From Planctomycetota bacterium (lineage in GTDB: Bacteria > Planctomycetota > UBA1135 > UBA2386): a stretch of DNA of 64,000 nt. Every line of letters begins with the position of its first letter. Position 1 is the stretch's first letter. This document shows positions 1 to 64,000 of this stretch, piece after piece. The DNA lies in assembly GCA_965228735.1 (NCBI GenBank), contig OZ245838.1:5312001-5376000 (forward strand), in the 5' to 3' direction. The notes under the pieces were generated by a model. That model was not told where the DNA came from and searched no databases. It worked only from the letters and a program-made list of their open reading frames with translations. Made by a program: the position numbers and the translations under genes.

Positions 1-2010
1 GCTCCTGAGCTTGACCATGAACTGGTGGACGGCGCCGTGCGGCCCTCGCAGGTCGACCGTGAGTGCGGCGCGCGCGCTCAGATCGCGTGGTCGCAGCACG
101 ACCTCCTGCCGGTTCTGCACGCGATGCAGTTCGATCGCCCCGACGAGCTCGCGACTCTCGACAGTCTCCCCGACGAACGAGTATCGCCGATCTGGTTGCA
201 GCAGGAACGTCCACTCAGCCTGCGAGCCGCCGCTCGATCGGCGCAGGAGCCGATCGTTCGCCGCGGCGTCGTGCACCGCGATTGCATACGGTTCGAGCGC
301 GGCGCCGTTCTCGTCCTCGGCGCGGATGTGGAGCACTACGGCATCCAGTGTCAGGTCGAGGCCGGTCGAGCCGGCGGTCACTTGGCTCACGCCCTCGAAC
401 GCGGGTACGTGGCGTCCCAGGCGATGGGAGAGCTTGAACCTGCCCACAGCGAGGCCACGGAAGTGGAAGCGCCCGTGGTCGTCCGTCGTCGTTCGGCCGT
501 CGCGTACACCTGGTGCTGCGACGAGATCGGCCACGCGATCGCCGCCGTCACGCGTGCCGCGGACCTGCATCGGCACGCCGACAGCCGGCTGCCCGGTGCC
601 TAGCATGACGCGGCCGGCGATCTCACCGCTGCCGAGCAGGACGAGCGTGCCGACGTCCTGCACGTCCCGCTGGGTGAGCTGCAGCGTTCGGGTCGCGGTT
701 CCGACCTGCAGCTTGCGCGCGGCGAGCACGCACTCACCGCTCGCGACGGTGCCGATACGGAAGTCGCCGTTCTCGTCGGTCCGCATCGTGGTGAGCGGCG
801 AGGTGTCGCCGTTCGACTCACGTTTGCGCAGCGCGACGTCCGCGAACGCGACTCCGACGCCGCGATCGTCGACGACTCTGCCGCTGGCGCTGGCGCCGAA
901 AGCCAACGTGACCGTGTCGGTCTGGTCCGGCTGCATGAACATCTCCTTCCGGAGCGGCACGAAGCCCGGCGCCCACGCGCGCACCACCACCATGCCTTCG
1001 TACTCGTGTTCGACGATCCAGCGTGCGCGACCGTTCGTGTCGACCGTTGGCGTGTGGTCGAGGCGCCTCGTCGTGTCGCCGGTGGCGCGCTTGGCGTCGT
1101 CGTCGCGCAGCAGGAGCGAGGCGGTGAGGCCAGTGAGCGCGGCGCCTTCGGGCCCGGCGAACTCGAGCGTCCAGAACGGCCGTCGACCGGTCGCGCCGTC
1201 GCGCGCTACCTCCGGTTCGGTCGACGGCATCGCGGCGGCCTCGCTTCGCGTTACCGATTCCGCGGCGGGTGCGACGCTGGCGCCGTTCGGACTCGCCGCC
1301 ACGTTGCCGGTGCCAGGTTCGGGCGGCGGCGCCCCCTCGTCACCAGGGAACGCGAAGAACACGATCGTCGCGGTCGTGGCGAGCGCGAGGACGATGCTGA
1401 TGGACTTGATCATGAGCAGCACACCGCCGGTGAGACCGGCGAAGGTTCCAACCGATGCTGTCGTGACCGGTCGGGCGTGCAGGACGCGTTCGATGAGCGG
1501 CACGGCCCACGCCGCCCGGCTCCCTGCCGTTCGGTCCAGGCTCGCGCGCAGTTGCTCGATGCCGCGCTGCACGCGCTTCCTGGCAGTCTCCGATCCGACG
1601 CCGGTGCGCGCCGCGACTTCACGCGGCGGCAGCCCGTCGTAGAAACGCAGCAGCACGGCCGTGCGATACGGCTCGCTGAGCCCGCCGACGGCCTCGGCGA
1701 CCTGCCGATGCAGCGTGAAGCGCTCGACGGTCTCGGCCGCCGAGGGCGCCTCCGGAGCGGGCTCGACGTCCGCCGCGCGCCGGCGCGACTCGGCGCGTTG
1801 GCGGTCGGCCCACAGTCGCCGGGCGACCGTCCTCAGCCACGGCCGCAGCGAGCTGCGGCGTTCCGGCCGCTGCTCGAGCGCCGCTACCAGCGTGTCCTGG
1901 GCGAGGTCCTCACCGCCCTCCCGGCCGCCCACGAGGGCGGTCGCGATCGCGCGCAGCCAGCCGGTTTCGGCCAGCAGCGCTTCGACTTCGGATTTCGGGC
2001 GATCGGTCAC
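1..2010 (-). CDS. ECF sigma-70 factor with transmembrane segment and long C-terminal carboxypeptidase-regulatory-like (beta-sandwich) extension; 3' end lies beyond the window
   Basis: Missing from the ORF track because its stop is outside the window. Manual translation from GTG 2010 gives MTDRPKSEVEALLAETGWLRAIATALVGGREGGEDLAQDTLVAAL...LRPWLRTVARR (region 2) and LSEPYRTAVLLRFYDGLPPREVAARTGVGSETARKRVQRG (region 4). These are followed by hydrophobic LLMIKSISIVLALATTATIVFFAF and then SGRVVDDRG / TDENGDFRI / GEIAGRVML repeats. Confidence 0.9.
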   Translation of the reverse strand, partial: MTDRPKSEVEALLAETGWLRAIATALVGGREGGEDLAQDTLVAALEQRPERRSSLRPWLRTVARRLWADRQRAESRRRAADVEPAPEAPSAAETVERFTLHRQVAEAVGGLSEPYRTAVLLRFYDGLPPREVAARTGVGSETARKRVQRGIEQLRASLDRTAGSRAAWAVPLIERVLHARPVTTASVGTFAGLTGGVLLMIKSISIVLALATTATIVFFAFPGDEGAPPPEPGTGNVAASPNGASVAPAAESVTRSEAAAMPSTEPEVARDGATGRRPFWTLEFAGPEGAALTGLTASLLLRDDDAKRATGDTTRRLDHTPTVDTNGRARWIVEHEYEGMVVVRAWAPGFVPLRKEMFMQPDQTDTVTLAFGASASGRVVDDRGVGVAFADVALRKRESNGDTSPLTTMRTDENGDFRIGTVASGECVLAARKLQVGTATRTLQLTQRDVQDVGTLVLLGSGEIAGRVMLGTGQPAVGVPMQVRGTRDGGDRVADLVAAPGVRDGRTTTDDHGRFHFRGLAVGRFKLSHRLGRHVPAFEGVSQVTAGSTGLDLTLDAVVLHIRAEDENGAALEPYAIAVHDAAANDRLLRRSSGGSQAEWTFLLQPDRRYSFVGETVESRELVGAIELHRVQNRQEVVLRPRDLSARAALTVDLRGPHGAVHQFMVKLRS

Positions 2011-2087
2011 GACATGTTCGACTCGTCTGGGCCCGCCGATCCGGGACGAGAAATCGGCGGCCCCCGCTACACCGTACGGGCCAGGCG

Positions 2088-3119
2088 TCAGTTCGCGACC
2101 GCCGTAACGATGCTCAGCGGGCACGCCGTCGCCGTGACCCGATCGAGCTTCAGCCCGGCCCGCTCGAACATCGCGGCGAACTGCTCCTCCGTGCGTTCGC
2201 TGCCGCCGTTGCAGACGAGCATGTTGATGTCGAGCATCTTGCCCCAGCTCGGGTCGTTGCCGGGCTCGATCACGTTGTCGACCACGAAGATGCGGCCGCC
2301 GTCGTTCATCGCCTCGCGGCAGCGCGTGAGGATCTGCACGCACTGGTCGTCGTTCCAGTCGTGCAGGACGTACTTCATCATGTAGGCGTCGTGACCGGCC
2401 GGCACGGCCGCGAAGAAGTCGCCGCCCTCGAACGTGACGCGCGCCGCGAGATCGCCCTGCAGATACGGCGCCTGCCGCGCGGCCTCGATCACCTGCGGCT
2501 GGTCGAACAGCACGCCGCGGACGCCGCCGTGCTGCTGCAGCACTGCCGCGAGCAGGTGACCGCCCGAGCCGCCGACGTCGACGATCGACGTCACGCCCGC
2601 GAGGTCGATCGCGGCCGACACGGCGGGGTTCTCCGCGCCGCTGACGCTCGCCATCGCCTGCAGGAAGATGCGTTCGTCCTCGGGGTGCTGCTTCATGTAT
2701 TCGAAGCCCGTCATCCCGAGCACTTCCTCCTGCGGAATCTTGTGCTCCTTGATCCCGAGCATGAGCTCGTCCCAGCCGCGCCAGTTGTAGGACGCCGGCA
2801 TCATGCGCGCGAACCCGGCCATCGAGTCCGGCCGATCCGTGCGCAGCGTCGCGCCGAGCTCGGTCAGCGCGAAGCGACCGTCCGCGTCCTCGACGAACAG
2901 GCCGACACCGGCGAGCGCCCGCAGCAATCGATAGAGCCGGTCCGGCTGCACGCCGGCGTCCTGCGCGAGCTCGGCGGCCGTCCGACCGCCGTCCCGTAGG
3001 GCGTCGGCGATCTGCAGTTCGGCGACCGCGTAGATCATCTTGGAGATCCAGAACCCGTTGATCAGGTCGAGCATCTGGATCGGCAGCGGCTTGCCGGCCG
3101 CGGGGGGCGTCTCGGTCAT
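2088..3119 (-). CDS. O-methyltransferase (dimerisation domain plus SAM-binding Methyltransf_2)
   Basis: YRLLRALAGVGLF, IVDVGGSGG, GGDFF, KYVLHDWND and GGSERT motifs; start placed at MTETPP. Confidence 0.92.
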   Translation of the reverse strand: MTETPPAAGKPLPIQMLDLINGFWISKMIYAVAELQIADALRDGGRTAAELAQDAGVQPDRLYRLLRALAGVGLFVEDADGRFALTELGATLRTDRPDSMAGFARMMPASYNWRGWDELMLGIKEHKIPQEEVLGMTGFEYMKQHPEDERIFLQAMASVSGAENPAVSAAIDLAGVTSIVDVGGSGGHLLAAVLQQHGGVRGVLFDQPQVIEAARQAPYLQGDLAARVTFEGGDFFAAVPAGHDAYMMKYVLHDWNDDQCVQILTRCREAMNDGGRIFVVDNVIEPGNDPSWGKMLDINMLVCNGGSERTEEQFAAMFERAGLKLDRVTATACPLSIVTAVAN

Positions 3120-3336
3120 GGCGATACTGGTTATCCGTCCCTGCGCGGTGTCACGAGTCCAATCTGCTCCGGCATGCGGTCGCGCAGGGCGAGTCGAACG
3201 GCTGCGACGAACGAGGATCGAATCTCGGAACTCCCCGCCACGGGTCCCGTCCGCGGGCATCGTGACACGGGAGTTTCCCGTTCGGCCGCTCGTGGCCCAC
3301 CGCGTCCGCTCGCGCCCTTGCTCCCGGAGTCGCCCT

Positions 3337-5064
3337 TTGTCGTTCTGCAGTCGCCGTAGTCTCGCCGTTGCCGTCCTGTTCGCCGCTTCGTTCGCCCTGC
3401 CCGCCCAGGACCCGGTTGCGACCGCACCAACGAAGGCCCTGCCGTTGCCCGGCGAGGTGTTCGAGATCGCGGGGCGGACCGCGTTCGTGATCCAACCGGA
3501 GAACGACGACGACACGAGCTCACGGCGGTGGCCGTGGGTCTGGTATGCGCCGACGCTGCCACGGCTGCCGGCCGACGCCGAGAAGTGGATGTTCGAGCGG
3601 TTCCTCGCGGCCGGGATCGCGATCGCGGGGATCGACGTCGGCGAGTCGTACGGCAGCCCCGCCGGCCGCGAGCTCTACGGCGAGTTCTACGCCGAGCTCG
3701 TCGAGCAACGCGGCTACTCGCCGCGGCCGGCGCTGCTCGCGCGCAGCCGCGGCGGGCTGATGCTCTACAGCTGGGCGGCCGAGAACCCGCATTCGGTCGC
3801 GTGCATCGCGGGCATCTACCCGGTGTGCAATCTCGCGAGCTACCCGGGGCTCGCGAAGGCGAGCGGGGCGTACGAGCTCAGTGAGGCCGAGCTGCGGGCG
3901 CAACTCACGGAACACAACCCGATCGACCGGCTCGCACCGCTGGCGCGGGCGGCCGTGCCGATCTTCCACATTCACGGCGACAGCGACGCGGTCGTGCCGC
4001 TCGCCGACAACTCGGCGGAGCTGCGGCGGCGCTACGAGCAGCTCGGCGGCTCGATGGTGCTCGAGACCGTCGCGGGCAAGGGTCACGACATGTGGGCCGG
4101 TTGGTTCCAGAGTCAGGCGCTCGTCGACTTCGTCATCGCCAACGTGCGCAGCGCGCAGTCGGAGTTCACCCTGCAGGACACGGTCGTGCGCCGTATCTTC
4201 GAGGACAGTCGCGGGACGCTCTGGCTCGGCACGAACGGCAAGGGCGTGATCCGTTACGAAGGCGGCCAGCTGTCGAGGTTCGGCCAGGCCGACGGTTTCG
4301 CCGGGCACGCGGTGCGCGCGATCGCCGAGGACGCGGCGGGCAACGTGTGGTTCGGCGCGTCGGGCGGCATCAGCCGCTACGACCATGAGAAACGCACGTT
4401 CCGGACCTTTACCGATGCGGATGGTCTGGTCGGGCGGGACGTCTGGAGCCTCACGATCGATCGCCATGGCACCGTTTGGGTCGGCACGCTCGCGGGCGTG
4501 AGCCGGTTCGACGGCGAGGCATTCACGCCGTTCGAGCTGCCGGCGTCCGAGCCGGACCCGTGGCGCGGTGTCACGAGCGCCAACGTCGTGCACTGCATCC
4601 GCGAGACGCGCGATGGCCGCATGTGGTTCGGCACCAACGGCGGCGCGTACATCTGGGACGGCAAGTCGCTCGCGAACCTCTCCGAGGCCGACGGGCTGTC
4701 CAACCGCGTCGTGAACGACATCCTCGAGGACCAGGACGGCAACATGTGGTTCGCGACGCACCACGCCGGTGTCTGCCGCTACGACGGCAAGACGTTCCGT
4801 CACTTCGGCGAGGAGGACGGTGTCGTCGGCACCGAGGCGTGGTCGTTCCATCTCGATCGCAAGGGCCACGTGTGGTTCCCGGTCGAGAACGACGGCGTCT
4901 ACCGCTTCGACGGCAAGTCGTTCACGCGCTTTCACGACGAACAGGGCCTGGTGTGCGGCGCGGTGCAGGCGATCCACGAGGACCGCCAGGGTCGCGTGTG
5001 GTTCGGCGGCTGGATGGCGCTGTTCTGCTTCGACGGCGGGCGGTTCATCCGGTATTCGAGGTGA
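3337..5064 (+). CDS. Exported alpha/beta hydrolase fused to two-component-regulator-type beta-propeller repeats
   Basis: Signal-like N-terminus (start uncertain, TTG 3337); ARSRGG nucleophile elbow, HGDSDAVVP and GHDMW; then repeated EDxxGnvWFGT..G...YDG units. Confidence 0.82.
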   Translation: MSFCSRRSLAVAVLFAASFALPAQDPVATAPTKALPLPGEVFEIAGRTAFVIQPENDDDTSSRRWPWVWYAPTLPRLPADAEKWMFERFLAAGIAIAGIDVGESYGSPAGRELYGEFYAELVEQRGYSPRPALLARSRGGLMLYSWAAENPHSVACIAGIYPVCNLASYPGLAKASGAYELSEAELRAQLTEHNPIDRLAPLARAAVPIFHIHGDSDAVVPLADNSAELRRRYEQLGGSMVLETVAGKGHDMWAGWFQSQALVDFVIANVRSAQSEFTLQDTVVRRIFEDSRGTLWLGTNGKGVIRYEGGQLSRFGQADGFAGHAVRAIAEDAAGNVWFGASGGISRYDHEKRTFRTFTDADGLVGRDVWSLTIDRHGTVWVGTLAGVSRFDGEAFTPFELPASEPDPWRGVTSANVVHCIRETRDGRMWFGTNGGAYIWDGKSLANLSEADGLSNRVVNDILEDQDGNMWFATHHAGVCRYDGKTFRHFGEEDGVVGTEAWSFHLDRKGHVWFPVENDGVYRFDGKSFTRFHDEQGLVCGAVQAIHEDRQGRVWFGGWMALFCFDGGRFIRYSR

Positions 5065-5258
5065 ATACTGCGCTGGCGTGATGGCCTCGCCTGATGCGCA
5101 CGCGGCGGCTCGGCTTCGGCGGCTAGTGCATTCGCGGGCGGGGGTGGTCGCGAAACGAGACGACCTCGCCGTTTCTAGGTCTTTCTATTCAGTCGAGCCG
5201 TCGACCTGGCCGAACAAGAGGGGGTCAGCAAGAACCACGGCCAGACAGGAAGAAGATC

Positions 5259-5600
5259 ATGAAGCACAGAGACCCCCGCCCCGATCGCAGCACCTCGCAG
5301 GTCACCGGCCCGGCCCGGACCAAAACCGATCAGCTCGCGCGCTGGAAGCGGGCCTCGTTGCGCGACGAGGCCCAGCGGGCCGCCTGGCAGCTCGGGGCGC
5401 TGCTCCGGCGCGCCGAGCACGAAGCACCGGAAGTGCATGTGAAACTTCGGGTTGCGATCGAGGCGCTGCAGCTCCTGCGGGCCCGGTTGGTGCTCGAGGA
5501 CCGGGCCGCGATCCCGGCTGGCCTGCGGAGCCGCGTGCCGGCGCCGGGCCGGATCGCCAGCCCGCTGCGTGGCGAGGCTAGCCAGGGCGAACTTTTCTAG
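5259..5600 (+). CDS. Hypothetical helical protein ending in QGELF (beta-clamp-binding-like motif)
   Basis: AGGAAG upstream of the ATG, coding-like codon usage, C-terminal ...SQGELF-stop. Confidence 0.6.
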   Translation: MKHRDPRPDRSTSQVTGPARTKTDQLARWKRASLRDEAQRAAWQLGALLRRAEHEAPEVHVKLRVAIEALQLLRARLVLEDRAAIPAGLRSRVPAPGRIASPLRGEASQGELF

Positions 5601-5648
5601 CCTTCGCGCTCAGGTTTCTCGGTCGATCACCCGATGGAGGGAGTCCCG

Positions 5649-6086
5649 ATGGCTACGAGCGAAATCGAGATCCGGATCGGTCCCGTCGAACTGACCTGCC
5701 GCGGCGAGGTCGACCAGGAGCAGCTCGACGGAGTGCTGCGGTCGTTGCGCCGCCAGCTGCCGGAGCTCATGGCGCAGAGCGATGCGCGCGCCGTGCCCGC
5801 CGCGGGCGAGCTGCTCGCCCGGTCGTCGGCGAAGACGCACGGCGACAAGGCCGGTGTCATCGCGTGGTGGCTCGAGACGTTCTCCGGCCGCACGGAGTGG
5901 CGCAGCGGTGACATCACCGACGCGCTGACCGAAGCCGGCGAAGAGCTGCCGAAGAACATCACGGACACGCTCAACCAGAAGCGCGACAAGGGCCTCTTCG
6001 AGGTCAACGACCGGCGTTGGCGCCTCACGGACGAAGGGCGCGGCTGGGTGAAGTACGCGTTGCTCGACAAGGGCGATATCGATTAG
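5649..6086 (+). CDS. Hypothetical protein with C-terminal winged-helix-like domain
   Basis: GGAGG RBS before MATSEI; ITDTLNQKRDKGLFEVNDRRWRLTDEG resembles a wHTH recognition helix and wing. Confidence 0.75.
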   Translation: MATSEIEIRIGPVELTCRGEVDQEQLDGVLRSLRRQLPELMAQSDARAVPAAGELLARSSAKTHGDKAGVIAWWLETFSGRTEWRSGDITDALTEAGEELPKNITDTLNQKRDKGLFEVNDRRWRLTDEGRGWVKYALLDKGDID

Positions 6087-6174
6087 CGCGGCAGCATCTC
6101 GATTCGACAAGGGCGATATCGAGTAGCGCGGCAGCATCACGATTCGGTAAGGGCGATATCGGTTAACGCGGCAG
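6064..6174. repeat. Degenerate 40-bp tandem repeat, about 3 copies, beginning inside the 3' end of the wHTH gene
   Basis: Units start at 6064, 6104 and 6144: tcg(ac/gt)aagggcgatatcg..ta.cgcggcag. Confidence 0.92.
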
Positions 6175-6228
6175 GAACAAACGGCGGAATCCGCGAGGAG
6201 TCCGCGCCCGCGCGGCACTGCTCCCGGT

Positions 6229-7653
6229 ATGCGCGCCTTCCTGCACGTCGTGTCGTTCGCCCTGGCAGCGGCCTTGTCGATTCGGTCGGAGCTGCCGGCC
6301 CAGTTCGGCTTCCGCGCCGGCGATCTGTTCCTCTACACCCCGTCGACGGTCACGAACGGCTACATGCTCCTCCGCATCGATCCGCTGTCACCGACGCCGA
6401 CGCCGCTCATTCACTTCGACACGACGTGGATCGCGCAGGCGCGCGATGGGGCGTGCTACGACCCGGCGCGCGATCGCATCCTCGTGAGCGCCGGCCTGAC
6501 GAGCTCGACACCGGAGCTGTGGGCCGTCGACTTCCTCGGCAACGCGACCAGCCTCGGACACTCGGGCTACTGGCTCAACCAGATGACGGCGCGCGGTGAC
6601 GGCATCGTCTACTGCACGCAGGTGCCCGGCACGCTCACCGAGATCCTCGTGCTCGACTCGATCGGCGGGCTGCAGCCGCTGATGGACTCGGCGGGCGCCG
6701 CGCCGTTCGTTGCGCCGATCTTCGATCGGATGATCTACCACCCAGGTGAGAACGCGCTCTACCTCGCCGAGAACGCGTGGTTCACCGGCGCCTGTTCGCC
6801 GGGCACGTGGACCGGCGACATGATCAACCTGCACCGCGTCCCGCTGACAGCGAACGGCATGCGCGTCGCCGGCCCCGTGACGTGCGCGTCGCTCGACATC
6901 TCGACGTCGGCGCAGGCCGCGACTGGCTGGAGTCTGCTGCCGGGCGGTGACCTGCTGCTCGTCGTCGACACCAACAGCAACAGCCTCGAGCCGCGCATGC
7001 AGCGGATCGATCCGACGACGCTCGCAGCGAGCACGTTCGCGAGCAACGGCCCCTACATCGGCGCGGCCAGCAAGCCGGCCGGCATCTGGTCGAACACGCT
7101 CGGCAGGGCCGTGCTCGTCGATACGTACTCGCACGTCCTGCGCGCCTTCGGCCCCGGCGAGGCGGGAGCGGGCACGGTCCTGCCGCCCGTCGGCGTCACG
7201 TTCCCGGCGTTCAACCACAGCGTCCTGCGGCTGTTCGAGATCGGTCCGGTCGCCACGACCGCGAGCCTCACGGGTTCGCCGCGCGACGTCTCGCTCGCGA
7301 CGGGCGGGCTGCACACGCTCGAGTTCGACAGCGGCACGCAGGGCGGCGCGATGTACTGGATCCTCGGCTCGATCAGCGGTTGGAACCCGGGGCTCGACGT
7401 GCTCGGCACGACGGTCTGGGTGCGGCCGGACTTCTACACCAACTACACGATCAGTTCGCCCAACGCGGGGATCCTCAGCGGGACGCTCGGCGGCGTGACG
7501 GCGGGCGTGCCGTCGATCGCCACGGTCAGCGTGCCGCCCGCGTTGCCGCCTGCGCTCGCCGGCATCGTCGTGCATCACTGCGCCGCGGTGTTCGACACGG
7601 GGCTCAATCCGCTCTACGCGACCAACCCGGTGAGCCTGCGACTCGTGCCCTGA
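6229..7653 (+). CDS. Exported beta-propeller-like protein with planctomycete-type C-terminal domain
   Basis: Signal peptide ending ...LPAQ, beta-rich repeats, C-terminal SLATGG...YWILGS...PDFYT...ATNPVSLRLVP. Confidence 0.75.
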   Translation: MRAFLHVVSFALAAALSIRSELPAQFGFRAGDLFLYTPSTVTNGYMLLRIDPLSPTPTPLIHFDTTWIAQARDGACYDPARDRILVSAGLTSSTPELWAVDFLGNATSLGHSGYWLNQMTARGDGIVYCTQVPGTLTEILVLDSIGGLQPLMDSAGAAPFVAPIFDRMIYHPGENALYLAENAWFTGACSPGTWTGDMINLHRVPLTANGMRVAGPVTCASLDISTSAQAATGWSLLPGGDLLLVVDTNSNSLEPRMQRIDPTTLAASTFASNGPYIGAASKPAGIWSNTLGRAVLVDTYSHVLRAFGPGEAGAGTVLPPVGVTFPAFNHSVLRLFEIGPVATTASLTGSPRDVSLATGGLHTLEFDSGTQGGAMYWILGSISGWNPGLDVLGTTVWVRPDFYTNYTISSPNAGILSGTLGGVTAGVPSIATVSVPPALPPALAGIVVHHCAAVFDTGLNPLYATNPVSLRLVP

Positions 7654-7701
7654 TTCGGCGCGACGCGGGCGAACGCGGGCCGGCGGGCTTACGGTCTCGG
7701 C

Positions 7702-10545
7702 ATGGCAGCTCGTTCGCCCCGCGGCCGGTCGTTCGTCGCGTTCTTGGTCTTCGTCGGCGGTCTCGCGATCGGCTTCGCGGCGGGACTGCCCGCGCAGATC
7801 CGCGTGGCGTGCCTCGGCGACTCGATCACGTTCGGCGCGCAGGTCGCCGATCGCGAGCACAACGCGTATCCAGCGCAGCTCGGCGTTCTGCTCGGCGATG
7901 CGTTCGAGGTGCGCAACTTCGGTGTGGGCGGCGCTACGTTGCTGCGCCGGGCCGACCGTCCGTTCATGGCGACCGAACGGTTCGCGAACGCGCTCGCGTG
8001 GCGGCCGCACGTCGCGGTCGTGATCCTCGGGACCAACGACTCGTGCCAGAACGAGCGCCGTGATTGCTGGCAGCACCACGGCGATCTCGCGGCCGATGCA
8101 CGGGCCCTGATCGCAGCACTGCAGGGCGCGCGGGCCGACGTGCGCGTCGTGCTGTGTTCGCCGCCGCCGATGTTCTCGGCCAAGAACGGTCTCGCGCCCG
8201 AACGCGCGGCGGACCTGCAAGCCCGCGCGCCGCGACTCCGGCAGGTGGCGACGATCGCACGCGCCGTCGCTGCGGCCATGCCGAACGTCGAGTACCTCGA
8301 GCTCGGTCGCACGCTGCGATCGCGAGATGTCACGGATGGGGTGCACACGACGCCGTTCGGTGCCGAGCGCATCGCGCGGCGGGTCGCCGAAGCCATCGCC
8401 GGCGAACGCGGTGACCGGCTCGGGCTCGACGTCGTGTTGCAGCAGCGCGGCATCGAGCCGAGTCCAACGGCGTTCCACGAGTTCTCGGGCTGGACGTTCG
8501 CGTTGCCGAAGGCGGGTGCTGCGTGCCGCGTGTTCGAACCGTTCGGCCCGGCAGCCGGCGCGCCGTGGATCCTGCGGGCGCGCTTCTTCGGTCATCAGCC
8601 CGCGCTCGATCTCGCGTTGCTCGAACGCGGCTTCCACCTGGCCTACTGCGACGTCGCGGACCTCTACGGCTCGCCTGCGGCGATCGAACGGTGGGACGAG
8701 CTCTACGACCTGCTGCACGGCGCCGGTCTCGCGGATCGCGTCGTGCTCGAGGGTATGAGCCGCGGTGGGCTGCCGATCGTCAACTGGGCGGCGGCGCATC
8801 CAGAGCGGGTGGCCGCGATCTACGGCGACAATCCCGTCGCGGACTTCCGATCGTGGCCGGGTGGCCAGAACGGCAAGCGGTCGGACGCGGATTGGCAGCG
8901 TTGCCTCGCCGCCTACGGCCTCGACGAGGCGAGCGCGAAGGCGTTCGATCGCATGCCCGTCGATCGGCTCGCGCCGATCGCTGCCGCCGGAGTGCCGCTG
9001 CTGCTCGTGCTCGGTGAGGACGACACGGTCGTGCCGCCGGCCGAGAACGGCGATGTGCTCGCATCGCGCTATCGCGAACTCGGTGGGCCCGTGCAGGTCT
9101 GGCGCAAGCCGGGTCAGGGCCATCATCCGCACGGCCTGGATCCCGTCGACCCGCTGCTGCGTGCGGTGCTGCGCGCTGCGGGTACCGCGCACGCGATGCC
9201 GACGACGCTCGCGGCCGGCTCGGCGGAGTATCGGCGCGGCGCCGGTTGGGGTGATTCGAGCTGGTGGGGTCAGGTCGCGCGGATGCGTGCGCTCGCTGCG
9301 AGCAACCCGGAGATCCCGATCGCGTTCTTCGGGGATTCGATCACGCAAGGTCTGACTGGGGCGCGCGACCGGTTGGCGAAGGCCGGCGGTGACCGCGCGA
9401 TCGACGTCGCGTTCGGCGCGCACGGGGCGATCAGCCTCGGGCTCAGCGGTGATCGTACCGAGCACCTGCTGCATCGCATCCGCGTCGGCGCGCTGCAGGA
9501 GATCGACCCACGCGTGATCGTGCTGCAGATCGGCGTGAACAACATCCACAGCGGTGGGCATACGGCGGTCGAGACTGCGGCCGGGATCCGAGCCGTCGTT
9601 CGTTCGTTGTGCGCCCGCGAGCCGCAGGCCCAGGTCATCGTGTGCGGGCCGCTGCCGTCGGGGCGATCCGGCAGCCCGCAGCGCGCGACCAACGACGGCG
9701 TCCATACGCGGATCGCCGATCTCGACGACGGCCACCGCGTGTTCTATCGCGACCTGCGGCCGTTGTTCCTCGATCGTGACGGCCGCACGAACGATCGGAT
9801 GCGCGGCGATCGCGTGCACATCACGCGCGCGGGTCAGGACGCGTGGATGCAGGCGATCGCGCCGTTCGTCGCGGAGCTGCTCGCGGGGGCGGGGCCATTC
9901 GCGGTCGGTGTCGGGATCGCCGCGCCGAACGGCGCCGTGCAGCTCGTCAACGCCGATCGTTCGATCCTCGTGCCGGAGAAGCCGGGTGCGCCGTCGAAGT
10001 GGACGTTCACTGGCGGCGTGCTCACCGCATCGCCCGTCTGGGACAGCGTGGTCACGCCCGAGCCCTACGGCAACTTCCGGATGCACGTCGAGTTCAACGT
10101 CAACGCGGCCGAGGGCGACAACCCGGAGGCGCGCGGCAACTCGGGCGTCTACATCCAGCAGCGCTACGAGATCCAGATCCTCGATTCGTTCGGGGTGCGG
10201 GCCGAGGACTACGAGGCGAGCTTCGGCGGCAGTCTCTATCGCCTGAAGCAGCCGGATCGACTCGCGAGCCGACCGCCCGGCGAATGGCAGAGCTACGACA
10301 TCGTGTTTCGCGCCGCGCGCTTCGACGACGACGGCAACAAGACGGCCAACGCGCGCATCACCGCGTTCTGGAACGGCGCGCTGATCCACGACGACTGCGA
10401 GATCCCGCGCAAGACGGGTGCCGGCAAGCCGGAGGGGCCCGAGCCGCTGCCGATCAAGCTGCAGGGGCACCACAACGAGGTGCGCTTCCGCAACGTCTGG
10501 GTGCAAGCGCTCGATCTGACCGAACCGTCAGCGCGCATGCGGTGA
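7702..10545 (+). CDS. Exported multidomain esterase: SGNH/GDSL + alpha/beta hydrolase + SGNH/GDSL + DUF1080
   Basis: CLGDSITFG...GTND...DGVH; GMSRGG...GHHPHG; FFGDSITQG...GVNN...DRVH; GNSGVYIQQRYEIQILDS...LQGHHNEVRFRNVW. Confidence 0.9.
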   Translation: MAARSPRGRSFVAFLVFVGGLAIGFAAGLPAQIRVACLGDSITFGAQVADREHNAYPAQLGVLLGDAFEVRNFGVGGATLLRRADRPFMATERFANALAWRPHVAVVILGTNDSCQNERRDCWQHHGDLAADARALIAALQGARADVRVVLCSPPPMFSAKNGLAPERAADLQARAPRLRQVATIARAVAAAMPNVEYLELGRTLRSRDVTDGVHTTPFGAERIARRVAEAIAGERGDRLGLDVVLQQRGIEPSPTAFHEFSGWTFALPKAGAACRVFEPFGPAAGAPWILRARFFGHQPALDLALLERGFHLAYCDVADLYGSPAAIERWDELYDLLHGAGLADRVVLEGMSRGGLPIVNWAAAHPERVAAIYGDNPVADFRSWPGGQNGKRSDADWQRCLAAYGLDEASAKAFDRMPVDRLAPIAAAGVPLLLVLGEDDTVVPPAENGDVLASRYRELGGPVQVWRKPGQGHHPHGLDPVDPLLRAVLRAAGTAHAMPTTLAAGSAEYRRGAGWGDSSWWGQVARMRALAASNPEIPIAFFGDSITQGLTGARDRLAKAGGDRAIDVAFGAHGAISLGLSGDRTEHLLHRIRVGALQEIDPRVIVLQIGVNNIHSGGHTAVETAAGIRAVVRSLCAREPQAQVIVCGPLPSGRSGSPQRATNDGVHTRIADLDDGHRVFYRDLRPLFLDRDGRTNDRMRGDRVHITRAGQDAWMQAIAPFVAELLAGAGPFAVGVGIAAPNGAVQLVNADRSILVPEKPGAPSKWTFTGGVLTASPVWDSVVTPEPYGNFRMHVEFNVNAAEGDNPEARGNSGVYIQQRYEIQILDSFGVRAEDYEASFGGSLYRLKQPDRLASRPPGEWQSYDIVFRAARFDDDGNKTANARITAFWNGALIHDDCEIPRKTGAGKPEGPEPLPIKLQGHHNEVRFRNVWVQALDLTEPSARMR

Positions 10546-10637
10546 CGAAGGGGGGAGCGGGCGAAGTTCGTGAGCGGCGAGAAAACTGGCCGGCCCGGCC
10601 GGCGGCCTGCGCCTCATCGATTAGACCAAGGAGTTCG

Positions 10638-11462
10638 ATGATGTCCGAAGCCACTGTTTCTCCCGATTACGACGCGATCAAGACCAGGCAGCGCACCGCC
10701 TGGGGCGCCGGTGACTACTGCAAGATCGGCTCGACCGTGCAGTTCACTGGCGAGCAGCTGGCCGAGGCGCTGGCGCTGCGCCCCGGCTCGCGGGCGCTCG
10801 ACGTCGCGGCGGGCAACGGCAACATCACGCTCGCGCTCGCGCGGCGCTCCGTGCAGGTGACCTCGACGGATTTCGTCGAAGCGCTGCTCGAACGGTCCAG
10901 GGCGCGCGCCGTCGCGGAGGGCTTCGACATCGACTATCGCGTCGCGGACGCCGAGCAGTTGCCGTTCGAGGACGGCGAGTTCGACGCCGTCGTTTCGACG
11001 TTCGGCGTCATGTTCACCCCGAACCAGGAACGCTCGGCGAGGGAGCTGATGCGGGTCTGTCGCAGCGGCGGCCGGATCGGCCTGCTGAACTGGACCCCCA
11101 CGAGCTTCATCGGCCGCCTGTTCGAGGTGCTCGGTCGGCACGTGCCGCCGCCGCCCGGCGTGCGGTCGCCGGCCCGCTGGGGCGACGAAGCCTGGCTGCA
11201 GGAGAACTTCGGTGCCGGCGCTGCCGGGATCGAGATCGATTCCAAGGACTTCATGTTCGTCAGCACGTCGCCCGAGGACTTCCTCGCGACCTGGCGTCAG
11301 TACTACGGTCCGATCACGAAGGCGTTCGTCACTGTTGGTGACGATGGTGCGGCCGCGCTCGAGGCCGACATCCTCGCGTTGCTCCGGGAGCTCAACGTCG
11401 CGACGGACGGCACGATGCGCGTGCCGGGCGAGTATCTCGAAGTGCGCATCAGGAAGGCCTGA
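10638..11462 (+). CDS. Class I SAM-dependent methyltransferase
   Basis: LDVAAGNGN, ADAEQLPFEDGEFDAVVSTFGVMF; AAGGAG RBS. Confidence 0.92.
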   Translation: MMSEATVSPDYDAIKTRQRTAWGAGDYCKIGSTVQFTGEQLAEALALRPGSRALDVAAGNGNITLALARRSVQVTSTDFVEALLERSRARAVAEGFDIDYRVADAEQLPFEDGEFDAVVSTFGVMFTPNQERSARELMRVCRSGGRIGLLNWTPTSFIGRLFEVLGRHVPPPPGVRSPARWGDEAWLQENFGAGAAGIEIDSKDFMFVSTSPEDFLATWRQYYGPITKAFVTVGDDGAAALEADILALLRELNVATDGTMRVPGEYLEVRIRKA

Positions 11463-11489
11463 TACCGGCCGACGATCGAACACCTACGA

Positions 11490-11538
11490 CAACCGCCCGG
11501 CCGGCGCAGTGTCATGCACTGGCCGGGCCGGGCGGTTG
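11490..11538. terminator. GC-rich hairpin between convergent genes
   Basis: 13-bp stem CAACCGCCCGGCC / GGCCGGGCGGTTG with an inner CAGTG/CACTG stem; no U-tract. Confidence 0.5.
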
Positions 11539-11589
11539 CACACCGCGGCCGGGCTCCGAAGAACACGGCCGGATGACTCCTGGCGCTGA

Positions 11590-12903
11590 CTAGTTGTCGA
11601 CGCCGAAGACCGACGACACGCGGTTCGACATCGTCAGGCCGAGCGCGTTCGCGGCGCCGTCGAGCACGGCGATCTGCTGCTCGATCGGGAGACCGATGAA
11701 CGCCGGGTCGGCCGGCGAGCTGATCAGCCAGAAGTCGTTGCCGTTGGCGTCGGCCATGGCGAACGACTGGTCGATCGGATCGACTTCGACGAGGCAGCCC
11801 GGCGCGCCGAACGGACCGAGGTCGTAGGGCGTGCCGAGCGTCCCGAGGCCGAGGACGCGCAGCAGCGGACCGTTCGCCGGGATGCCGGCGCCGTCCACGT
11901 AGAACTCCGAGCCGAGGCACGGCGTCTCGGTGATGACCGCCGGGCCGGCGACGTTGGCGCGGGCGCCGAGCGTCGGGCCGCAGCCGCCCGTCTGGATCGT
12001 GACCGAAGCGTCGCCCAGCGGCGTCGCGGCGGCGAGCGAGATGCGGAGCTGGTAGGCGCCGGTGTCCCAACCGCTGACGGCGACGTAGTAGGTGCCCGGC
12101 GTCGTGATGTTGTACTCGAGACGCGACAGGTAGTTCGGGAACCCGATGTCGTCGTTGAACGCGATGCGGGCGAGAGTCGAGTCGGCGAGGTGGAGGACGG
12201 TGTCGGTCATCGCCGGCGCCGGCAGGCCCGTGAAGTCCGTCGTCATGACCAGGAGGCCCGGAGCCGGGACCGTGATCTCGTAGAAGTCGTAGTCACCGAC
12301 GCCGGTGTAGGTCGAACCGCCGACGGCCGCGCTGATGTCGCCGACGTTGTCGGTGTCGAGCGGCGTGACGCCGGCCATGCCGAGCGGCTCGCGCGGGTCG
12401 TTCTCCTCGGGCGCCTCGTTCGGGCCTGGCGTCGCGGGCGGAATGGCCGGCACGTAGGTGCCCGGCGCAGCCGCGACGACGTCGAGCGTGTAGGCGCCCG
12501 TGCCCGACGGATCGAACGTCTGGCTCGAACGCACGCGGACGAAGTAGGTGCCGGCCGGCAGGTCACCGGCGACGACCTCGGACAGCCAGTGGTTGGGGTG
12601 ATCGTCGTTGAACGCGATCTCCGTCACGCCGTCCGTGTCGAGGAGCGCGACGTCACTGTCGGCGAGCGGCGTCGCGCCGAAGCCGACGTTGACCCAGACG
12701 CGCAGGTCCGAGTTGCCGGTGAGCGTCACGGCGTAGAAATCGAAGTCACCGCCGACGCCGATCGCGCCGTCGCCCTGCGTGTTCGGGGCGAGGGCGGTGG
12801 CGGTGGTGAAGTCGTCGTTCGGTTCGACCTCGGGCGTGCCCTGGGCGATGAGGCTGCCGGCGAGCAACGTGGAAGAGGCGAAGAGAAGAGCGTTGAGGTT
12901 CAT
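11590..12903 (-). CDS. Exported protein with two PPC (pre-peptidase C-terminal)-like domains and a planctomycete-type C-terminal domain
   Basis: Signal peptide; EVEPNDDFTTA, DFDFYAV...AFNDD...LPAGTYFVRV, and a second DYDFYEI...AFNDD...PGTYYVAV. Confidence 0.85.
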   Translation of the reverse strand: MNLNALLFASSTLLAGSLIAQGTPEVEPNDDFTTATALAPNTQGDGAIGVGGDFDFYAVTLTGNSDLRVWVNVGFGATPLADSDVALLDTDGVTEIAFNDDHPNHWLSEVVAGDLPAGTYFVRVRSSQTFDPSGTGAYTLDVVAAAPGTYVPAIPPATPGPNEAPEENDPREPLGMAGVTPLDTDNVGDISAAVGGSTYTGVGDYDFYEITVPAPGLLVMTTDFTGLPAPAMTDTVLHLADSTLARIAFNDDIGFPNYLSRLEYNITTPGTYYVAVSGWDTGAYQLRISLAAATPLGDASVTIQTGGCGPTLGARANVAGPAVITETPCLGSEFYVDGAGIPANGPLLRVLGLGTLGTPYDLGPFGAPGCLVEVDPIDQSFAMADANGNDFWLISSPADPAFIGLPIEQQIAVLDGAANALGLTMSNRVSSVFGVDN

Positions 12904-13267
12904 GGGTTCTAGGCGGGGCTTTTCGGGATACGAGGACATCATATTCAGAGGTCCGGACGCAGCCTGCAATAATCGGGCAACAGTCTGGTACGGAATGGGT
13001 TAACAATGCGCCGAACCGCAGGCTGGGCGCGCTGGAACGCTGGTGCGCGGGGGCGCTGGAGCGCAGTTTGCGGATGAACGTACGTCACGCCGTAGCACTG
13101 TTCGTGTCGTCGATGCAGGTCTGCGCCGGCAGCGGGAGTGCCAGGGTGGCCGGCAGCGCGGAGCGAAAGCGTCAGCACGGGGCGAGGTCCTGCGGTCGGG
13201 TTCTCCCATCGTTTCGCGGGCGAGCGTCGATCTCGCGCGGCCCCTTCGTTTCCGGTCGAATCCGGCG

Positions 13268-13552
13268 ATGACCGATCGACGCATCCGCTTCGCCGTCCGC
13301 GGCCGGGTCCAGGGCGTCGGCTTTCGTTGGGCCACGTGCAAGGCCGCGAATGCCGTCGGCGTCATCGGTTGGGTGCAGAACGAGCGGGACGGGAGCGTTA
13401 CGGGCGAAGCGCAGGGTGGCGATGAGGTGATGCAGCAGTTCCGCGCGTTCTTGCGCGCGGGCCCGCCGGGCAGTCGCGTCGACGCGGTCGAGGAGACGGA
13501 CATCCCGGCGATCCCTGGCGCGACGGGCTTCGTGATCGAGCGCGGGCGGTGA
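13268..13552 (+). CDS. acyP: Acylphosphatase
   Basis: VRGRVQGVGFR, GWVQNERDGSV and GPPGSRV signatures. Confidence 0.93.
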   Translation: MTDRRIRFAVRGRVQGVGFRWATCKAANAVGVIGWVQNERDGSVTGEAQGGDEVMQQFRAFLRAGPPGSRVDAVEETDIPAIPGATGFVIERGR

Positions 13553-13663
13553 CGAACCGCCAGGAGATTGCTCTTCGCACCGCGCGTTTCGTCGGGTGGC
13601 GATCCACGAGGGGAGAAGGCACGATGCGCGGGCAGGGCGCGGGCCCTGGGCGCGCCGCATGTG

Positions 13664-15202
13664 ATGCAACTCCGTCCCTACCAACGAGCGGCCCTCGAGG
13701 CCGTGCGCGACGCGTATCGTCAGGGCCACCGTTCGGCACTCGTCGTGATGCCGACGGGGACTGGCAAGACGGTGCTCTTCGCGGAGATCTCGCGACTGGC
13801 GAAGGGGCCGGTGCTCGTGCTCGCGCATCGGCAGGAACTCGTCGAGCAGGCGCGGGAGAAGATCGCGGCGTGGTGTGACGACGTCGTCGCGGTCGAGATG
13901 GCGGGGCAGCGTGGGCTGACGGAGTCCGATGGCAAGCGGCCCAAGATCGCGGTCGCGAGCATCCAGACGCTGAGTCGGCGGCTGCGGCACGTGCCGCGCG
14001 ATGCGTTCCGTATCGTCGTCGTCGACGAAGCGCACCACGCGACGGCGGATTCGTACCGCGCCGTGCTCGACCACTTCGACGCGCACCTGCTCGGCGTCAC
14101 CGCGACGCCGGATCGCAGCGATCGCGTCCCGCTCGGCGAGGTCTTCTCGACGCTCGCGTTCGAATACGACATGCGGCGAGCGATCGCGGACGGCTGGCTC
14201 TGCCCGATCCGTTCGTTCCTCGTGCAGACCCAGGCCGACTTCTCCGGCATCCGCAAGGTCGCGGGTGAGCTGTCGACGCGCGACGTCGAGGACGTGCTGA
14301 CACGCGAGCTGCACCTCGCCGAGATCGCGGCGCCGATCCTGCGCGAGCGGGGGGATCGACCAACGATCGTGTTCGCCGCGTCGGTCGCCCACGCGCACTC
14401 GCTGTGTCGCGTGCTCAATGAGCAGGCCGGCAAGCCGGGCTTCGCCGCCGCGCTCGACGGCAGCGCGAGCTTCGAAGAACGCGCGCCCGTGCTCGATCGC
14501 TTCCGGCGCGGCGAGGTCGAGATCCTCGTGAACTGCTCGCTGTTCACCGAGGGGTTCGACGTGCCCGAGATCGCGCTCGTCGCGATCGCGCGGCCCGTGC
14601 TGTCGCGGTCGTTCTACGCGCAGATGGTCGGTCGCGGCACGCGCATCGCGCCGGGCAAGGCGGACGTGATCGTGCTCGACTTCGTGCCGGGCAACTGCCG
14701 CCATTCGCTCGCGCAGGCCGTCGACATCTTTGCGAGCGCCAACCCCGAGGTGCAGGAGCGTGCGCGCCGCATCGCGCAGGAAGCGAGCGCCGCAGGTCAG
14801 GCGATCGCGCTGGAGCTCGCGCTCGAACTCGCGCAGCAGGAGCAGGAAGCCCAGGAGGCGACCGTCGCCTACCAGCTCAAGAAGCGGGACCCGTTCGCCG
14901 CGGTCGGCATCGACCTCGACTTCTACGTGCGGCGGTCGCGCGGCGACACGAAGGCCACCGCCGAACAGCTGCGCTACTTCCAGAAGGCGGGGCTCGCGAC
15001 GGATCGCCTCGACGATCTGTCGGCGCTGCAGGCCGAAGAGCTGCGCGAGCAGCTGCGCGACCGCAAGGCCGTCGGCCTCTGCACGCCGAAGCAGGCCAGG
15101 CAACTCGTCGCGCTCGGCATCGACCCGCGCGACATGTTCTACGACGCTGCCCAGGAGCTCATCCGCGAGGCGAAGGCGCAGCGCAAGGCGGCGGGCGGGT
15201 AG
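13664..15202 (+). CDS. SF2 DEAD/DEAH-box helicase (ResIII/Irc3-like) with C-terminal extension
   Basis: LRPYQ, PTGTGKT, DEAHH, TATP, FTEGFDVP and QMVGRGTR motifs. Confidence 0.93.
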   Translation: MQLRPYQRAALEAVRDAYRQGHRSALVVMPTGTGKTVLFAEISRLAKGPVLVLAHRQELVEQAREKIAAWCDDVVAVEMAGQRGLTESDGKRPKIAVASIQTLSRRLRHVPRDAFRIVVVDEAHHATADSYRAVLDHFDAHLLGVTATPDRSDRVPLGEVFSTLAFEYDMRRAIADGWLCPIRSFLVQTQADFSGIRKVAGELSTRDVEDVLTRELHLAEIAAPILRERGDRPTIVFAASVAHAHSLCRVLNEQAGKPGFAAALDGSASFEERAPVLDRFRRGEVEILVNCSLFTEGFDVPEIALVAIARPVLSRSFYAQMVGRGTRIAPGKADVIVLDFVPGNCRHSLAQAVDIFASANPEVQERARRIAQEASAAGQAIALELALELAQQEQEAQEATVAYQLKKRDPFAAVGIDLDFYVRRSRGDTKATAEQLRYFQKAGLATDRLDDLSALQAEELREQLRDRKAVGLCTPKQARQLVALGIDPRDMFYDAAQELIREAKAQRKAAGG

Positions 15203-15326
15203 TCAGCGTGTGGTCGCGAGTCTTCGCAGCGGCTGGGTTGTCCCTGGCTGGGTTGTCCCTGTGGGGCTAGCTGCGTCGCGGCGAGCGAGGTACCGTTGGC
15301 GGCGCGGCCACGAGCCACCACCGAAC

Positions 15327-15707
15327 ATGCAGTTCATGCGACCTCTCCTGATCCTGACCTCGCTGAGCCTCCTCGCGACCTCGTGTCGCGGTCCCGACGC
15401 CAGGGCCGCGGCTGCGCCCCAGGCTCCGATCTCCTCCGGCTCGGCCGCCGAGAACGCGCCGACGACCGGGGCGATCAGGGGCGCGCAGCGCGCAGTCGCA
15501 CTGCTCGAGAAGCTCGTGGAGATCGATCGCCAGGCCGTCGTTCTCGGCGAACAGCATGTGCAGCGCATGGCCGACCTGTTCGACGCGGGCCGGCAGTCCG
15601 AGTCCGAGGTGCTGCAGGCAAAGCTCGAACTGATGCGACTGCGGCAGACGCTCGTGCAGCGCGAGTATCAGCTGGAGGACGCCAAGCGCGTCGCGAGCGG
15701 CGGCTGA
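15327..15707 (+). CDS. Hypothetical lipoprotein with coiled-coil C-terminus
   Basis: Lipobox-like LLATSC after a hydrophobic stretch; helical C-terminus. Start is 15327 or 15336. Confidence 0.65.
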   Translation: MQFMRPLLILTSLSLLATSCRGPDARAAAAPQAPISSGSAAENAPTTGAIRGAQRAVALLEKLVEIDRQAVVLGEQHVQRMADLFDAGRQSESEVLQAKLELMRLRQTLVQREYQLEDAKRVASGG

Positions 15708-15803
15708 GCGCGTGACGCCCCCCACCAACCGTGATGGGTACGGTGCCTGGCACCGACAACAACCTCGCGCGCGACGAACCGACGGCGCGGTGTCGGTGTT
15801 CCG

Positions 15804-16190
15804 ATGTTCGAGGCCCTGAAGCGCGCCCTGCAGCGGCTCGGACCGCGACGCCAGCGCGAATGGTCCGTCGACGAAACGGCCGCGGGCTATCGGATCGACG
15901 GTGAGCTGACGATCCGTCGATCGGAGATCTCCGTCATCGTGGCGTTCAAGCGCGACCTGATGACGTTCGATCAGATCTGCGTCGGGATCGCCTGCACGGA
16001 GCCGGGGCCGGATGGACGCTACGATCTCGAGTGCATCGAGGAAGGCAATCCGACGTACGCCGCGGTCGTCGAGGACCTCGCGCGGCACTTCGACCTCGCG
16101 GAGGGCTGGTGGATGGAGGTCGCGTTCCCGGCGTTCGAGGAGAACTGGACGGTGATCTGGAGCGCGCGCGAACGCGGAGAGCGCGGGTGA
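15804..16190 (+). CDS. Conserved-looking hypothetical protein
   Basis: Coding-like composition; FKRDLMTFDQICV...WWMEVAFPAFEENWTVIW. Confidence 0.7.
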   Translation: MFEALKRALQRLGPRRQREWSVDETAAGYRIDGELTIRRSEISVIVAFKRDLMTFDQICVGIACTEPGPDGRYDLECIEEGNPTYAAVVEDLARHFDLAEGWWMEVAFPAFEENWTVIWSARERGERG

Positions 16191-16316
16191 ACGTCCGCGT
16201 CGGCGCGGGCAGCTGTGGGGCGGCGTTCCGAACTCGTGCTCGACTGGATTGCAGAGCGAACTTGAACGGCTCGAGTGCGACGGCGCGGTGGGCCTGGCAG
16301 GGTCACCAAGCCGGGA

Positions 16317-17222
16317 TCACTGCGCCGCTTCCTGTTCGGCCAGCTCGGCGGTGGTGTCGGGTTCGCCGGTCGCGGCGTCTGCGCGTGGCCGGGCCCGCGC
16401 CGACTTGTCGTTGTCCTGCTCGACGAGGCCGGGGAACGAGCGGCGAACCCGAGCCATGTGATCCTCGGTGTCGGTGTCATCGGGGCCCGCAAGCACGGTC
16501 AGCAGCGACAGCAGGTCCTCGCCGCGGACGGTGTAGGACGTCTTCGGGTTCTTGGCGACGACTTTGGCGAAGCGCCGGCGCGCGGACTTGACCGACAGCT
16601 TGCGGCGGGGCGGCGCGCCCTTGTTGTCCTCGAGCTCGCGCAGGGCGGCGTCCGCCGTCGCGCGTTCTTGCCCAGGTTCGGCGTCGAGGATGCGGCGGCA
16701 GATCGCCTTGGCCTTGGTCCACGAGATCTTGTCGTGCTGCAGCAGTTCGCGAATGCGCGCGTCCATGGACGGCACGAAGCGCAGGATGTCCTCGATCCAG
16801 CTCACGCTCTTGTCGAGGAACGACGCGATGCGGTCCTTGTCCCAGTTTGCGTTGTTGAGATAGATGACCGTGTCGAAGTACTCGACGGCGCGCGCATCCA
16901 GGCGGTCGGCGTTGAGCTTGAGATTGAGCGCGCGGATCTCCTCGAGGTCACCGGCGACGACGCGCACGTCGACGCGGTCGAAGTAGCCGGGGTTGCTGCG
17001 GCGGATGCCCTCGATCGCGGCGTGGCGGTGGAAACCACCGACGAGGAACAGCTCGCGCGGGTTGCGTTCCCACACGACGAGCGGCTCGAGCAGGCCGTTC
17101 TTCAGAATGTCGTCCTGGTAGTGCGCGACCTTCTGCGGATTGACGGGGCGGTGGTTCTCGATCATCGGGTGCTTGTGCACCAGCTCGAACGGGATGTAGT
17201 CGAAGCGTTTCGTAATCAACAT
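16317..17222 (-). CDS. ParB/Srx N-terminal domain protein with HTH
   Basis: DILKNGLLEPLVV...LVGGFHRHAA (ParB box-like), followed by HTH-like WDKDRIASFLDKSVSWIEDILRF. Confidence 0.85.
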   Translation of the reverse strand: MLITKRFDYIPFELVHKHPMIENHRPVNPQKVAHYQDDILKNGLLEPLVVWERNPRELFLVGGFHRHAAIEGIRRSNPGYFDRVDVRVVAGDLEEIRALNLKLNADRLDARAVEYFDTVIYLNNANWDKDRIASFLDKSVSWIEDILRFVPSMDARIRELLQHDKISWTKAKAICRRILDAEPGQERATADAALRELEDNKGAPPRRKLSVKSARRRFAKVVAKNPKTSYTVRGEDLLSLLTVLAGPDDTDTEDHMARVRRSFPGLVEQDNDKSARARPRADAATGEPDTTAELAEQEAAQ

Positions 17223-17365
17223 TTCAGGGTCCCCTCCCGGGGATTCAGTTCAGTGCAGTCGGCCAAAGGAAGCGCGGCCAGCCCCTCAGGATAGCGGGGC
17301 GACCCGCCCGATTCGCGGCTCTGCTCGGGCTGGCGCCAGCGGGACTTGCGGCGATACTCGCGCCG

Positions 17366-19510
17366 ATGCGTCTTGCTCCGAGCGTCAGCATCCTGCTCGC
17401 CGGCTGCGCCATGACCCCGACCATGACCCAGAACATGACCGCCGGCCGCCCGACTCCCCCGACCGCCAAGCGCGTGCCGCACGAGCATCGCTATCACGGC
17501 GAGGTCTACGTCGACGACTACCATTGGCTGCGGGACAAGGAGTCGCCCGAGGTGCGGGCCTACCTCGAGGAAGAGAACGCCTACACCGACGCGTGCACCG
17601 CGCATCTGCAGCCGTTCGTCGACACGCTCTACGAGGAGATGGTCGCGCGCGTCCAGCAGACCGACCTCAGCGTGCCCGTGCGGCGCGGTGCCTTCTACTA
17701 CTACCACCGCACCGAGGAGGGGCTGCAGTATCCGATCCGTTGTCGGCGTGCGGCCAACGCGGACGGCAGTGACGACACGGATGCCGAGGAGCAGGTGCTG
17801 CTCGACCAGAACGCGATGGCCGAGGGGCTGACCTATCTCGGCATCGGCGACGTCGAGGTCAGCGACAGCGATCGACTGCTCGCGTATTCGACCGACGAGA
17901 CCGGCTTCCGGCAGTACACGCTCCACGTCAAGGATCTCGCCACCGGCGAAGTGCAGGGCGCGCTCGCCGAACGCGTCACGTCGGTCGAATGGGCCGCGGA
18001 CGACCGCACGCTGTTCTACGTCACCGAGGATCCGGTCACCAAGCGCAGCAACAAGCTGTTCCGGCGGACCCTCGACGGCGAACCCGAGCTGCTCTACGAG
18101 GAGGCGGACGAGCTCTTCCGGATCGGGATCGGTCGGACGAAGGACGGCGCGTATCTCGTGCTCGCCGCGTTCAGCACCGACACGTACGAGTGTCGCTGCC
18201 TCGCCGCGAGCGACCCGGGCGGCGCGTTCGACGTCCTGCTGCCGCGGGAGAAGGGCCACCGCTATCACGTCGTCGGGCATCGCGACGGCGCATTCTTCCT
18301 GCGCACGGACAAGGACGCGCTCAACTGGCGGATCGTGCGCGGGCCGGTCGACGACGTGCGTCCGGAGCGGTGGCAGGACGTCGTCGAGCATCGCGATGAC
18401 GTGCTCGTGACGAGCTTCGAGACGTTTGCCGACTTCGCCGTGGTCGTCGAACGCGAACTCGGGCTCAACCGCTTCCGCATTCTCGACTTCGGCAGCGACG
18501 AGTGGCGCACCATCGAGTTCCCCGAGGCCGTCTACGCGGCCGACAGCGGTGGCACGCCCGAGTACACGTCGACGACGTACCGCATCGCGTATCAGTCGAT
18601 GGTCACCCCGCCTTGCGTCTACGACTACGACCTGCGGACGCTCGCGCGTGAGCTGAAGAAGCAGCGCGAGGTGCACGACTACGACCCGGGCGACTACGTG
18701 ACCGAACGGGTGTGGGCCAAGGCCCGCGATGGCGCCGAAGTGCCCGTGTCGGTGGTGTATCGCCGCGGGCTCGAGAAGAACGGCAGCGCGCCGCTGTGGC
18801 TCTACGGCTACGGCTCGTACGGCATCTCGGTGCCGCCGGGGTTCAACAGCGATCGCGTGAGCCTGCTCGATCGCGGCGTCGTGTTCGCGATCGCGCACAT
18901 CCGCGGCAGCAGCACGCTCGGTGAGGCATGGCGGCGCGCCGGGATGCTGATGGACAAGCAGAACACGTTCACCGACTTCATCGACGTCGCCGAGCACATG
19001 ATCGCCACCGGTTGGGCCGGGAAGGACAAGGTGCTCGCGGAGGGCGGCAGCGCGGGCGGTCTGCTCATGGGAGCGGTCGCCAACATGCGGCCCGATCTGT
19101 GGCGCGGGATCCACAGCGCGGTGCCGTTCGTCGACGTGATGAACACGATGATGGACGCGACGCTGCCGCTCACCGTTGGCGAGTATCTCGAGTGGGGCAA
19201 CCCCAACGAGAAGTCAGCGTTCGACTACATGATGTCGTACAGCCCGTACGAGAACCTCGAGGCCAAGGCGTATCCCGCGACCCTCGTGACGACGAGCTTC
19301 AACGACTCGCAGGTGATGTATTGGGAGCCCGCGAAATACGTGGCCCGCCTGCGGACGCTGAAGGCGGAGTGCCAGGACAGGAGCGAGCTGCTGCTCAAGT
19401 GCAAGCTCGAGGCGGCGGGTCACGGCGGCGCGTCCGGGCGCTACGACCGGTGGCGCGATCGCGCGTTCGAGGTGGCGTGGATGCTCGCGCAGGTCGGGAT
19501 CGACCGCTGA
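17366..19510 (+). CDS. ptrB: Oligopeptidase B (S9A)
   Basis: DDYHWLRD, YGYGSYG, GGSAGG, VPFVDV, DSQVMYWEPAKY and GHGGASGRY motifs. Confidence 0.93.
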   Translation: MRLAPSVSILLAGCAMTPTMTQNMTAGRPTPPTAKRVPHEHRYHGEVYVDDYHWLRDKESPEVRAYLEEENAYTDACTAHLQPFVDTLYEEMVARVQQTDLSVPVRRGAFYYYHRTEEGLQYPIRCRRAANADGSDDTDAEEQVLLDQNAMAEGLTYLGIGDVEVSDSDRLLAYSTDETGFRQYTLHVKDLATGEVQGALAERVTSVEWAADDRTLFYVTEDPVTKRSNKLFRRTLDGEPELLYEEADELFRIGIGRTKDGAYLVLAAFSTDTYECRCLAASDPGGAFDVLLPREKGHRYHVVGHRDGAFFLRTDKDALNWRIVRGPVDDVRPERWQDVVEHRDDVLVTSFETFADFAVVVERELGLNRFRILDFGSDEWRTIEFPEAVYAADSGGTPEYTSTTYRIAYQSMVTPPCVYDYDLRTLARELKKQREVHDYDPGDYVTERVWAKARDGAEVPVSVVYRRGLEKNGSAPLWLYGYGSYGISVPPGFNSDRVSLLDRGVVFAIAHIRGSSTLGEAWRRAGMLMDKQNTFTDFIDVAEHMIATGWAGKDKVLAEGGSAGGLLMGAVANMRPDLWRGIHSAVPFVDVMNTMMDATLPLTVGEYLEWGNPNEKSAFDYMMSYSPYENLEAKAYPATLVTTSFNDSQVMYWEPAKYVARLRTLKAECQDRSELLLKCKLEAAGHGGASGRYDRWRDRAFEVAWMLAQVGIDR

Positions 19511-19543
19511 CATCGCGTGGGCCGTTCGGTCGAGCGCCGCTGG

Positions 19544-20404
19544 TCAGCTCGACGATCGGTTGCGCGCCGACTGGGCTGCCACCAGGCGATCTTCGCTGAT
19601 CCTGAACAGCCGTGAGGCAGTTCGCCAACTGACGTTCTCGAACTGCTCGTCGTTCAGCTCGAGCTCGCTCAGCAGCTTCAGATAGGGTCGCATGTTGACG
19701 AGCGGCCAATCGCTCCCGTACATGAGCTGACTGCCCGGGTCGCCCATGTAGGTGATCATGTCCTTGAGCCGCATCGCGACGTAGCGCTCGAATTCGTACG
19801 TGAAGTCGCCGAGCGTCAGCCCCGAGATGTCGGCGTAGACGTTGTCGTTCTTGTAGAGCACCTCGGCTGCGTCCTGGAACCAGGGGTTGCCGAGGTGGCA
19901 CATCACGAAGCGGTTGTCGGGGTAGTCGACGGCGATGTCGTCGACCAACAACGGGTGCGCCATCCTGACCTTGGCGGTCTTGCTGTAGGTGTCCCCCGTG
20001 TGGATCATCACCGGCACGTGGTGTTTCGCGGCGATCCGGAACACGGTTTCGAGGGACGGATCGTTGATCGGGTAGTGGTCGTAGCCGGGGTAGAGCTTGA
20101 TGCCCTGGATCTGGCCGTCCCGGATGCGTTCCTCGAGCGAGAACAGGTCGGATCGTTCGTCGCCGCGCCAGCGCAGGCCTTCCACGACGGTGATGCGCGG
20201 ATCGGCCGCGAGCAGCGCGAGCACCTCTTCGGCGCTCGGTCGATCCATGTCGACCTTGTAGGACGTGATGACGACCGCGTGGTCGATGGCGAGCTCGTTC
20301 ATCTTCGCGAACAGGTCGCGCACGTTGTCGGCGGTCGGACGTCGGGTCGATTCGTGGTAGTTGTTGAGGTGAACGTGGACGTCGATCAGAAAGCGCGAGC
20401 CCAT
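19544..20404 (-). CDS. Amidohydrolase (Amidohydro_2 family)
   Basis: IDVHVH, GIKLYPGY, IHTG, CHLGNP and YGSDWP motifs. Confidence 0.92.
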   Translation of the reverse strand: MGSRFLIDVHVHLNNYHESTRRPTADNVRDLFAKMNELAIDHAVVITSYKVDMDRPSAEEVLALLAADPRITVVEGLRWRGDERSDLFSLEERIRDGQIQGIKLYPGYDHYPINDPSLETVFRIAAKHHVPVMIHTGDTYSKTAKVRMAHPLLVDDIAVDYPDNRFVMCHLGNPWFQDAAEVLYKNDNVYADISGLTLGDFTYEFERYVAMRLKDMITYMGDPGSQLMYGSDWPLVNMRPYLKLLSELELNDEQFENVSWRTASRLFRISEDRLVAAQSARNRSSS

Positions 20405-20446
20405 GCCGAGACGCTACAGCCTGCCCTGGGTCAGTCCCATGGCGCG

Positions 20447-21394
20447 TTGGCGCTGCATGTCCTGACGGGATTCCTGGGCAGCGGCAAGACCGAGCTGTTG
20501 CGCGCTCTGCTCACTCGCACCGCGGCCGGGCGGGGGGCGAGAATCGGCGTGCTCGTCAACGAGGTGGGCGAGTTGCCGGTCGACCAGCAGTTGCTCGAGG
20601 AGGTCGATGAGGGCGTCATGGCCCTGCCCGGCGGCTGCGTGTGCTGCGTACTGCGCGACGATCTCTACGGCGCCGTCGTCCGGCTCGCCGCGCAGCAGCC
20701 GGATCGGATCGTCTTGGAGACCACGGGGCTCGCGGACCCGGCGCCGATCCTCGCGGCGTTGACGACCGATCGCCGGCTCCGTCGGCTGCTGCGTTGCGAT
20801 GGCGTCGTCACGGTCGTCGACTGCCTGCGTGCGGAGTCGCTGTTCGAAGAACATGCGGAGTTTCGCCGGCAGCTCGACTTCGCGGATCGGATCGTCCTGA
20901 CGAAGGTGGACCTCGCCGGCGAACGTGGCGACGCGCTGCTGTCGTGGCTGGCCGAGCGCGCGCCGGGACGCGAGGTCCGGCGCGCCGACCGCGGCGACGT
21001 GGACGCCGAGTGGCTCTTCGGTCCCCGTCGGTTCCATCGGACCGGTGACGACGTCGCGTGGCTGCACCATGGCGCGGAACACCACCATCGAGACTTCTCT
21101 ACCCACCTCGTCGAGTCGCACCGGCCGGTGGATCTCGACGCGCTGCAGCTGTGGTTGCGCCTCGTCACGCAGGTCGACGGTGAGCGGTTGTTGCGCATCA
21201 AGGCGCTCGTTCGCTGTGCGAACACGGGCGGCCTCTTCGTCGTGCAGTCCGCCGGGCGGAGCGTGTCGGCCGCGCAACGCGTCGAGAGTGCGTCCGACGT
21301 TCGCGGCGCCGAGGTCGTCGTCATCCAGCGCGGGATGCCGGAACACGCGCTCGCCGCGCTGCTGGTGGCTCTGCGCAGCGCGCTGCTCGCGTGA
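20447..21394 (+). CDS. COG0523/CobW-family G3E GTPase metallochaperone
   Basis: GFLGSGKT, NEVGE, GCVCC, ETTG, TKVD, His-rich linker HHGAEHHH and a CobW_C-like LLRIK. Start uncertain (TTG 20447). Confidence 0.9.
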   Translation: MALHVLTGFLGSGKTELLRALLTRTAAGRGARIGVLVNEVGELPVDQQLLEEVDEGVMALPGGCVCCVLRDDLYGAVVRLAAQQPDRIVLETTGLADPAPILAALTTDRRLRRLLRCDGVVTVVDCLRAESLFEEHAEFRRQLDFADRIVLTKVDLAGERGDALLSWLAERAPGREVRRADRGDVDAEWLFGPRRFHRTGDDVAWLHHGAEHHHRDFSTHLVESHRPVDLDALQLWLRLVTQVDGERLLRIKALVRCANTGGLFVVQSAGRSVSAAQRVESASDVRGAEVVVIQRGMPEHALAALLVALRSALLA

Positions 21395-21544
21395 TGTGAG
21401 TTGCGCTGCCGGAGCCGTTCCCCGGCTGACGATGGCGCGCGAATTTCATCCGACCTCGCTGAGGTGTCGTCGACGCAGCCCGCATCGGTCGCTTCGATGC
21501 GGACTCGTACCTGCGGCGTTCCCGAAGGTCTTAGCCTTGTCGGC

Positions 21545-22477
21545 ATGACAGCCGAACTCGATGGGCGGCGGTTCGTGATCGCAGGTGGCAGTGGCTTTCT
21601 GGGCTGCAATCTCGCTCGGCATCTCGCCGAGGCGGGATCGGACGTCGTGATCCTGTCGCGCAGTCCCGCGCCGGCCGGCCCGTGGCGCTGGCTCGAGTGG
21701 GACGCGCGCACCGTTGGTGATTGGCGCGAATGCCTCGACGGTGCTGCCGGCGTGGTCAACCTCGCTGGCCGGACCGTCGACTGCATCAAGACGCCGGATC
21801 ACTGCGACGAGATCCTGCGATCGCGCGTCGAGTCGACCCACGCGGTCGGCGCAGCGCTGCAGAGCGTCGAGAAGCCGCCGCCGGTCTGGGTGCAGATGAG
21901 CACGGCGCACATCTACGGCGACCCGCCGACCGTCAAGTGCGACGAGGACTCGGCGTTCGGCTTCGGGCTCGCACCGATCGTCGGTCGCGCCTGGGAGGCG
22001 GCGCTCGCGGCAGCCGCGCCATCCGGCCTGCGCACGGTCGTTCTGCGCACGAGCTTCGTGCTCGGCGGCACCGGTGGCGCGCTGCCGACGTTGGCACGGC
22101 TCGCGCGCTGGGGACTCGGCGGCACGATCGGGCACGGGCGCCAGGGGATGAGCTGGATCCACGAACGTGACATGAATCGTCTGTTCGAACGTGCCCTGCT
22201 CGATCCGACGATGCGCGGCGCCTACCTCGCGACCGCGCCGCGTCCCGTCAGCAATCGCGACTTCATGCGCAGCCTGCGGTGCGCGCTCGGCCGCCCGTTC
22301 GGCCTGCCCGCACCGGCGTTCGCCGTGCGCATCGTGGCGCCGCTGCTGCTGCGCACCGACCCCGAACTCGCGCTCTACGGGCGCTACTGCGTCTCGCGCC
22401 GCCTCGCCGAGGACGGCTTCGCCTTCGAGTTCGAAGAACTCGAAGGCGCGCTGCGCCACCTGCTGCGGGGCTCCTAG
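21545..22477 (+). CDS. NAD-dependent epimerase family, TIGR01777/YfcH-like with DUF1731
   Basis: [21 protein letters not shown] and [11 protein letters not shown] motifs. Confidence 0.9.
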
Positions 22478-23340
22478 AAGCGGAACGTGCCGAACACCGA
22501 GAACATGTCCTCGTCGGCGCCGTTGCTGTCGGACGCTTCGAAGTGCGTGAGCTCGGCGTTCACCGCGATCGTCGGTGTCACCCAGGCCGCGCCGCGGACG
22601 CCGACCGTGACGCCGGCGCGCAGGTCGGCGCCGCCGAGCGAGAGGTTCAGTATCGCGCCGCCGCTGTATTCGGGCGTGAAGTAGAAGTCGCCCTCGGCGC
22701 CGATCTCGAAGTTGACGTCGTCGGTGCTGCCCGGGTCGACGTGCACGAACTGCGCGTGCGCCTCGACGTTGATCGCGCGATTGTCACCGATGTCGCGAAC
22801 CACCTTGCCGAACGCGCCGAACACGGTCTCCGTGATGTTGAGCAGGCCACCGGCTTCGGTCTCCTCGCGCGAGAACCGGCCGCCGATGATCATGTCGTCC
22901 TCGAGCCAGTAGCCGAGATCGCCGTGGATCAGCCACTGGTCGACGTCGACGCCGCCGTCGCCGCTGAGCGAGCCGTACTCGAAGCCCGCGGTCGCCGCGA
23001 TCTGCTCGTCCGGCTTCGCGTAGCGGAACTCGGCGCCGACGGTCGGCCCGTCCGCGTCGAAACCGCCGATCTCGAACCGCGTGTAGTCGATGTCGGCCGC
23101 GACGTACATCGCCCGTTCGAGGAACGCCGCCTCCGTGCGCGGGTGGGCGCCGACGCTGACGGCGTCGAAGAAGTAGCGCCCTTCGACGAACAGCGTGTTG
23201 ACGTCGATGTCGGGGTTCGTGTCGGTGGTCGTGGAGCGCCATCCGGACAGGATCTCGTACTGGAACAGATCCGGGTCCTGGGCGGCGAGGGCGGGGGAAA
23301 GCGCGCCCATCGCGAGGGCGAGCCACGTGGTCTTGGTCAT
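22474..23340 (-). CDS. Outer-membrane beta-barrel, putative porin
   Basis: Signal peptide, amphipathic beta-strands, GRYFFDAV...[10 protein letters not shown]-terminal ...GTFRF. Confidence 0.8.
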
Positions 23341-23524
23341 CGGGATCTCCATCGTTGGGGATCCTCCGTATCGGCCATGCCATCGGAAAGCTGTTCCCAA
23401 ATCGTCGATTCGGTCGCACCGGTGAATCCCGATTCCAAGGACCCACCATGCAGCACCACGGGAGCCCTCGAGCAGCAGGCGGGAATGGCGGGTTCTCTGT
23501 CCCGAGCCCTATGCTCGGCGCGCC

Positions 23525-25189
23525 ATGTTCGACCCGACCCGTGCATCGCTGCGCCTCGCCGTTCTCCTCGCGACCCTCGGCCCGATCGTCGCGCAGAACG
23601 ACCCGATCCCCGACGGCTTCTCGCGTCAGGACTGGCTGCGCGGTTCGATCTCGCCGGAGCGCGCCTGGTGGGACGTGCAGCACTATGCGCTGGCCCTCGA
23701 GGTCTTCCCCGAGAAGAAGAGCATCGCGGGGCACAACACGATCCGGTTCAAGGCTCTGAAAGCCGGCAAGCGCATGCAGGTCGACCTGCAACCACCGCTC
23801 GCGGTCACCAAGGTGATGCACGGCGAACGTGAGCTCGAGTTCGAGCGCGAGGGCAAGGTCTACTGGGTCGACTTCCCCGAGGCCGTTCCGGCCGGTCGCG
23901 AGACCACGGTCCGCGTGCACTACGAGGGTCGGCCGCGGCAGAGCACGCGACCGCCGTGGAGCGGCGGCTTCTCGTGGCGCAAGGACGATCGGGGCAAGCA
24001 CTTCATCGCGACGACGTGCCAGGGCATCGGTGCGAGCATCTGGTGGCCCAACAAGGACCACGGCGCGGACGAACCGGATCAAGGCATGGACATCATCGTC
24101 ACGGTGCCCGAGGGCCTCGTCGCGGTGTCCAACGGCCGTCTGACGGCCGATGTCGCGAACACCGAGGCCGGGACGCACACGTTCCACTGGACGGTGACGA
24201 ACCCGATCAACAACTACGGGGTCAACGTCAACATCGGCAACTACGTGAGCGCCGAATCGACGTACCAGGGCGAGGGTGGCGAGCTCGACGTGCAGTACTG
24301 GATGCTCGCGCACGAGCAGGAGCAGGCCAAGAAGCAGTTCGCCGAGGTGCCGCGCACGCTCGCCGCGTTCGAGCACTGGTTCGGCAAGTACCCGTTCTAC
24401 GAGGACAGCTACAAGATCGTCGTCGTGCCCTACCTCGGTATGGAGCACCAGAGTTCGGTGACCTACGGTAACGGCTACCAGAACGGCTATCTCGGGCGCG
24501 ACCTCAGCCGCACCGGCGTCGGCATGAAATTCGACTTCATCGTCGTGCACGAATCGGCCCACGAGTGGTGGGGCAACAACGTGTCGATGCAGGACGCGGC
24601 CGACATGTGGATCCACGAGAGCTTCGCGAACTACGCGGAGAACCTCTTCGTCGAGTACCACTTCACCGCGAAGGAGGCGCAGGACTACGTGATCGGCTGC
24701 CGCGCGCTGATTCAGAACGACACGCCGATCATCGGCACCTACGGCGTCAACAAGTCCGGCTCGGGCGACATGTACTACAAGGGCGGCAACATGCTGCACA
24801 CGATGCGGCACATGCTCGACGACGACGACAAGTGGCGGGCGATGCTGCGCGCGGTCAACGAGCACTTCTGGCACCGGACCGTGACGACCGCGGAGTTCGA
24901 GGCGTTCGTGAGCGAGCAATGCGGGTTCGACTTCGGCAAGGTGTTCGATCAGTACCTGCGCACGACGAAGATCCCCGCACTGCACTACGCAGCAAGTGCG
25001 GACGGCAAGACGCTTAGCCTCTGGTTCGAGAACGTCGTGGACGGCTTCGAAGTGCCCGTCGACGTGCGGATCAACGGGCTGGAACGGCGCGTGACGGTCG
25101 GCACGAAGAAGCTGCAGGTCCCGCTCGAGGCGAAGCTGGCGGCCTTCAAGCTCGACCGCAACTTCTACATGCGGACGGTCGAGGGATAG
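23525..25189 (+). CDS. M1 family zinc aminopeptidase, exported
   Basis: LGMEHQ, HESAHEWWGN...MWIHESFANY and MYYKG motifs. Confidence 0.93.
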   Translation: MFDPTRASLRLAVLLATLGPIVAQNDPIPDGFSRQDWLRGSISPERAWWDVQHYALALEVFPEKKSIAGHNTIRFKALKAGKRMQVDLQPPLAVTKVMHGERELEFEREGKVYWVDFPEAVPAGRETTVRVHYEGRPRQSTRPPWSGGFSWRKDDRGKHFIATTCQGIGASIWWPNKDHGADEPDQGMDIIVTVPEGLVAVSNGRLTADVANTEAGTHTFHWTVTNPINNYGVNVNIGNYVSAESTYQGEGGELDVQYWMLAHEQEQAKKQFAEVPRTLAAFEHWFGKYPFYEDSYKIVVVPYLGMEHQSSVTYGNGYQNGYLGRDLSRTGVGMKFDFIVVHESAHEWWGNNVSMQDAADMWIHESFANYAENLFVEYHFTAKEAQDYVIGCRALIQNDTPIIGTYGVNKSGSGDMYYKGGNMLHTMRHMLDDDDKWRAMLRAVNEHFWHRTVTTAEFEAFVSEQCGFDFGKVFDQYLRTTKIPALHYAASADGKTLSLWFENVVDGFEVPVDVRINGLERRVTVGTKKLQVPLEAKLAAFKLDRNFYMRTVEG

Positions 25190-25198
25190 GCCCTTCGC

Positions 25199-26521
25199 TC
25201 ACTCCGGCTGCGGCAGCCGGATCCACGCAGGCAGGTGGTCGCTGACGTCCCATTCGACCCAGTCCATCACGTCGTCCCGCACGCTCTTCGGCAGTCGATC
25301 GAACGGCGATCCCGGCGTGTCGCCCTGATCCCGCACGGCCTGCGCCCAGGCATCGGGTTCGAGGAGGTCGGCGAGCAGGTCCGTGAAGCGGAAGACGCCG
25401 TAGTCGTACGTCGTGCCCGTGCCGGTCACGTTCTCGTTCGCATCGTGCCGCGGCAGCCGCGGGTCGCGGCAGAACAACCCGATCTGGTCATAGGCCTCGT
25501 TCTGCCTCGCGTTGGTGCGCAGCGGTCCCTGTCGCGGATGGTCGTCGAGCAACGGGAAGTTGGCGTCCGCGCTGCTGCGCGACGTGAGACGCTCGGAGTT
25601 GAACCGCTTGATCTTCCACTCGAGGAAGTCGCGCGCCGACGCCGTGGCTTCGAGCGGCGGGTTCTCCTCGGCCACGGCCTCCCGCAGATTCTCGGTCTCG
25701 AGGTTGCAGTCGCCGAGCAGGAAGAGGTTGGGGGCGTAGAGCTTCTCGGGGTACTTGGCCCGGTTGGCGAGCCACTCCACGAGCTCGAGGAACTCCCACA
25801 GCCGTTCGTTCTCGTCCTTGCCGTAGAGCAGGTGGGCGTTGACGGCGAGCAGGTCGAGGGGTTCCGCGTTGCCGCGCGGCCGCACGCGGAACGAAGCGAC
25901 GTGCGGCGCGCGGATGAACGTGAGGAACGTCGGCAACGTGAACCACGGTTTGGCGGGCCGGTCGCGGCCCGCGGCGTCCGCGGCCTCGCAGTCGCGCTCC
26001 CACTGCTCGACCAACGCCGCGTAGGCCGCGGTCGAGGTGCCGATCTCGGCCCGCCGGCGATAGAGCGTGTCGGCGACCTGCGAGCGGTCGGCAGTGATCT
26101 CGGACGACAGCTCCGTGTGCGCGATGCGCCGCGGGTCGTAGAGGAACGCCATGCGCTCCGTGCTCCCGACACCACCCGGCCGACTGCCGGCGATGTCGCT
26201 GATGAGCAGGCTGAGCTTGCGGCGGTGATTCGCGCGGAGGTCGCGCTGCAGTCGCAACAGCCCGTCGAGGTCGTCCTGCACCTCCTGGATCGCGAGCAGG
26301 TCGAACGGCGCACAGGCGCGCGCGAGCAGCCGCCAGGCGCCCGGCGCGCGGCCCGACCCCCGATCGCTCGTGCGATCGTCGCCCTTGCCGAGCTTGCGGA
26401 TGTTGAACGTGCCGATCAGCACGCTGCCGCTGCGACGCGTCGGCAGGCCGTGCTTCTTGAGCCGGTGGGTGGTGAGCGCGTCGGCGACGGTCTGCCAGCG
26501 CTGCAGTTCGAGCTTGGCCAT
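25199..26521 (-). CDS. Endonuclease/exonuclease/phosphatase (EEP) family protein
   Basis: GTFNI, AIQEV, NAHL, LGDCN, YDQI and SDHLP motifs; GGAGG RBS. Confidence 0.9.
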   Translation of the reverse strand: MAKLELQRWQTVADALTTHRLKKHGLPTRRSGSVLIGTFNIRKLGKGDDRTSDRGSGRAPGAWRLLARACAPFDLLAIQEVQDDLDGLLRLQRDLRANHRRKLSLLISDIAGSRPGGVGSTERMAFLYDPRRIAHTELSSEITADRSQVADTLYRRRAEIGTSTAAYAALVEQWERDCEAADAAGRDRPAKPWFTLPTFLTFIRAPHVASFRVRPRGNAEPLDLLAVNAHLLYGKDENERLWEFLELVEWLANRAKYPEKLYAPNLFLLGDCNLETENLREAVAEENPPLEATASARDFLEWKIKRFNSERLTSRSSADANFPLLDDHPRQGPLRTNARQNEAYDQIGLFCRDPRLPRHDANENVTGTGTTYDYGVFRFTDLLADLLEPDAWAQAVRDQGDTPGSPFDRLPKSVRDDVMDWVEWDVSDHLPAWIRLPQPE

Positions 26522-26623
26522 GGTTCTTCCTCCATCGCCAGTATGCCCGGCCCCGCTCCGGGGCGCTACTTCGAGCTCGCGGGTGCTGGAACGTTCACCG
26601 GCGGGCGGCGTAGATTCGCGACC

Positions 26624-27829
26624 ATGAGTCGCTCCGAGAAAGTCGAGTTCGACAACCGCCGCGGCGCCACGCTCGCCGGCCGCCTCGAGCTGCCGCCGAC
26701 CGCGCCGCGCGCGTTCGCGTTGTTCGCCCACTGCTTCACGTGCGGCAAGGACATCGCCGCGGCGACGCGCATCACGCGCGCGCTCGCCAGCAAGGGGTTC
26801 GGCGTCCTGCGGTTCGACTTCACCGGCCTCGGCAACAGCGGCGGCGACTTCGCGAACGAGAACTTCTCGTCCAACGTCGACGACCTCGTGGCGGCCGCGA
26901 ATTGGCTCGGCAAGCGGCACGCGACCCCGAAGCTGCTCGTCGGTCACAGTCTCGGGGGAGCTGCCGTGCTCGCCGCGGCGGGGCGCCTGCCCGACGTCGA
27001 GGCCGTCGTGACGATCGGAGCACCGAGTCATCCGGAACACGTCACGCACCTGCTCACGGACGACATCGAAACGATCAAACGCGAGGGCGAGGCCGAGGTC
27101 GCGCTCGCGGGGCGGCCGTTCCGGATCCAGAAGCAGTTCCTCGACGACCTCGAGCAGCAGGAAGTGCGCGGGAGCCTGGCAAAGCTCGGCAAGGCCACCC
27201 TGATCCTGCACAGTCCGCAGGACGACATCGTCGGTGTCGATCAGGCGCGTCGAATCTACGCGCAGCTCGAGCACCCGAAGAGTTTCGTGTCGCTCGACGA
27301 CGCCGATCATCTGCTGACGCGACGCGCGGACTCGAGCTACGTCGCGGACGTGATCAGCGCCTGGGCCGGCCGCTACCTGCCGCCGATCGACCACCCGGAC
27401 ACCGAGGGCGGCGCGGTGCGCGTCACGGGCCGCGGCGACTCGTTCTTGCAGCAGGTCACGGCCGGCCCGCACGACTGGCTCGCGGACGAACCGAAGAAGG
27501 TCGGCGGCGACGACCTTGGACCGACGCCCTACGACCTCCTGCTCGCTGCGCTCGGGACCTGCACGTCGATGACGCTCGGGATGTATGCGCGGCACAAGCA
27601 GCTGCCGCTCGAGTCCGTCACGGTCGAGCTGGAGCACGATCGGATCCACGCGGAGGATTGCGAGGACTGCGAGAAGACCACGGGCAAGATCGACCGGATT
27701 CGCCGCGTCCTCACGATCGAGGGTGACCTAGACGATGCGCAGCGTCAGCGCCTGCTCGAGATCGCGGACCGCTGCCCCGTGCACAAGACGCTCGAGAACG
27801 AGATCAAGGTCGAGACGCGGCTCGATTGA
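26624..27829 (+). CDS. Bifunctional alpha/beta hydrolase - OsmC family protein
   Basis: LFAHCFTCGKD, GHSLGG, ADEP...GPTPYDLL...GTCTSMT and RCPVH motifs. Confidence 0.93.
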   Translation: MSRSEKVEFDNRRGATLAGRLELPPTAPRAFALFAHCFTCGKDIAAATRITRALASKGFGVLRFDFTGLGNSGGDFANENFSSNVDDLVAAANWLGKRHATPKLLVGHSLGGAAVLAAAGRLPDVEAVVTIGAPSHPEHVTHLLTDDIETIKREGEAEVALAGRPFRIQKQFLDDLEQQEVRGSLAKLGKATLILHSPQDDIVGVDQARRIYAQLEHPKSFVSLDDADHLLTRRADSSYVADVISAWAGRYLPPIDHPDTEGGAVRVTGRGDSFLQQVTAGPHDWLADEPKKVGGDDLGPTPYDLLLAALGTCTSMTLGMYARHKQLPLESVTVELEHDRIHAEDCEDCEKTTGKIDRIRRVLTIEGDLDDAQRQRLLEIADRCPVHKTLENEIKVETRLD

Positions 27830-27880
27830 ACCGGCTCGACTGAATCGGGCTCGTGCGGAGATTGGGCTCGTTTGAACCGG
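27819..27880. repeat. Degenerate 14-17 bp tandem repeat x4 spanning the OsmC-gene stop codon
   Basis: ggctcgattgaacc / ggctcgactgaatcg / ggctcgtgcggagattg / ggctcgtttgaaccgg. Confidence 0.7.
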
Positions 27881-27917
27881 GACGACGAGGCGCCCGTTCT
27901 CTCGCGCGGAGGTCCCG

Positions 27918-28442
27918 ATGTCCCAGCCCCGCCCGAGCCAGCCCGCCGATCCGCGCGACACCGCGGAGAAGCCCGACATGACGCCGATGATCGACGTCGT
28001 GTTCCTCATGATCATCTTCTTCCTCTGCATCGACTTCCGGGTGCTCGAGGCGAAGCTGCCCGCGTTCTTGCCGAAGGACCGGGGCGGCTCGCACGCCCTC
28101 GTTCATCTGGTCGACCAGCTCGTCGTGCGGATCGAGCCAGTGGATCGCGGCACGCCCGTTCCCGAGCCGGACGGTGGGCGCTACCGGCTGACCGGACGGC
28201 AGGTGCGTTGGCGCGTCGGGCCCAGGCCCGTGCACAGCCTCGACGCGCTGTCGGCCGAACTGCAACGGGTCGCGGCATCGCCGAGCGCCCGCGTGCCGGA
28301 TCCCGATACCGGGGAGCTCGTGCTGCTCGATGCGCTCGTCGAGCCGCTCGCGGGTTCTTGTTACGCCGATGTCACCGCGGTGACGGACCGGCTCTACGCG
28401 GCCGGGTTCGAGGACATCCACTACGCGGGCGGGATTCGCTGA
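27918..28442 (+). CDS. exbD: Biopolymer transporter ExbD/TolR family protein
   Basis: DMTPMIDVVFLMIIFFL signature; C-terminal YADV..V.D.L..AGF. Confidence 0.85.
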   Translation: MSQPRPSQPADPRDTAEKPDMTPMIDVVFLMIIFFLCIDFRVLEAKLPAFLPKDRGGSHALVHLVDQLVVRIEPVDRGTPVPEPDGGRYRLTGRQVRWRVGPRPVHSLDALSAELQRVAASPSARVPDPDTGELVLLDALVEPLAGSCYADVTAVTDRLYAAGFEDIHYAGGIR

Positions 28443-28498
28443 CGCGCGAGCACGGGAAACGACGACCCGGCGCCGTTGTCGCATAGACTGCGGCGGCC

Positions 28499-30334
28499 AT
28501 GTCGTGCCGCTCTCTGCTGCTCACGTTCGCCGTCGGCACGTTGCCGATCGCGGCGGCGATGGCCCAGGGCGCCGGTGCTCCCGAGCGGCCCGCGGTGCCG
28601 GCCCTCGTCGAACGCTTCTGTGCCGAGTGCCATGCCGGGCCCGACGCGGATCGCGACCTGGACGTCACGACGTTCTTCGGCCCGCAGCATGATGCGGTGG
28701 CTGCAGGTCCGTTCGTCGAGAAGCTCGATCTCGTCGTGCGCCGGGTGCGTGGTCGCACGATGCCGCCGCCCGATGCCGACGAACTGCCGACGGCAGATGA
28801 GCGGCGCGCACTCATCGCCGAGTTCGCTCGTCTCGCGCCGCGGCGCCCCGGCGCGCGGATCGCCACGATGCGTCGCCTCACGCGTCGGCAGTACGAACGC
28901 AGCGTGGTCGCGCTCTTCGGCCTGCCGTGGCGCGCGCGCGACCTGCTGCCCGACGACGCGACCGCGCACGGGTTCGAGGGCGTCGGCGACGTGCAGAACG
29001 TCTCGCCGTTGATGTTCGAGAAATACCTGGACGCCGCGAACGACGTGGCGACCGGCGTGCTCGGCGATACGGCGGCGACGGCGCGGGTGTTCCGTGACGG
29101 CGTCGAGCTGGCTGCTGCGCTGCGTTCGTTGCTCGCCCGGGCGTACCGCCGCCCCGTTGCTGCGGACGAGGTTGCCGGCCTCGTCGCCGACCACGCGGCG
29201 ATGTTGGCGCGAGGGCTCGACGAGCCGCAGGCGCGGCACGCTCTGCTGCGGGCGATCCTCGCGTCGCCGAGCTTCCTGTTTCGAGCGGAGACCGGGCAGG
29301 TCGACGCCCCGCAGTTGTTGACCGCGCACGAGGTCGCCGCGCGCCTGGCGTTCATGCTCACGGCCGGCCCGCCCGATGCGGAGCTGCGCGCGTTGGCAGA
29401 TGACGGTTCCTTGCTCGAGCCCGAGGTCCTCGAGGCCGCGGCGCTGCGGCTCGCGCGTTCGAACGATCGTGGCTTTGCCGAGGACTTCGCGGCGCAGTGG
29501 TTCGGGCTGCGTGACGTGCTCACGCATACCGCGGACTTCCGGCGCTTTCCCGCGATCTGGAACAACAAGCTGCGGCCCGCGCTCTACGAAGAAGCCGTCC
29601 GGATGTTCGCGTTCGTCGTCAGCGCCGATCGCAGCGTGCTCGAGCTGTTGAACGCCGATTACGTGTTCGTCAACGAGACGCTCGCGAAGCACTACGGCGT
29701 CGAGCTCGCGGAGAACGGGGGCGGGTGGCACCGACTCCCGACCGCGAACCCGCGCCGCGGCGGCATCCTCGGCGCGGGCGCGATGCTGATGACGACGTCG
29801 TACGCGTTGCGCACGAGCCCGGTGAAGCGCGGCGAGTGGATCCTCACACGGCTGCTGGATGCGCCGCCGCCGCCACCGCCGGCGGACGCCGGAGTCCTGC
29901 CCAAGGACGACAAGAACGATCAGGGGCGCACGCTGCGCGAGCAGCTCGAGCATCACCGACGCGAGCGGCGCTGCGCCGGTTGTCACGCGGAGATGGACGC
30001 GCTCGGTTTCGCGCTCGAGCACTTCGATCCGCTCGGGCGCTGGCGCGACGAAGTGCACGGCAAGCCGGTCGACGCCGTTGCCGAGTTGCCCGACGGCACG
30101 ATCATCGACGGACCTGTCGCGCTCAAGACCGCGCTCCTTGCGCGCGGCGACGACTTCATCCGGACGTTCGCGAAGAAGCTGCTCGTCCACGGTGTCGGTC
30201 GTGACATGATGCTGGCGGACGAGCCCGAGCTCGGCCGGATCGTCGCCGCTACGCGCGCGGGCGAGGACCGGTTCTCCGCGCTGCTCACGGCCATCGTCAC
30301 GTCACCGTTGTTCCTCATGCGCGACCCCGACTGA
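28499..30334 (+). CDS. Planctomycete cytochrome c domain protein (DUF1587/1592/1588/1585 type)
   Basis: CAECH, MPPP, RRLTRRQY, LASPSFLFR, TSPVKRGEW, CAGCH and GFALEHFD motifs. Confidence 0.9.
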   Translation: MSCRSLLLTFAVGTLPIAAAMAQGAGAPERPAVPALVERFCAECHAGPDADRDLDVTTFFGPQHDAVAAGPFVEKLDLVVRRVRGRTMPPPDADELPTADERRALIAEFARLAPRRPGARIATMRRLTRRQYERSVVALFGLPWRARDLLPDDATAHGFEGVGDVQNVSPLMFEKYLDAANDVATGVLGDTAATARVFRDGVELAAALRSLLARAYRRPVAADEVAGLVADHAAMLARGLDEPQARHALLRAILASPSFLFRAETGQVDAPQLLTAHEVAARLAFMLTAGPPDAELRALADDGSLLEPEVLEAAALRLARSNDRGFAEDFAAQWFGLRDVLTHTADFRRFPAIWNNKLRPALYEEAVRMFAFVVSADRSVLELLNADYVFVNETLAKHYGVELAENGGGWHRLPTANPRRGGILGAGAMLMTTSYALRTSPVKRGEWILTRLLDAPPPPPPADAGVLPKDDKNDQGRTLREQLEHHRRERRCAGCHAEMDALGFALEHFDPLGRWRDEVHGKPVDAVAELPDGTIIDGPVALKTALLARGDDFIRTFAKKLLVHGVGRDMMLADEPELGRIVAATRAGEDRFSALLTAIVTSPLFLMRDPD

Positions 30335-30352
30335 CGGAGACCACGAAGAGCC

Positions 30353-31687
30353 ATGACGATTCGAACGCTTGGCCGCCGAACGTTCCTGCGCGCCGCCGGG
30401 GTGACGTTTGCGTTGCCATGGCTCGAGACCATCGCCGCGCGGCTGCCGCAGCCGTGGCGCGAACCCCCGCGGCGGTTGTGCATCGTCGTCACGCCCAACG
30501 GCATGCTGCCGTCCGCGTGGCATCCCGCGCGGCGTTCCGACGGCGACGCGGGTGCGGCTGGCCCCGACGCGCCGGCGTGGATGCCGTCCTTCACGCTCGC
30601 GCCGCTGCTGTCGCACGCCGAGCGCATCGGCGTGTTCACCGGCCTCGCGAATCGCGGCAGCTTCACCGGGGACGGCCACTACGCCAAGGTCGCGCCACTC
30701 CTCACGGGCGCGAAGATCCGGCGCACGGGCGGGCGCGATCTGCAGAACGGCGTCTCCTGCGATCAGCTCGCCGCGCGTCAGATCGGCGGCCGCACGCTGC
30801 TACCGTCGATGGAGCTCGGGTGCGATCCGATCTACCCGGTCGAGGACATGGGCTACTCGACCGTCTACGGCGGCCACATTGCGTGGAGCGCGCCCGATCG
30901 ACCCGTGCTCAAGGAGATCGTGCCGCGGCAGGCGTTCGATCGCCTCTTCCGCAGCCGCCGGCTCGCGGCGGACGAGGCGCGCGACAGCGTGCTGGATGCG
31001 ATCCGCCGCGACAGCAAGCGGCTGGCGCAGCGGCTGTCGCAGAGCGACCGTCGCAAGCTCGAGGAGTACGAAGACGCGGTGCGGGCGGTCGAGCGCCGCA
31101 TCGAAGCCGCGGCCACGATCGCCGATGTCGATGCGCTGGATCCGGCGAGCGTACCCGAGTCCGTGCGCACGGCAGGGGCTCGCCCGGCCGACTACCCGAC
31201 CCACGTCGAGCTCATGTTCGACCTCATCGCGCTCGCGTTCCGCAGCGACGCGACGCGGATCGTCACGTTCCTCATGGCCAACGAGGTGTCGGGCCGGCGC
31301 TTCGGTTGGCTCGAGGGGTGCGGCGGCAACTTCCACGAGTATTCGCACCACCAGGGCAAGAAGAGCAAGCAGGAGCCGTATCGACGGATCAACCGCTGGC
31401 ACGTCGAACGGTTCGGCGGGCTGCTGGATCGGCTGGCCGCGATCCCCGAGGGCGAGGCCGGCGACGCGCTGCTCGATCACTCCTCGATCGTGCTGGCTGC
31501 CGCGATGAGCGACGGCAATCGCCACTCACCGCACGACCTCCCGATCGTCGTCGCGGGCGGCGGCTACCCGATCGGCCGGATCCAGTCGCCGAATGACACG
31601 CCGCTGTGCCGGCTCTGGCTGTCGTTGCTGCAACGCACCGGGGTCGCCGTCGACCGCTTCGCCGACGCTGACGAACCGCTCTTCTGA
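30353..31687 (+). CDS. DUF1552 (HXXSHH) protein
   Basis: Tat-like RRTFLR, ALPWLE, PNG, FHEYSHH and SDGNRH motifs. Confidence 0.9.
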   Translation: MTIRTLGRRTFLRAAGVTFALPWLETIAARLPQPWREPPRRLCIVVTPNGMLPSAWHPARRSDGDAGAAGPDAPAWMPSFTLAPLLSHAERIGVFTGLANRGSFTGDGHYAKVAPLLTGAKIRRTGGRDLQNGVSCDQLAARQIGGRTLLPSMELGCDPIYPVEDMGYSTVYGGHIAWSAPDRPVLKEIVPRQAFDRLFRSRRLAADEARDSVLDAIRRDSKRLAQRLSQSDRRKLEEYEDAVRAVERRIEAAATIADVDALDPASVPESVRTAGARPADYPTHVELMFDLIALAFRSDATRIVTFLMANEVSGRRFGWLEGCGGNFHEYSHHQGKKSKQEPYRRINRWHVERFGGLLDRLAAIPEGEAGDALLDHSSIVLAAAMSDGNRHSPHDLPIVVAGGGYPIGRIQSPNDTPLCRLWLSLLQRTGVAVDRFADADEPLF

Positions 31688-31779
31688 GCAAGGTTGCCCG
31701 CGAAGCGGCAGACTGTTTCGAGGTTGGCGGTGAGGCTCGCGCTCGACACGGTCGCGCGTTCACCTACCGTCGCGGCCAG

Positions 31780-32676
31780 ATGTCGAGCATGCAGAGGAAC
31801 GAATTGGATCGAATCGTCACGCACCCGGGCGGGGCCCACAAGGACGACCTGCTGGCGTGTTGCGTGCTCGTCGCCGCGCATGGTTGCCCCGTCGAGCGGC
31901 GGGATCCGACCGCTGAAGAGCTCGCGAGCCCGACCGTCGCCACCGTCGACATCGGCGGGTCGCACGACCCGGCGCTGCACAACTACGACCACCACCACTT
32001 CCCGCGCGAGCATCCGCCGACGTGTGCGCTGAGCCTCGTGCTCGACGCGCTCGGCGTCTACGAGGACGCGCTGCGGTTCTGCGACTGGCTCGAGCCCGCG
32101 GAGTGGTTCGATTCGCGCGGGCCCAACCGCACGGCCGAGTGGCTCGGTGTGCCGCGCCGCGTCGTGTCCCGGCTCGGGTCGCCGATCGACGCGACGTTGC
32201 TGCGGCGGTTTGCGGCGCAACCGGTGCACCAGCCGGGCGAGACGCTCTACGAGTTCTTGCGCCTCGTGGGCGAGGACCTGCTCGAGTTCCTGCGCGGCGT
32301 GCGGTCTGGCATCGACGCGGTGGCGGCTGCGAGTGAGCGCTGGACCATTGCGGCCGGCGACGACGACGTGCTCGAGGTCGTTTTCGTGCCCCGCAGCGAC
32401 GCGATGCTCGCGGACCCGTCCGCCAGCGTCGCCCGCTACGTGCGCGCTGCCGGACTCGAAGAGATCGTGGCCGCGACCGTGTATCCGGATCGCCGCGGTG
32501 CCGGCTACGGCATCAGCCGCTACGAGGACGACCCGCGGCTCGACTTCTCGCAGGTCGAGAACGAGCCCGACGTGCACTTCGCGCACAAGACGGGGTTCGT
32601 CTGCAAGACGACGGCGATGGCGCCAGAGCGGCTGCGGGAGTTGATCCGCGGCGCCTATCGGCGTCCCACGGACTGA
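31780..32676 (+). CDS. MYG1-like DHH-family metal-dependent hydrolase/exonuclease
   Basis: THPGGAHKDD, DIGGSHDP..HNYDHHH and HFAHKTGF motifs. Confidence 0.8.
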   Translation: MSSMQRNELDRIVTHPGGAHKDDLLACCVLVAAHGCPVERRDPTAEELASPTVATVDIGGSHDPALHNYDHHHFPREHPPTCALSLVLDALGVYEDALRFCDWLEPAEWFDSRGPNRTAEWLGVPRRVVSRLGSPIDATLLRRFAAQPVHQPGETLYEFLRLVGEDLLEFLRGVRSGIDAVAAASERWTIAAGDDDVLEVVFVPRSDAMLADPSASVARYVRAAGLEEIVAATVYPDRRGAGYGISRYEDDPRLDFSQVENEPDVHFAHKTGFVCKTTAMAPERLRELIRGAYRRPTD

Positions 32677-32753
32677 CGCCGATCGACGGTTGTGTGGCCG
32701 TTGGGGATCAGCACGGGGAACCGCCGGAATTCGCGTTCGTATCTCCCACGACC

Positions 32754-33902
32754 ATGCTGGACCGTCGCGGATTCCTCGTCACCGGTAGCTGCGGGCTGGC
32801 CGCGTGTGTTGCCGATGGATCGGAGGCGGGCCTCGGTCGCGACGTGGCCGCCGACCGGCAGCGGCAGGACGAGCTCGATGGCATCCTCGCCGCCAATGCG
32901 GCGGCGCTGCCGGAGAAGGGCGGCGGGGCCAACCACTACCCGATGGCGGCGGAAGCCTGGCTCGCGCTCGGGATCGATCGGCCCGTGCCGGCCGACTGGG
33001 CCGCGGGGGCGCGTCGCTACGCGGGTGAGATCGCCAGCGCCGAACGTCGGCTCGGCGACTACGCGAGCCTGGGAGCATGGCGCGAGTTGTTTGCGGTCGA
33101 GCTCGCGCGTTCGTCGTGGCGTTCGGTCCTGCAGTCGTGGGTGCCGCAGCTCGCGCCCGGGCTCGCCGGCGCGCTCTACCACGGACTGATCCGCACGGCG
33201 CACGTCGCGCGGGCGCTGCGGCAGCGCGACAACGCTGCGCGGCGGGCCGAGCTCGCGGCTGCGCTGGCCTACTGGGCCGCGCGGTATCGTGAGTTGCCCG
33301 GTGACGCGAACGCGTTCGCGGGGCGGCGGTCCTATCTGGATGCGGCGGACGAACTCGCGGGGCTCGACCACGCCGACCTGGCGGCCGATGCCGACGTCCC
33401 GTTCGGCGAGGCGACCACGCACATGGTCCGGTGGGCGAGCGCCACTGCGCCTGGCGAAGCGAACGAGTTGGCCGAGGTGCTGGTGGACCCCGCTCTCGCG
33501 CATCCGTCGGCGCGCTTGCGAACCGTCGTGCACACCGCGGCCGCCGGTTTCCTCGAGATGCTCGTGCAGCAGCGTCAGCGGATCTGGCTGCTGCACGGCG
33601 TGACCGCGGCCGCCTGCGCCGAGCTGCTGTTGCCCGAGCTCGACGGGTCCGGCGCAGACCGGCTCGCGGAGTGCACCGAGCGTGGAGTGACGGCGCTCTG
33701 GGGGGCGTTCGGCGCGCCGTTCGATCCGGGGCTCGGTCAGCGCCGCGAAATGCCGCCCTGGCCCGAACTCGTGCGCGGCATCGCACAACGGCCGTCGGTG
33801 CACGGCGCCAAGCTCATCGAGGCGTTGCGGCGTTGCAGCGGAGCCGGCGACTCCGATCGACTGCATCGGGCGGTGGCCGCCACGTTCCTGGAGTGGACGT
33901 GA
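32754..33902 (+). CDS. Questin oxidase-like (DUF4243) protein with Tat-like signal
   Basis: NHYPM, GALYHGLIR, ELAAALAYWA, LHGVT and HGAKL motifs; N-terminal DRRGFL...LAAC. Confidence 0.75.
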   Translation: MLDRRGFLVTGSCGLAACVADGSEAGLGRDVAADRQRQDELDGILAANAAALPEKGGGANHYPMAAEAWLALGIDRPVPADWAAGARRYAGEIASAERRLGDYASLGAWRELFAVELARSSWRSVLQSWVPQLAPGLAGALYHGLIRTAHVARALRQRDNAARRAELAAALAYWAARYRELPGDANAFAGRRSYLDAADELAGLDHADLAADADVPFGEATTHMVRWASATAPGEANELAEVLVDPALAHPSARLRTVVHTAAAGFLEMLVQQRQRIWLLHGVTAAACAELLLPELDGSGADRLAECTERGVTALWGAFGAPFDPGLGQRREMPPWPELVRGIAQRPSVHGAKLIEALRRCSGAGDSDRLHRAVAATFLEWT

Positions 33903-33932
33903 TCGGGGACGTGATTCAGGCCGTGATTCGGG
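33897..33932. repeat. Degenerate 12-bp tandem repeat x3 spanning a stop codon
   Basis: acgtgatcgggg / acgtgattcagg / ccgtgattcggg. Confidence 0.55.
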
Positions 33933-34008
33933 ATGGGGCGGGCGGAATGCGCGCCGGCCGGCGGGTCGGGGCTGGCATTCCCGCGCGTTCCGGTGATCGT
34001 TCGATGTC

Positions 34009-34881
34009 ATGAGCTGGCAATCGACAGGCAGCGTCGCGCCGCGGGCGCTCGGGTCCGCCCGGCTGCAGCTGCACTACGGGGCGTACGTGCTCGGTTCGAC
34101 CGCGCACAGCCTGCTGCCGCATCGACCCGACGACAGCCATTCCAACCTCGGCTACGACGACAATCACGGCTCGCTCAAGACGCGCGATCTCGGCGGCGGC
34201 GTCGAACTGCATCTCGACATCGAGCCCTTCCAGTTCGAGCTGCGGTCCGGTTCGGCCGCGATCGACCCGATCCCGCTGGCCGGCAAGTCGATCGACGAGC
34301 TGCTGCTCAGCATCACAGCGCGGCTGCCCTCGGTCGGCATCCAGGCCTCACCCGGTGACCTGTCGCGGCGCCAGTACCCGGACTTTCCCGCGAGCCCTCT
34401 GATGACCGGCGGCACGTTCGAGAAGCCGCCTGCGGACGAGCTCCGGGAACTGCGCCGTTGGTTCGCCAACGCGGCCGAGCTGATGGCAGCGCAGCGGCAG
34501 GACGAGCGCCGGCTCGGCGAGGCCCGCGTCTGGCCGCACCACTTCGACCTCGGCGCGCTCGTTCCGTTGTCCGATGCCGGCGACCGATCGATCGGGGTTG
34601 GCCTCTCTCCGGGCGACGACCACTTCGACCAGCCCTACTTCTACTGTTCGCCCTATCCGCAGCCCGCGGACGGTGTCGCGCTCCCGCAGCTGGAGATCGG
34701 CGAGTGGACGCGCTCCCACTTCGTGTCGGCGATCCTGACCGGCGAAGCGCTGCATCGCCGCGACGCGCAAGAGCGTGCGGCCCGCGAGTACCTCACCGAT
34801 GCGCTCGCACACTGCCGTGCGATCGTCGCTGGCAGCGCCGGTGATGGGGACCATGCGGAGCACGACGGGGACCACCGCTGA
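34009..34881 (+). CDS. DUF5996-like hypothetical protein
   Basis: ARLQLH, DDSHSNL, RVWPHHFDLG and GLSPGD...PYFY.SPYP motifs. Confidence 0.75.
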   Translation: MSWQSTGSVAPRALGSARLQLHYGAYVLGSTAHSLLPHRPDDSHSNLGYDDNHGSLKTRDLGGGVELHLDIEPFQFELRSGSAAIDPIPLAGKSIDELLLSITARLPSVGIQASPGDLSRRQYPDFPASPLMTGGTFEKPPADELRELRRWFANAAELMAAQRQDERRLGEARVWPHHFDLGALVPLSDAGDRSIGVGLSPGDDHFDQPYFYCSPYPQPADGVALPQLEIGEWTRSHFVSAILTGEALHRRDAQERAAREYLTDALAHCRAIVAGSAGDGDHAEHDGDHR

Positions 34882-34896
34882 AGATCGCGACCTGGA

Positions 34897-34927
34897 GCGG
34901 ACCGGCGCCGCCGTCGCGCCGGTCCGC
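34897..34927. terminator. Hairpin between convergent genes
   Basis: Perfect 12-bp stem GCGGACCGGCGC / GCGCCGGTCCGC with a 7-nt loop. Confidence 0.55.
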
Positions 34928-34944
34928 GGTCGTCTGACCGCGGC

Positions 34945-37145
<2,201 letters not shown>

Positions 37146-37149
<4 letters not shown>

Positions 37150-37622
37150 CGTCCACCTCCGTTGCCGAGCTTGCCGGCCGCGGTCTTGATCGCGGCGCGG
37201 ATGCGCGGGTAGGTGCCGCACCGGCAGATGTTGCCGCTCATCGACGCGTCGATCGCGGCGTCGTCGGGGGACTTGTTGGCCGCGAGCAGCGCCGTCGCCG
37301 ACATGCACTGGCCGGGCTGGCACCAGCCGCACTGCACGACGTCGTGTTCGATCCAGGCCTCGGCGACGGCCTTGCCGACGGGCTCGCTCTCGAGCGCCTC
37401 GACCGTACGCACGCTCTTGCCGCGGACGAACTCGGCAGGGTAGGCGCACGCGCGCACGGCCTGCCCGTCGACGTGCACGGTGCAGGCGCCACAGAGCGCG
37501 CGGCCGCAGCCGAACTTCGTGCCAGTCTCGCCGAGCACGTCCCGCAGGATCCAGAGCAGCGGCATGTCGCTGCTGACGTCGACGCTCTTGCTCGCGCCGT
37601 TGAGGGTGAAGTCGATCTGCAT
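37146..37622 (-). CDS. iorA: (2Fe-2S)-binding subunit
   Basis: [24 protein letters not shown] and NICRCGTY; overlaps the iorB start. Confidence 0.93.
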
Positions 37623-37641
37623 CGTCAGGTCCTGTCGGGAA

Positions 37642-38259
37642 TCAGTAGGTGGAGGTGGTGCCCGCCGCGGGCATCGGGGCGCCGGCCGCGACCCAGGCAT
37701 CGAACGCCGCGATGAACGCGTCGTGTGGCAGCGGCACGGGTTCGCGTCCGACGCCGGGGTCCCAGCCCCAGAGCACGAGCGGGTCCTCGTTCATGTGCTG
37801 CCTGAGGTCTCGGAGCGAACGGTCGCCGTTCTTGCTCCGGTCCGTGAGCGTCTGCGCGAGGCCGCGGTCGTCGAGGTCGACCCAGCCCATCGAGCGCGGC
37901 GCGAGGTGCCAGTGCGGCGCGCCCGGCACGCCGGCAAGGTCCTGGTTCTTCGGGCGATGGCACGTCGCGCAATGCATCGCCGGGTTGCCGTGCCCATCGG
38001 GGCCGCGCATCACGTTCTGTGGATGCACGCGCGCGTCGTCACCGACGTGCGGCCGATCGCCGACCGGGTGACAGTTGAGGCAGCGCGCGTGTCGCAGGAC
38101 CCGCGCGATCGGCGCGAACGTGCCGACCTCGGCGGGGTCGAGGGTGGCCGAGGTGGAAAGGCCGGCGGAGCCGGCCCCTGGCATCTGGCACGCGGAAGAG
38201 ATGGCGACGGCGGCAGCGGCTGCAGCCAACACCGTGACGAGGAGCGGGCGATGTCGCAT
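37642..38259 (-). CDS. Dihaem cytochrome c lipoprotein associated with iorAB
   Basis: RCLNCH and CATCH haem motifs, [10 protein letters not shown], lipobox-like ISSAC. Confidence 0.85.
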
Positions 38260-38471
38260 GGGGGCGAACGAACGAGTCTGCGCGCAGTGCCGCCCCGGCG
38301 CCGGCGAACGCGCGGCGAGACTCCGGGCGGGGACACTCGAACGACCATCCGATCGTTGGCCGCGTGTTCACGGTTGTCAAGGCGAGTCGGTGGCGCGGAG
38401 CCGGATGCCACCGAGTCTTCGCGATACCGTGTCGTTGGACCGGGAGAGGCCCCGTTACACGATCCAGCGGC

Positions 38472-39137
38472 TCAGAGTGGGTTCCACTTCGCGTACTTGC
38501 CCTGCAGCGCCTTCGTCGCGGCCTTCTTCAGACCTTCGTTCGTCGACGTCGTGCAGCGCTCGAGGAAAGGACGCACCGCGGCGCTCTGGTCGAGCCATCC
38601 CGGGGCGGCGGCTGCGACCCAGAAGCGGCGATTGCTGGTCTGGCCCGTGGTCGGCCAGCTGTCCACGTATTCGATCAGGGAATCGATCGTGGCGCCGGAC
38701 GGGACGAGGCGCAGCATCGCCACGGCCCGCAGGGCGCCGTCCGCGAGGTCCGGATTGCCGCGGTCGACGAGTCGCCGCACCGTGGTGAGGTCGTCGTCCT
38801 GGTCGTCCGGCTGGGAGAGGCGAACGATCGCATCGCCGAGAGCGACGTAGATCATGGTCGCTTCGAACTCACGGCCAGCGAGATCCCCGAGGAACGGCAG
38901 CGCCTCGCGGTGCTCGCAGTGGGCGAGCGCCATGATGAGCTGATACTGGGTCTCCCAGGTGCGCTCGTCCTGCAACTCGCGTCGAAGAGCTGCGAGCAAC
39001 GGAGCGCCGGCGCGAGGATCACCCAGCTTGCGCAGGCGCTTTGCGCCGGATCGCCGTTTGCCCGACAGGCGGTGATCGAGAAGCTCGATCGCCGCCGCCG
39101 TGGGGTCGTCGGCGTTACTCGGATTCTTGGCGGCCAT
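38472..39137 (-). CDS. HEAT-repeat protein
   Basis: RRSGAKRLRKLGDPRAGAPLLAAL and similar helical repeats. Confidence 0.78.
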   Translation of the reverse strand: MAAKNPSNADDPTAAAIELLDHRLSGKRRSGAKRLRKLGDPRAGAPLLAALRRELQDERTWETQYQLIMALAHCEHREALPFLGDLAGREFEATMIYVALGDAIVRLSQPDDQDDDLTTVRRLVDRGNPDLADGALRAVAMLRLVPSGATIDSLIEYVDSWPTTGQTSNRRFWVAAAAPGWLDQSAAVRPFLERCTTSTNEGLKKAATKALQGKYAKWNPL

Positions 39138-39176
39138 CGATCGTCGGAGGGCAGCGGCGCTACCTGGTTGCGGGTC

Positions 39177-40787
39177 TCAGGAGCCCGGGTCGAGGTGGAT
39201 CTGCTTGTAGCCACCCCGGCTCTTGAACCACAACGCGATGGCGCCGAACACGATGAACAGGAGCAGCGGGAACCGCACCGCGTATGCGAGCACGTCGCGG
39301 CCGGCCTGGACCTGGGCCGTGCCCTGGTTGTCGCCTTCCTGGTAGACCGCCGAGACCTGGGCTTTCTCGGTCTCGGGCAGCGTCGCGATGTAGACCTTCG
39401 CCTGCTTCGGGTCGATCTTGTCGTGGCTCATCCACATGAAGCCGCCCTCCGCCTCGGCGGCCTGTGCGAGCGCCGGCACCTCCGCCGTGACGGTTGCGTG
39501 GATCGACTTGTCGAACGCGACACCGAGCAGCGGACCGCCGATGACGCCGGCCGAGAGCAGGCCGATCGCGGACACCGTATTCAGCGTCAGCGCGCCGCCC
39601 TGCGGGTATCGCTCCGACGTGAAGCCGAGGACGCACGGCCAGTAGTAGGTCTGCCCGAGCGCGTAGAGCGTGAACGCGATGAAGATCGCGATGCCGGCCG
39701 CCGACGACAGCCAGTAAAGGCCGGCCGCGGAGAACAGGCCGCTGATGCAGAGCAGCGCGGGCGGGCTGAAGAACTTGAGGATGCTGCCCGCGAACACGCG
39801 GAACACGAGCATGATGCTCGCGGAGAACACCAGCGCCATCGCCGGGTTGATCTCGAGGTCGTCGAGCACCGGCGTCATCAGGCCCTTGATCCAGCCGTCG
39901 GTGCCGAGCTCGGCGGTCGCGACCGGGATCATCAGGAGACAGAGCAGGAAGAACAGTGGGCGACCGACGCTCCTCACGGCGAAGCCGAACACCCCGCCGA
40001 TCACGACCCCGATACCGAGACTGATCATGAACCACTGCTCTGGCGCCTCGAGCGTCGTGAGCTGGAACACCTGGTTACCGATCTCGTAGATCATCAACCC
40101 GCCGGCGAGGAATGCGGTGAGGAAGCCGACTTGTTGCAGCATCTCGCGGAACGGCACGCCGGCGGCAACGCGTTCGTCGACCGGGAAGCGGCACGGCAGG
40201 AACATGAGCGCGTACGGAACCGCGGGCACGAGGATCCACAGCGCGTGGACGCGCCACGACAGGCCGACGAACTCACCCGCCTCGTTCTCGGTGCCGAACA
40301 TCGCGTCGGAGCCGATGATCAGCAGCGTCCCGAGTACGAGCCCGGCCGGCCACGCGGCGTGCAGGATCGTGAGCCACTTCGTCTTCTCGCGCGGGTAGAC
40401 CGCGGCGCAGATCGGGTTGATCACCGCTTCGACGATGCCGTGTCCGAGGCCTGCGAACAGCGCGGCGAAGTAGAGCGTGAGGTGAGTGTCGGCCTGCCAC
40501 GTCATCACACCCGACAGCGCCTGCAGGGCGAACGCGATCAGCATCGGCAGCTTGTAGCCGGTGCGGTCCACGACGAGGCTGAACAGGATCATCGTGATCG
40601 CGATCGGCCACAGCGATGCGCCGAAGATCTCGCCGACCTGTTGGTTGGTGAGCTCGAGCTCGCTGCCGTAGGTGCCGCCCATCGCGACGCGGAACGCGAA
40701 GCCGACGCCGGCCGCGGTCAGCGAGAGGAAGCTCGCCCAGAAGAGGAGGCGGCGTTCACCGGACGTGAGCTGGGAATCGCCGGGCAT
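39177..40787 (-). CDS. MFS transporter
   Basis: Multiple TM helices; VVDRTGYK, GLGHGIVEAVINP and TAELGTDGW motifs. Confidence 0.9.
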   Translation of the reverse strand: MPGDSQLTSGERRLLFWASFLSLTAAGVGFAFRVAMGGTYGSELELTNQQVGEIFGASLWPIAITMILFSLVVDRTGYKLPMLIAFALQALSGVMTWQADTHLTLYFAALFAGLGHGIVEAVINPICAAVYPREKTKWLTILHAAWPAGLVLGTLLIIGSDAMFGTENEAGEFVGLSWRVHALWILVPAVPYALMFLPCRFPVDERVAAGVPFREMLQQVGFLTAFLAGGLMIYEIGNQVFQLTTLEAPEQWFMISLGIGVVIGGVFGFAVRSVGRPLFFLLCLLMIPVATAELGTDGWIKGLMTPVLDDLEINPAMALVFSASIMLVFRVFAGSILKFFSPPALLCISGLFSAAGLYWLSSAAGIAIFIAFTLYALGQTYYWPCVLGFTSERYPQGGALTLNTVSAIGLLSAGVIGGPLLGVAFDKSIHATVTAEVPALAQAAEAEGGFMWMSHDKIDPKQAKVYIATLPETEKAQVSAVYQEGDNQGTAQVQAGRDVLAYAVRFPLLLFIVFGAIALWFKSRGGYKQIHLDPGS

Positions 40788-41020
40788 GGGGGAATCGGAC
40801 ACGAGGGAGGCTCCGAGGCTGGGGCGAAGGAGGCGCGAGTTGAGGGAGATCGCGCGGAGTGGGCAGTGTCCAGCTCGCGCTGGACCGCAGCATGCTGCCA
40901 AAAGCGGGGCTCCGGCGCGAGAATGCTCCGACGGCAGCCCGGGCGTGTCCCAGCGATGTCGCGCTCGGCCGGGGCGCGGCTGGCTTGACCGGAGTTCTGC
41001 CGTTCGGGTACCACGCGGCC

Positions 41021-43192
41021 ATGCGTCTCGTGGTGTTGGCGGTGTTCTTGCTGAGCGGGTGCGCCGCCGTCCACGAGCCGGGAGCGGCTCACGATCATGC
41101 CGTGGCGCCCGCGTTCACGCTCGAGCGACTGGTGAACGGGCCATCGTGGACGGGGGTGTCGCCGTCGAGCCCGGCCTGGTCACCCGACGGTCGCTGGCTC
41201 GCGTTTCGTTGGCGCGGCGAGGGGTCACGGCGGGAGCTGTGGCTCGTCGAGCGTGACGGCACGGGGCTGCGGCAGCTCACGAACGCGGAGAGTCGCGGGA
41301 GCGCGGGATCGTTCGCGTGGTTGCCGGACGGCGCCGGCCTGCTCGTGCTGCGCGCGGGTGGGCTCTGGCGGCTCGGACTCGATGGCGCCGAGCGGCGCGT
41401 TGCGGATCTCCCGCGCGGTGTCGGCGGGTTCGCGGTCGCGCCGGATGGCCGGCACGCGTCGTTCTCGAAGGACGGCGATCTGTGGCTCGTCGGTCTCGAC
41501 AGCGGCGCGGTCCGGCAGCTCACCGACGTGGGCGAGCCACCACTCTCCGACCTGCGGATCGGACGCTACGCCCGTCGCGAGGTCGAGGTCGGGTCCTACG
41601 TGTGGGGCGGACCGACCTACGCGTGGGCGCCCGACGGCCGCAGCATCGCCTTGCACCTCGTCGATCGGCGGCAGCTACGCCAGGTGCCGTTCCCGAACTA
41701 CCTCGGTGAGGAGACCGATCCGAACTTCGTTCGGCGGTCGTATCCGGGTGATCCCAACGAGCACCGTGCGGTCGCGATCGTCGCGATCGACAGCGGCGCG
41801 ATCGATCGCCTCGACCTCCCCGCGCCGACGGCGACGCGCGTCGTCGACTTCTCGTGGTCGAACGACGGTCGGCTGCTCGTCGATCGTGAATCGGACACGG
41901 CCGTCGACCGTTGGCTGCACGTCTACGACCCGAGCACGCGGCAGCTGCGCGAGCTCTGGCACGATCGCCGCGAGTCGCGGGTCTACACGACGGCGGCCTC
42001 CGCGTGGCACGCGGACGGCCGCCACGTGATCGTGCTGTCCGACCGGGGTGACCGCTACGGGCTCTACGCGCTGGCGATCGACGACCCGCAGCCGCGGCTG
42101 CTGACCGATCCCCGTTTCGACGTGCTCGCCGGGCCGACCGTCGCTGACGACGGCGCGATCTTCTACACCGCGAACGACCCGAGTCCGTACGAACGCCACG
42201 CCGCCGTCACGACGCTCGTCGGCAATGCGAGCAGGCGCCTGACCCGTCTGCGCGGCGATTCCCGCGCGTTCCCGTCACCCGATGGCAAGCACGTCGCGCT
42301 GCTGCACAGCAACGACACGACGCCGACCGAACTCTACCTCGTCGCCGCTGATGCGCCGGGGACGGAGCGGCGCATCACGGACTCGCAGTCGCCGGAGTTC
42401 GCGCAGCAGCCGTGGGCGAACGTGCGCTACGCCACGTTCCCGAGCCTGCACGACGACGCGACGCTGCACGCCCGGATCCTCGAGCCGCGCGACCTCGATC
42501 GGACGCGCCGGCACCCCGTCATCTTCGGCCCGATCTACTCCAACACCGTGCGCAATCGGTGGGGCGGCTTCTACGGCATGTTCCAGCAGGTGCTCGTGGC
42601 CCACGGCTACATCGTCGTGCAGGTCGACGTGCGCGGCAGCACGGGCTACGGCCGCGAGTTTCGCGAGCAGTTCCTCATGGACTTCGCCGGCCGCGACCTC
42701 GACGACCTCGAGAGCGCGGTCGCGCACATGGAGTCGTTGCCTTTCGTCGACCCGGATCGCATCGGCATCTGGGGCAGCAGCTACGGCGGGACGCTCACGG
42801 CCTACGCGTTGTTGAAGAAGCCGGGGCTGTTCGATGCCGGTGTCGCGTGCGCCGCGGCGGTCGATCCGCACTTCTTCGGCAGCGACGACGTCGCGATCGT
42901 CCGACGACCCGCGAGCCACCCGGCAGCGTTCGAGCGCGGCGCGGCGCAGTACGCGGCCAACCTCGAGGACCCGCTGCTCCTGATTCACGGGATGCAGGAC
43001 CAGGTCGTGCCGTTCAAGACGGCGGTCGATCTCGCCGAGGCGCTGATGCGAGCGGGCAAGGACTTCGACTTCGCGTTCGCGCCGGCCGGCACGCACGGCT
43101 GGACCCGACCGTCGCACTACGCGCGCTACCTGCTCGGCAAGCTGATGGCGCACTTCGAACGGCACCTCGGCAGCGGCGAGCAGGACGGCTGA
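41021..43192 (+). CDS. S9B dipeptidyl peptidase IV-like lipoprotein
   Basis: LLSGC lipobox, propeller WSPDG repeats, GIWGSSYGG, HGMQDQVV and GTHG. Confidence 0.9.
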   Translation: MRLVVLAVFLLSGCAAVHEPGAAHDHAVAPAFTLERLVNGPSWTGVSPSSPAWSPDGRWLAFRWRGEGSRRELWLVERDGTGLRQLTNAESRGSAGSFAWLPDGAGLLVLRAGGLWRLGLDGAERRVADLPRGVGGFAVAPDGRHASFSKDGDLWLVGLDSGAVRQLTDVGEPPLSDLRIGRYARREVEVGSYVWGGPTYAWAPDGRSIALHLVDRRQLRQVPFPNYLGEETDPNFVRRSYPGDPNEHRAVAIVAIDSGAIDRLDLPAPTATRVVDFSWSNDGRLLVDRESDTAVDRWLHVYDPSTRQLRELWHDRRESRVYTTAASAWHADGRHVIVLSDRGDRYGLYALAIDDPQPRLLTDPRFDVLAGPTVADDGAIFYTANDPSPYERHAAVTTLVGNASRRLTRLRGDSRAFPSPDGKHVALLHSNDTTPTELYLVAADAPGTERRITDSQSPEFAQQPWANVRYATFPSLHDDATLHARILEPRDLDRTRRHPVIFGPIYSNTVRNRWGGFYGMFQQVLVAHGYIVVQVDVRGSTGYGREFREQFLMDFAGRDLDDLESAVAHMESLPFVDPDRIGIWGSSYGGTLTAYALLKKPGLFDAGVACAAAVDPHFFGSDDVAIVRRPASHPAAFERGAAQYAANLEDPLLLIHGMQDQVVPFKTAVDLAEALMRAGKDFDFAFAPAGTHGWTRPSHYARYLLGKLMAHFERHLGSGEQDG

Positions 43193-43333
43193 TCGTCGCG
43201 TAGGGCGGCCGCCTGTCAGGTCGCATGACAGCGCGAGAGCGCGCCGCCTGATTGGACGAGCTTCGGGCCGTTGGCCTGGTGCTATGGTCCCGAGTGCTTC
43301 GTTTCGTTCGCGTTCACTCCGCAGGAGCGACCC

Positions 43334-44410
43334 ATGACCGAGATCATCCGCACCAGCGCAAGCGCGCTGTTGTTCACCGCCGTGGCAGCCGCGCAGTTCA
43401 TCCACCCGATCACCTACATCGACGCCGACACCCAGAGCAATACCACGCTCGCCGATGGCACGGCCTACACGCCGACGACGACGCTCGCGACGAGCGGCAC
43501 CGACGACGAGTGGTTGCTGCGGGCGTTCGGCAACGGCGGCACGGTGCTCTCGAGCCACGACGTCGCCAACTCCGACGAGGACGCGCCGATGCTGCGCACG
43601 ACGATCACGGGCCTGATCCCGACGTTGTCGTACTACGTGTACTCGTACCACTGGAGCAACGGCCAGTCGTGGCGCGGCCGTGCCCTCGTGTCGACCTCGC
43701 AGCCCGCGCCCGAACTGCCGGGCTACAACACCGTGCACTTCAACGGCTCGGCGTTCGCCCCGATGCAGCCGCTCGCGATCAGCGCCGCGCTCGGGTTCGG
43801 TCAGTCGTCGCTCGCCCTGACGTTCGATGGTCTGGGGTTCGAGAACTCGGGTCACTTCGCGCAGCCCGCGCTGATCTCCGAGGGCAATCGCACGATGTAC
43901 GAGGTCTGGCTCGGGGTCCATCAGGCGGATGCGCAGGGCGAGATCCACGTCTATGTCGACGATCTCGCGGGGCCGCAGGTGCCCGGCAACCGCACGTGGT
44001 TCGACGGCGTCGGCTACGAGATCGCGCCGCTGCCGCAAGGCACGCCGTGCGGCAGTCCGCAGCCGACGATCGGGTTCGAGGGCGCGCCGATCATGACGAC
44101 GGCGTTCACCTGCCGGGTCGACAACGCGCCGCCGAACGCGCTCGCCATGGCGTTCCTCGGGTTCAGCAATACGACGTGGACGGGCGGGTCGCTGCCGTTC
44201 AACCTGGCGATCATCGGCTTCCCGACCTGCTCGCTCTACGTGTCGCCCGACCTGAGCTTCTTCAAGGTCACCGACGCCAGCGGTTCGGCCGACCACGAGT
44301 TGACCCTGCCGGTGTTCACACCGCTCACGTTGCACTGGCAGTGGGGCGTGCTCGATGCCGGCAACAACCTCAGTGGGACGCAGACGATCGAGACCGTGTT
44401 TCACCGTTAG
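43334..44410 (+). CDS. Exported protein with planctomycete-type C-terminal domain
   Basis: AGGAG RBS, signal ending AAAQ, C-terminal GTPCG...LPFNL..IGFPTCSLYVSPD...DASG...LHWQWGVLD. Confidence 0.8.
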   Translation: MTEIIRTSASALLFTAVAAAQFIHPITYIDADTQSNTTLADGTAYTPTTTLATSGTDDEWLLRAFGNGGTVLSSHDVANSDEDAPMLRTTITGLIPTLSYYVYSYHWSNGQSWRGRALVSTSQPAPELPGYNTVHFNGSAFAPMQPLAISAALGFGQSSLALTFDGLGFENSGHFAQPALISEGNRTMYEVWLGVHQADAQGEIHVYVDDLAGPQVPGNRTWFDGVGYEIAPLPQGTPCGSPQPTIGFEGAPIMTTAFTCRVDNAPPNALAMAFLGFSNTTWTGGSLPFNLAIIGFPTCSLYVSPDLSFFKVTDASGSADHELTLPVFTPLTLHWQWGVLDAGNNLSGTQTIETVFHR

Positions 44411-44448
44411 CGCTTGCGCCGGAGTGACCGGCTCGTCCTCGGGCGAAG

Positions 44449-44964
44449 CTACTGGACGGTCACGTCGAGCGCGGGGCCGAAGCCGAGCTGGCCGCCGTTG
44501 CTCACGCCGACGCTCTGCACGCGGATGACCAGGCCGGTCGGCGCATTGTTCGGCACGTTGAGCGACCAGCCCGCGAGGCCCTGGTTGCAGGGCGTCGGAA
44601 CGAACGGCGGCGCGCTCGTGAGTCCGACCGTGACGACCTGCAGCGTCGCGCCGTGGAGCATCACCGGGTTGTCGATGCCCGGGATGGTTGCGCACGGGCC
44701 CGGCAGCGAGATGCCGATCATGAATGCCGTCTGCGGCGCCGAGCCGTGGGTGTAGTTGCGGAACGAGCCCGCCGGAACCGTGCCCGCGGGCAACGCGCCG
44801 CAGGTGACCGCGCCGCATTCCTGGCCGTAGATCACGGGTGCCGGATTGTTCGGCCGCGATGTGAGGCCGATGTCCGTGGCCTGCGCGGCGACCGGGGTCA
44901 GCAGCGAGCACGTCAACAGGGCGCTCGCGATCAGGTGGGAGGAGGTCAGAGTGGTGAGACGCAT
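44449..44964 (-). CDS. Small exported protein consisting largely of the C-terminal-type domain
   Basis: AGGAG RBS, signal ending VAAQ, YGQECG...LNVPNNAPTGLVIRVQ...GPALDVTVQ. Confidence 0.75.
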   Translation of the reverse strand: MRLTTLTSSHLIASALLTCSLLTPVAAQATDIGLTSRPNNPAPVIYGQECGAVTCGALPAGTVPAGSFRNYTHGSAPQTAFMIGISLPGPCATIPGIDNPVMLHGATLQVVTVGLTSAPPFVPTPCNQGLAGWSLNVPNNAPTGLVIRVQSVGVSNGGQLGFGPALDVTVQ

Positions 44965-45112
44965 GTCGTTCTCCTGGATGGTCGTTGGACTGTCCTGACG
45001 AGCGCCGCGGCGACCGAGGTGGCAGGGGCTCAGCGTGCTCGGGAACAACCTAGTCCGTCAGTGGCCGGAGGTTGCCGCTTCGAGGCACATTGCCCGATAT
45101 GCTCCGGCCCCG

Positions 45113-45820
45113 ATGAGCACGTCACCGCGCGAGAGCTACGCGTTGCGGCGCACCCTGCGCGGTCGCTACTTCCTGCTCCTGCTCGCGCTCATCATCCTCG
45201 GCCTCTCGTACCCGCTGCTCCTGGCCGGTCTCGGCGGCCGCATCGCATGGCACGTCACGCTGTGGCTCGTGCTGCTCGGCGGCTGGCGCGCGATCGAACT
45301 GCACCCGCGCATGAACGGGGTGAGCGAGGCCCTCGCGCTCGCGGCGCTCGGCACCGGGATCTGGCAGCTGGTCGTCGGCGAGAACGAGGTCGTGCCGACG
45401 GTTCTGTTCGCCGCGACGACGTTCGTGTTCCTCGCCGTCACGGAGGTCGTGCTCCTCGCGGACGTGCTCGGGGGCGATGCGCGGGCCGTCGACGTCGACA
45501 AGCTGCTCGGAGTGATCTGCGCCTACGTCGTGCTCGGGCTCGCCTTCGCGTTCTTGTTCCTCATCTGCCACGCGCTCGACCCGGAGGTCGGCGCCATCAC
45601 GCCGTGCCCCGAGGAATCGTGGATCGCGGATTACCTGTATTTCAGCTTCGCCACGCTCACGACGGTGGGCTACGGGGATCTCGTGCCCGTCGGCGCGTTC
45701 CCGCGGTTGATCGCGGCCTCCGAATCCGTCGTCGGGATGCTCTACCTCACGATCGTGGTCGCGCGTCTCGTTGGGCTGCACATCTCGAGGAACATCGGCG
45801 TGCCGCTCGGGCGCGGCTGA
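45113..45820 (+). CDS. Potassium channel family protein (Ion_trans_2)
   Basis: YFSFATLTTVGYGDLVP selectivity filter and several TM helices. Confidence 0.9.
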   Translation: MSTSPRESYALRRTLRGRYFLLLLALIILGLSYPLLLAGLGGRIAWHVTLWLVLLGGWRAIELHPRMNGVSEALALAALGTGIWQLVVGENEVVPTVLFAATTFVFLAVTEVVLLADVLGGDARAVDVDKLLGVICAYVVLGLAFAFLFLICHALDPEVGAITPCPEESWIADYLYFSFATLTTVGYGDLVPVGAFPRLIAASESVVGMLYLTIVVARLVGLHISRNIGVPLGRG

Positions 45821-45861
45821 ACGGTTGACTCGCACGTCGTGGACGTTCCACTCGCAGGCAG

Positions 45862-47184
45862 ATGACTGACGAGATCGCCGTACGGTTCGGGCGCGGGCGC
45901 ATGTCGCTGCGGCTGCCGTCGTCGGCGACCGTGCTGTGCGGGCCGGAGATCCCGCCGCTCGCCGATCCGGAGGGCGAAGTCCGCGCCGCGTTGCGTGGGC
46001 CGATCGGCGCCGAGCCGCTGGGCGCGATCGCGCGGCAGCGTTCGCCGAAGTCCGTCGTCATCACGATGAGCGACATCACGCGGCCCGTGCCGAACGAGCT
46101 GCTGATCACCGCGATCCTCGCGGAGCTCAACGCGGCGGGGGTGCCCGACAGCGCCTGCACGATCCTCATCGCGACCGGCATGCATCGGCCGTCGACGGCC
46201 GCAGAACGTAACCACATGCTCGGCCGCGAGCTCTTGCAGCGTTGTCGCGTCGTCGACCACGAGGCCGATCGCATCGAAGACCTCGTGCGCATCGCCGACG
46301 ACCCGCCGATCAGCATCGCGCGGCTCTATGCCGATGCCGATCTCAAGATCGTCACCGGGCTCATCGAGCCGCACTTCATGGCCGGCTACTCGGGCGGTCG
46401 CAAGGGCATCTGTCCCGGGCTCGTGGATCTCGACACCGTGCAGCGCTTTCACGGTCATCGCGTGATGGGGGATCCGGCCGCCGTCGAAGGGCGCATGCCG
46501 GGCAACCCGTGCCACGCGATCGCGATGCGCGTCGCCGCGCAGGTCGGGTGCGACTTCCTCGTCAACGTCGCGATCACGCACGATCGCCGGCCGGCGGGCA
46601 TCTATGCCGGTGATCTCGTGCAGGCGCACGAGGCCGGTTGCGCGCAGGTCGAGGCGTGGACGAGTGCGCAGGTCGACGAGCCGTTCGACCTCGTCGTGCA
46701 GTCGGCCGGCGGCTACCCGCTCGACGAGAGCTTCTACCAGACGATCAAGGGCATGGTCACCGCACTGCCCGCGCTGCACGATCGGTCCGAGCTGCTGATG
46801 TGTTCCGCGTGCACGGAGGTCGGCTCACCCGAGTTCACCGCGCTGCTGCAGCGCTACGGCCGCGATCATCGCGCGTTCCTCGCGGCGATCACGGCGACGG
46901 ACGTGACCGGCAAGGATCAGTGGCAGTATCAGATGCAGGCACGCGTGCTCGACCGCATCGGGCTCGCACGGCTGAAGTTCGCCGGCGACGGGCTGCCGAT
47001 GGAGCTGCAGCGCGAGCTGCCGATCACTCCGCTCGCGGGCCCGGGCGACGCGGTCGAGCGGGCGCAGCGCCACATCGACGAGTTCGTGCGCTCGCGGCCG
47101 GGCGCCCGGATCGCGGTGATTCCGGAAGGGCCCTACACGATGCTGCGATCGGCCCGGGTCGGTCCCGGGGATACCGGCCCGTGA
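45862..47184 (+). CDS. larA: Nickel-pincer-dependent lactate racemase family protein
   Basis: SDITRPVP, ATGMHR, IEPHFMAGYSGGRKGICPG and GGYPLD..FYQTIKG motifs. Confidence 0.9.
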   Translation: MTDEIAVRFGRGRMSLRLPSSATVLCGPEIPPLADPEGEVRAALRGPIGAEPLGAIARQRSPKSVVITMSDITRPVPNELLITAILAELNAAGVPDSACTILIATGMHRPSTAAERNHMLGRELLQRCRVVDHEADRIEDLVRIADDPPISIARLYADADLKIVTGLIEPHFMAGYSGGRKGICPGLVDLDTVQRFHGHRVMGDPAAVEGRMPGNPCHAIAMRVAAQVGCDFLVNVAITHDRRPAGIYAGDLVQAHEAGCAQVEAWTSAQVDEPFDLVVQSAGGYPLDESFYQTIKGMVTALPALHDRSELLMCSACTEVGSPEFTALLQRYGRDHRAFLAAITATDVTGKDQWQYQMQARVLDRIGLARLKFAGDGLPMELQRELPITPLAGPGDAVERAQRHIDEFVRSRPGARIAVIPEGPYTMLRSARVGPGDTGP

Positions 47185-47711
47185 GCGAACTGCGTGACGC
47201 CTCGACCACCCGCCGTCTCGGTCGGACGCCGCGACTCCGGGCGCTCGCGGACTGTGTGCCGCCCGGGACGCGCACGTTCGTTGACGTCGGCACCAACCAC
47301 GGCATCCTGCCGCTCGCCGTGCTGCTCGACCAACGTGCCGAACGCTGCATCGCGATCGACAAGTCGAGGACGGCGCTCGTAGAGACCGAGCGGCGCCTGC
47401 GTCGGCTCGAGTGCGGGAAGCGCGTCGAGCTGCGGCTCGATGACGGTTTGTCGACGCTCGCGGGCGACGAGACGATCGACGTCATCTGTCTCGCCGGCCT
47501 CGGGCCGCGGACGATCCTCGACGTGCTCGACGGCGGCAGCGCCGTCCTCGAAGGAGCGCGCGAACGCCCGCTGCGGCTCGTGCTCAACCCGCTCGCGAGT
47601 GACCGCGGCCCGCGGGCCTGGCTCGAACGTCACGGCTATCGGCTCGTGCGCGACTTCGTCGTGCCAGAACGTGGCCGCGAGTACGTCGTGCTCGCGGCCG
47701 AGCTGCCGTAG
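47181..47711 (+). CDS. trmK: tRNA (adenine(22)-N1)-methyltransferase TrmK-like
   Basis: PRLRALADCV, DVGTNHGILP, RLDDGL, CLAGLG..TILDVL and LVLNP; GTGA overlap with larA. Confidence 0.8.
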   Translation: MSELRDASTTRRLGRTPRLRALADCVPPGTRTFVDVGTNHGILPLAVLLDQRAERCIAIDKSRTALVETERRLRRLECGKRVELRLDDGLSTLAGDETIDVICLAGLGPRTILDVLDGGSAVLEGARERPLRLVLNPLASDRGPRAWLERHGYRLVRDFVVPERGREYVVLAAELP

Positions 47712-47714
47712 CCC

Positions 47715-48719
47715 TCACGTCTCGACCCGGCGCGAGCGGATCGCTTCGGCGAGCGCCACGATGCTGAGCGGCGCGGAGCCCTCGGCCTTGTTGTTGACGA
47801 TGACGGTGACCGGTAGCTCGAGGCCGAGCGCGTCCTCGCAGAGATCCGCAATGGCCGCGCGGCTGTCGGGGTCTTCGTCGACGAGGCGGTCGAAGGGCGT
47901 GTAGCGCGCCTTCGCGGTCTCGTACTCGAACCCGTGGTGCAGCATCCAGCGCACCGTGACCGCATGGCCCGAACCCGGGCGCAGCGGCGCCAGCTCGAGC
48001 TGACGGGCGAGCGCCGGCATTCGCGGGTGCACGCTGTAGCAGTGCTGCGCGCCGGCAGCGGTGATCACATCGACGTAGCGCTCGGTCAGCAGTTCGGTGT
48101 CGCGGAGCTCGATCGTGTAGTCCACGCCCGTCGGCAACCGTTCGAGCAGCGCGGCGACGCGCTCGGCGAACGCATCGGGTTCGCGCGTGATGGTGCGACC
48201 CTGCGGCGGGAACTGGAACAACAGCGGCCCGAGCTTGTTACCGAGCCCTTCGACCGCGGGCGCGATCACGCTGTCGACCGTCGTGTCGAAGTCGAGGTAG
48301 CGTGCGTTCTTGCCGGATTGCCCGCGCACCGTCGGGCTCGTGACCTCGCCCCAGACCTTCACGAGGAACCGGAAGTCGGCCGGCACCTGCCCGGCATAGG
48401 CCGCGAAGTCCGCGGTGTCGATGGGGGCGTAGAACGTGCGGTCCAGCCCGACCGCGCGCAGCAGCGGATGCCGTGAGTAGGGCGCGAGGCCGTCACGCGA
48501 CAGCCGCGACTTGGCGGATTCCGGGGCGTAGACCACCCCGCGCCAGCCCGGGAAGTTCCACGAGGACGTGCCGAAGCGCAGTCCGGCCGGCAGGCTCGCG
48601 GCGGTCGCGCGAACGTCGTCGCCGACGTCCGCCGGCGCGAGCGCCGCCGCCCGCTTCGGTTCCGGTTCCAGCGAACCGAACAGGCCTTGTTGTTGTGGCG
48701 CCACGATCCAGGTGAACAT
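47715..48719 (-). CDS. DUF72 family protein
   Basis: RFGTSSWNFPGW, LDRTFY, FRFLVK, LGPLLFQFPP and VNNKAEGSAP motifs. Confidence 0.9.
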   Translation of the reverse strand: MFTWIVAPQQQGLFGSLEPEPKRAAALAPADVGDDVRATAASLPAGLRFGTSSWNFPGWRGVVYAPESAKSRLSRDGLAPYSRHPLLRAVGLDRTFYAPIDTADFAAYAGQVPADFRFLVKVWGEVTSPTVRGQSGKNARYLDFDTTVDSVIAPAVEGLGNKLGPLLFQFPPQGRTITREPDAFAERVAALLERLPTGVDYTIELRDTELLTERYVDVITAAGAQHCYSVHPRMPALARQLELAPLRPGSGHAVTVRWMLHHGFEYETAKARYTPFDRLVDEDPDSRAAIADLCEDALGLELPVTVIVNNKAEGSAPLSIVALAEAIRSRRVET

Positions 48720-48783
48720 ACCGAACCCGGTATCCTTGTCTCATCCCGTGATAGCTGGAACGACCTTCCTCAGCGACGTGCGC

Positions 48784-49179
48784 ATGTCGTGGCCGCAGTG
48801 GCTGACCATGCTCGTGGTTGCCGTAGCGGCTACTTTCTTCTTCGCCGAGCGCGTGGATCCGGGGCTCGTCGTGCACGGCGTCCTCTGGCTCGTCGTCGGG
48901 TTCGCGCTCTTGCCGATCGGTTTCACCATCGGGCTCGCTGCCGTCGCGCTCACGATCACCGTCTTGCTCGGCCTGATCGCCCTGCCGGCGTATCTGACGG
49001 GTCGGCCAACGGGTCAACGCGATGTGGTCACGGCAGCGTGGCAGCTGCCCGGGCACGTTCTCCCCGGCTTCTGGCGCGCGTTGCGTCGCGTGCGAAAGCC
49101 GCGACTGTGGGGCGCGGTCGTCGGCACCCAGATCGGTGTCCTGCTGTTCCTGTCGCTCCGTGGGTTGACGCCGGCGTGA
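48784..49179 (+). CDS. Hypothetical membrane protein
   Basis: Several hydrophobic helices; start uncertain. Confidence 0.6.
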   Translation: MSWPQWLTMLVVAVAATFFFAERVDPGLVVHGVLWLVVGFALLPIGFTIGLAAVALTITVLLGLIALPAYLTGRPTGQRDVVTAAWQLPGHVLPGFWRALRRVRKPRLWGAVVGTQIGVLLFLSLRGLTPA

Positions 49180-49216
49180 CGCCGCGGGGTCGTCGTCCGG
49201 CGGCTACACTCCGGCG

Positions 49217-49636
49217 ATGGCAGAGGATCAAGAACGCTCGCACAAGGAGCCCGGGTTCACGTTCGTCACGCCCGTGCTCTGCGTGAACGATCTCCCGCAG
49301 AGCCTGACGTACTACCGCGATCGCCTCGGCTTCGCGGTCGCGTGGGCGTGGGCCGAGGAGGAGGCGTTCGAGGCGCCGAGCCATCCGACGTTCGCCTGCG
49401 TGTGCCGCGGCGAGGTGTCGGTCTTTCTCTGCGAGAAGGGGCAGGGCAACCCCGGCAGCTGGCTCATGCTCAACCTGAGCGATCGCGAGCAGCTCGACGT
49501 CGTGCACCGCGAGTATCAGCAGAGCGGGGCGAAGATCGTGCAGCCCCCGACCGACGAGTCGTGGGGCATGCGCGAGATGATCGTCGCGGACCTCGACGGC
49601 AACACGCTGCGGATCGGTGTCGGCGTCGGCACCTGA
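49217..49636 (+). CDS. VOC/glyoxalase/bleomycin-resistance family protein
   Basis: PVLCVNDL..SL.YYRD.LGF and PTDESWGMREMIVADLDGN motifs. Confidence 0.9.
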   Translation: MAEDQERSHKEPGFTFVTPVLCVNDLPQSLTYYRDRLGFAVAWAWAEEEAFEAPSHPTFACVCRGEVSVFLCEKGQGNPGSWLMLNLSDREQLDVVHREYQQSGAKIVQPPTDESWGMREMIVADLDGNTLRIGVGVGT

Positions 49637-49648
49637 TCGCCGATCGTT

Positions 49649-50200
49649 CTACTCCTGCAGCCGCGCGATGATCTCGAGCAGCTGGTCGCCGTGGCCGCCG
49701 AGGTCGACCTTCTTGGTCACGTGCCGGATCACGCCCTGTGGGTCGATGATGAACGTGACGCGGCGGGCGTAGGGTCGGCCGTCCATCAGCACGCCGTACT
49801 TCTCGGCGACGCTGCCGTCCGGGTCACTCAGCAGCGCGAACTCGAACCCGTGGTCGAGCTTGAACGCGGCCTGCGCGCGCACGCTGTCGAGGCTGATGCC
49901 GTAGATCGTCGTGTCGTGTTCTGCGAAGCGTTTCGCTGCGTCCCGCAGCGAGCACATCTGCTTCGTTCAACCGCCGGTCGCGGCCTTGGGATAGAACGCG
50001 AGCACCGTCCACTTCTTGCTCTTGCCGCCGACGCTCGTGAGCGCGCCGCCGTCGTCGTTGAGGCGGAACTTGGGCGCGGGGCTGCCGACGACGGCGCCGG
50101 CAGGAGCGGGTTTCGGCGTCGGCGCAGGCGGATCCTGGGCCGTGACCGGCAGGCAGAGGAGCAGGGCCGGGAGCGCGGCGAGGAGGCGGGATCGGATCAT
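49649..50200 (-). CDS. bcp: Exported BCP/PrxQ peroxiredoxin, selenoprotein (Sec78; UGA at 49967-49969)
   Basis: Read-through gives APKFRL..DGG...VLAFYPKAATGG-UGA-TKQMCSLRD...YGISLD...LLSDPDG...ARRVTFIIDPQG. UGA sits at the peroxidatic Cys of PxxxTxxC, with a downstream hairpin. Confidence 0.9.
49924..49965 (-). promoter_or_regulatory. SECIS-like hairpin of the peroxiredoxin gene
   Basis: mRNA UGA-A-CGAAGC-AGAUGUGC-UCGCUGCG-GGA-CGCAGCGA-AAC-GCUUCG: 6-bp lower stem and 8-bp upper stem starting 15 nt after UGA. Confidence 0.78.
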
Positions 50201-51621
50201 GGCGTCGGTTCGGTTGCGGGTTCTGGCTTCTGGAACAACGCGTCGGCGCAGGCGACGAGCACGAGCGCCGCGAGCGGCGTGACGTGCAGGACCGTTCGTC
50301 GAGCTGCCGTCAGCAGATGCCAGAGCAGCGGATTCGTGGTCCCGATGAATACGAGCATGTAGGCCAGGAGTGCCCCGAGCAATGCGATGGCCGGCATGAA
50401 CCGTGGTGTGCGCCAGATCCGTGGAATCGCGAACGGGACGGCTACCAGCGCGATGAGCACCAGCCAGCGCTCGTTGCCGCTGCCGAGCAGTTCGGCATAG
50501 AACCGCAGCACTTCGGGGCCGTTCTCGGGCAGCAGCGTCAGGCTGCGCTCGACGAGGCCCATGCCGTCGCCGAGCCGGGGGTCGACGAGGTCGGTGACGA
50601 GGTCGTAGCTGCTGTTGAACCCTTGGCCGGCCGCGAGGATCGCGATCGGCACGAGCAGCCACGACCATTCCCGGCGCAGCGCGCGCGCCGGCTGCCAGGT
50701 GCTTGCGCGTTCGGCCCGCGGTCCGAAGAGCGCGATGGCGTGCTGCAGCAGCGCCGCGATGGCGAGGACGAGCGCGAGCATGACGCCTTCGTTTTTCGTC
50801 GCGACGGCAGCACCGAGCGCGAGCGCCATGAGCCGGAAGTGAGTCACGCCGGCGCCGGCCTGCCAGCGGAGGTAGGCGAGCCCCGCACCGAGAATGCAGA
50901 ATGCGAGCATCGCGTCCGCGCACGCCGTCGCGCCGACCGAGAGGAACGTCTCCGACGTCGCGAAGGCGAGAATCGCGAGATCGGCGAGCCAGCGCGGTCG
51001 CGTGTTCACGAAGCCGCCGGACATGAGCAGCAGCAGCGCGAACGAGAACGCCTGGACCGGGATCCGGCTCTCGAACGGCAGCACCTCGCCGCTGCCCGCG
51101 AACGCGAGCACCTGCACGAGCGGGTCGAACAGCGGGTAGGCCTGGTGCACGACGTGGAACGCGAGGCCGAAGTCGAGCGCGAAGTCGGGCGCGGTGTAGA
51201 GCAGCCGCGCCTTGGAGTTCCAGATCAGGCCTTCGTCGCCGCCGACGATCGGGCCGAAGTTGAGGTCGATGCAGCCGGCGAGCAGGATCAGGCTCGCGAT
51301 CGCGAGCACCGTTCCCGCGCGCCAGTCGAGCGGGCGTGCGGGTTCGTCGACCTCGTCGCGTCGCCGGCGAAGACCGACGGCGAGCAGCCCGCCGCCGACC
51401 GCGGCGCCGAACACGGGGAGCAGGACGCCCGGTCCCGGCTGGCCGGCAGCGAGCCACGCGAACGTGAGTGGCGCGAGGAGCAACTGGCCGACGAGGTAGG
51501 AGTAGGCGAGGAACACCCGCCGGCCGGCCCGAAACCGCAGCCCCAGACATCGGACCACCCCGGCTCCGAGGATCGCCGGCGCGAGCACCGCCGTCGCGAT
51601 GGTGAGCAGCTGACCCGTCAC
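50197..51621 (-). CDS. Polytopic membrane protein, GT-C glycosyltransferase-like
   Basis: Many TM helices; GDEGLIWNSKA, YPLF, ADAMLA and ATKNEG motifs; ATGA overlap with the peroxiredoxin. Confidence 0.72.
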   Translation of the reverse strand: MTGQLLTIATAVLAPAILGAGVVRCLGLRFRAGRRVFLAYSYLVGQLLLAPLTFAWLAAGQPGPGVLLPVFGAAVGGGLLAVGLRRRRDEVDEPARPLDWRAGTVLAIASLILLAGCIDLNFGPIVGGDEGLIWNSKARLLYTAPDFALDFGLAFHVVHQAYPLFDPLVQVLAFAGSGEVLPFESRIPVQAFSFALLLLMSGGFVNTRPRWLADLAILAFATSETFLSVGATACADAMLAFCILGAGLAYLRWQAGAGVTHFRLMALALGAAVATKNEGVMLALVLAIAALLQHAIALFGPRAERASTWQPARALRREWSWLLVPIAILAAGQGFNSSYDLVTDLVDPRLGDGMGLVERSLTLLPENGPEVLRFYAELLGSGNERWLVLIALVAVPFAIPRIWRTPRFMPAIALLGALLAYMLVFIGTTNPLLWHLLTAARRTVLHVTPLAALVLVACADALFQKPEPATEPTP

Positions 51622-52196
51622 GGCTTGCGATACCGCCAGAGCTGGCAGCGAACGTTCTCCGCGGCGAGTTCCCAGCCCGGCCGCTCGGCAGGCCGCCCGA
51701 ACGCCGCCGGCATCGCTGCGGCCTGCACGCCGACGGTCGCTTCGATCGGGCGCACGACCGCGTCACCGGGGGCGACGATCCACGTCGTCTTGCCGTCCTG
51801 CGCCATCGTCTCGGCGTCGGCGAACGCGTCGGCCGAACGCAGGATGATCGGCGCCGGGAACGTGAACATCCGCAGCTGGGTCGCCGTCCTGACCCACGCC
51901 TGGATCGGCGTCGTCTCGCCGCCGAGCGACTGGGCGTTGCGGTCCGTGCGGAACAGCGCCGGCCACGCGACGAACGTCAGGTCGTCCGGCGGGATCGTCG
52001 CGTCGATGAGCTCGACGATCGCCACGTCGTCGCCGAACGCGTGCCGCAAGCGGGCCTCCTCGTCGGCGACGAGCCGCGTGCAGAGTTCGGGTGCGGTGCG
52101 CACGACGCGACTGCCGTGACGCCACAGGCCGCGGCCGACCTGGTAGGCCAGCGCGAGACCGAGCAGCACGACGACGAGGCGCATGGCCGGGACCAT
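51618..52196 (-). CDS. Hypothetical membrane-anchored protein
   Basis: N-terminal hydrophobic helix; GTGA overlap with the next gene. Confidence 0.65.
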   Translation of the reverse strand: MVPAMRLVVVLLGLALAYQVGRGLWRHGSRVVRTAPELCTRLVADEEARLRHAFGDDVAIVELIDATIPPDDLTFVAWPALFRTDRNAQSLGGETTPIQAWVRTATQLRMFTFPAPIILRSADAFADAETMAQDGKTTWIVAPGDAVVRPIEATVGVQAAAMPAAFGRPAERPGWELAAENVRCQLWRYRKP

Positions 52197-52222
52197 ATCG
52201 CACCCCGGCGGTCACACGACGG

Positions 52223-52774
52223 CTACTTCTTGCCCTTGTCGCCGCCGGTCTTGTCCGGCACTTCGATCAACGTCCGCGCCCACATCGTGTCGAACCGCAC
52301 CTCGAGCTGCAGCCGCGTGTGCTCCTTGTCTCCGGCCGGTTGCACGTCGATGCTCATGTGCTCGTAGAGCAGCGAGTTCTCGTCGAGCTCGGTCGCGAGC
52401 ACGATCGCGTCGTCGCCGGGTCGGCTGAAGCCGCGCCCCTCGTGCAGCGTGAGCTCCCAGCCGCCCTTCTTCGTCTTGCGTGCACTCAGCGCGTACCGCC
52501 CAGCCTTCACCTCCTGACCGCCGACGACGAGATCACCCGTCGTCGCGAACGTCGCGCCGGCGAGGTGCCACGCCTTGCCGGCCGCCATCTTCTCGGCGCC
52601 GGCCTTGTCGAACGTGACCGTCTGATAGCGCACGGTGACGGTGAGTTCCTGCGAGACGCGACACTCGAGTGTCTTGGGGAAGTGCGGGTGGAACGGAACG
52701 GGCGGCGCCCACCCGACGCTGGCCATCGTGACCAGGAGGAGCGGGGCGGCGACCAGGGCGAGCTTGCGGTTCAT
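52223..52774 (-). CDS. DUF2911-like exported protein
   Basis: VTVRY, GKAWHLAG.TF.T..DL.VGG.EVKAGRYAL and LEVRFD motifs. Confidence 0.7.
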   Translation of the reverse strand: MNRKLALVAAPLLLVTMASVGWAPPVPFHPHFPKTLECRVSQELTVTVRYQTVTFDKAGAEKMAAGKAWHLAGATFATTGDLVVGGQEVKAGRYALSARKTKKGGWELTLHEGRGFSRPGDDAIVLATELDENSLLYEHMSIDVQPAGDKEHTRLQLEVRFDTMWARTLIEVPDKTGGDKGKK

Positions 52775-52915
52775 GCCCGCCACGGTCGGCGGTCGGACCG
52801 CAACCTGCCAGTGGCGCATGGCGGGCTGTGGCCGTTATGACGAAATCGCGACCCGGCGACCACGGCACCGGGCAATTCGAGTAGCATGCGGGACCACGCC
52901 AGGAGGTGCCTTTTC

Positions 52916-53158
52916 ATGGCAAGTCCCCATGCAGTCGATGGCGTCGTCGTCGTCTCCGTTCCGACGCCGCCAAGTCAGTCTCATCTGGCCGCAAAACGCG
53001 AGGAGCTGATCCTGCGCGAGCTTGCCCCGGATCACTTCCGGTGGTTCCACGCCGATGGAACCCAGACCGTCGTCGAGGGCCGCTCGATCGATCACGCTCT
53101 GCGGGTCGCGGGACTCGTGTGGAGCGACGTCGAGGTCGTGCGGCGCGCGCCGAACTGA
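52916..53158 (+). CDS. Small hypothetical protein
   Basis: Perfect AGGAGG RBS at 52901-52906; 80-aa ORF with coding-like codon usage. Confidence 0.65.
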   Translation: MASPHAVDGVVVVSVPTPPSQSHLAAKREELILRELAPDHFRWFHADGTQTVVEGRSIDHALRVAGLVWSDVEVVRRAPN

Positions 53159-53194
53159 CCTCGAGCTGGCGCCGAACTGGCCCCGAACTGGCGC
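53151..53194. repeat. Degenerate 11-bp tandem repeat x4 spanning a stop codon
   Basis: cgaactgacct / cgagctggcgc / cgaactggccc / cgaactggcgc. Confidence 0.75.
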
Positions 53195-53223
53195 CGGTCG
53201 ACGACTCCGCCCGAGCGCCGCGG

Positions 53224-54057
53224 TCAACGCGCCGAACGCAGCAGCGTCTGGGCCTGCTCCGACAGGCCGAGCAGCGGCAGTTCACGTTCGAACTGCGCCA
53301 TGCTGCCGTGGCCCGCGAGGTACGCGTTGATGCGCATCGCGGCGGTCGAGTTCACGAAGTCGTGCAGGTCCGGGTAGATCGCGCGCAGTTCCTGCTCGAG
53401 CAGGTCCTCGCTGCGCAGTCGATACTTCTGGTGGTAGTCCTCCGCGAGCCAGAAGCGGTCGAGCGGTGCGACGACCGTCTGCAGGTCGCTCTCGTCCTCG
53501 ACGAACTTCGCGACGGCGCGTTCGACCGCCGCCTTCTGGGCGTCGTCGTGGAAGAAGATCGCCGACATGTACTGGCGGCTCCAGGCGCGGCTGCACGGGT
53601 TGTGCGACTCGAAGACGAGCTCGAGGAGTTCGTCGTAGGTGATGCGCTGCGGGTCGAAGTCGACCTGGAACGACTCGGTGTGGTCACCGAGCGAGCGGTA
53701 GGTCGGCGCGTCCTTGGTGCCGCCCGTGTAGCCCACGCGCGTTCGCAGCACGCCATCGAGACTCCCGAACCGGGAGTCCGGGGTCCAGAATCAACCGAGG
53801 GCGAAGGTCGCGGTCTGGAACTCGGCCGGCGCGGCGCCATCGATCGCCGGGATCGCCGGTGCGGCCGCGGTCCGGGCCGCGGGCTCTTGACTGGTCTCGG
53901 TCATCGATATCGTCGCCTCGGTGTCGGCACCCGCGATGCGGGCCTCCGTCTCCACGCAGCCGGCGAGCAGCAGGCCCATGGCGAGGGCGTTAGCCACCAG
54001 CAGGGCCGCGGGAACGCGGTTCCACGGGCGGCGGGTCTCGGCCGTTGCGCGGTGCAT
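53224..54057 (-). CDS. msrA: Peptide-methionine (S)-S-oxide reductase MsrA, selenoprotein (Sec89; UGA at 53791-53793), with lipoprotein signal
   Basis: Read-through joins two track ORFs in frame: QTATFALG-UGA-FWTPDSRFGSLDGVLRTRVGYTGG...PTY..LGDHTE...HNP...QYMSAIF...AEDYHQKY. GUFW replaces GCFW; LLLAGC lipobox. Confidence 0.92.
53760..53778 (-). promoter_or_regulatory. SECIS-like hairpin of msrA
   Basis: mRNA UGA-N12-GACUCCCG-GUU-CGGGAGUC: perfect 8-bp stem with a G-first loop. Confidence 0.82.
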
Positions 54058-54166
54058 GTCGTGATCCTACGCGGGATTCGCCGAGAGTTCCCCCGCGGAC
54101 GCAGCGGTCGCCCGATTCGCCTCCGGGCGCGTCGTCGCGTAAGGTGAGGCGCCGACCGCCCTCGCA

Positions 54167-56710
54167 ATGACCAGCACCCAGAACTCCGACCGCGACGTCG
54201 CCCGGCCGCCCTCGTGGAGCAAGGACAGCGTCCTGCTCGATTATCGCATTGCCCTGCAGTCGCGATTCACCGACGACGTCGAGGAGAACTGGAAGAACGC
54301 GGGCCGCATCAAGTTCGACATCCTCGGCGCGGGTCAGGAGATCGCGCAGATCTGCGCGGTGCGGCCGCTCGTGCCCGGCGACTGGATGCGGGGCTACTAC
54401 CGCGGGTTCGCCGAGGCGCTGTTCACCGAGACCACGACGGTGCGCGAGGCCCTCGCCCAGGTCCTCGGCAACACCGAAGAAGGCTGCGATCCGGCGTCCG
54501 GTGGCCGGATGATGGGGCGGCACTTCGGCAGTCGCCTGCTCGATGACGACGGCGAGCCCGTCGACTTCATGCAGCAGATCAACCGCGGCTCGGACGTGTC
54601 GCCGACGGGTTCGCAGCTCGGCCCGGCACTCGGTCTCGCGCTCGCGAGCAACGTGTTCGCCGACAATCCGGCGATCGAGGAGCGCTTCCCGGGACTCAGC
54701 AAGGGCGGCAACGAAGTCACGCACGTGAGCATCGGCGACGCGAGCATGTCGGAAGGCATCGCGCTCGAGTCGATCTTCCAGGCCGTGGTGCAGCGCGTGC
54801 CGCTCGTTCTCAGCGTTTACGACAACGGCTTCGGCATCTCGGTGCCGATCTCGCAGCAGACGCCCAACGCGAGCATCTCGGTCGCGCTCGAGGGGCTCGC
54901 GAGCGAGGCCGACGGCGGCGCGCGCGTCATCGGGCCGATCCACGACTGGGACTACGCCGAGTGCCGCAAGGCGTACGAAGAGGCCTACGCGTGGGTGCGG
55001 GAGCATCGCGTGCCGGTCATCGTGCACGCGATGGTGACGCAGCCGCGCGGGCACAGCAGCTCGGGCGATCACCGGCGCTACAAGAGCGCCGAGCGGTTGC
55101 AGTTCGAGAAGGACCACGACGGCATTGCCGCGCTGCGGCAGTGGGCGATCGATGCCGGCGTCGCGACGGGTGAAGAGCTCGATGCCGTGGAGCGCGAGGC
55201 GAAGGCGCACGTGCAGGCCGAGGCGGATGCCGCGTGGGCCGAGTACTACGAGCCGATCGTGGCGCTCGCGCACGCGGCGACGGAGCTGTTCGAGCGCGTG
55301 GGGGCCGGCGACTCGTCGCCGGCCGGGCTCGATGACGCGATCGCGCGACTGCGCGCGGGCTCGCGGCTCGACATCAAGCAGGGTTTCCTCACGCGCAGCA
55401 TCGTGCTCGAGGAGGCGCGCAAGATCCTGGCCGCGACGGCCGGCAGCGACGCCGACGCGCGGGCCGAGTTGCTCACGTTCTATGAACGCGAGCGCGCGGA
55501 CGGCCAACGGCGCTTCTCGTCCAACCTCTACGCCAGCGGCAGGCACAGTCCGTGCGAAGCGCCCGCGGTCGCGCCACAGAACGGCGACCAGCCGCGTCTG
55601 GATACCGGCGCGCACATCATGGCGGCCGGCGTCGCGACGCTGATGCGGCAGGATCCGCGCGTCGTCACGTTCGGCGAGGACACGGGCGAGCTCGGCGGCG
55701 TGACGACGTGCTCGATCGGCCTGCAGGGTGGCAAGAGCCAGGTGCTGCCGGAGATCTGGAAGCGCTCGCCCGCGCTCGAGATGTTCATGCCCGAGGCCGG
55801 CTTCGGCCGCGGGCGCATCTGGGACACGGCGATCGCGGAGAACTCGATCGTCGGCACGGCCGCCGGTCTCGCGGTGCGCGGGCTGCGGCCGATCGCCGAG
55901 ATCCAGTATCACGACTACGCCAACTACGGGGTGCCGCAGCTCAGCGAAGAGCTCGCGTGTCTGCGGCATCGCACCGACGGTGGTCAGGAGAGTCCGGCGA
56001 TCGTCTGGTGCCAGGGGCACCGGCTGCTCGGCATGTGGCACTCGGGTTCGCCGATGGGGATGTTCATGACGATCCCGGGCTTGCGCGTGCTCGTGCCCCG
56101 GGACGCGATCCAGGCCGTGGGCATGTATCGCGCCGTCCTGACCCATGGCCGCGACCCCGCGTTCGTCGTCGTGCCGCTGCTCGACCTCTACAACAAGCTG
56201 CCCGTGCCGCAGAACCTCGACGAGGTCTGCGTGCCGCTCGGGCACTCCGAGGTGCTGCGCGAGGGCAGTGACCTCACGGTGATCACCTACGGCCACTGCT
56301 GTTCGCTCGCGCTCGCGGCGGCGAAGGACTTCGACGAGTTGTTCGGGCTGTCGGTCGAGGTCGTCGACCTGCAGACGCTCAACCCGCTCGATCTCAACGG
56401 CGTGGCGCAGCGATCGATCGAGAAGACCGGGCGCGTCCTGTTCCTCGACGAGGACTATCCCAACGGCGCGATGGCGATGGTGTCCAAAGCGCTGCTGCAC
56501 GACCGCTTCGCCGACGACGGCAACCAGGTGCTCTACTACCTCGAGAGCACGCGCACCCTGACGTCGCCCGACCACAAGCCGGCCTACGCGGAGGACGGCG
56601 GTTACTTCAGCAAGCCGCAGGTCCACGACATCGTCGAACGCCTCGCCGAACTGTGGAACGACGGCGTCGCGCGTTCCGCAGACGAAGTCCGCGTGCCCTG
56701 GCGTTCTTGA
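54167..56710 (+). CDS. Fused E1 alpha/beta 2-oxoacid dehydrogenase (ThDP-dependent, transketolase superfamily)
   Basis: GYYR, GDASMSEG...YDNGFGISVP, GHSSSG, FGED, DTAIAE and EVVDLQTL.PLD motifs. Confidence 0.9.
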   Translation: MTSTQNSDRDVARPPSWSKDSVLLDYRIALQSRFTDDVEENWKNAGRIKFDILGAGQEIAQICAVRPLVPGDWMRGYYRGFAEALFTETTTVREALAQVLGNTEEGCDPASGGRMMGRHFGSRLLDDDGEPVDFMQQINRGSDVSPTGSQLGPALGLALASNVFADNPAIEERFPGLSKGGNEVTHVSIGDASMSEGIALESIFQAVVQRVPLVLSVYDNGFGISVPISQQTPNASISVALEGLASEADGGARVIGPIHDWDYAECRKAYEEAYAWVREHRVPVIVHAMVTQPRGHSSSGDHRRYKSAERLQFEKDHDGIAALRQWAIDAGVATGEELDAVEREAKAHVQAEADAAWAEYYEPIVALAHAATELFERVGAGDSSPAGLDDAIARLRAGSRLDIKQGFLTRSIVLEEARKILAATAGSDADARAELLTFYERERADGQRRFSSNLYASGRHSPCEAPAVAPQNGDQPRLDTGAHIMAAGVATLMRQDPRVVTFGEDTGELGGVTTCSIGLQGGKSQVLPEIWKRSPALEMFMPEAGFGRGRIWDTAIAENSIVGTAAGLAVRGLRPIAEIQYHDYANYGVPQLSEELACLRHRTDGGQESPAIVWCQGHRLLGMWHSGSPMGMFMTIPGLRVLVPRDAIQAVGMYRAVLTHGRDPAFVVVPLLDLYNKLPVPQNLDEVCVPLGHSEVLREGSDLTVITYGHCCSLALAAAKDFDELFGLSVEVVDLQTLNPLDLNGVAQRSIEKTGRVLFLDEDYPNGAMAMVSKALLHDRFADDGNQVLYYLESTRTLTSPDHKPAYAEDGGYFSKPQVHDIVERLAELWNDGVARSADEVRVPWRS

Positions 56711-56822
56711 GGCGGGGCGCGGGTCGGGAGAACGGCCCGGATCGGAAGGCGGGGGTGGGCGGCCGGCTGCGTGTCGGTCACACTGGCGGGACCCCCTCTC
56801 CCCGAGATCCGCGAGGCCGCCG

Positions 56823-57638
56823 ATGCGCCTGATCGTTGCTCCGTTCCTGTTCGTTCTCCCCTTGACCGTCGTCGATGTCGTGCCGGCGCAGGACGAGGTC
56901 CTCACCCTGGAGCGCCGCACGAGCGCGCGCGCCTACGACAGCGCGGTCGCGCTGCTCAAGAAGACGCGCATGCAGTTCGTGGCCAGCGACATGACGCCGC
57001 GCGACCTCTGCAAGGCGCTCACGATGGGCGCTGGCGGCAAGCTCAACTTCTCGTGCAGCCGCAAGGTGTCGGAAGCCGCGCCGACGCTCGAACTCGATCT
57101 GCCACCGACCAGCCTGTGGTCGATCATGTCGATCGCCCAGATGGAGACGGGGCTGCGGTTCGTCTACCGCCACGGCATCGTGTTCCTCGTGCCGCAGGAC
57201 CAGGTCAAGCCGATGACCTACCTGCGCGTCTACGATCTGCGCAGCGCGACGATGCCGCTGCGCAGCTTCCCCGGTCCGGACCTCCGGCTGCGGTTGCCGA
57301 ACGAAGAACGCGTGCTCTTCCCCGAGGAGGAGATCTCGGAGACGACGCTCAGCGGCTTCACCGACGAGTCGCTCGAGACGCTGTTCCGCGAGACCGTCCG
57401 CCCCGAATCGTGGGAGGTCGAAGGCGTGAGCCTCAACGTGCAGAACGGCATCTTCCTCATTCGCCAGACCCCGGCCGTCCACCGCGAGATCCAGAAGACG
57501 CTGATCAAGATCGGACTCTGGTCACCGCCGCGCGTGCGTCGCATCCCGGCGCGGTCCGACACCCTGCACGCCGCATCGCGGCGCTATCCGGCGTTGCCGC
57601 CGCAGCGCTACCGCAGCTTCGGCACGTTCCGCTACTGA
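56823..57638 (+). CDS. Exported hypothetical protein resembling N-terminal domains of planctomycete secretin-like proteins
   Basis: Signal ending VPAQ; LRVYDLRS...FPGPDL, L..L.RETV.PESW and L.IRQTP.VH.EI motifs; no secretin barrel. Confidence 0.6.
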   Translation: MRLIVAPFLFVLPLTVVDVVPAQDEVLTLERRTSARAYDSAVALLKKTRMQFVASDMTPRDLCKALTMGAGGKLNFSCSRKVSEAAPTLELDLPPTSLWSIMSIAQMETGLRFVYRHGIVFLVPQDQVKPMTYLRVYDLRSATMPLRSFPGPDLRLRLPNEERVLFPEEEISETTLSGFTDESLETLFRETVRPESWEVEGVSLNVQNGIFLIRQTPAVHREIQKTLIKIGLWSPPRVRRIPARSDTLHAASRRYPALPPQRYRSFGTFRY

Positions 57639-57645
57639 TTCGCGT

Positions 57646-57760
57646 TGGCGGTACCGAACCCGTTTCGAATCCGCCACCCTTCGACTGGCGCAAGGTACTC
57701 GCGTTCACGCGGTTGGAACGCCGCGCGCGTGGCGGATTCGAAACGGGTTCGGTACCGCCA
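57646..57760. repeat. Perfect 32-bp inverted repeat with 51-bp spacer (REP-doublet/MITE-like)
   Basis: TGGCGGTACCGAACCCGTTTCGAATCCGCCAC at 57646-57677 and its exact reverse complement at 57729-57760, between convergent genes. Confidence 0.92.
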
Positions 57761-57761
57761 C

Positions 57762-59206
57762 TCAGGCGAGCAGCGGCGCGATCACGTTCCCGTGCACGTC
57801 GGTCAGGCGGTAGCGCCGGCCCTGGAAGCGATAGGTCAGGCGTTCGTGGTCGATGCCGAGCAGGTGCAGCGCGGTGGCCATGAGGTCGTGCGGACTCACC
57901 GGATCCCGCGCGACGTCGAAGCCGAACTCGTCGGTCTCGCCGTATGACGTTCCGGGTTTGCTGCCGCCGCCCGCGAGCCAGACCGTGAACGCATACGGGT
58001 GGTGATCGCGACCCTGGTCCTTGCCGCCGAGCTTGCCCTGCAAGAACGGCGTGCGGCCGAACTCGCCGCCCCAGATCACGAGCGTGTCGTCGAGCAGCCC
58101 GCGCTGCTGCAGGTCGAGCACGAGTGCCGCGGACGGCTGATCCGTGTCGCGACACTGGATCTCGAGTTGGGTGTAGAGGTTGCGATGCTGGTCCCAGCCC
58201 GCGTGCATCAGCTGCACGAATCGCGTTCCGCGTTCGACGAGGCGCCGCGCCATCAGGCAGTTGTAGGCGAAGCTGCCGCGGCGCTTCACGTCGGGGCCGT
58301 ACATCGCGAGGACGTGCTCGGGCTCGTCCGACAGGTCGGTCAGCTCGGGCACGGACGCCTGCATGCGGTAGGCCATCTCGTACTGCGCGGTTCGCGTATC
58401 GATCTCGGGGTCGCCGACGCGTTCCTGGTGCCGCGCGTTGAGCTTCGCGATGCCATCGAGCATCTCGCGCCGCAGTTGTCGGTCGATGCCCGCGGGGTCG
58501 TCGACGTAGAGCACCGGGTTGCCCGAGCCGCGGAACTTCACGCCCTGGTGCACCGTCGGCAGGAAGCCGCTGCCCCAGTAGTGGTCGTAGAAGATCTGCC
58601 CGCACGACGCTTCCTTGTCGCGCGAGGTCATCGCGACGTAGGTCGGCAGGTCGTCGCACTCGCGGCCGAGGCCGTAGGACAGCCACGCTCCCATGCTGGG
58701 GCGGCCCGGCCGTTCGCTGCCCGTGAGCAGGAACGTGATCGCCGGTGCGTGGTTGACCTGGGTCGTGCGCATCGACTTCACGAAGCACAGCTGATCGGCG
58801 ATCGAGCCGGTCCACGGCATGAGCCGTGACACCGTCGCGCCGCTCTGTCCGCGGCGTTCGAACGGGCGCAACGCGCGGAGACACGGGCGCGCCGTCTGGC
58901 TGCCCGTCATCGTGCTGAAGCGGCGCCCCTTGGCGATCGAGTCCGGAATCTGCTGGCCGTGCATGGCGGCGAGGCGCGGCTTGTGATCGAACAGGTCGAC
59001 GTGCGAGGGGGCGCCGTTCTGGAAGAGGTAAATCACGCGCCGGGCCTTCGGCGTGTGGTGGGGACAGCCGTCGGTGGTCGCCAAGAGCCCGTTCGGCAGC
59101 CGTCCATCCCGCAGCAACGAGTCGAGCGCCATCGCCCCGAGGCCGAGCCCCGAACCGCCGAGCAAGGCCCGGCGGGTGAGCGCGCGGTGCAGTTCGGTCG
59201 TGGGGT

Positions 59207-59210
<4 letters not shown>
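57762..59210 (-). CDS. DUF1501 family protein
   Basis: TRRALL, KARRVIYLFQNGAPSHVDLFDHKP, WDQH, GGEFGRTP and GRDHHP motifs. Confidence 0.93.
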
Positions 59211-62224
<3,014 letters not shown>

Positions 62225-62229
62225 GGAAC

Positions 62230-63819
62230 TCAGCGGTTGCCGCTGGCCTCGGCGGCCGCGGCCGCGCGTTCGTCCTTCTGCCGCTGCACCATCACGGCGA
62301 CATCGGCGAGCAACGCCTTGCTGTCGTAGACGATGCCGTCCTTGATGGTGTAACGCACTCCGCCGACGCGCGTTGGCTCGCCGCTCTCGTCGTCGAGCTT
62401 GAGTGCGCCGGTGCCGTAGAGCACCTTGAAGTTGGCCAGCGGGTTCTCCTCGACGAGCACGAGGTCCGCGAGCATGCCCTTGCGGATCACGCAGAACTCG
62501 ATCGGCTTCCCCTTCGGCTCGAAGATCGTCCGCGCGCAGTTCATCGTCGCGGCCTGGATCACCTCGAGCGGGTGGAAGCCGGCTTCTTGCAGCAGCTCGA
62601 ACTCCTCGATGTGGCCGAAGCCGTAGGTCTTGTAGATGAAGCCCGCGTCGGCGCCGACCGTGATGCGGCCGCCCATGCGTTTGTAGTCGTTCACGAGCTG
62701 CATCCAGACGCGATAGAAGTTGCGCCACGCGACCTCGTCGGCCGTCGTCCAGTAGAACCAGTACGAACCGTGGAAGCTGCGGCTCGGCGCGAAGAAGTCC
62801 ATGAGTGACGGCAGCGTGTAGCGGTCGTGCCACTCGGCGCACCGCGCGCGCATCAGGTCGCGGTTGGCGGCGTAGATCGTCATCGTCGGGTTGAAGACGG
62901 TGCCGAGCTCGAGGTGTTCCTGCAGGTAGGCGTTCCACTCGTCGCTGCCGGGCGGATGGATCTTGTCCCACAGCCGGGCGACCTGCGCGAAGCGCATCTG
63001 CTCGTCGTTGTAGTTCATGTCGACGGGCCACGGCTGCACGACGTGGTCCTTCATGAGCGCTTCGAAGTGCCCGTAGAAGTGCGTCACCGTCTGCAGGCCC
63101 ATGCGCGCGGCGTCGATCGCGTTCATCTGCGCGACACCGGTCTGCGCGAGGTGCGCGATCGTGCCGAGGCCGTGCTTCTCGGCCTCGAGCAGCAGCTGCC
63201 GCATGACCGTCGGCTCGTAGGCGCCGAGCTTGATCCCGTCGAGCCCCGTCGCCACGCGGGCCTCGACCCAGCGCGTCGCCGCCTCGGCGGAGTGCACACC
63301 GTTCGGTCGCTGGTAGTTGAAGATTCGCGGTGCAGTGATCTCGTTCTTGCTGCTGCGCGCTTTCTCGCTCTCCGTCCAGTCGTGGCCGGCGAGCGGCACG
63401 CCGCGGACCGTCGTGATGCCGTGCGCGAGCCAGAGCTTGTAGACGTACTCCGCCTCCGGCGCCTTCTTGCCGCCACCGCAGTGCGCGTGCATGTCGATGA
63501 AGCCGGGCAGCAGGTACATCCCGCGCGCATCGATGACCTTGGTCGGCCGCAGCGCGGGCCCGCCGACGGCGCTGATCTTGTTGCCCGAGATCAGTACGTT
63601 CGTCGGTCCGCGCGGCGGCGCGCCCGTGCCGTCGATCACGATCGCGCCGCGCAGCAGGAGGCGTTCGTAGGGACCTTCCCCCTCGTCATCCGGTCGGTCC
63701 GGCGCCGGGGCGGGGTTCTGCGCGGCGAGCAGCGAGGCGAGGACCCCGACCATCAGGGTCGTCAGCGGGGCGAACGAGCGCGCCGAACGGGTTCGGCGGG
63801 GACGGAACGGTGTGGGCAT
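62230..63819 (-). CDS. Exported amidohydrolase
   Basis: IDGTGAPP, PGFIDMHAH, HGITTVR, GADAGF and G.LADLVLVEENPL motifs. Confidence 0.9.
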   Translation of the reverse strand: MPTPFRPRRTRSARSFAPLTTLMVGVLASLLAAQNPAPAPDRPDDEGEGPYERLLLRGAIVIDGTGAPPRGPTNVLISGNKISAVGGPALRPTKVIDARGMYLLPGFIDMHAHCGGGKKAPEAEYVYKLWLAHGITTVRGVPLAGHDWTESEKARSSKNEITAPRIFNYQRPNGVHSAEAATRWVEARVATGLDGIKLGAYEPTVMRQLLLEAEKHGLGTIAHLAQTGVAQMNAIDAARMGLQTVTHFYGHFEALMKDHVVQPWPVDMNYNDEQMRFAQVARLWDKIHPPGSDEWNAYLQEHLELGTVFNPTMTIYAANRDLMRARCAEWHDRYTLPSLMDFFAPSRSFHGSYWFYWTTADEVAWRNFYRVWMQLVNDYKRMGGRITVGADAGFIYKTYGFGHIEEFELLQEAGFHPLEVIQAATMNCARTIFEPKGKPIEFCVIRKGMLADLVLVEENPLANFKVLYGTGALKLDDESGEPTRVGGVRYTIKDGIVYDSKALLADVAVMVQRQKDERAAAAAEASGNR

Positions 63820-63869
63820 GGTGCGACCGAGCGGGAGGGGGCTCGATCTTACCGCTGGTCGGGCACAGT

Positions 63870-63962
63870 GCGACTCGGGCAGGGGGCGACGCGGGCAGGG
63901 GGCGACGCGGGCAGCGGGCGACGCGGGGAGCGGGCGACTCGGGCAGCGGGCGACGCGGGGAG
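63870..63962. repeat. 16-bp tandem repeat, about 6 copies
   Basis: gcgac(t/g)cggg(c/g)ag(g/c)gg units at 63870, 63886, 63902, 63918, 63934 and 63950. Confidence 0.9.
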
Positions 63963-64000
63963 AGCGCGGCGCGGGCTCGACCCTCGGCCGCGCGCCGAAT

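What the first reader, a model, noticed from the sequence alone, without database searches (positions are those of the whole stretch)
43334..44964. Shared C-terminal domain on unrelated exported proteins: candidate unrecognised sorting or anchoring signal
Seen: proteins 11590..12903 (about 11590-12015) and 43334..44410 (about 44030-44410) have different N-terminal cargo but end in a similar domain of roughly 120-140 aa. The pattern is G.(g/p)CG..P.....F.....P.N..l..LG.......(Y/F)(D/N)L...G.P.C..(Y/E)V.P......(A/T)DA.G.....l..P......l..Q..VLD...N. Protein 44449..44964 looks like a signal peptide plus a divergent stand-alone copy (YGQECG...GLAGWSLNVP....GLVIRVQ). Protein 6229..7653 ends in a more distant variant. 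All have signal peptides ending in ..AQ. Inference: a C-terminal domain analogous to the T9SS CTD or PEP-CTERM, directing cargo to a secretion or surface-attachment machine, possibly stabilised by a disulfide. I do not recognise a named family for it.
Basis: partly seen in the sequence, partly recalled or inferred. Interest (0 to 1): 0.7.

Follow-up and report, generated by a model that had tools for sequence, protein, structure and literature searches.

The report
Planctomycete surface-anchor domain replacing PEP-CTERM
About 370 exported proteins of this planctomycete (one gene in fifteen) carry the same unnamed ~130-residue domain, which sits where other bacteria put a known surface-sorting tag and so likely delivers or tethers them to the cell surface by a route not yet described.

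Summary
Confirmed and much larger than the window. All four proteins carry one domain (held-out profile E 2e-20, 3e-18, 2e-4, 4e-5; reversed decoys 0.045 at best). So do about 370 of 5,364 called genes, and 30,951 protein clusters match it. No Pfam, NCBIfam or PDB family names it. The model is a seven-stranded Ig-like sandwich with a hydrophobic insert, a near-invariant Gln and a co-varying Cys pair. It marks one multi-order clade of Planctomycetota.

Main evidence for function: the cargo of 43334..44410 ends in PEP-CTERM at the same junction in 10 of 48 homologues. Carriers have PEP-CTERM-like composition; 0 of 382 charged exported proteins carry the domain. Copies outside the phylum lose the Gln and mostly gain further tails.

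It is not a T9SS CTD. It is longer, lacks lysine, lies N-terminal in 12 proteins and alone in about ten, and PorV was not found. Best reading: an uncleaved surface-docking module, exported by Sec and probably type II secretion. Its partner was not found.

The parts
43334..44410 (+). Carrier A, 358 aa: signal peptide + unnamed cargo + terminal domain
   Evidence: no Pfam or NCBIfam family; 48 homologues of the cargo
43334..43393 (+). Predicted Sec/SPI signal peptide of A, followed by Gln
   Evidence: sequence; simple heuristic only
43394..44020 (+). Cargo of A; in 10 homologues the same cargo end is followed directly by a PEP-CTERM tail
44027..44407 (+). The domain in A (127 aa): paired Cys codons at 44048 and 44228, near-invariant Gln codon at 44339
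44449..44964 (-). Protein C, 171 aa: signal peptide + divergent stand-alone copy of the domain (mature part 44452-44883); 18 homologues of 149-187 aa (other lengths not searched)
11590..12903 (-). Carrier B, 437 aa: signal peptide + two PPC / DVUA0089-type domains + terminal domain
11593..12021 (-). The domain in B
6229..7653 (+). Carrier D, 474 aa: signal peptide + unnamed cargo + Cys-poor sub-family of the domain (18 members in the genome)
7246..7650 (+). The divergent domain in D
   Evidence: (E 4e-5 against the main profile)

Best explanation
This is an unnamed ~130-residue domain carried by about 370 proteins of the genome, predicted to fold as an Ig-like sandwich and likely acting as an uncleaved docking module that holds Sec-exported proteins on the outer surface, in the role PEP-CTERM plays elsewhere. 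Shown by computation: the family, its size, its mostly C-terminal position, its clade-wide all-or-none distribution, the swap with PEP-CTERM on one cargo, the compositional partition and the Cys co-occurrence. Inferred: (1) the carrier crosses the inner membrane by Sec and is cut before Gln; (2) the domain folds in the periplasm and forms its disulfide; (3) the folded protein crosses the outer membrane, most plausibly through the type II secretion system; (4) the face formed by the hydrophobic insert and the sheet bearing the invariant Gln binds, non-covalently, a clade-specific envelope component (an outer-membrane lipid or glycan, or a partner protein). Stand-alone copies such as 44449..44964 would be docking units whose variable loops are the only cargo. 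The partner was not identified.
For: Anchor swap: of 48 homologues of A's cargo, 35 carry the domain and 10 have a PEP-CTERM tail at the identical junction (2 by Pfam PF07589, 8 read by eye); 2 are partial and 1 has no tail. Two of 61 scanned carriers have TIGR04312 choice-of-anchor B above cut-off, and in two distant genomes that cargo also ends in the domain. Cargo is poor in Lys/Arg/Glu (median 8.1% against 17.4% in other AQ-signal proteins) and rich in Thr/Ser/Asn, as reported for PEP-CTERM cargo (PMC1569441, passage read). 245 of 300 low-charge soluble proteins carry the domain against 0 of 382 high-charge AQ-signal proteins. None of the 42 domain-positive genomes has 10 or more PEP-CTERM matches, against 22 of 159 negatives. 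Position is flexible, which suits a binding module: 12 N-terminal, 1 internal, about ten signal-plus-domain-only genes, and an N-terminal domain + Kelch protein conserved in a distant genome. In MauG-type homologues outside Planctomycetota the Gln is Arg in 43 of 43 (Gln in 26 of 29 planctomycete copies), 33 of 43 have further C-terminal domains (0 of 29), two of them TIGR03437, and the domain is single-copy in 4 such genomes. A GspD-like secretin is present in this genome and in 4 of 4 small or distant positive genomes tested.
Against: No partner or dedicated machine was found. Two unnamed barrels do not track the domain (2 and 3 of 33 genomes). The domain-negative relative G021 keeps GspD, PilQ, orphan and both long secretin types, so nothing ties the domain to type II secretion specifically. 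Surface location rests on composition and cargo type, not on experiment; the 245/300 figure includes the domain's own low-charge residues. 92% of main-family copies are C-terminal, which an export signal would also give. The positives are one clade, so the PEP-CTERM exclusion is in effect one comparison. The Gln-to-Arg change may be a single inherited event, and two planctomycete-labelled copies also have Arg. The swap with PEP-CTERM is shown for one cargo family only.
Confidence: 0.55

Rival explanations
1. The domain is an export-recognition signal, read by an undescribed outer-membrane translocon or by a type II secretion system, and possibly removed afterwards, as the T9SS CTD is.
For: Seven-stranded Ig-like model, the same general architecture as T9SS CTDs (PMC11285876, abstract and passages). 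304 of 330 copies are C-terminal. Cargo types are peptidases, propellers, FG-GAP and ELWxxDGT repeats. The domain is near-obligatory on extracellular-type SPI proteins.
Against: N-terminal, internal and stand-alone copies. No conserved terminal residue and almost no Lys. PorV not found while the control rang. The one C25-peptidase gene looks unlike a PorU sortase: no evident signal peptide, no secretion neighbours. About 48 barrel-like genes by a simple heuristic, none a SprA-sized unknown.
Confidence: 0.27
2. The domain binds other copies of itself, so that carriers and stand-alone copies tile the cell as a mosaic protein coat (S-layer-like lattice or fibre).
For: About ten stand-alone genes plus protein C. 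Ig-like domains build some S-layers (7ptp at Z 7.0 among many equal hits). The family makes up 9.7% of coding residues.
Against: Mean column identity of only 21% is hard to reconcile with one shared lattice interface. No single conserved major subunit was seen. Tandem copies were not confirmed: P0009 has one copy only.
Confidence: 0.11
3. The domain is a generic Ig-like spacer, folding aid or periplasmic retention module that spread by duplication, with no role in surface targeting.
For: Structural matches are generic Ig-like folds, Z at most 9. Carriers cluster in the genome (66 adjacent pairs against 20 expected), and one cargo cluster holds 96 of 285 proteins.
Against: 104 cargo clusters, 81 of them singletons; essentially one copy per protein; exact exchange with PEP-CTERM; absence from all 382 high-charge exported proteins.
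Confidence: 0.07

Closest known systems
T9SS type A C-terminal domain (TIGR04183, Por_Secre_tail)
   Same: Folded seven-strand Ig-like sandwich on hundreds of signal-peptide proteins with unrelated cargo; similar cargo classes, including choice-of-anchor B.
   Different: About 125-135 aa against 67-108 (PMC11285876 passages); long hydrophobic insert and Cys pair; no terminal Lys motif; also N-terminal or alone; no HMM match; PorV not found.
PEP-CTERM / exosortase (TIGR02595, PF07589) and other tripartite sorting tags
   Same: Same slot on the same cargo; many per genome or none; same compositional bias of cargo.
   Different: A folded 130-aa beta domain, not motif + transmembrane helix + basic tail. 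The genome has its own small PEP-CTERM set (3 genes) and one exosortase, separate from this family.
Planctomycete dockerin-type tails (GC-type dockerin NF041540; role recalled, also named in note e1-2102897)
   Same: Lineage-specific terminal module on exported planctomycete proteins; starts near a Gly-Cys motif.
   Different: No EF-hand repeats, predicted beta sandwich, no NCBIfam match.
ML / NPC2 / MD-2 lipid-binding beta-sandwich (PF02221)
   Same: About 130 aa, disulfide-bonded exported sandwich; weak full-length Foldseek hits to NPC2, MD-2, Der p 2 and GM2 activator (E 0.017-0.09).
   Different: TM-scores about 0.3, RMSD 11-14 A; no HMM match. A lead for a lipid pocket only.
Macroglobulin (MG) domains of alpha-2-macroglobulin / TEP1 / CD109
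   Same: Best structural neighbours, Z 8.2-9.0, RMSD 3.1-3.4 A over about 107 residues.
   Different: 9-14% identity and not clearly above other Ig-like rows; a shared arrangement with an insert, not shown homology.

Membership tests
T9SS type A CTD | Seven-stranded Ig-like sandwich | tested here: met
   AlphaFold2 model, pLDDT 85, seven main strands; a prediction, general fold only
T9SS type A CTD | Match to TIGR04183 | tested here: not met
   0 of 62 domain sequences match; genome search 0 matches of 9 candidates, though controls were silent
T9SS type A CTD | Length 67-108 aa with conserved Lys in the last strand | tested here: not met
   Profile of 134 positions; Lys 0.2% of domain residues; reference values from PMC11285876 passages
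T9SS type A CTD | Strictly C-terminal | tested here: not met
   12 N-terminal and 1 internal of 330
T9SS type A CTD | PorV shuttle in the genome | tested here: not met
   PF19572 0 matches, control rang in Bacteroides; genome 93% complete
T9SS type A CTD | SprA translocon in the genome | tested here: inconclusive
   TIGR04189 0 matches but no control rang
T9SS type A CTD | Structural match to solved CTDs | tested here: inconclusive
   Only the 50 best rows are shown; short chains score low
PEP-CTERM / tripartite tags | Short motif + transmembrane helix + basic C-terminus | tested here: not met
   Beta-sandwich model; median best 19-residue hydropathy 1.36, no basic tail
PEP-CTERM / tripartite tags | Many copies per genome on signal-peptide proteins with diverse cargo | tested here: met
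   317 of 359 carriers have a hydrophobic leader by a simple heuristic, 242 with xxAQ; 104 cargo clusters
PEP-CTERM / tripartite tags | Cargo poor in basic residues, rich in Thr/Ser/Asn | tested here: met
   Thr 8.6, Ser 6.9, Asn 4.6, Lys 0.6% against 5.2, 4.7, 2.2, 2.9% in cytoplasmic-type proteins; compare
PEP-CTERM / tripartite tags | Dedicated processing enzyme with the same distribution | tested here: inconclusive
   No genome-wide profiling was possible; the one exosortase lies in a polysaccharide locus
Dockerin (incl. GC-type) | Paired EF-hand calcium loops; family HMM match | tested here: not met
   No Pfam or NCBIfam dockerin hit in 62 sequences; consensus has no such loops
ML / NPC2 domain | Match to PF02221 | tested here: not met
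   0 matches at E 10 in the genome; 0 of 62 sequences
ML / NPC2 domain | Open hydrophobic cavity binding lipid | not testable with these tools

The most novel reading that the evidence does not exclude
The domain is the address label of an undescribed protein surface-display system, ancestral to a multi-order clade of Planctomycetota and handling up to a tenth of their coding capacity. It works from either end of a protein and needs no sortase, either by gripping an outer-membrane lipid in a pocket under its insert or by engaging a translocon outside the numbered secretion systems.
Probability: 0.3. Interest if true: 0.85.

Novelty: new variant of a known kind. Interest (0 to 1): 0.62.

Why it matters
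It is a very large unannotated family (30,951 clusters at 50% identity) that labels what is probably the whole surface proteome of a widespread, mostly uncultured planctomycete clade. A profile would let curators read these genomes' surface enzymes and adhesins at once. The all-or-none distribution, with a natural loss in G021, makes the search for the partner or export machine a direct phylogenetic-profiling task. If the cultured Saltatorellus-clade strains carry it (not tested here), it gives a handle on the envelope of cells known for shape-shifting and aggregation (10.1101/817700).

Tried and rejected
Searches scanned protein A on the wrong strand; those rows are void and were redone. The first profile rested on only 24 sequences and was rebuilt. 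The first Cys test picked the wrong column and was redone.

PDB sequence search gave nothing below E 0.26. Foldseek gave nothing at E 0.001. No T9SS CTD or ML chain appears in the 50 rows shown by VIA-align, which does not exclude them. The ESM Atlas returned only unnamed Planctomycetota clusters; named hits (0.79-0.82) are CHRD-bearing planctomycete proteins, leads only.

Tandem copies suggested were not confirmed for P0009. Barrels L061 and L062 were rejected as partners (single-protein queries); 11 further unnamed barrels were not profiled. No secretin type separates G021 from the positives. The choice-of-anchor B search listed only the best 120 of 3,379 hits, all close relatives, so it showed no T9SS swap.

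No RNA holder was listed, so expression is untested. No promoter or terminator pattern was found at 43100-45200 and no Rfam match in the window. In the RpoB tree the G038 row has an aberrant long branch, probably a mis-picked ORF, and is disregarded.

Literature: eight searches. Searches looked for such a domain or lineage and listed no paper describing it; two searches were for background. Subscription journals and bioRxiv supplements are outside the library.

Full report
Observation. The tails of 43334..44410 (A) and 11590..12903 (B) match each other at E about 1e-6; 44449..44964 (C) and 6229..7653 (D) do not match pairwise. Iterating from A or B over all reading frames of the 7.19-Mb genome gave 225-267 ORFs; D seeded a separate set of 18; C found only itself. 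After calling 5,364 genes with my own codon model, the main profiles hit 330 genes at E<1e-3 and the D profile 24, with 6 shared. A joint profile raised the total to 368, or 6.9% of genes and 9.7% of coding residues. In a held-out test A, B, C and D scored 2e-20, 2.9e-18, 1.8e-4 and 3.9e-5, against 0.045 for the best reversed tail.

Anatomy. The alignment of 62 domains (2 from the window, 60 drawn at random from 141 strong full-length carriers) has 21% mean column identity. Across 325 genome hits the best conserved core columns are Gly29 (0.91), Gly87 (0.84), Pro96 (0.94) and Gln109 (0.96). The two Cys columns go together: 179 sequences have both, 39 neither, 17 one, which supports a disulfide, though the sequences are related. 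The model (pLDDT 85) is a seven-strand Ig-like sandwich with a 30-residue hydrophobic insert after the third strand. From the strand hydropathy pattern I infer that the insert covers the sheet bearing the Gln; I could not inspect coordinates. Best structural neighbours are macroglobulin domains and other Ig folds, Z up to 9.0. C's model (pLDDT 80) has the same strand order and the same neighbours at the same chain ranges. Pfam, NCBIfam and PDB sequence searches name nothing. Of 330 copies, 304 are C-terminal, 13 have a short extension, 12 follow the signal peptide and 1 is internal. About ten genes are signal peptide plus domain only (counted by eye; other short hits are fragments or mis-called starts).

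Distribution. The profile matches 30,951 clusters at 50% identity. Source names and the Atlas point to Planctomycetota. 30 of 31 close genomes carry it. In an even phylum sample 42 of 201 do, 40 of them with four or more matches (at most 21 scored per genome) and two with one. In a quick RpoB tree of 30 genomes the 17 positives form one group (SH-aLRT 88, midpoint root only) with G021 nested as a loss. Four genomes outside the phylum have a single passenger copy.

Function. (1) Cargo. 32 of 60 sampled carriers have a Pfam family at E<1e-5: peptidases M14, M43, S8 and C1, Kelch and other propellers, FG-GAP, MauG-type peroxidases. Four have ELWxxDGT repeats and two have choice-of-anchor B. 285 cargo regions fall into 104 clusters. 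(2) Composition. Cargo has median Lys+Arg+Glu of 8.1% against 17.4% for other AQ-signal proteins, with the Thr/Ser/Asn excess reported for PEP-CTERM cargo (PMC1569441, passages read). 245 of 300 low-charge soluble proteins carry the domain, and many of the other 55 look by eye like more divergent carriers, lipoproteins or pilins. 0 of 382 high-charge AQ-signal proteins carry it. (3) Anchor swap. Among 48 homologues of A's cargo, 35 carry the domain, and 10 continue from the same last cargo strand straight into a PEP-CTERM tail. This is the strongest single result. (4) No domain-positive genome has 10 or more PEP-CTERM matches, against 22 of 159 negatives (at most 40 candidates scored; one clade). 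(5) Among 79 loci of a MauG-type carrier, 75 gave an aligned domain. Planctomycete copies keep the Gln in 26 of 29 and never have further domains. Acidobacteriota and Verrucomicrobiota copies have Arg in 43 of 43, and 33 have further C-terminal domains, two of eight scanned being TIGR03437. This suggests the Gln matters only where the system exists, but the substitution may be one event.

Against a T9SS-like strict C-terminal signal stand the N-terminal and stand-alone copies, the lack of Lys, the length, and the absence of PorV (PMC11285876, abstract and passages). The genome has seven secretins, one in a GspD-E-F-like run (gene names from sequence features, recalled). GlyGly-CTERM and MYXO-CTERM cargo are reported to need type II secretion (10.1101/2023.06.07.544157, passages), so this is the most economical route. 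The domain-negative G021 keeps the same secretins, so the link is an inference. Two barrel candidates failed.

Verdict. A real, very large, unnamed domain that marks what is most likely the surface proteome of one planctomycete clade. I put about 0.9 on some surface-targeting role, split as docking anchor 0.55, export signal 0.27 and self-assembling coat 0.11. It works like PEP-CTERM or the T9SS CTD but is a member of neither. No paper describing the domain was listed by the searches (listings only). For 10.1101/817700 I read passages and part 1 of section 4, and for PMC5837995 passages. Whether the cultured strains of that preprint carry the domain was not tested.

Noticed in passing
whole genome; in the window 22474-23352, 23525-25189, 28499-30334, 62230-63753: Most predicted SPI signal peptides end before Gln, in carriers and non-carriers alike (559 non-carriers by a loose pattern). 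This resembles the Q-rule described as Bacteroidetes-specific (PMC5837995, no mention of planctomycetes in the main text). No type I glutaminyl cyclase PF05096 was found; the type II enzyme was not sought.
   Followed up: partly
G021 (same order, 2.9 Mb, 91% complete): Nested within the positive clade but has no match to the domain; its choice-of-anchor B protein ends in a different tail. A natural loss, useful for profiling.
   Followed up: partly
G000:C1:6767480-6768559: Actin-like gene (identification from a recalled motif, not tested) between two long secretin-like genes; possibly the MamK-like 'saltatorellin' of 10.1101/817700.
   Followed up: no
G000:C1:946145-947680, 6751723-6753279, 3613313-3614869; L081: Proteins with the domain (or a divergent form) at the N-terminus followed by Kelch-like repeats, conserved in a distant genome; candidates for core components.
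   Followed up: partly
G000:C1:5455433-5457286: Haem-type protein followed by dockerin-like EF-hand repeats and then a C-terminus resembling the new domain: two anchor types in series (read by eye).
   Followed up: no
13 carriers, e.g. G000:C1:4294128-4295378, 2282327-2283466, 5417712-5419076: Sub-group with a 30-45 residue extension after the domain, often ending in a hydrophobic strand.
   Followed up: no
window 22474-23352 (-): 292-aa barrel-like exported protein with no Pfam family.
   Followed up: partly
G000:C1:5090177, 6551294, 2580079: Three copies of a gene with the same N-terminus, probably a group II intron reverse transcriptase (recalled, not tested), two of them next to carrier genes.
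   Followed up: no
window 44411-44448: A and C are convergent with only 38 bases between their stops and no terminator-like pattern.
   Followed up: partly
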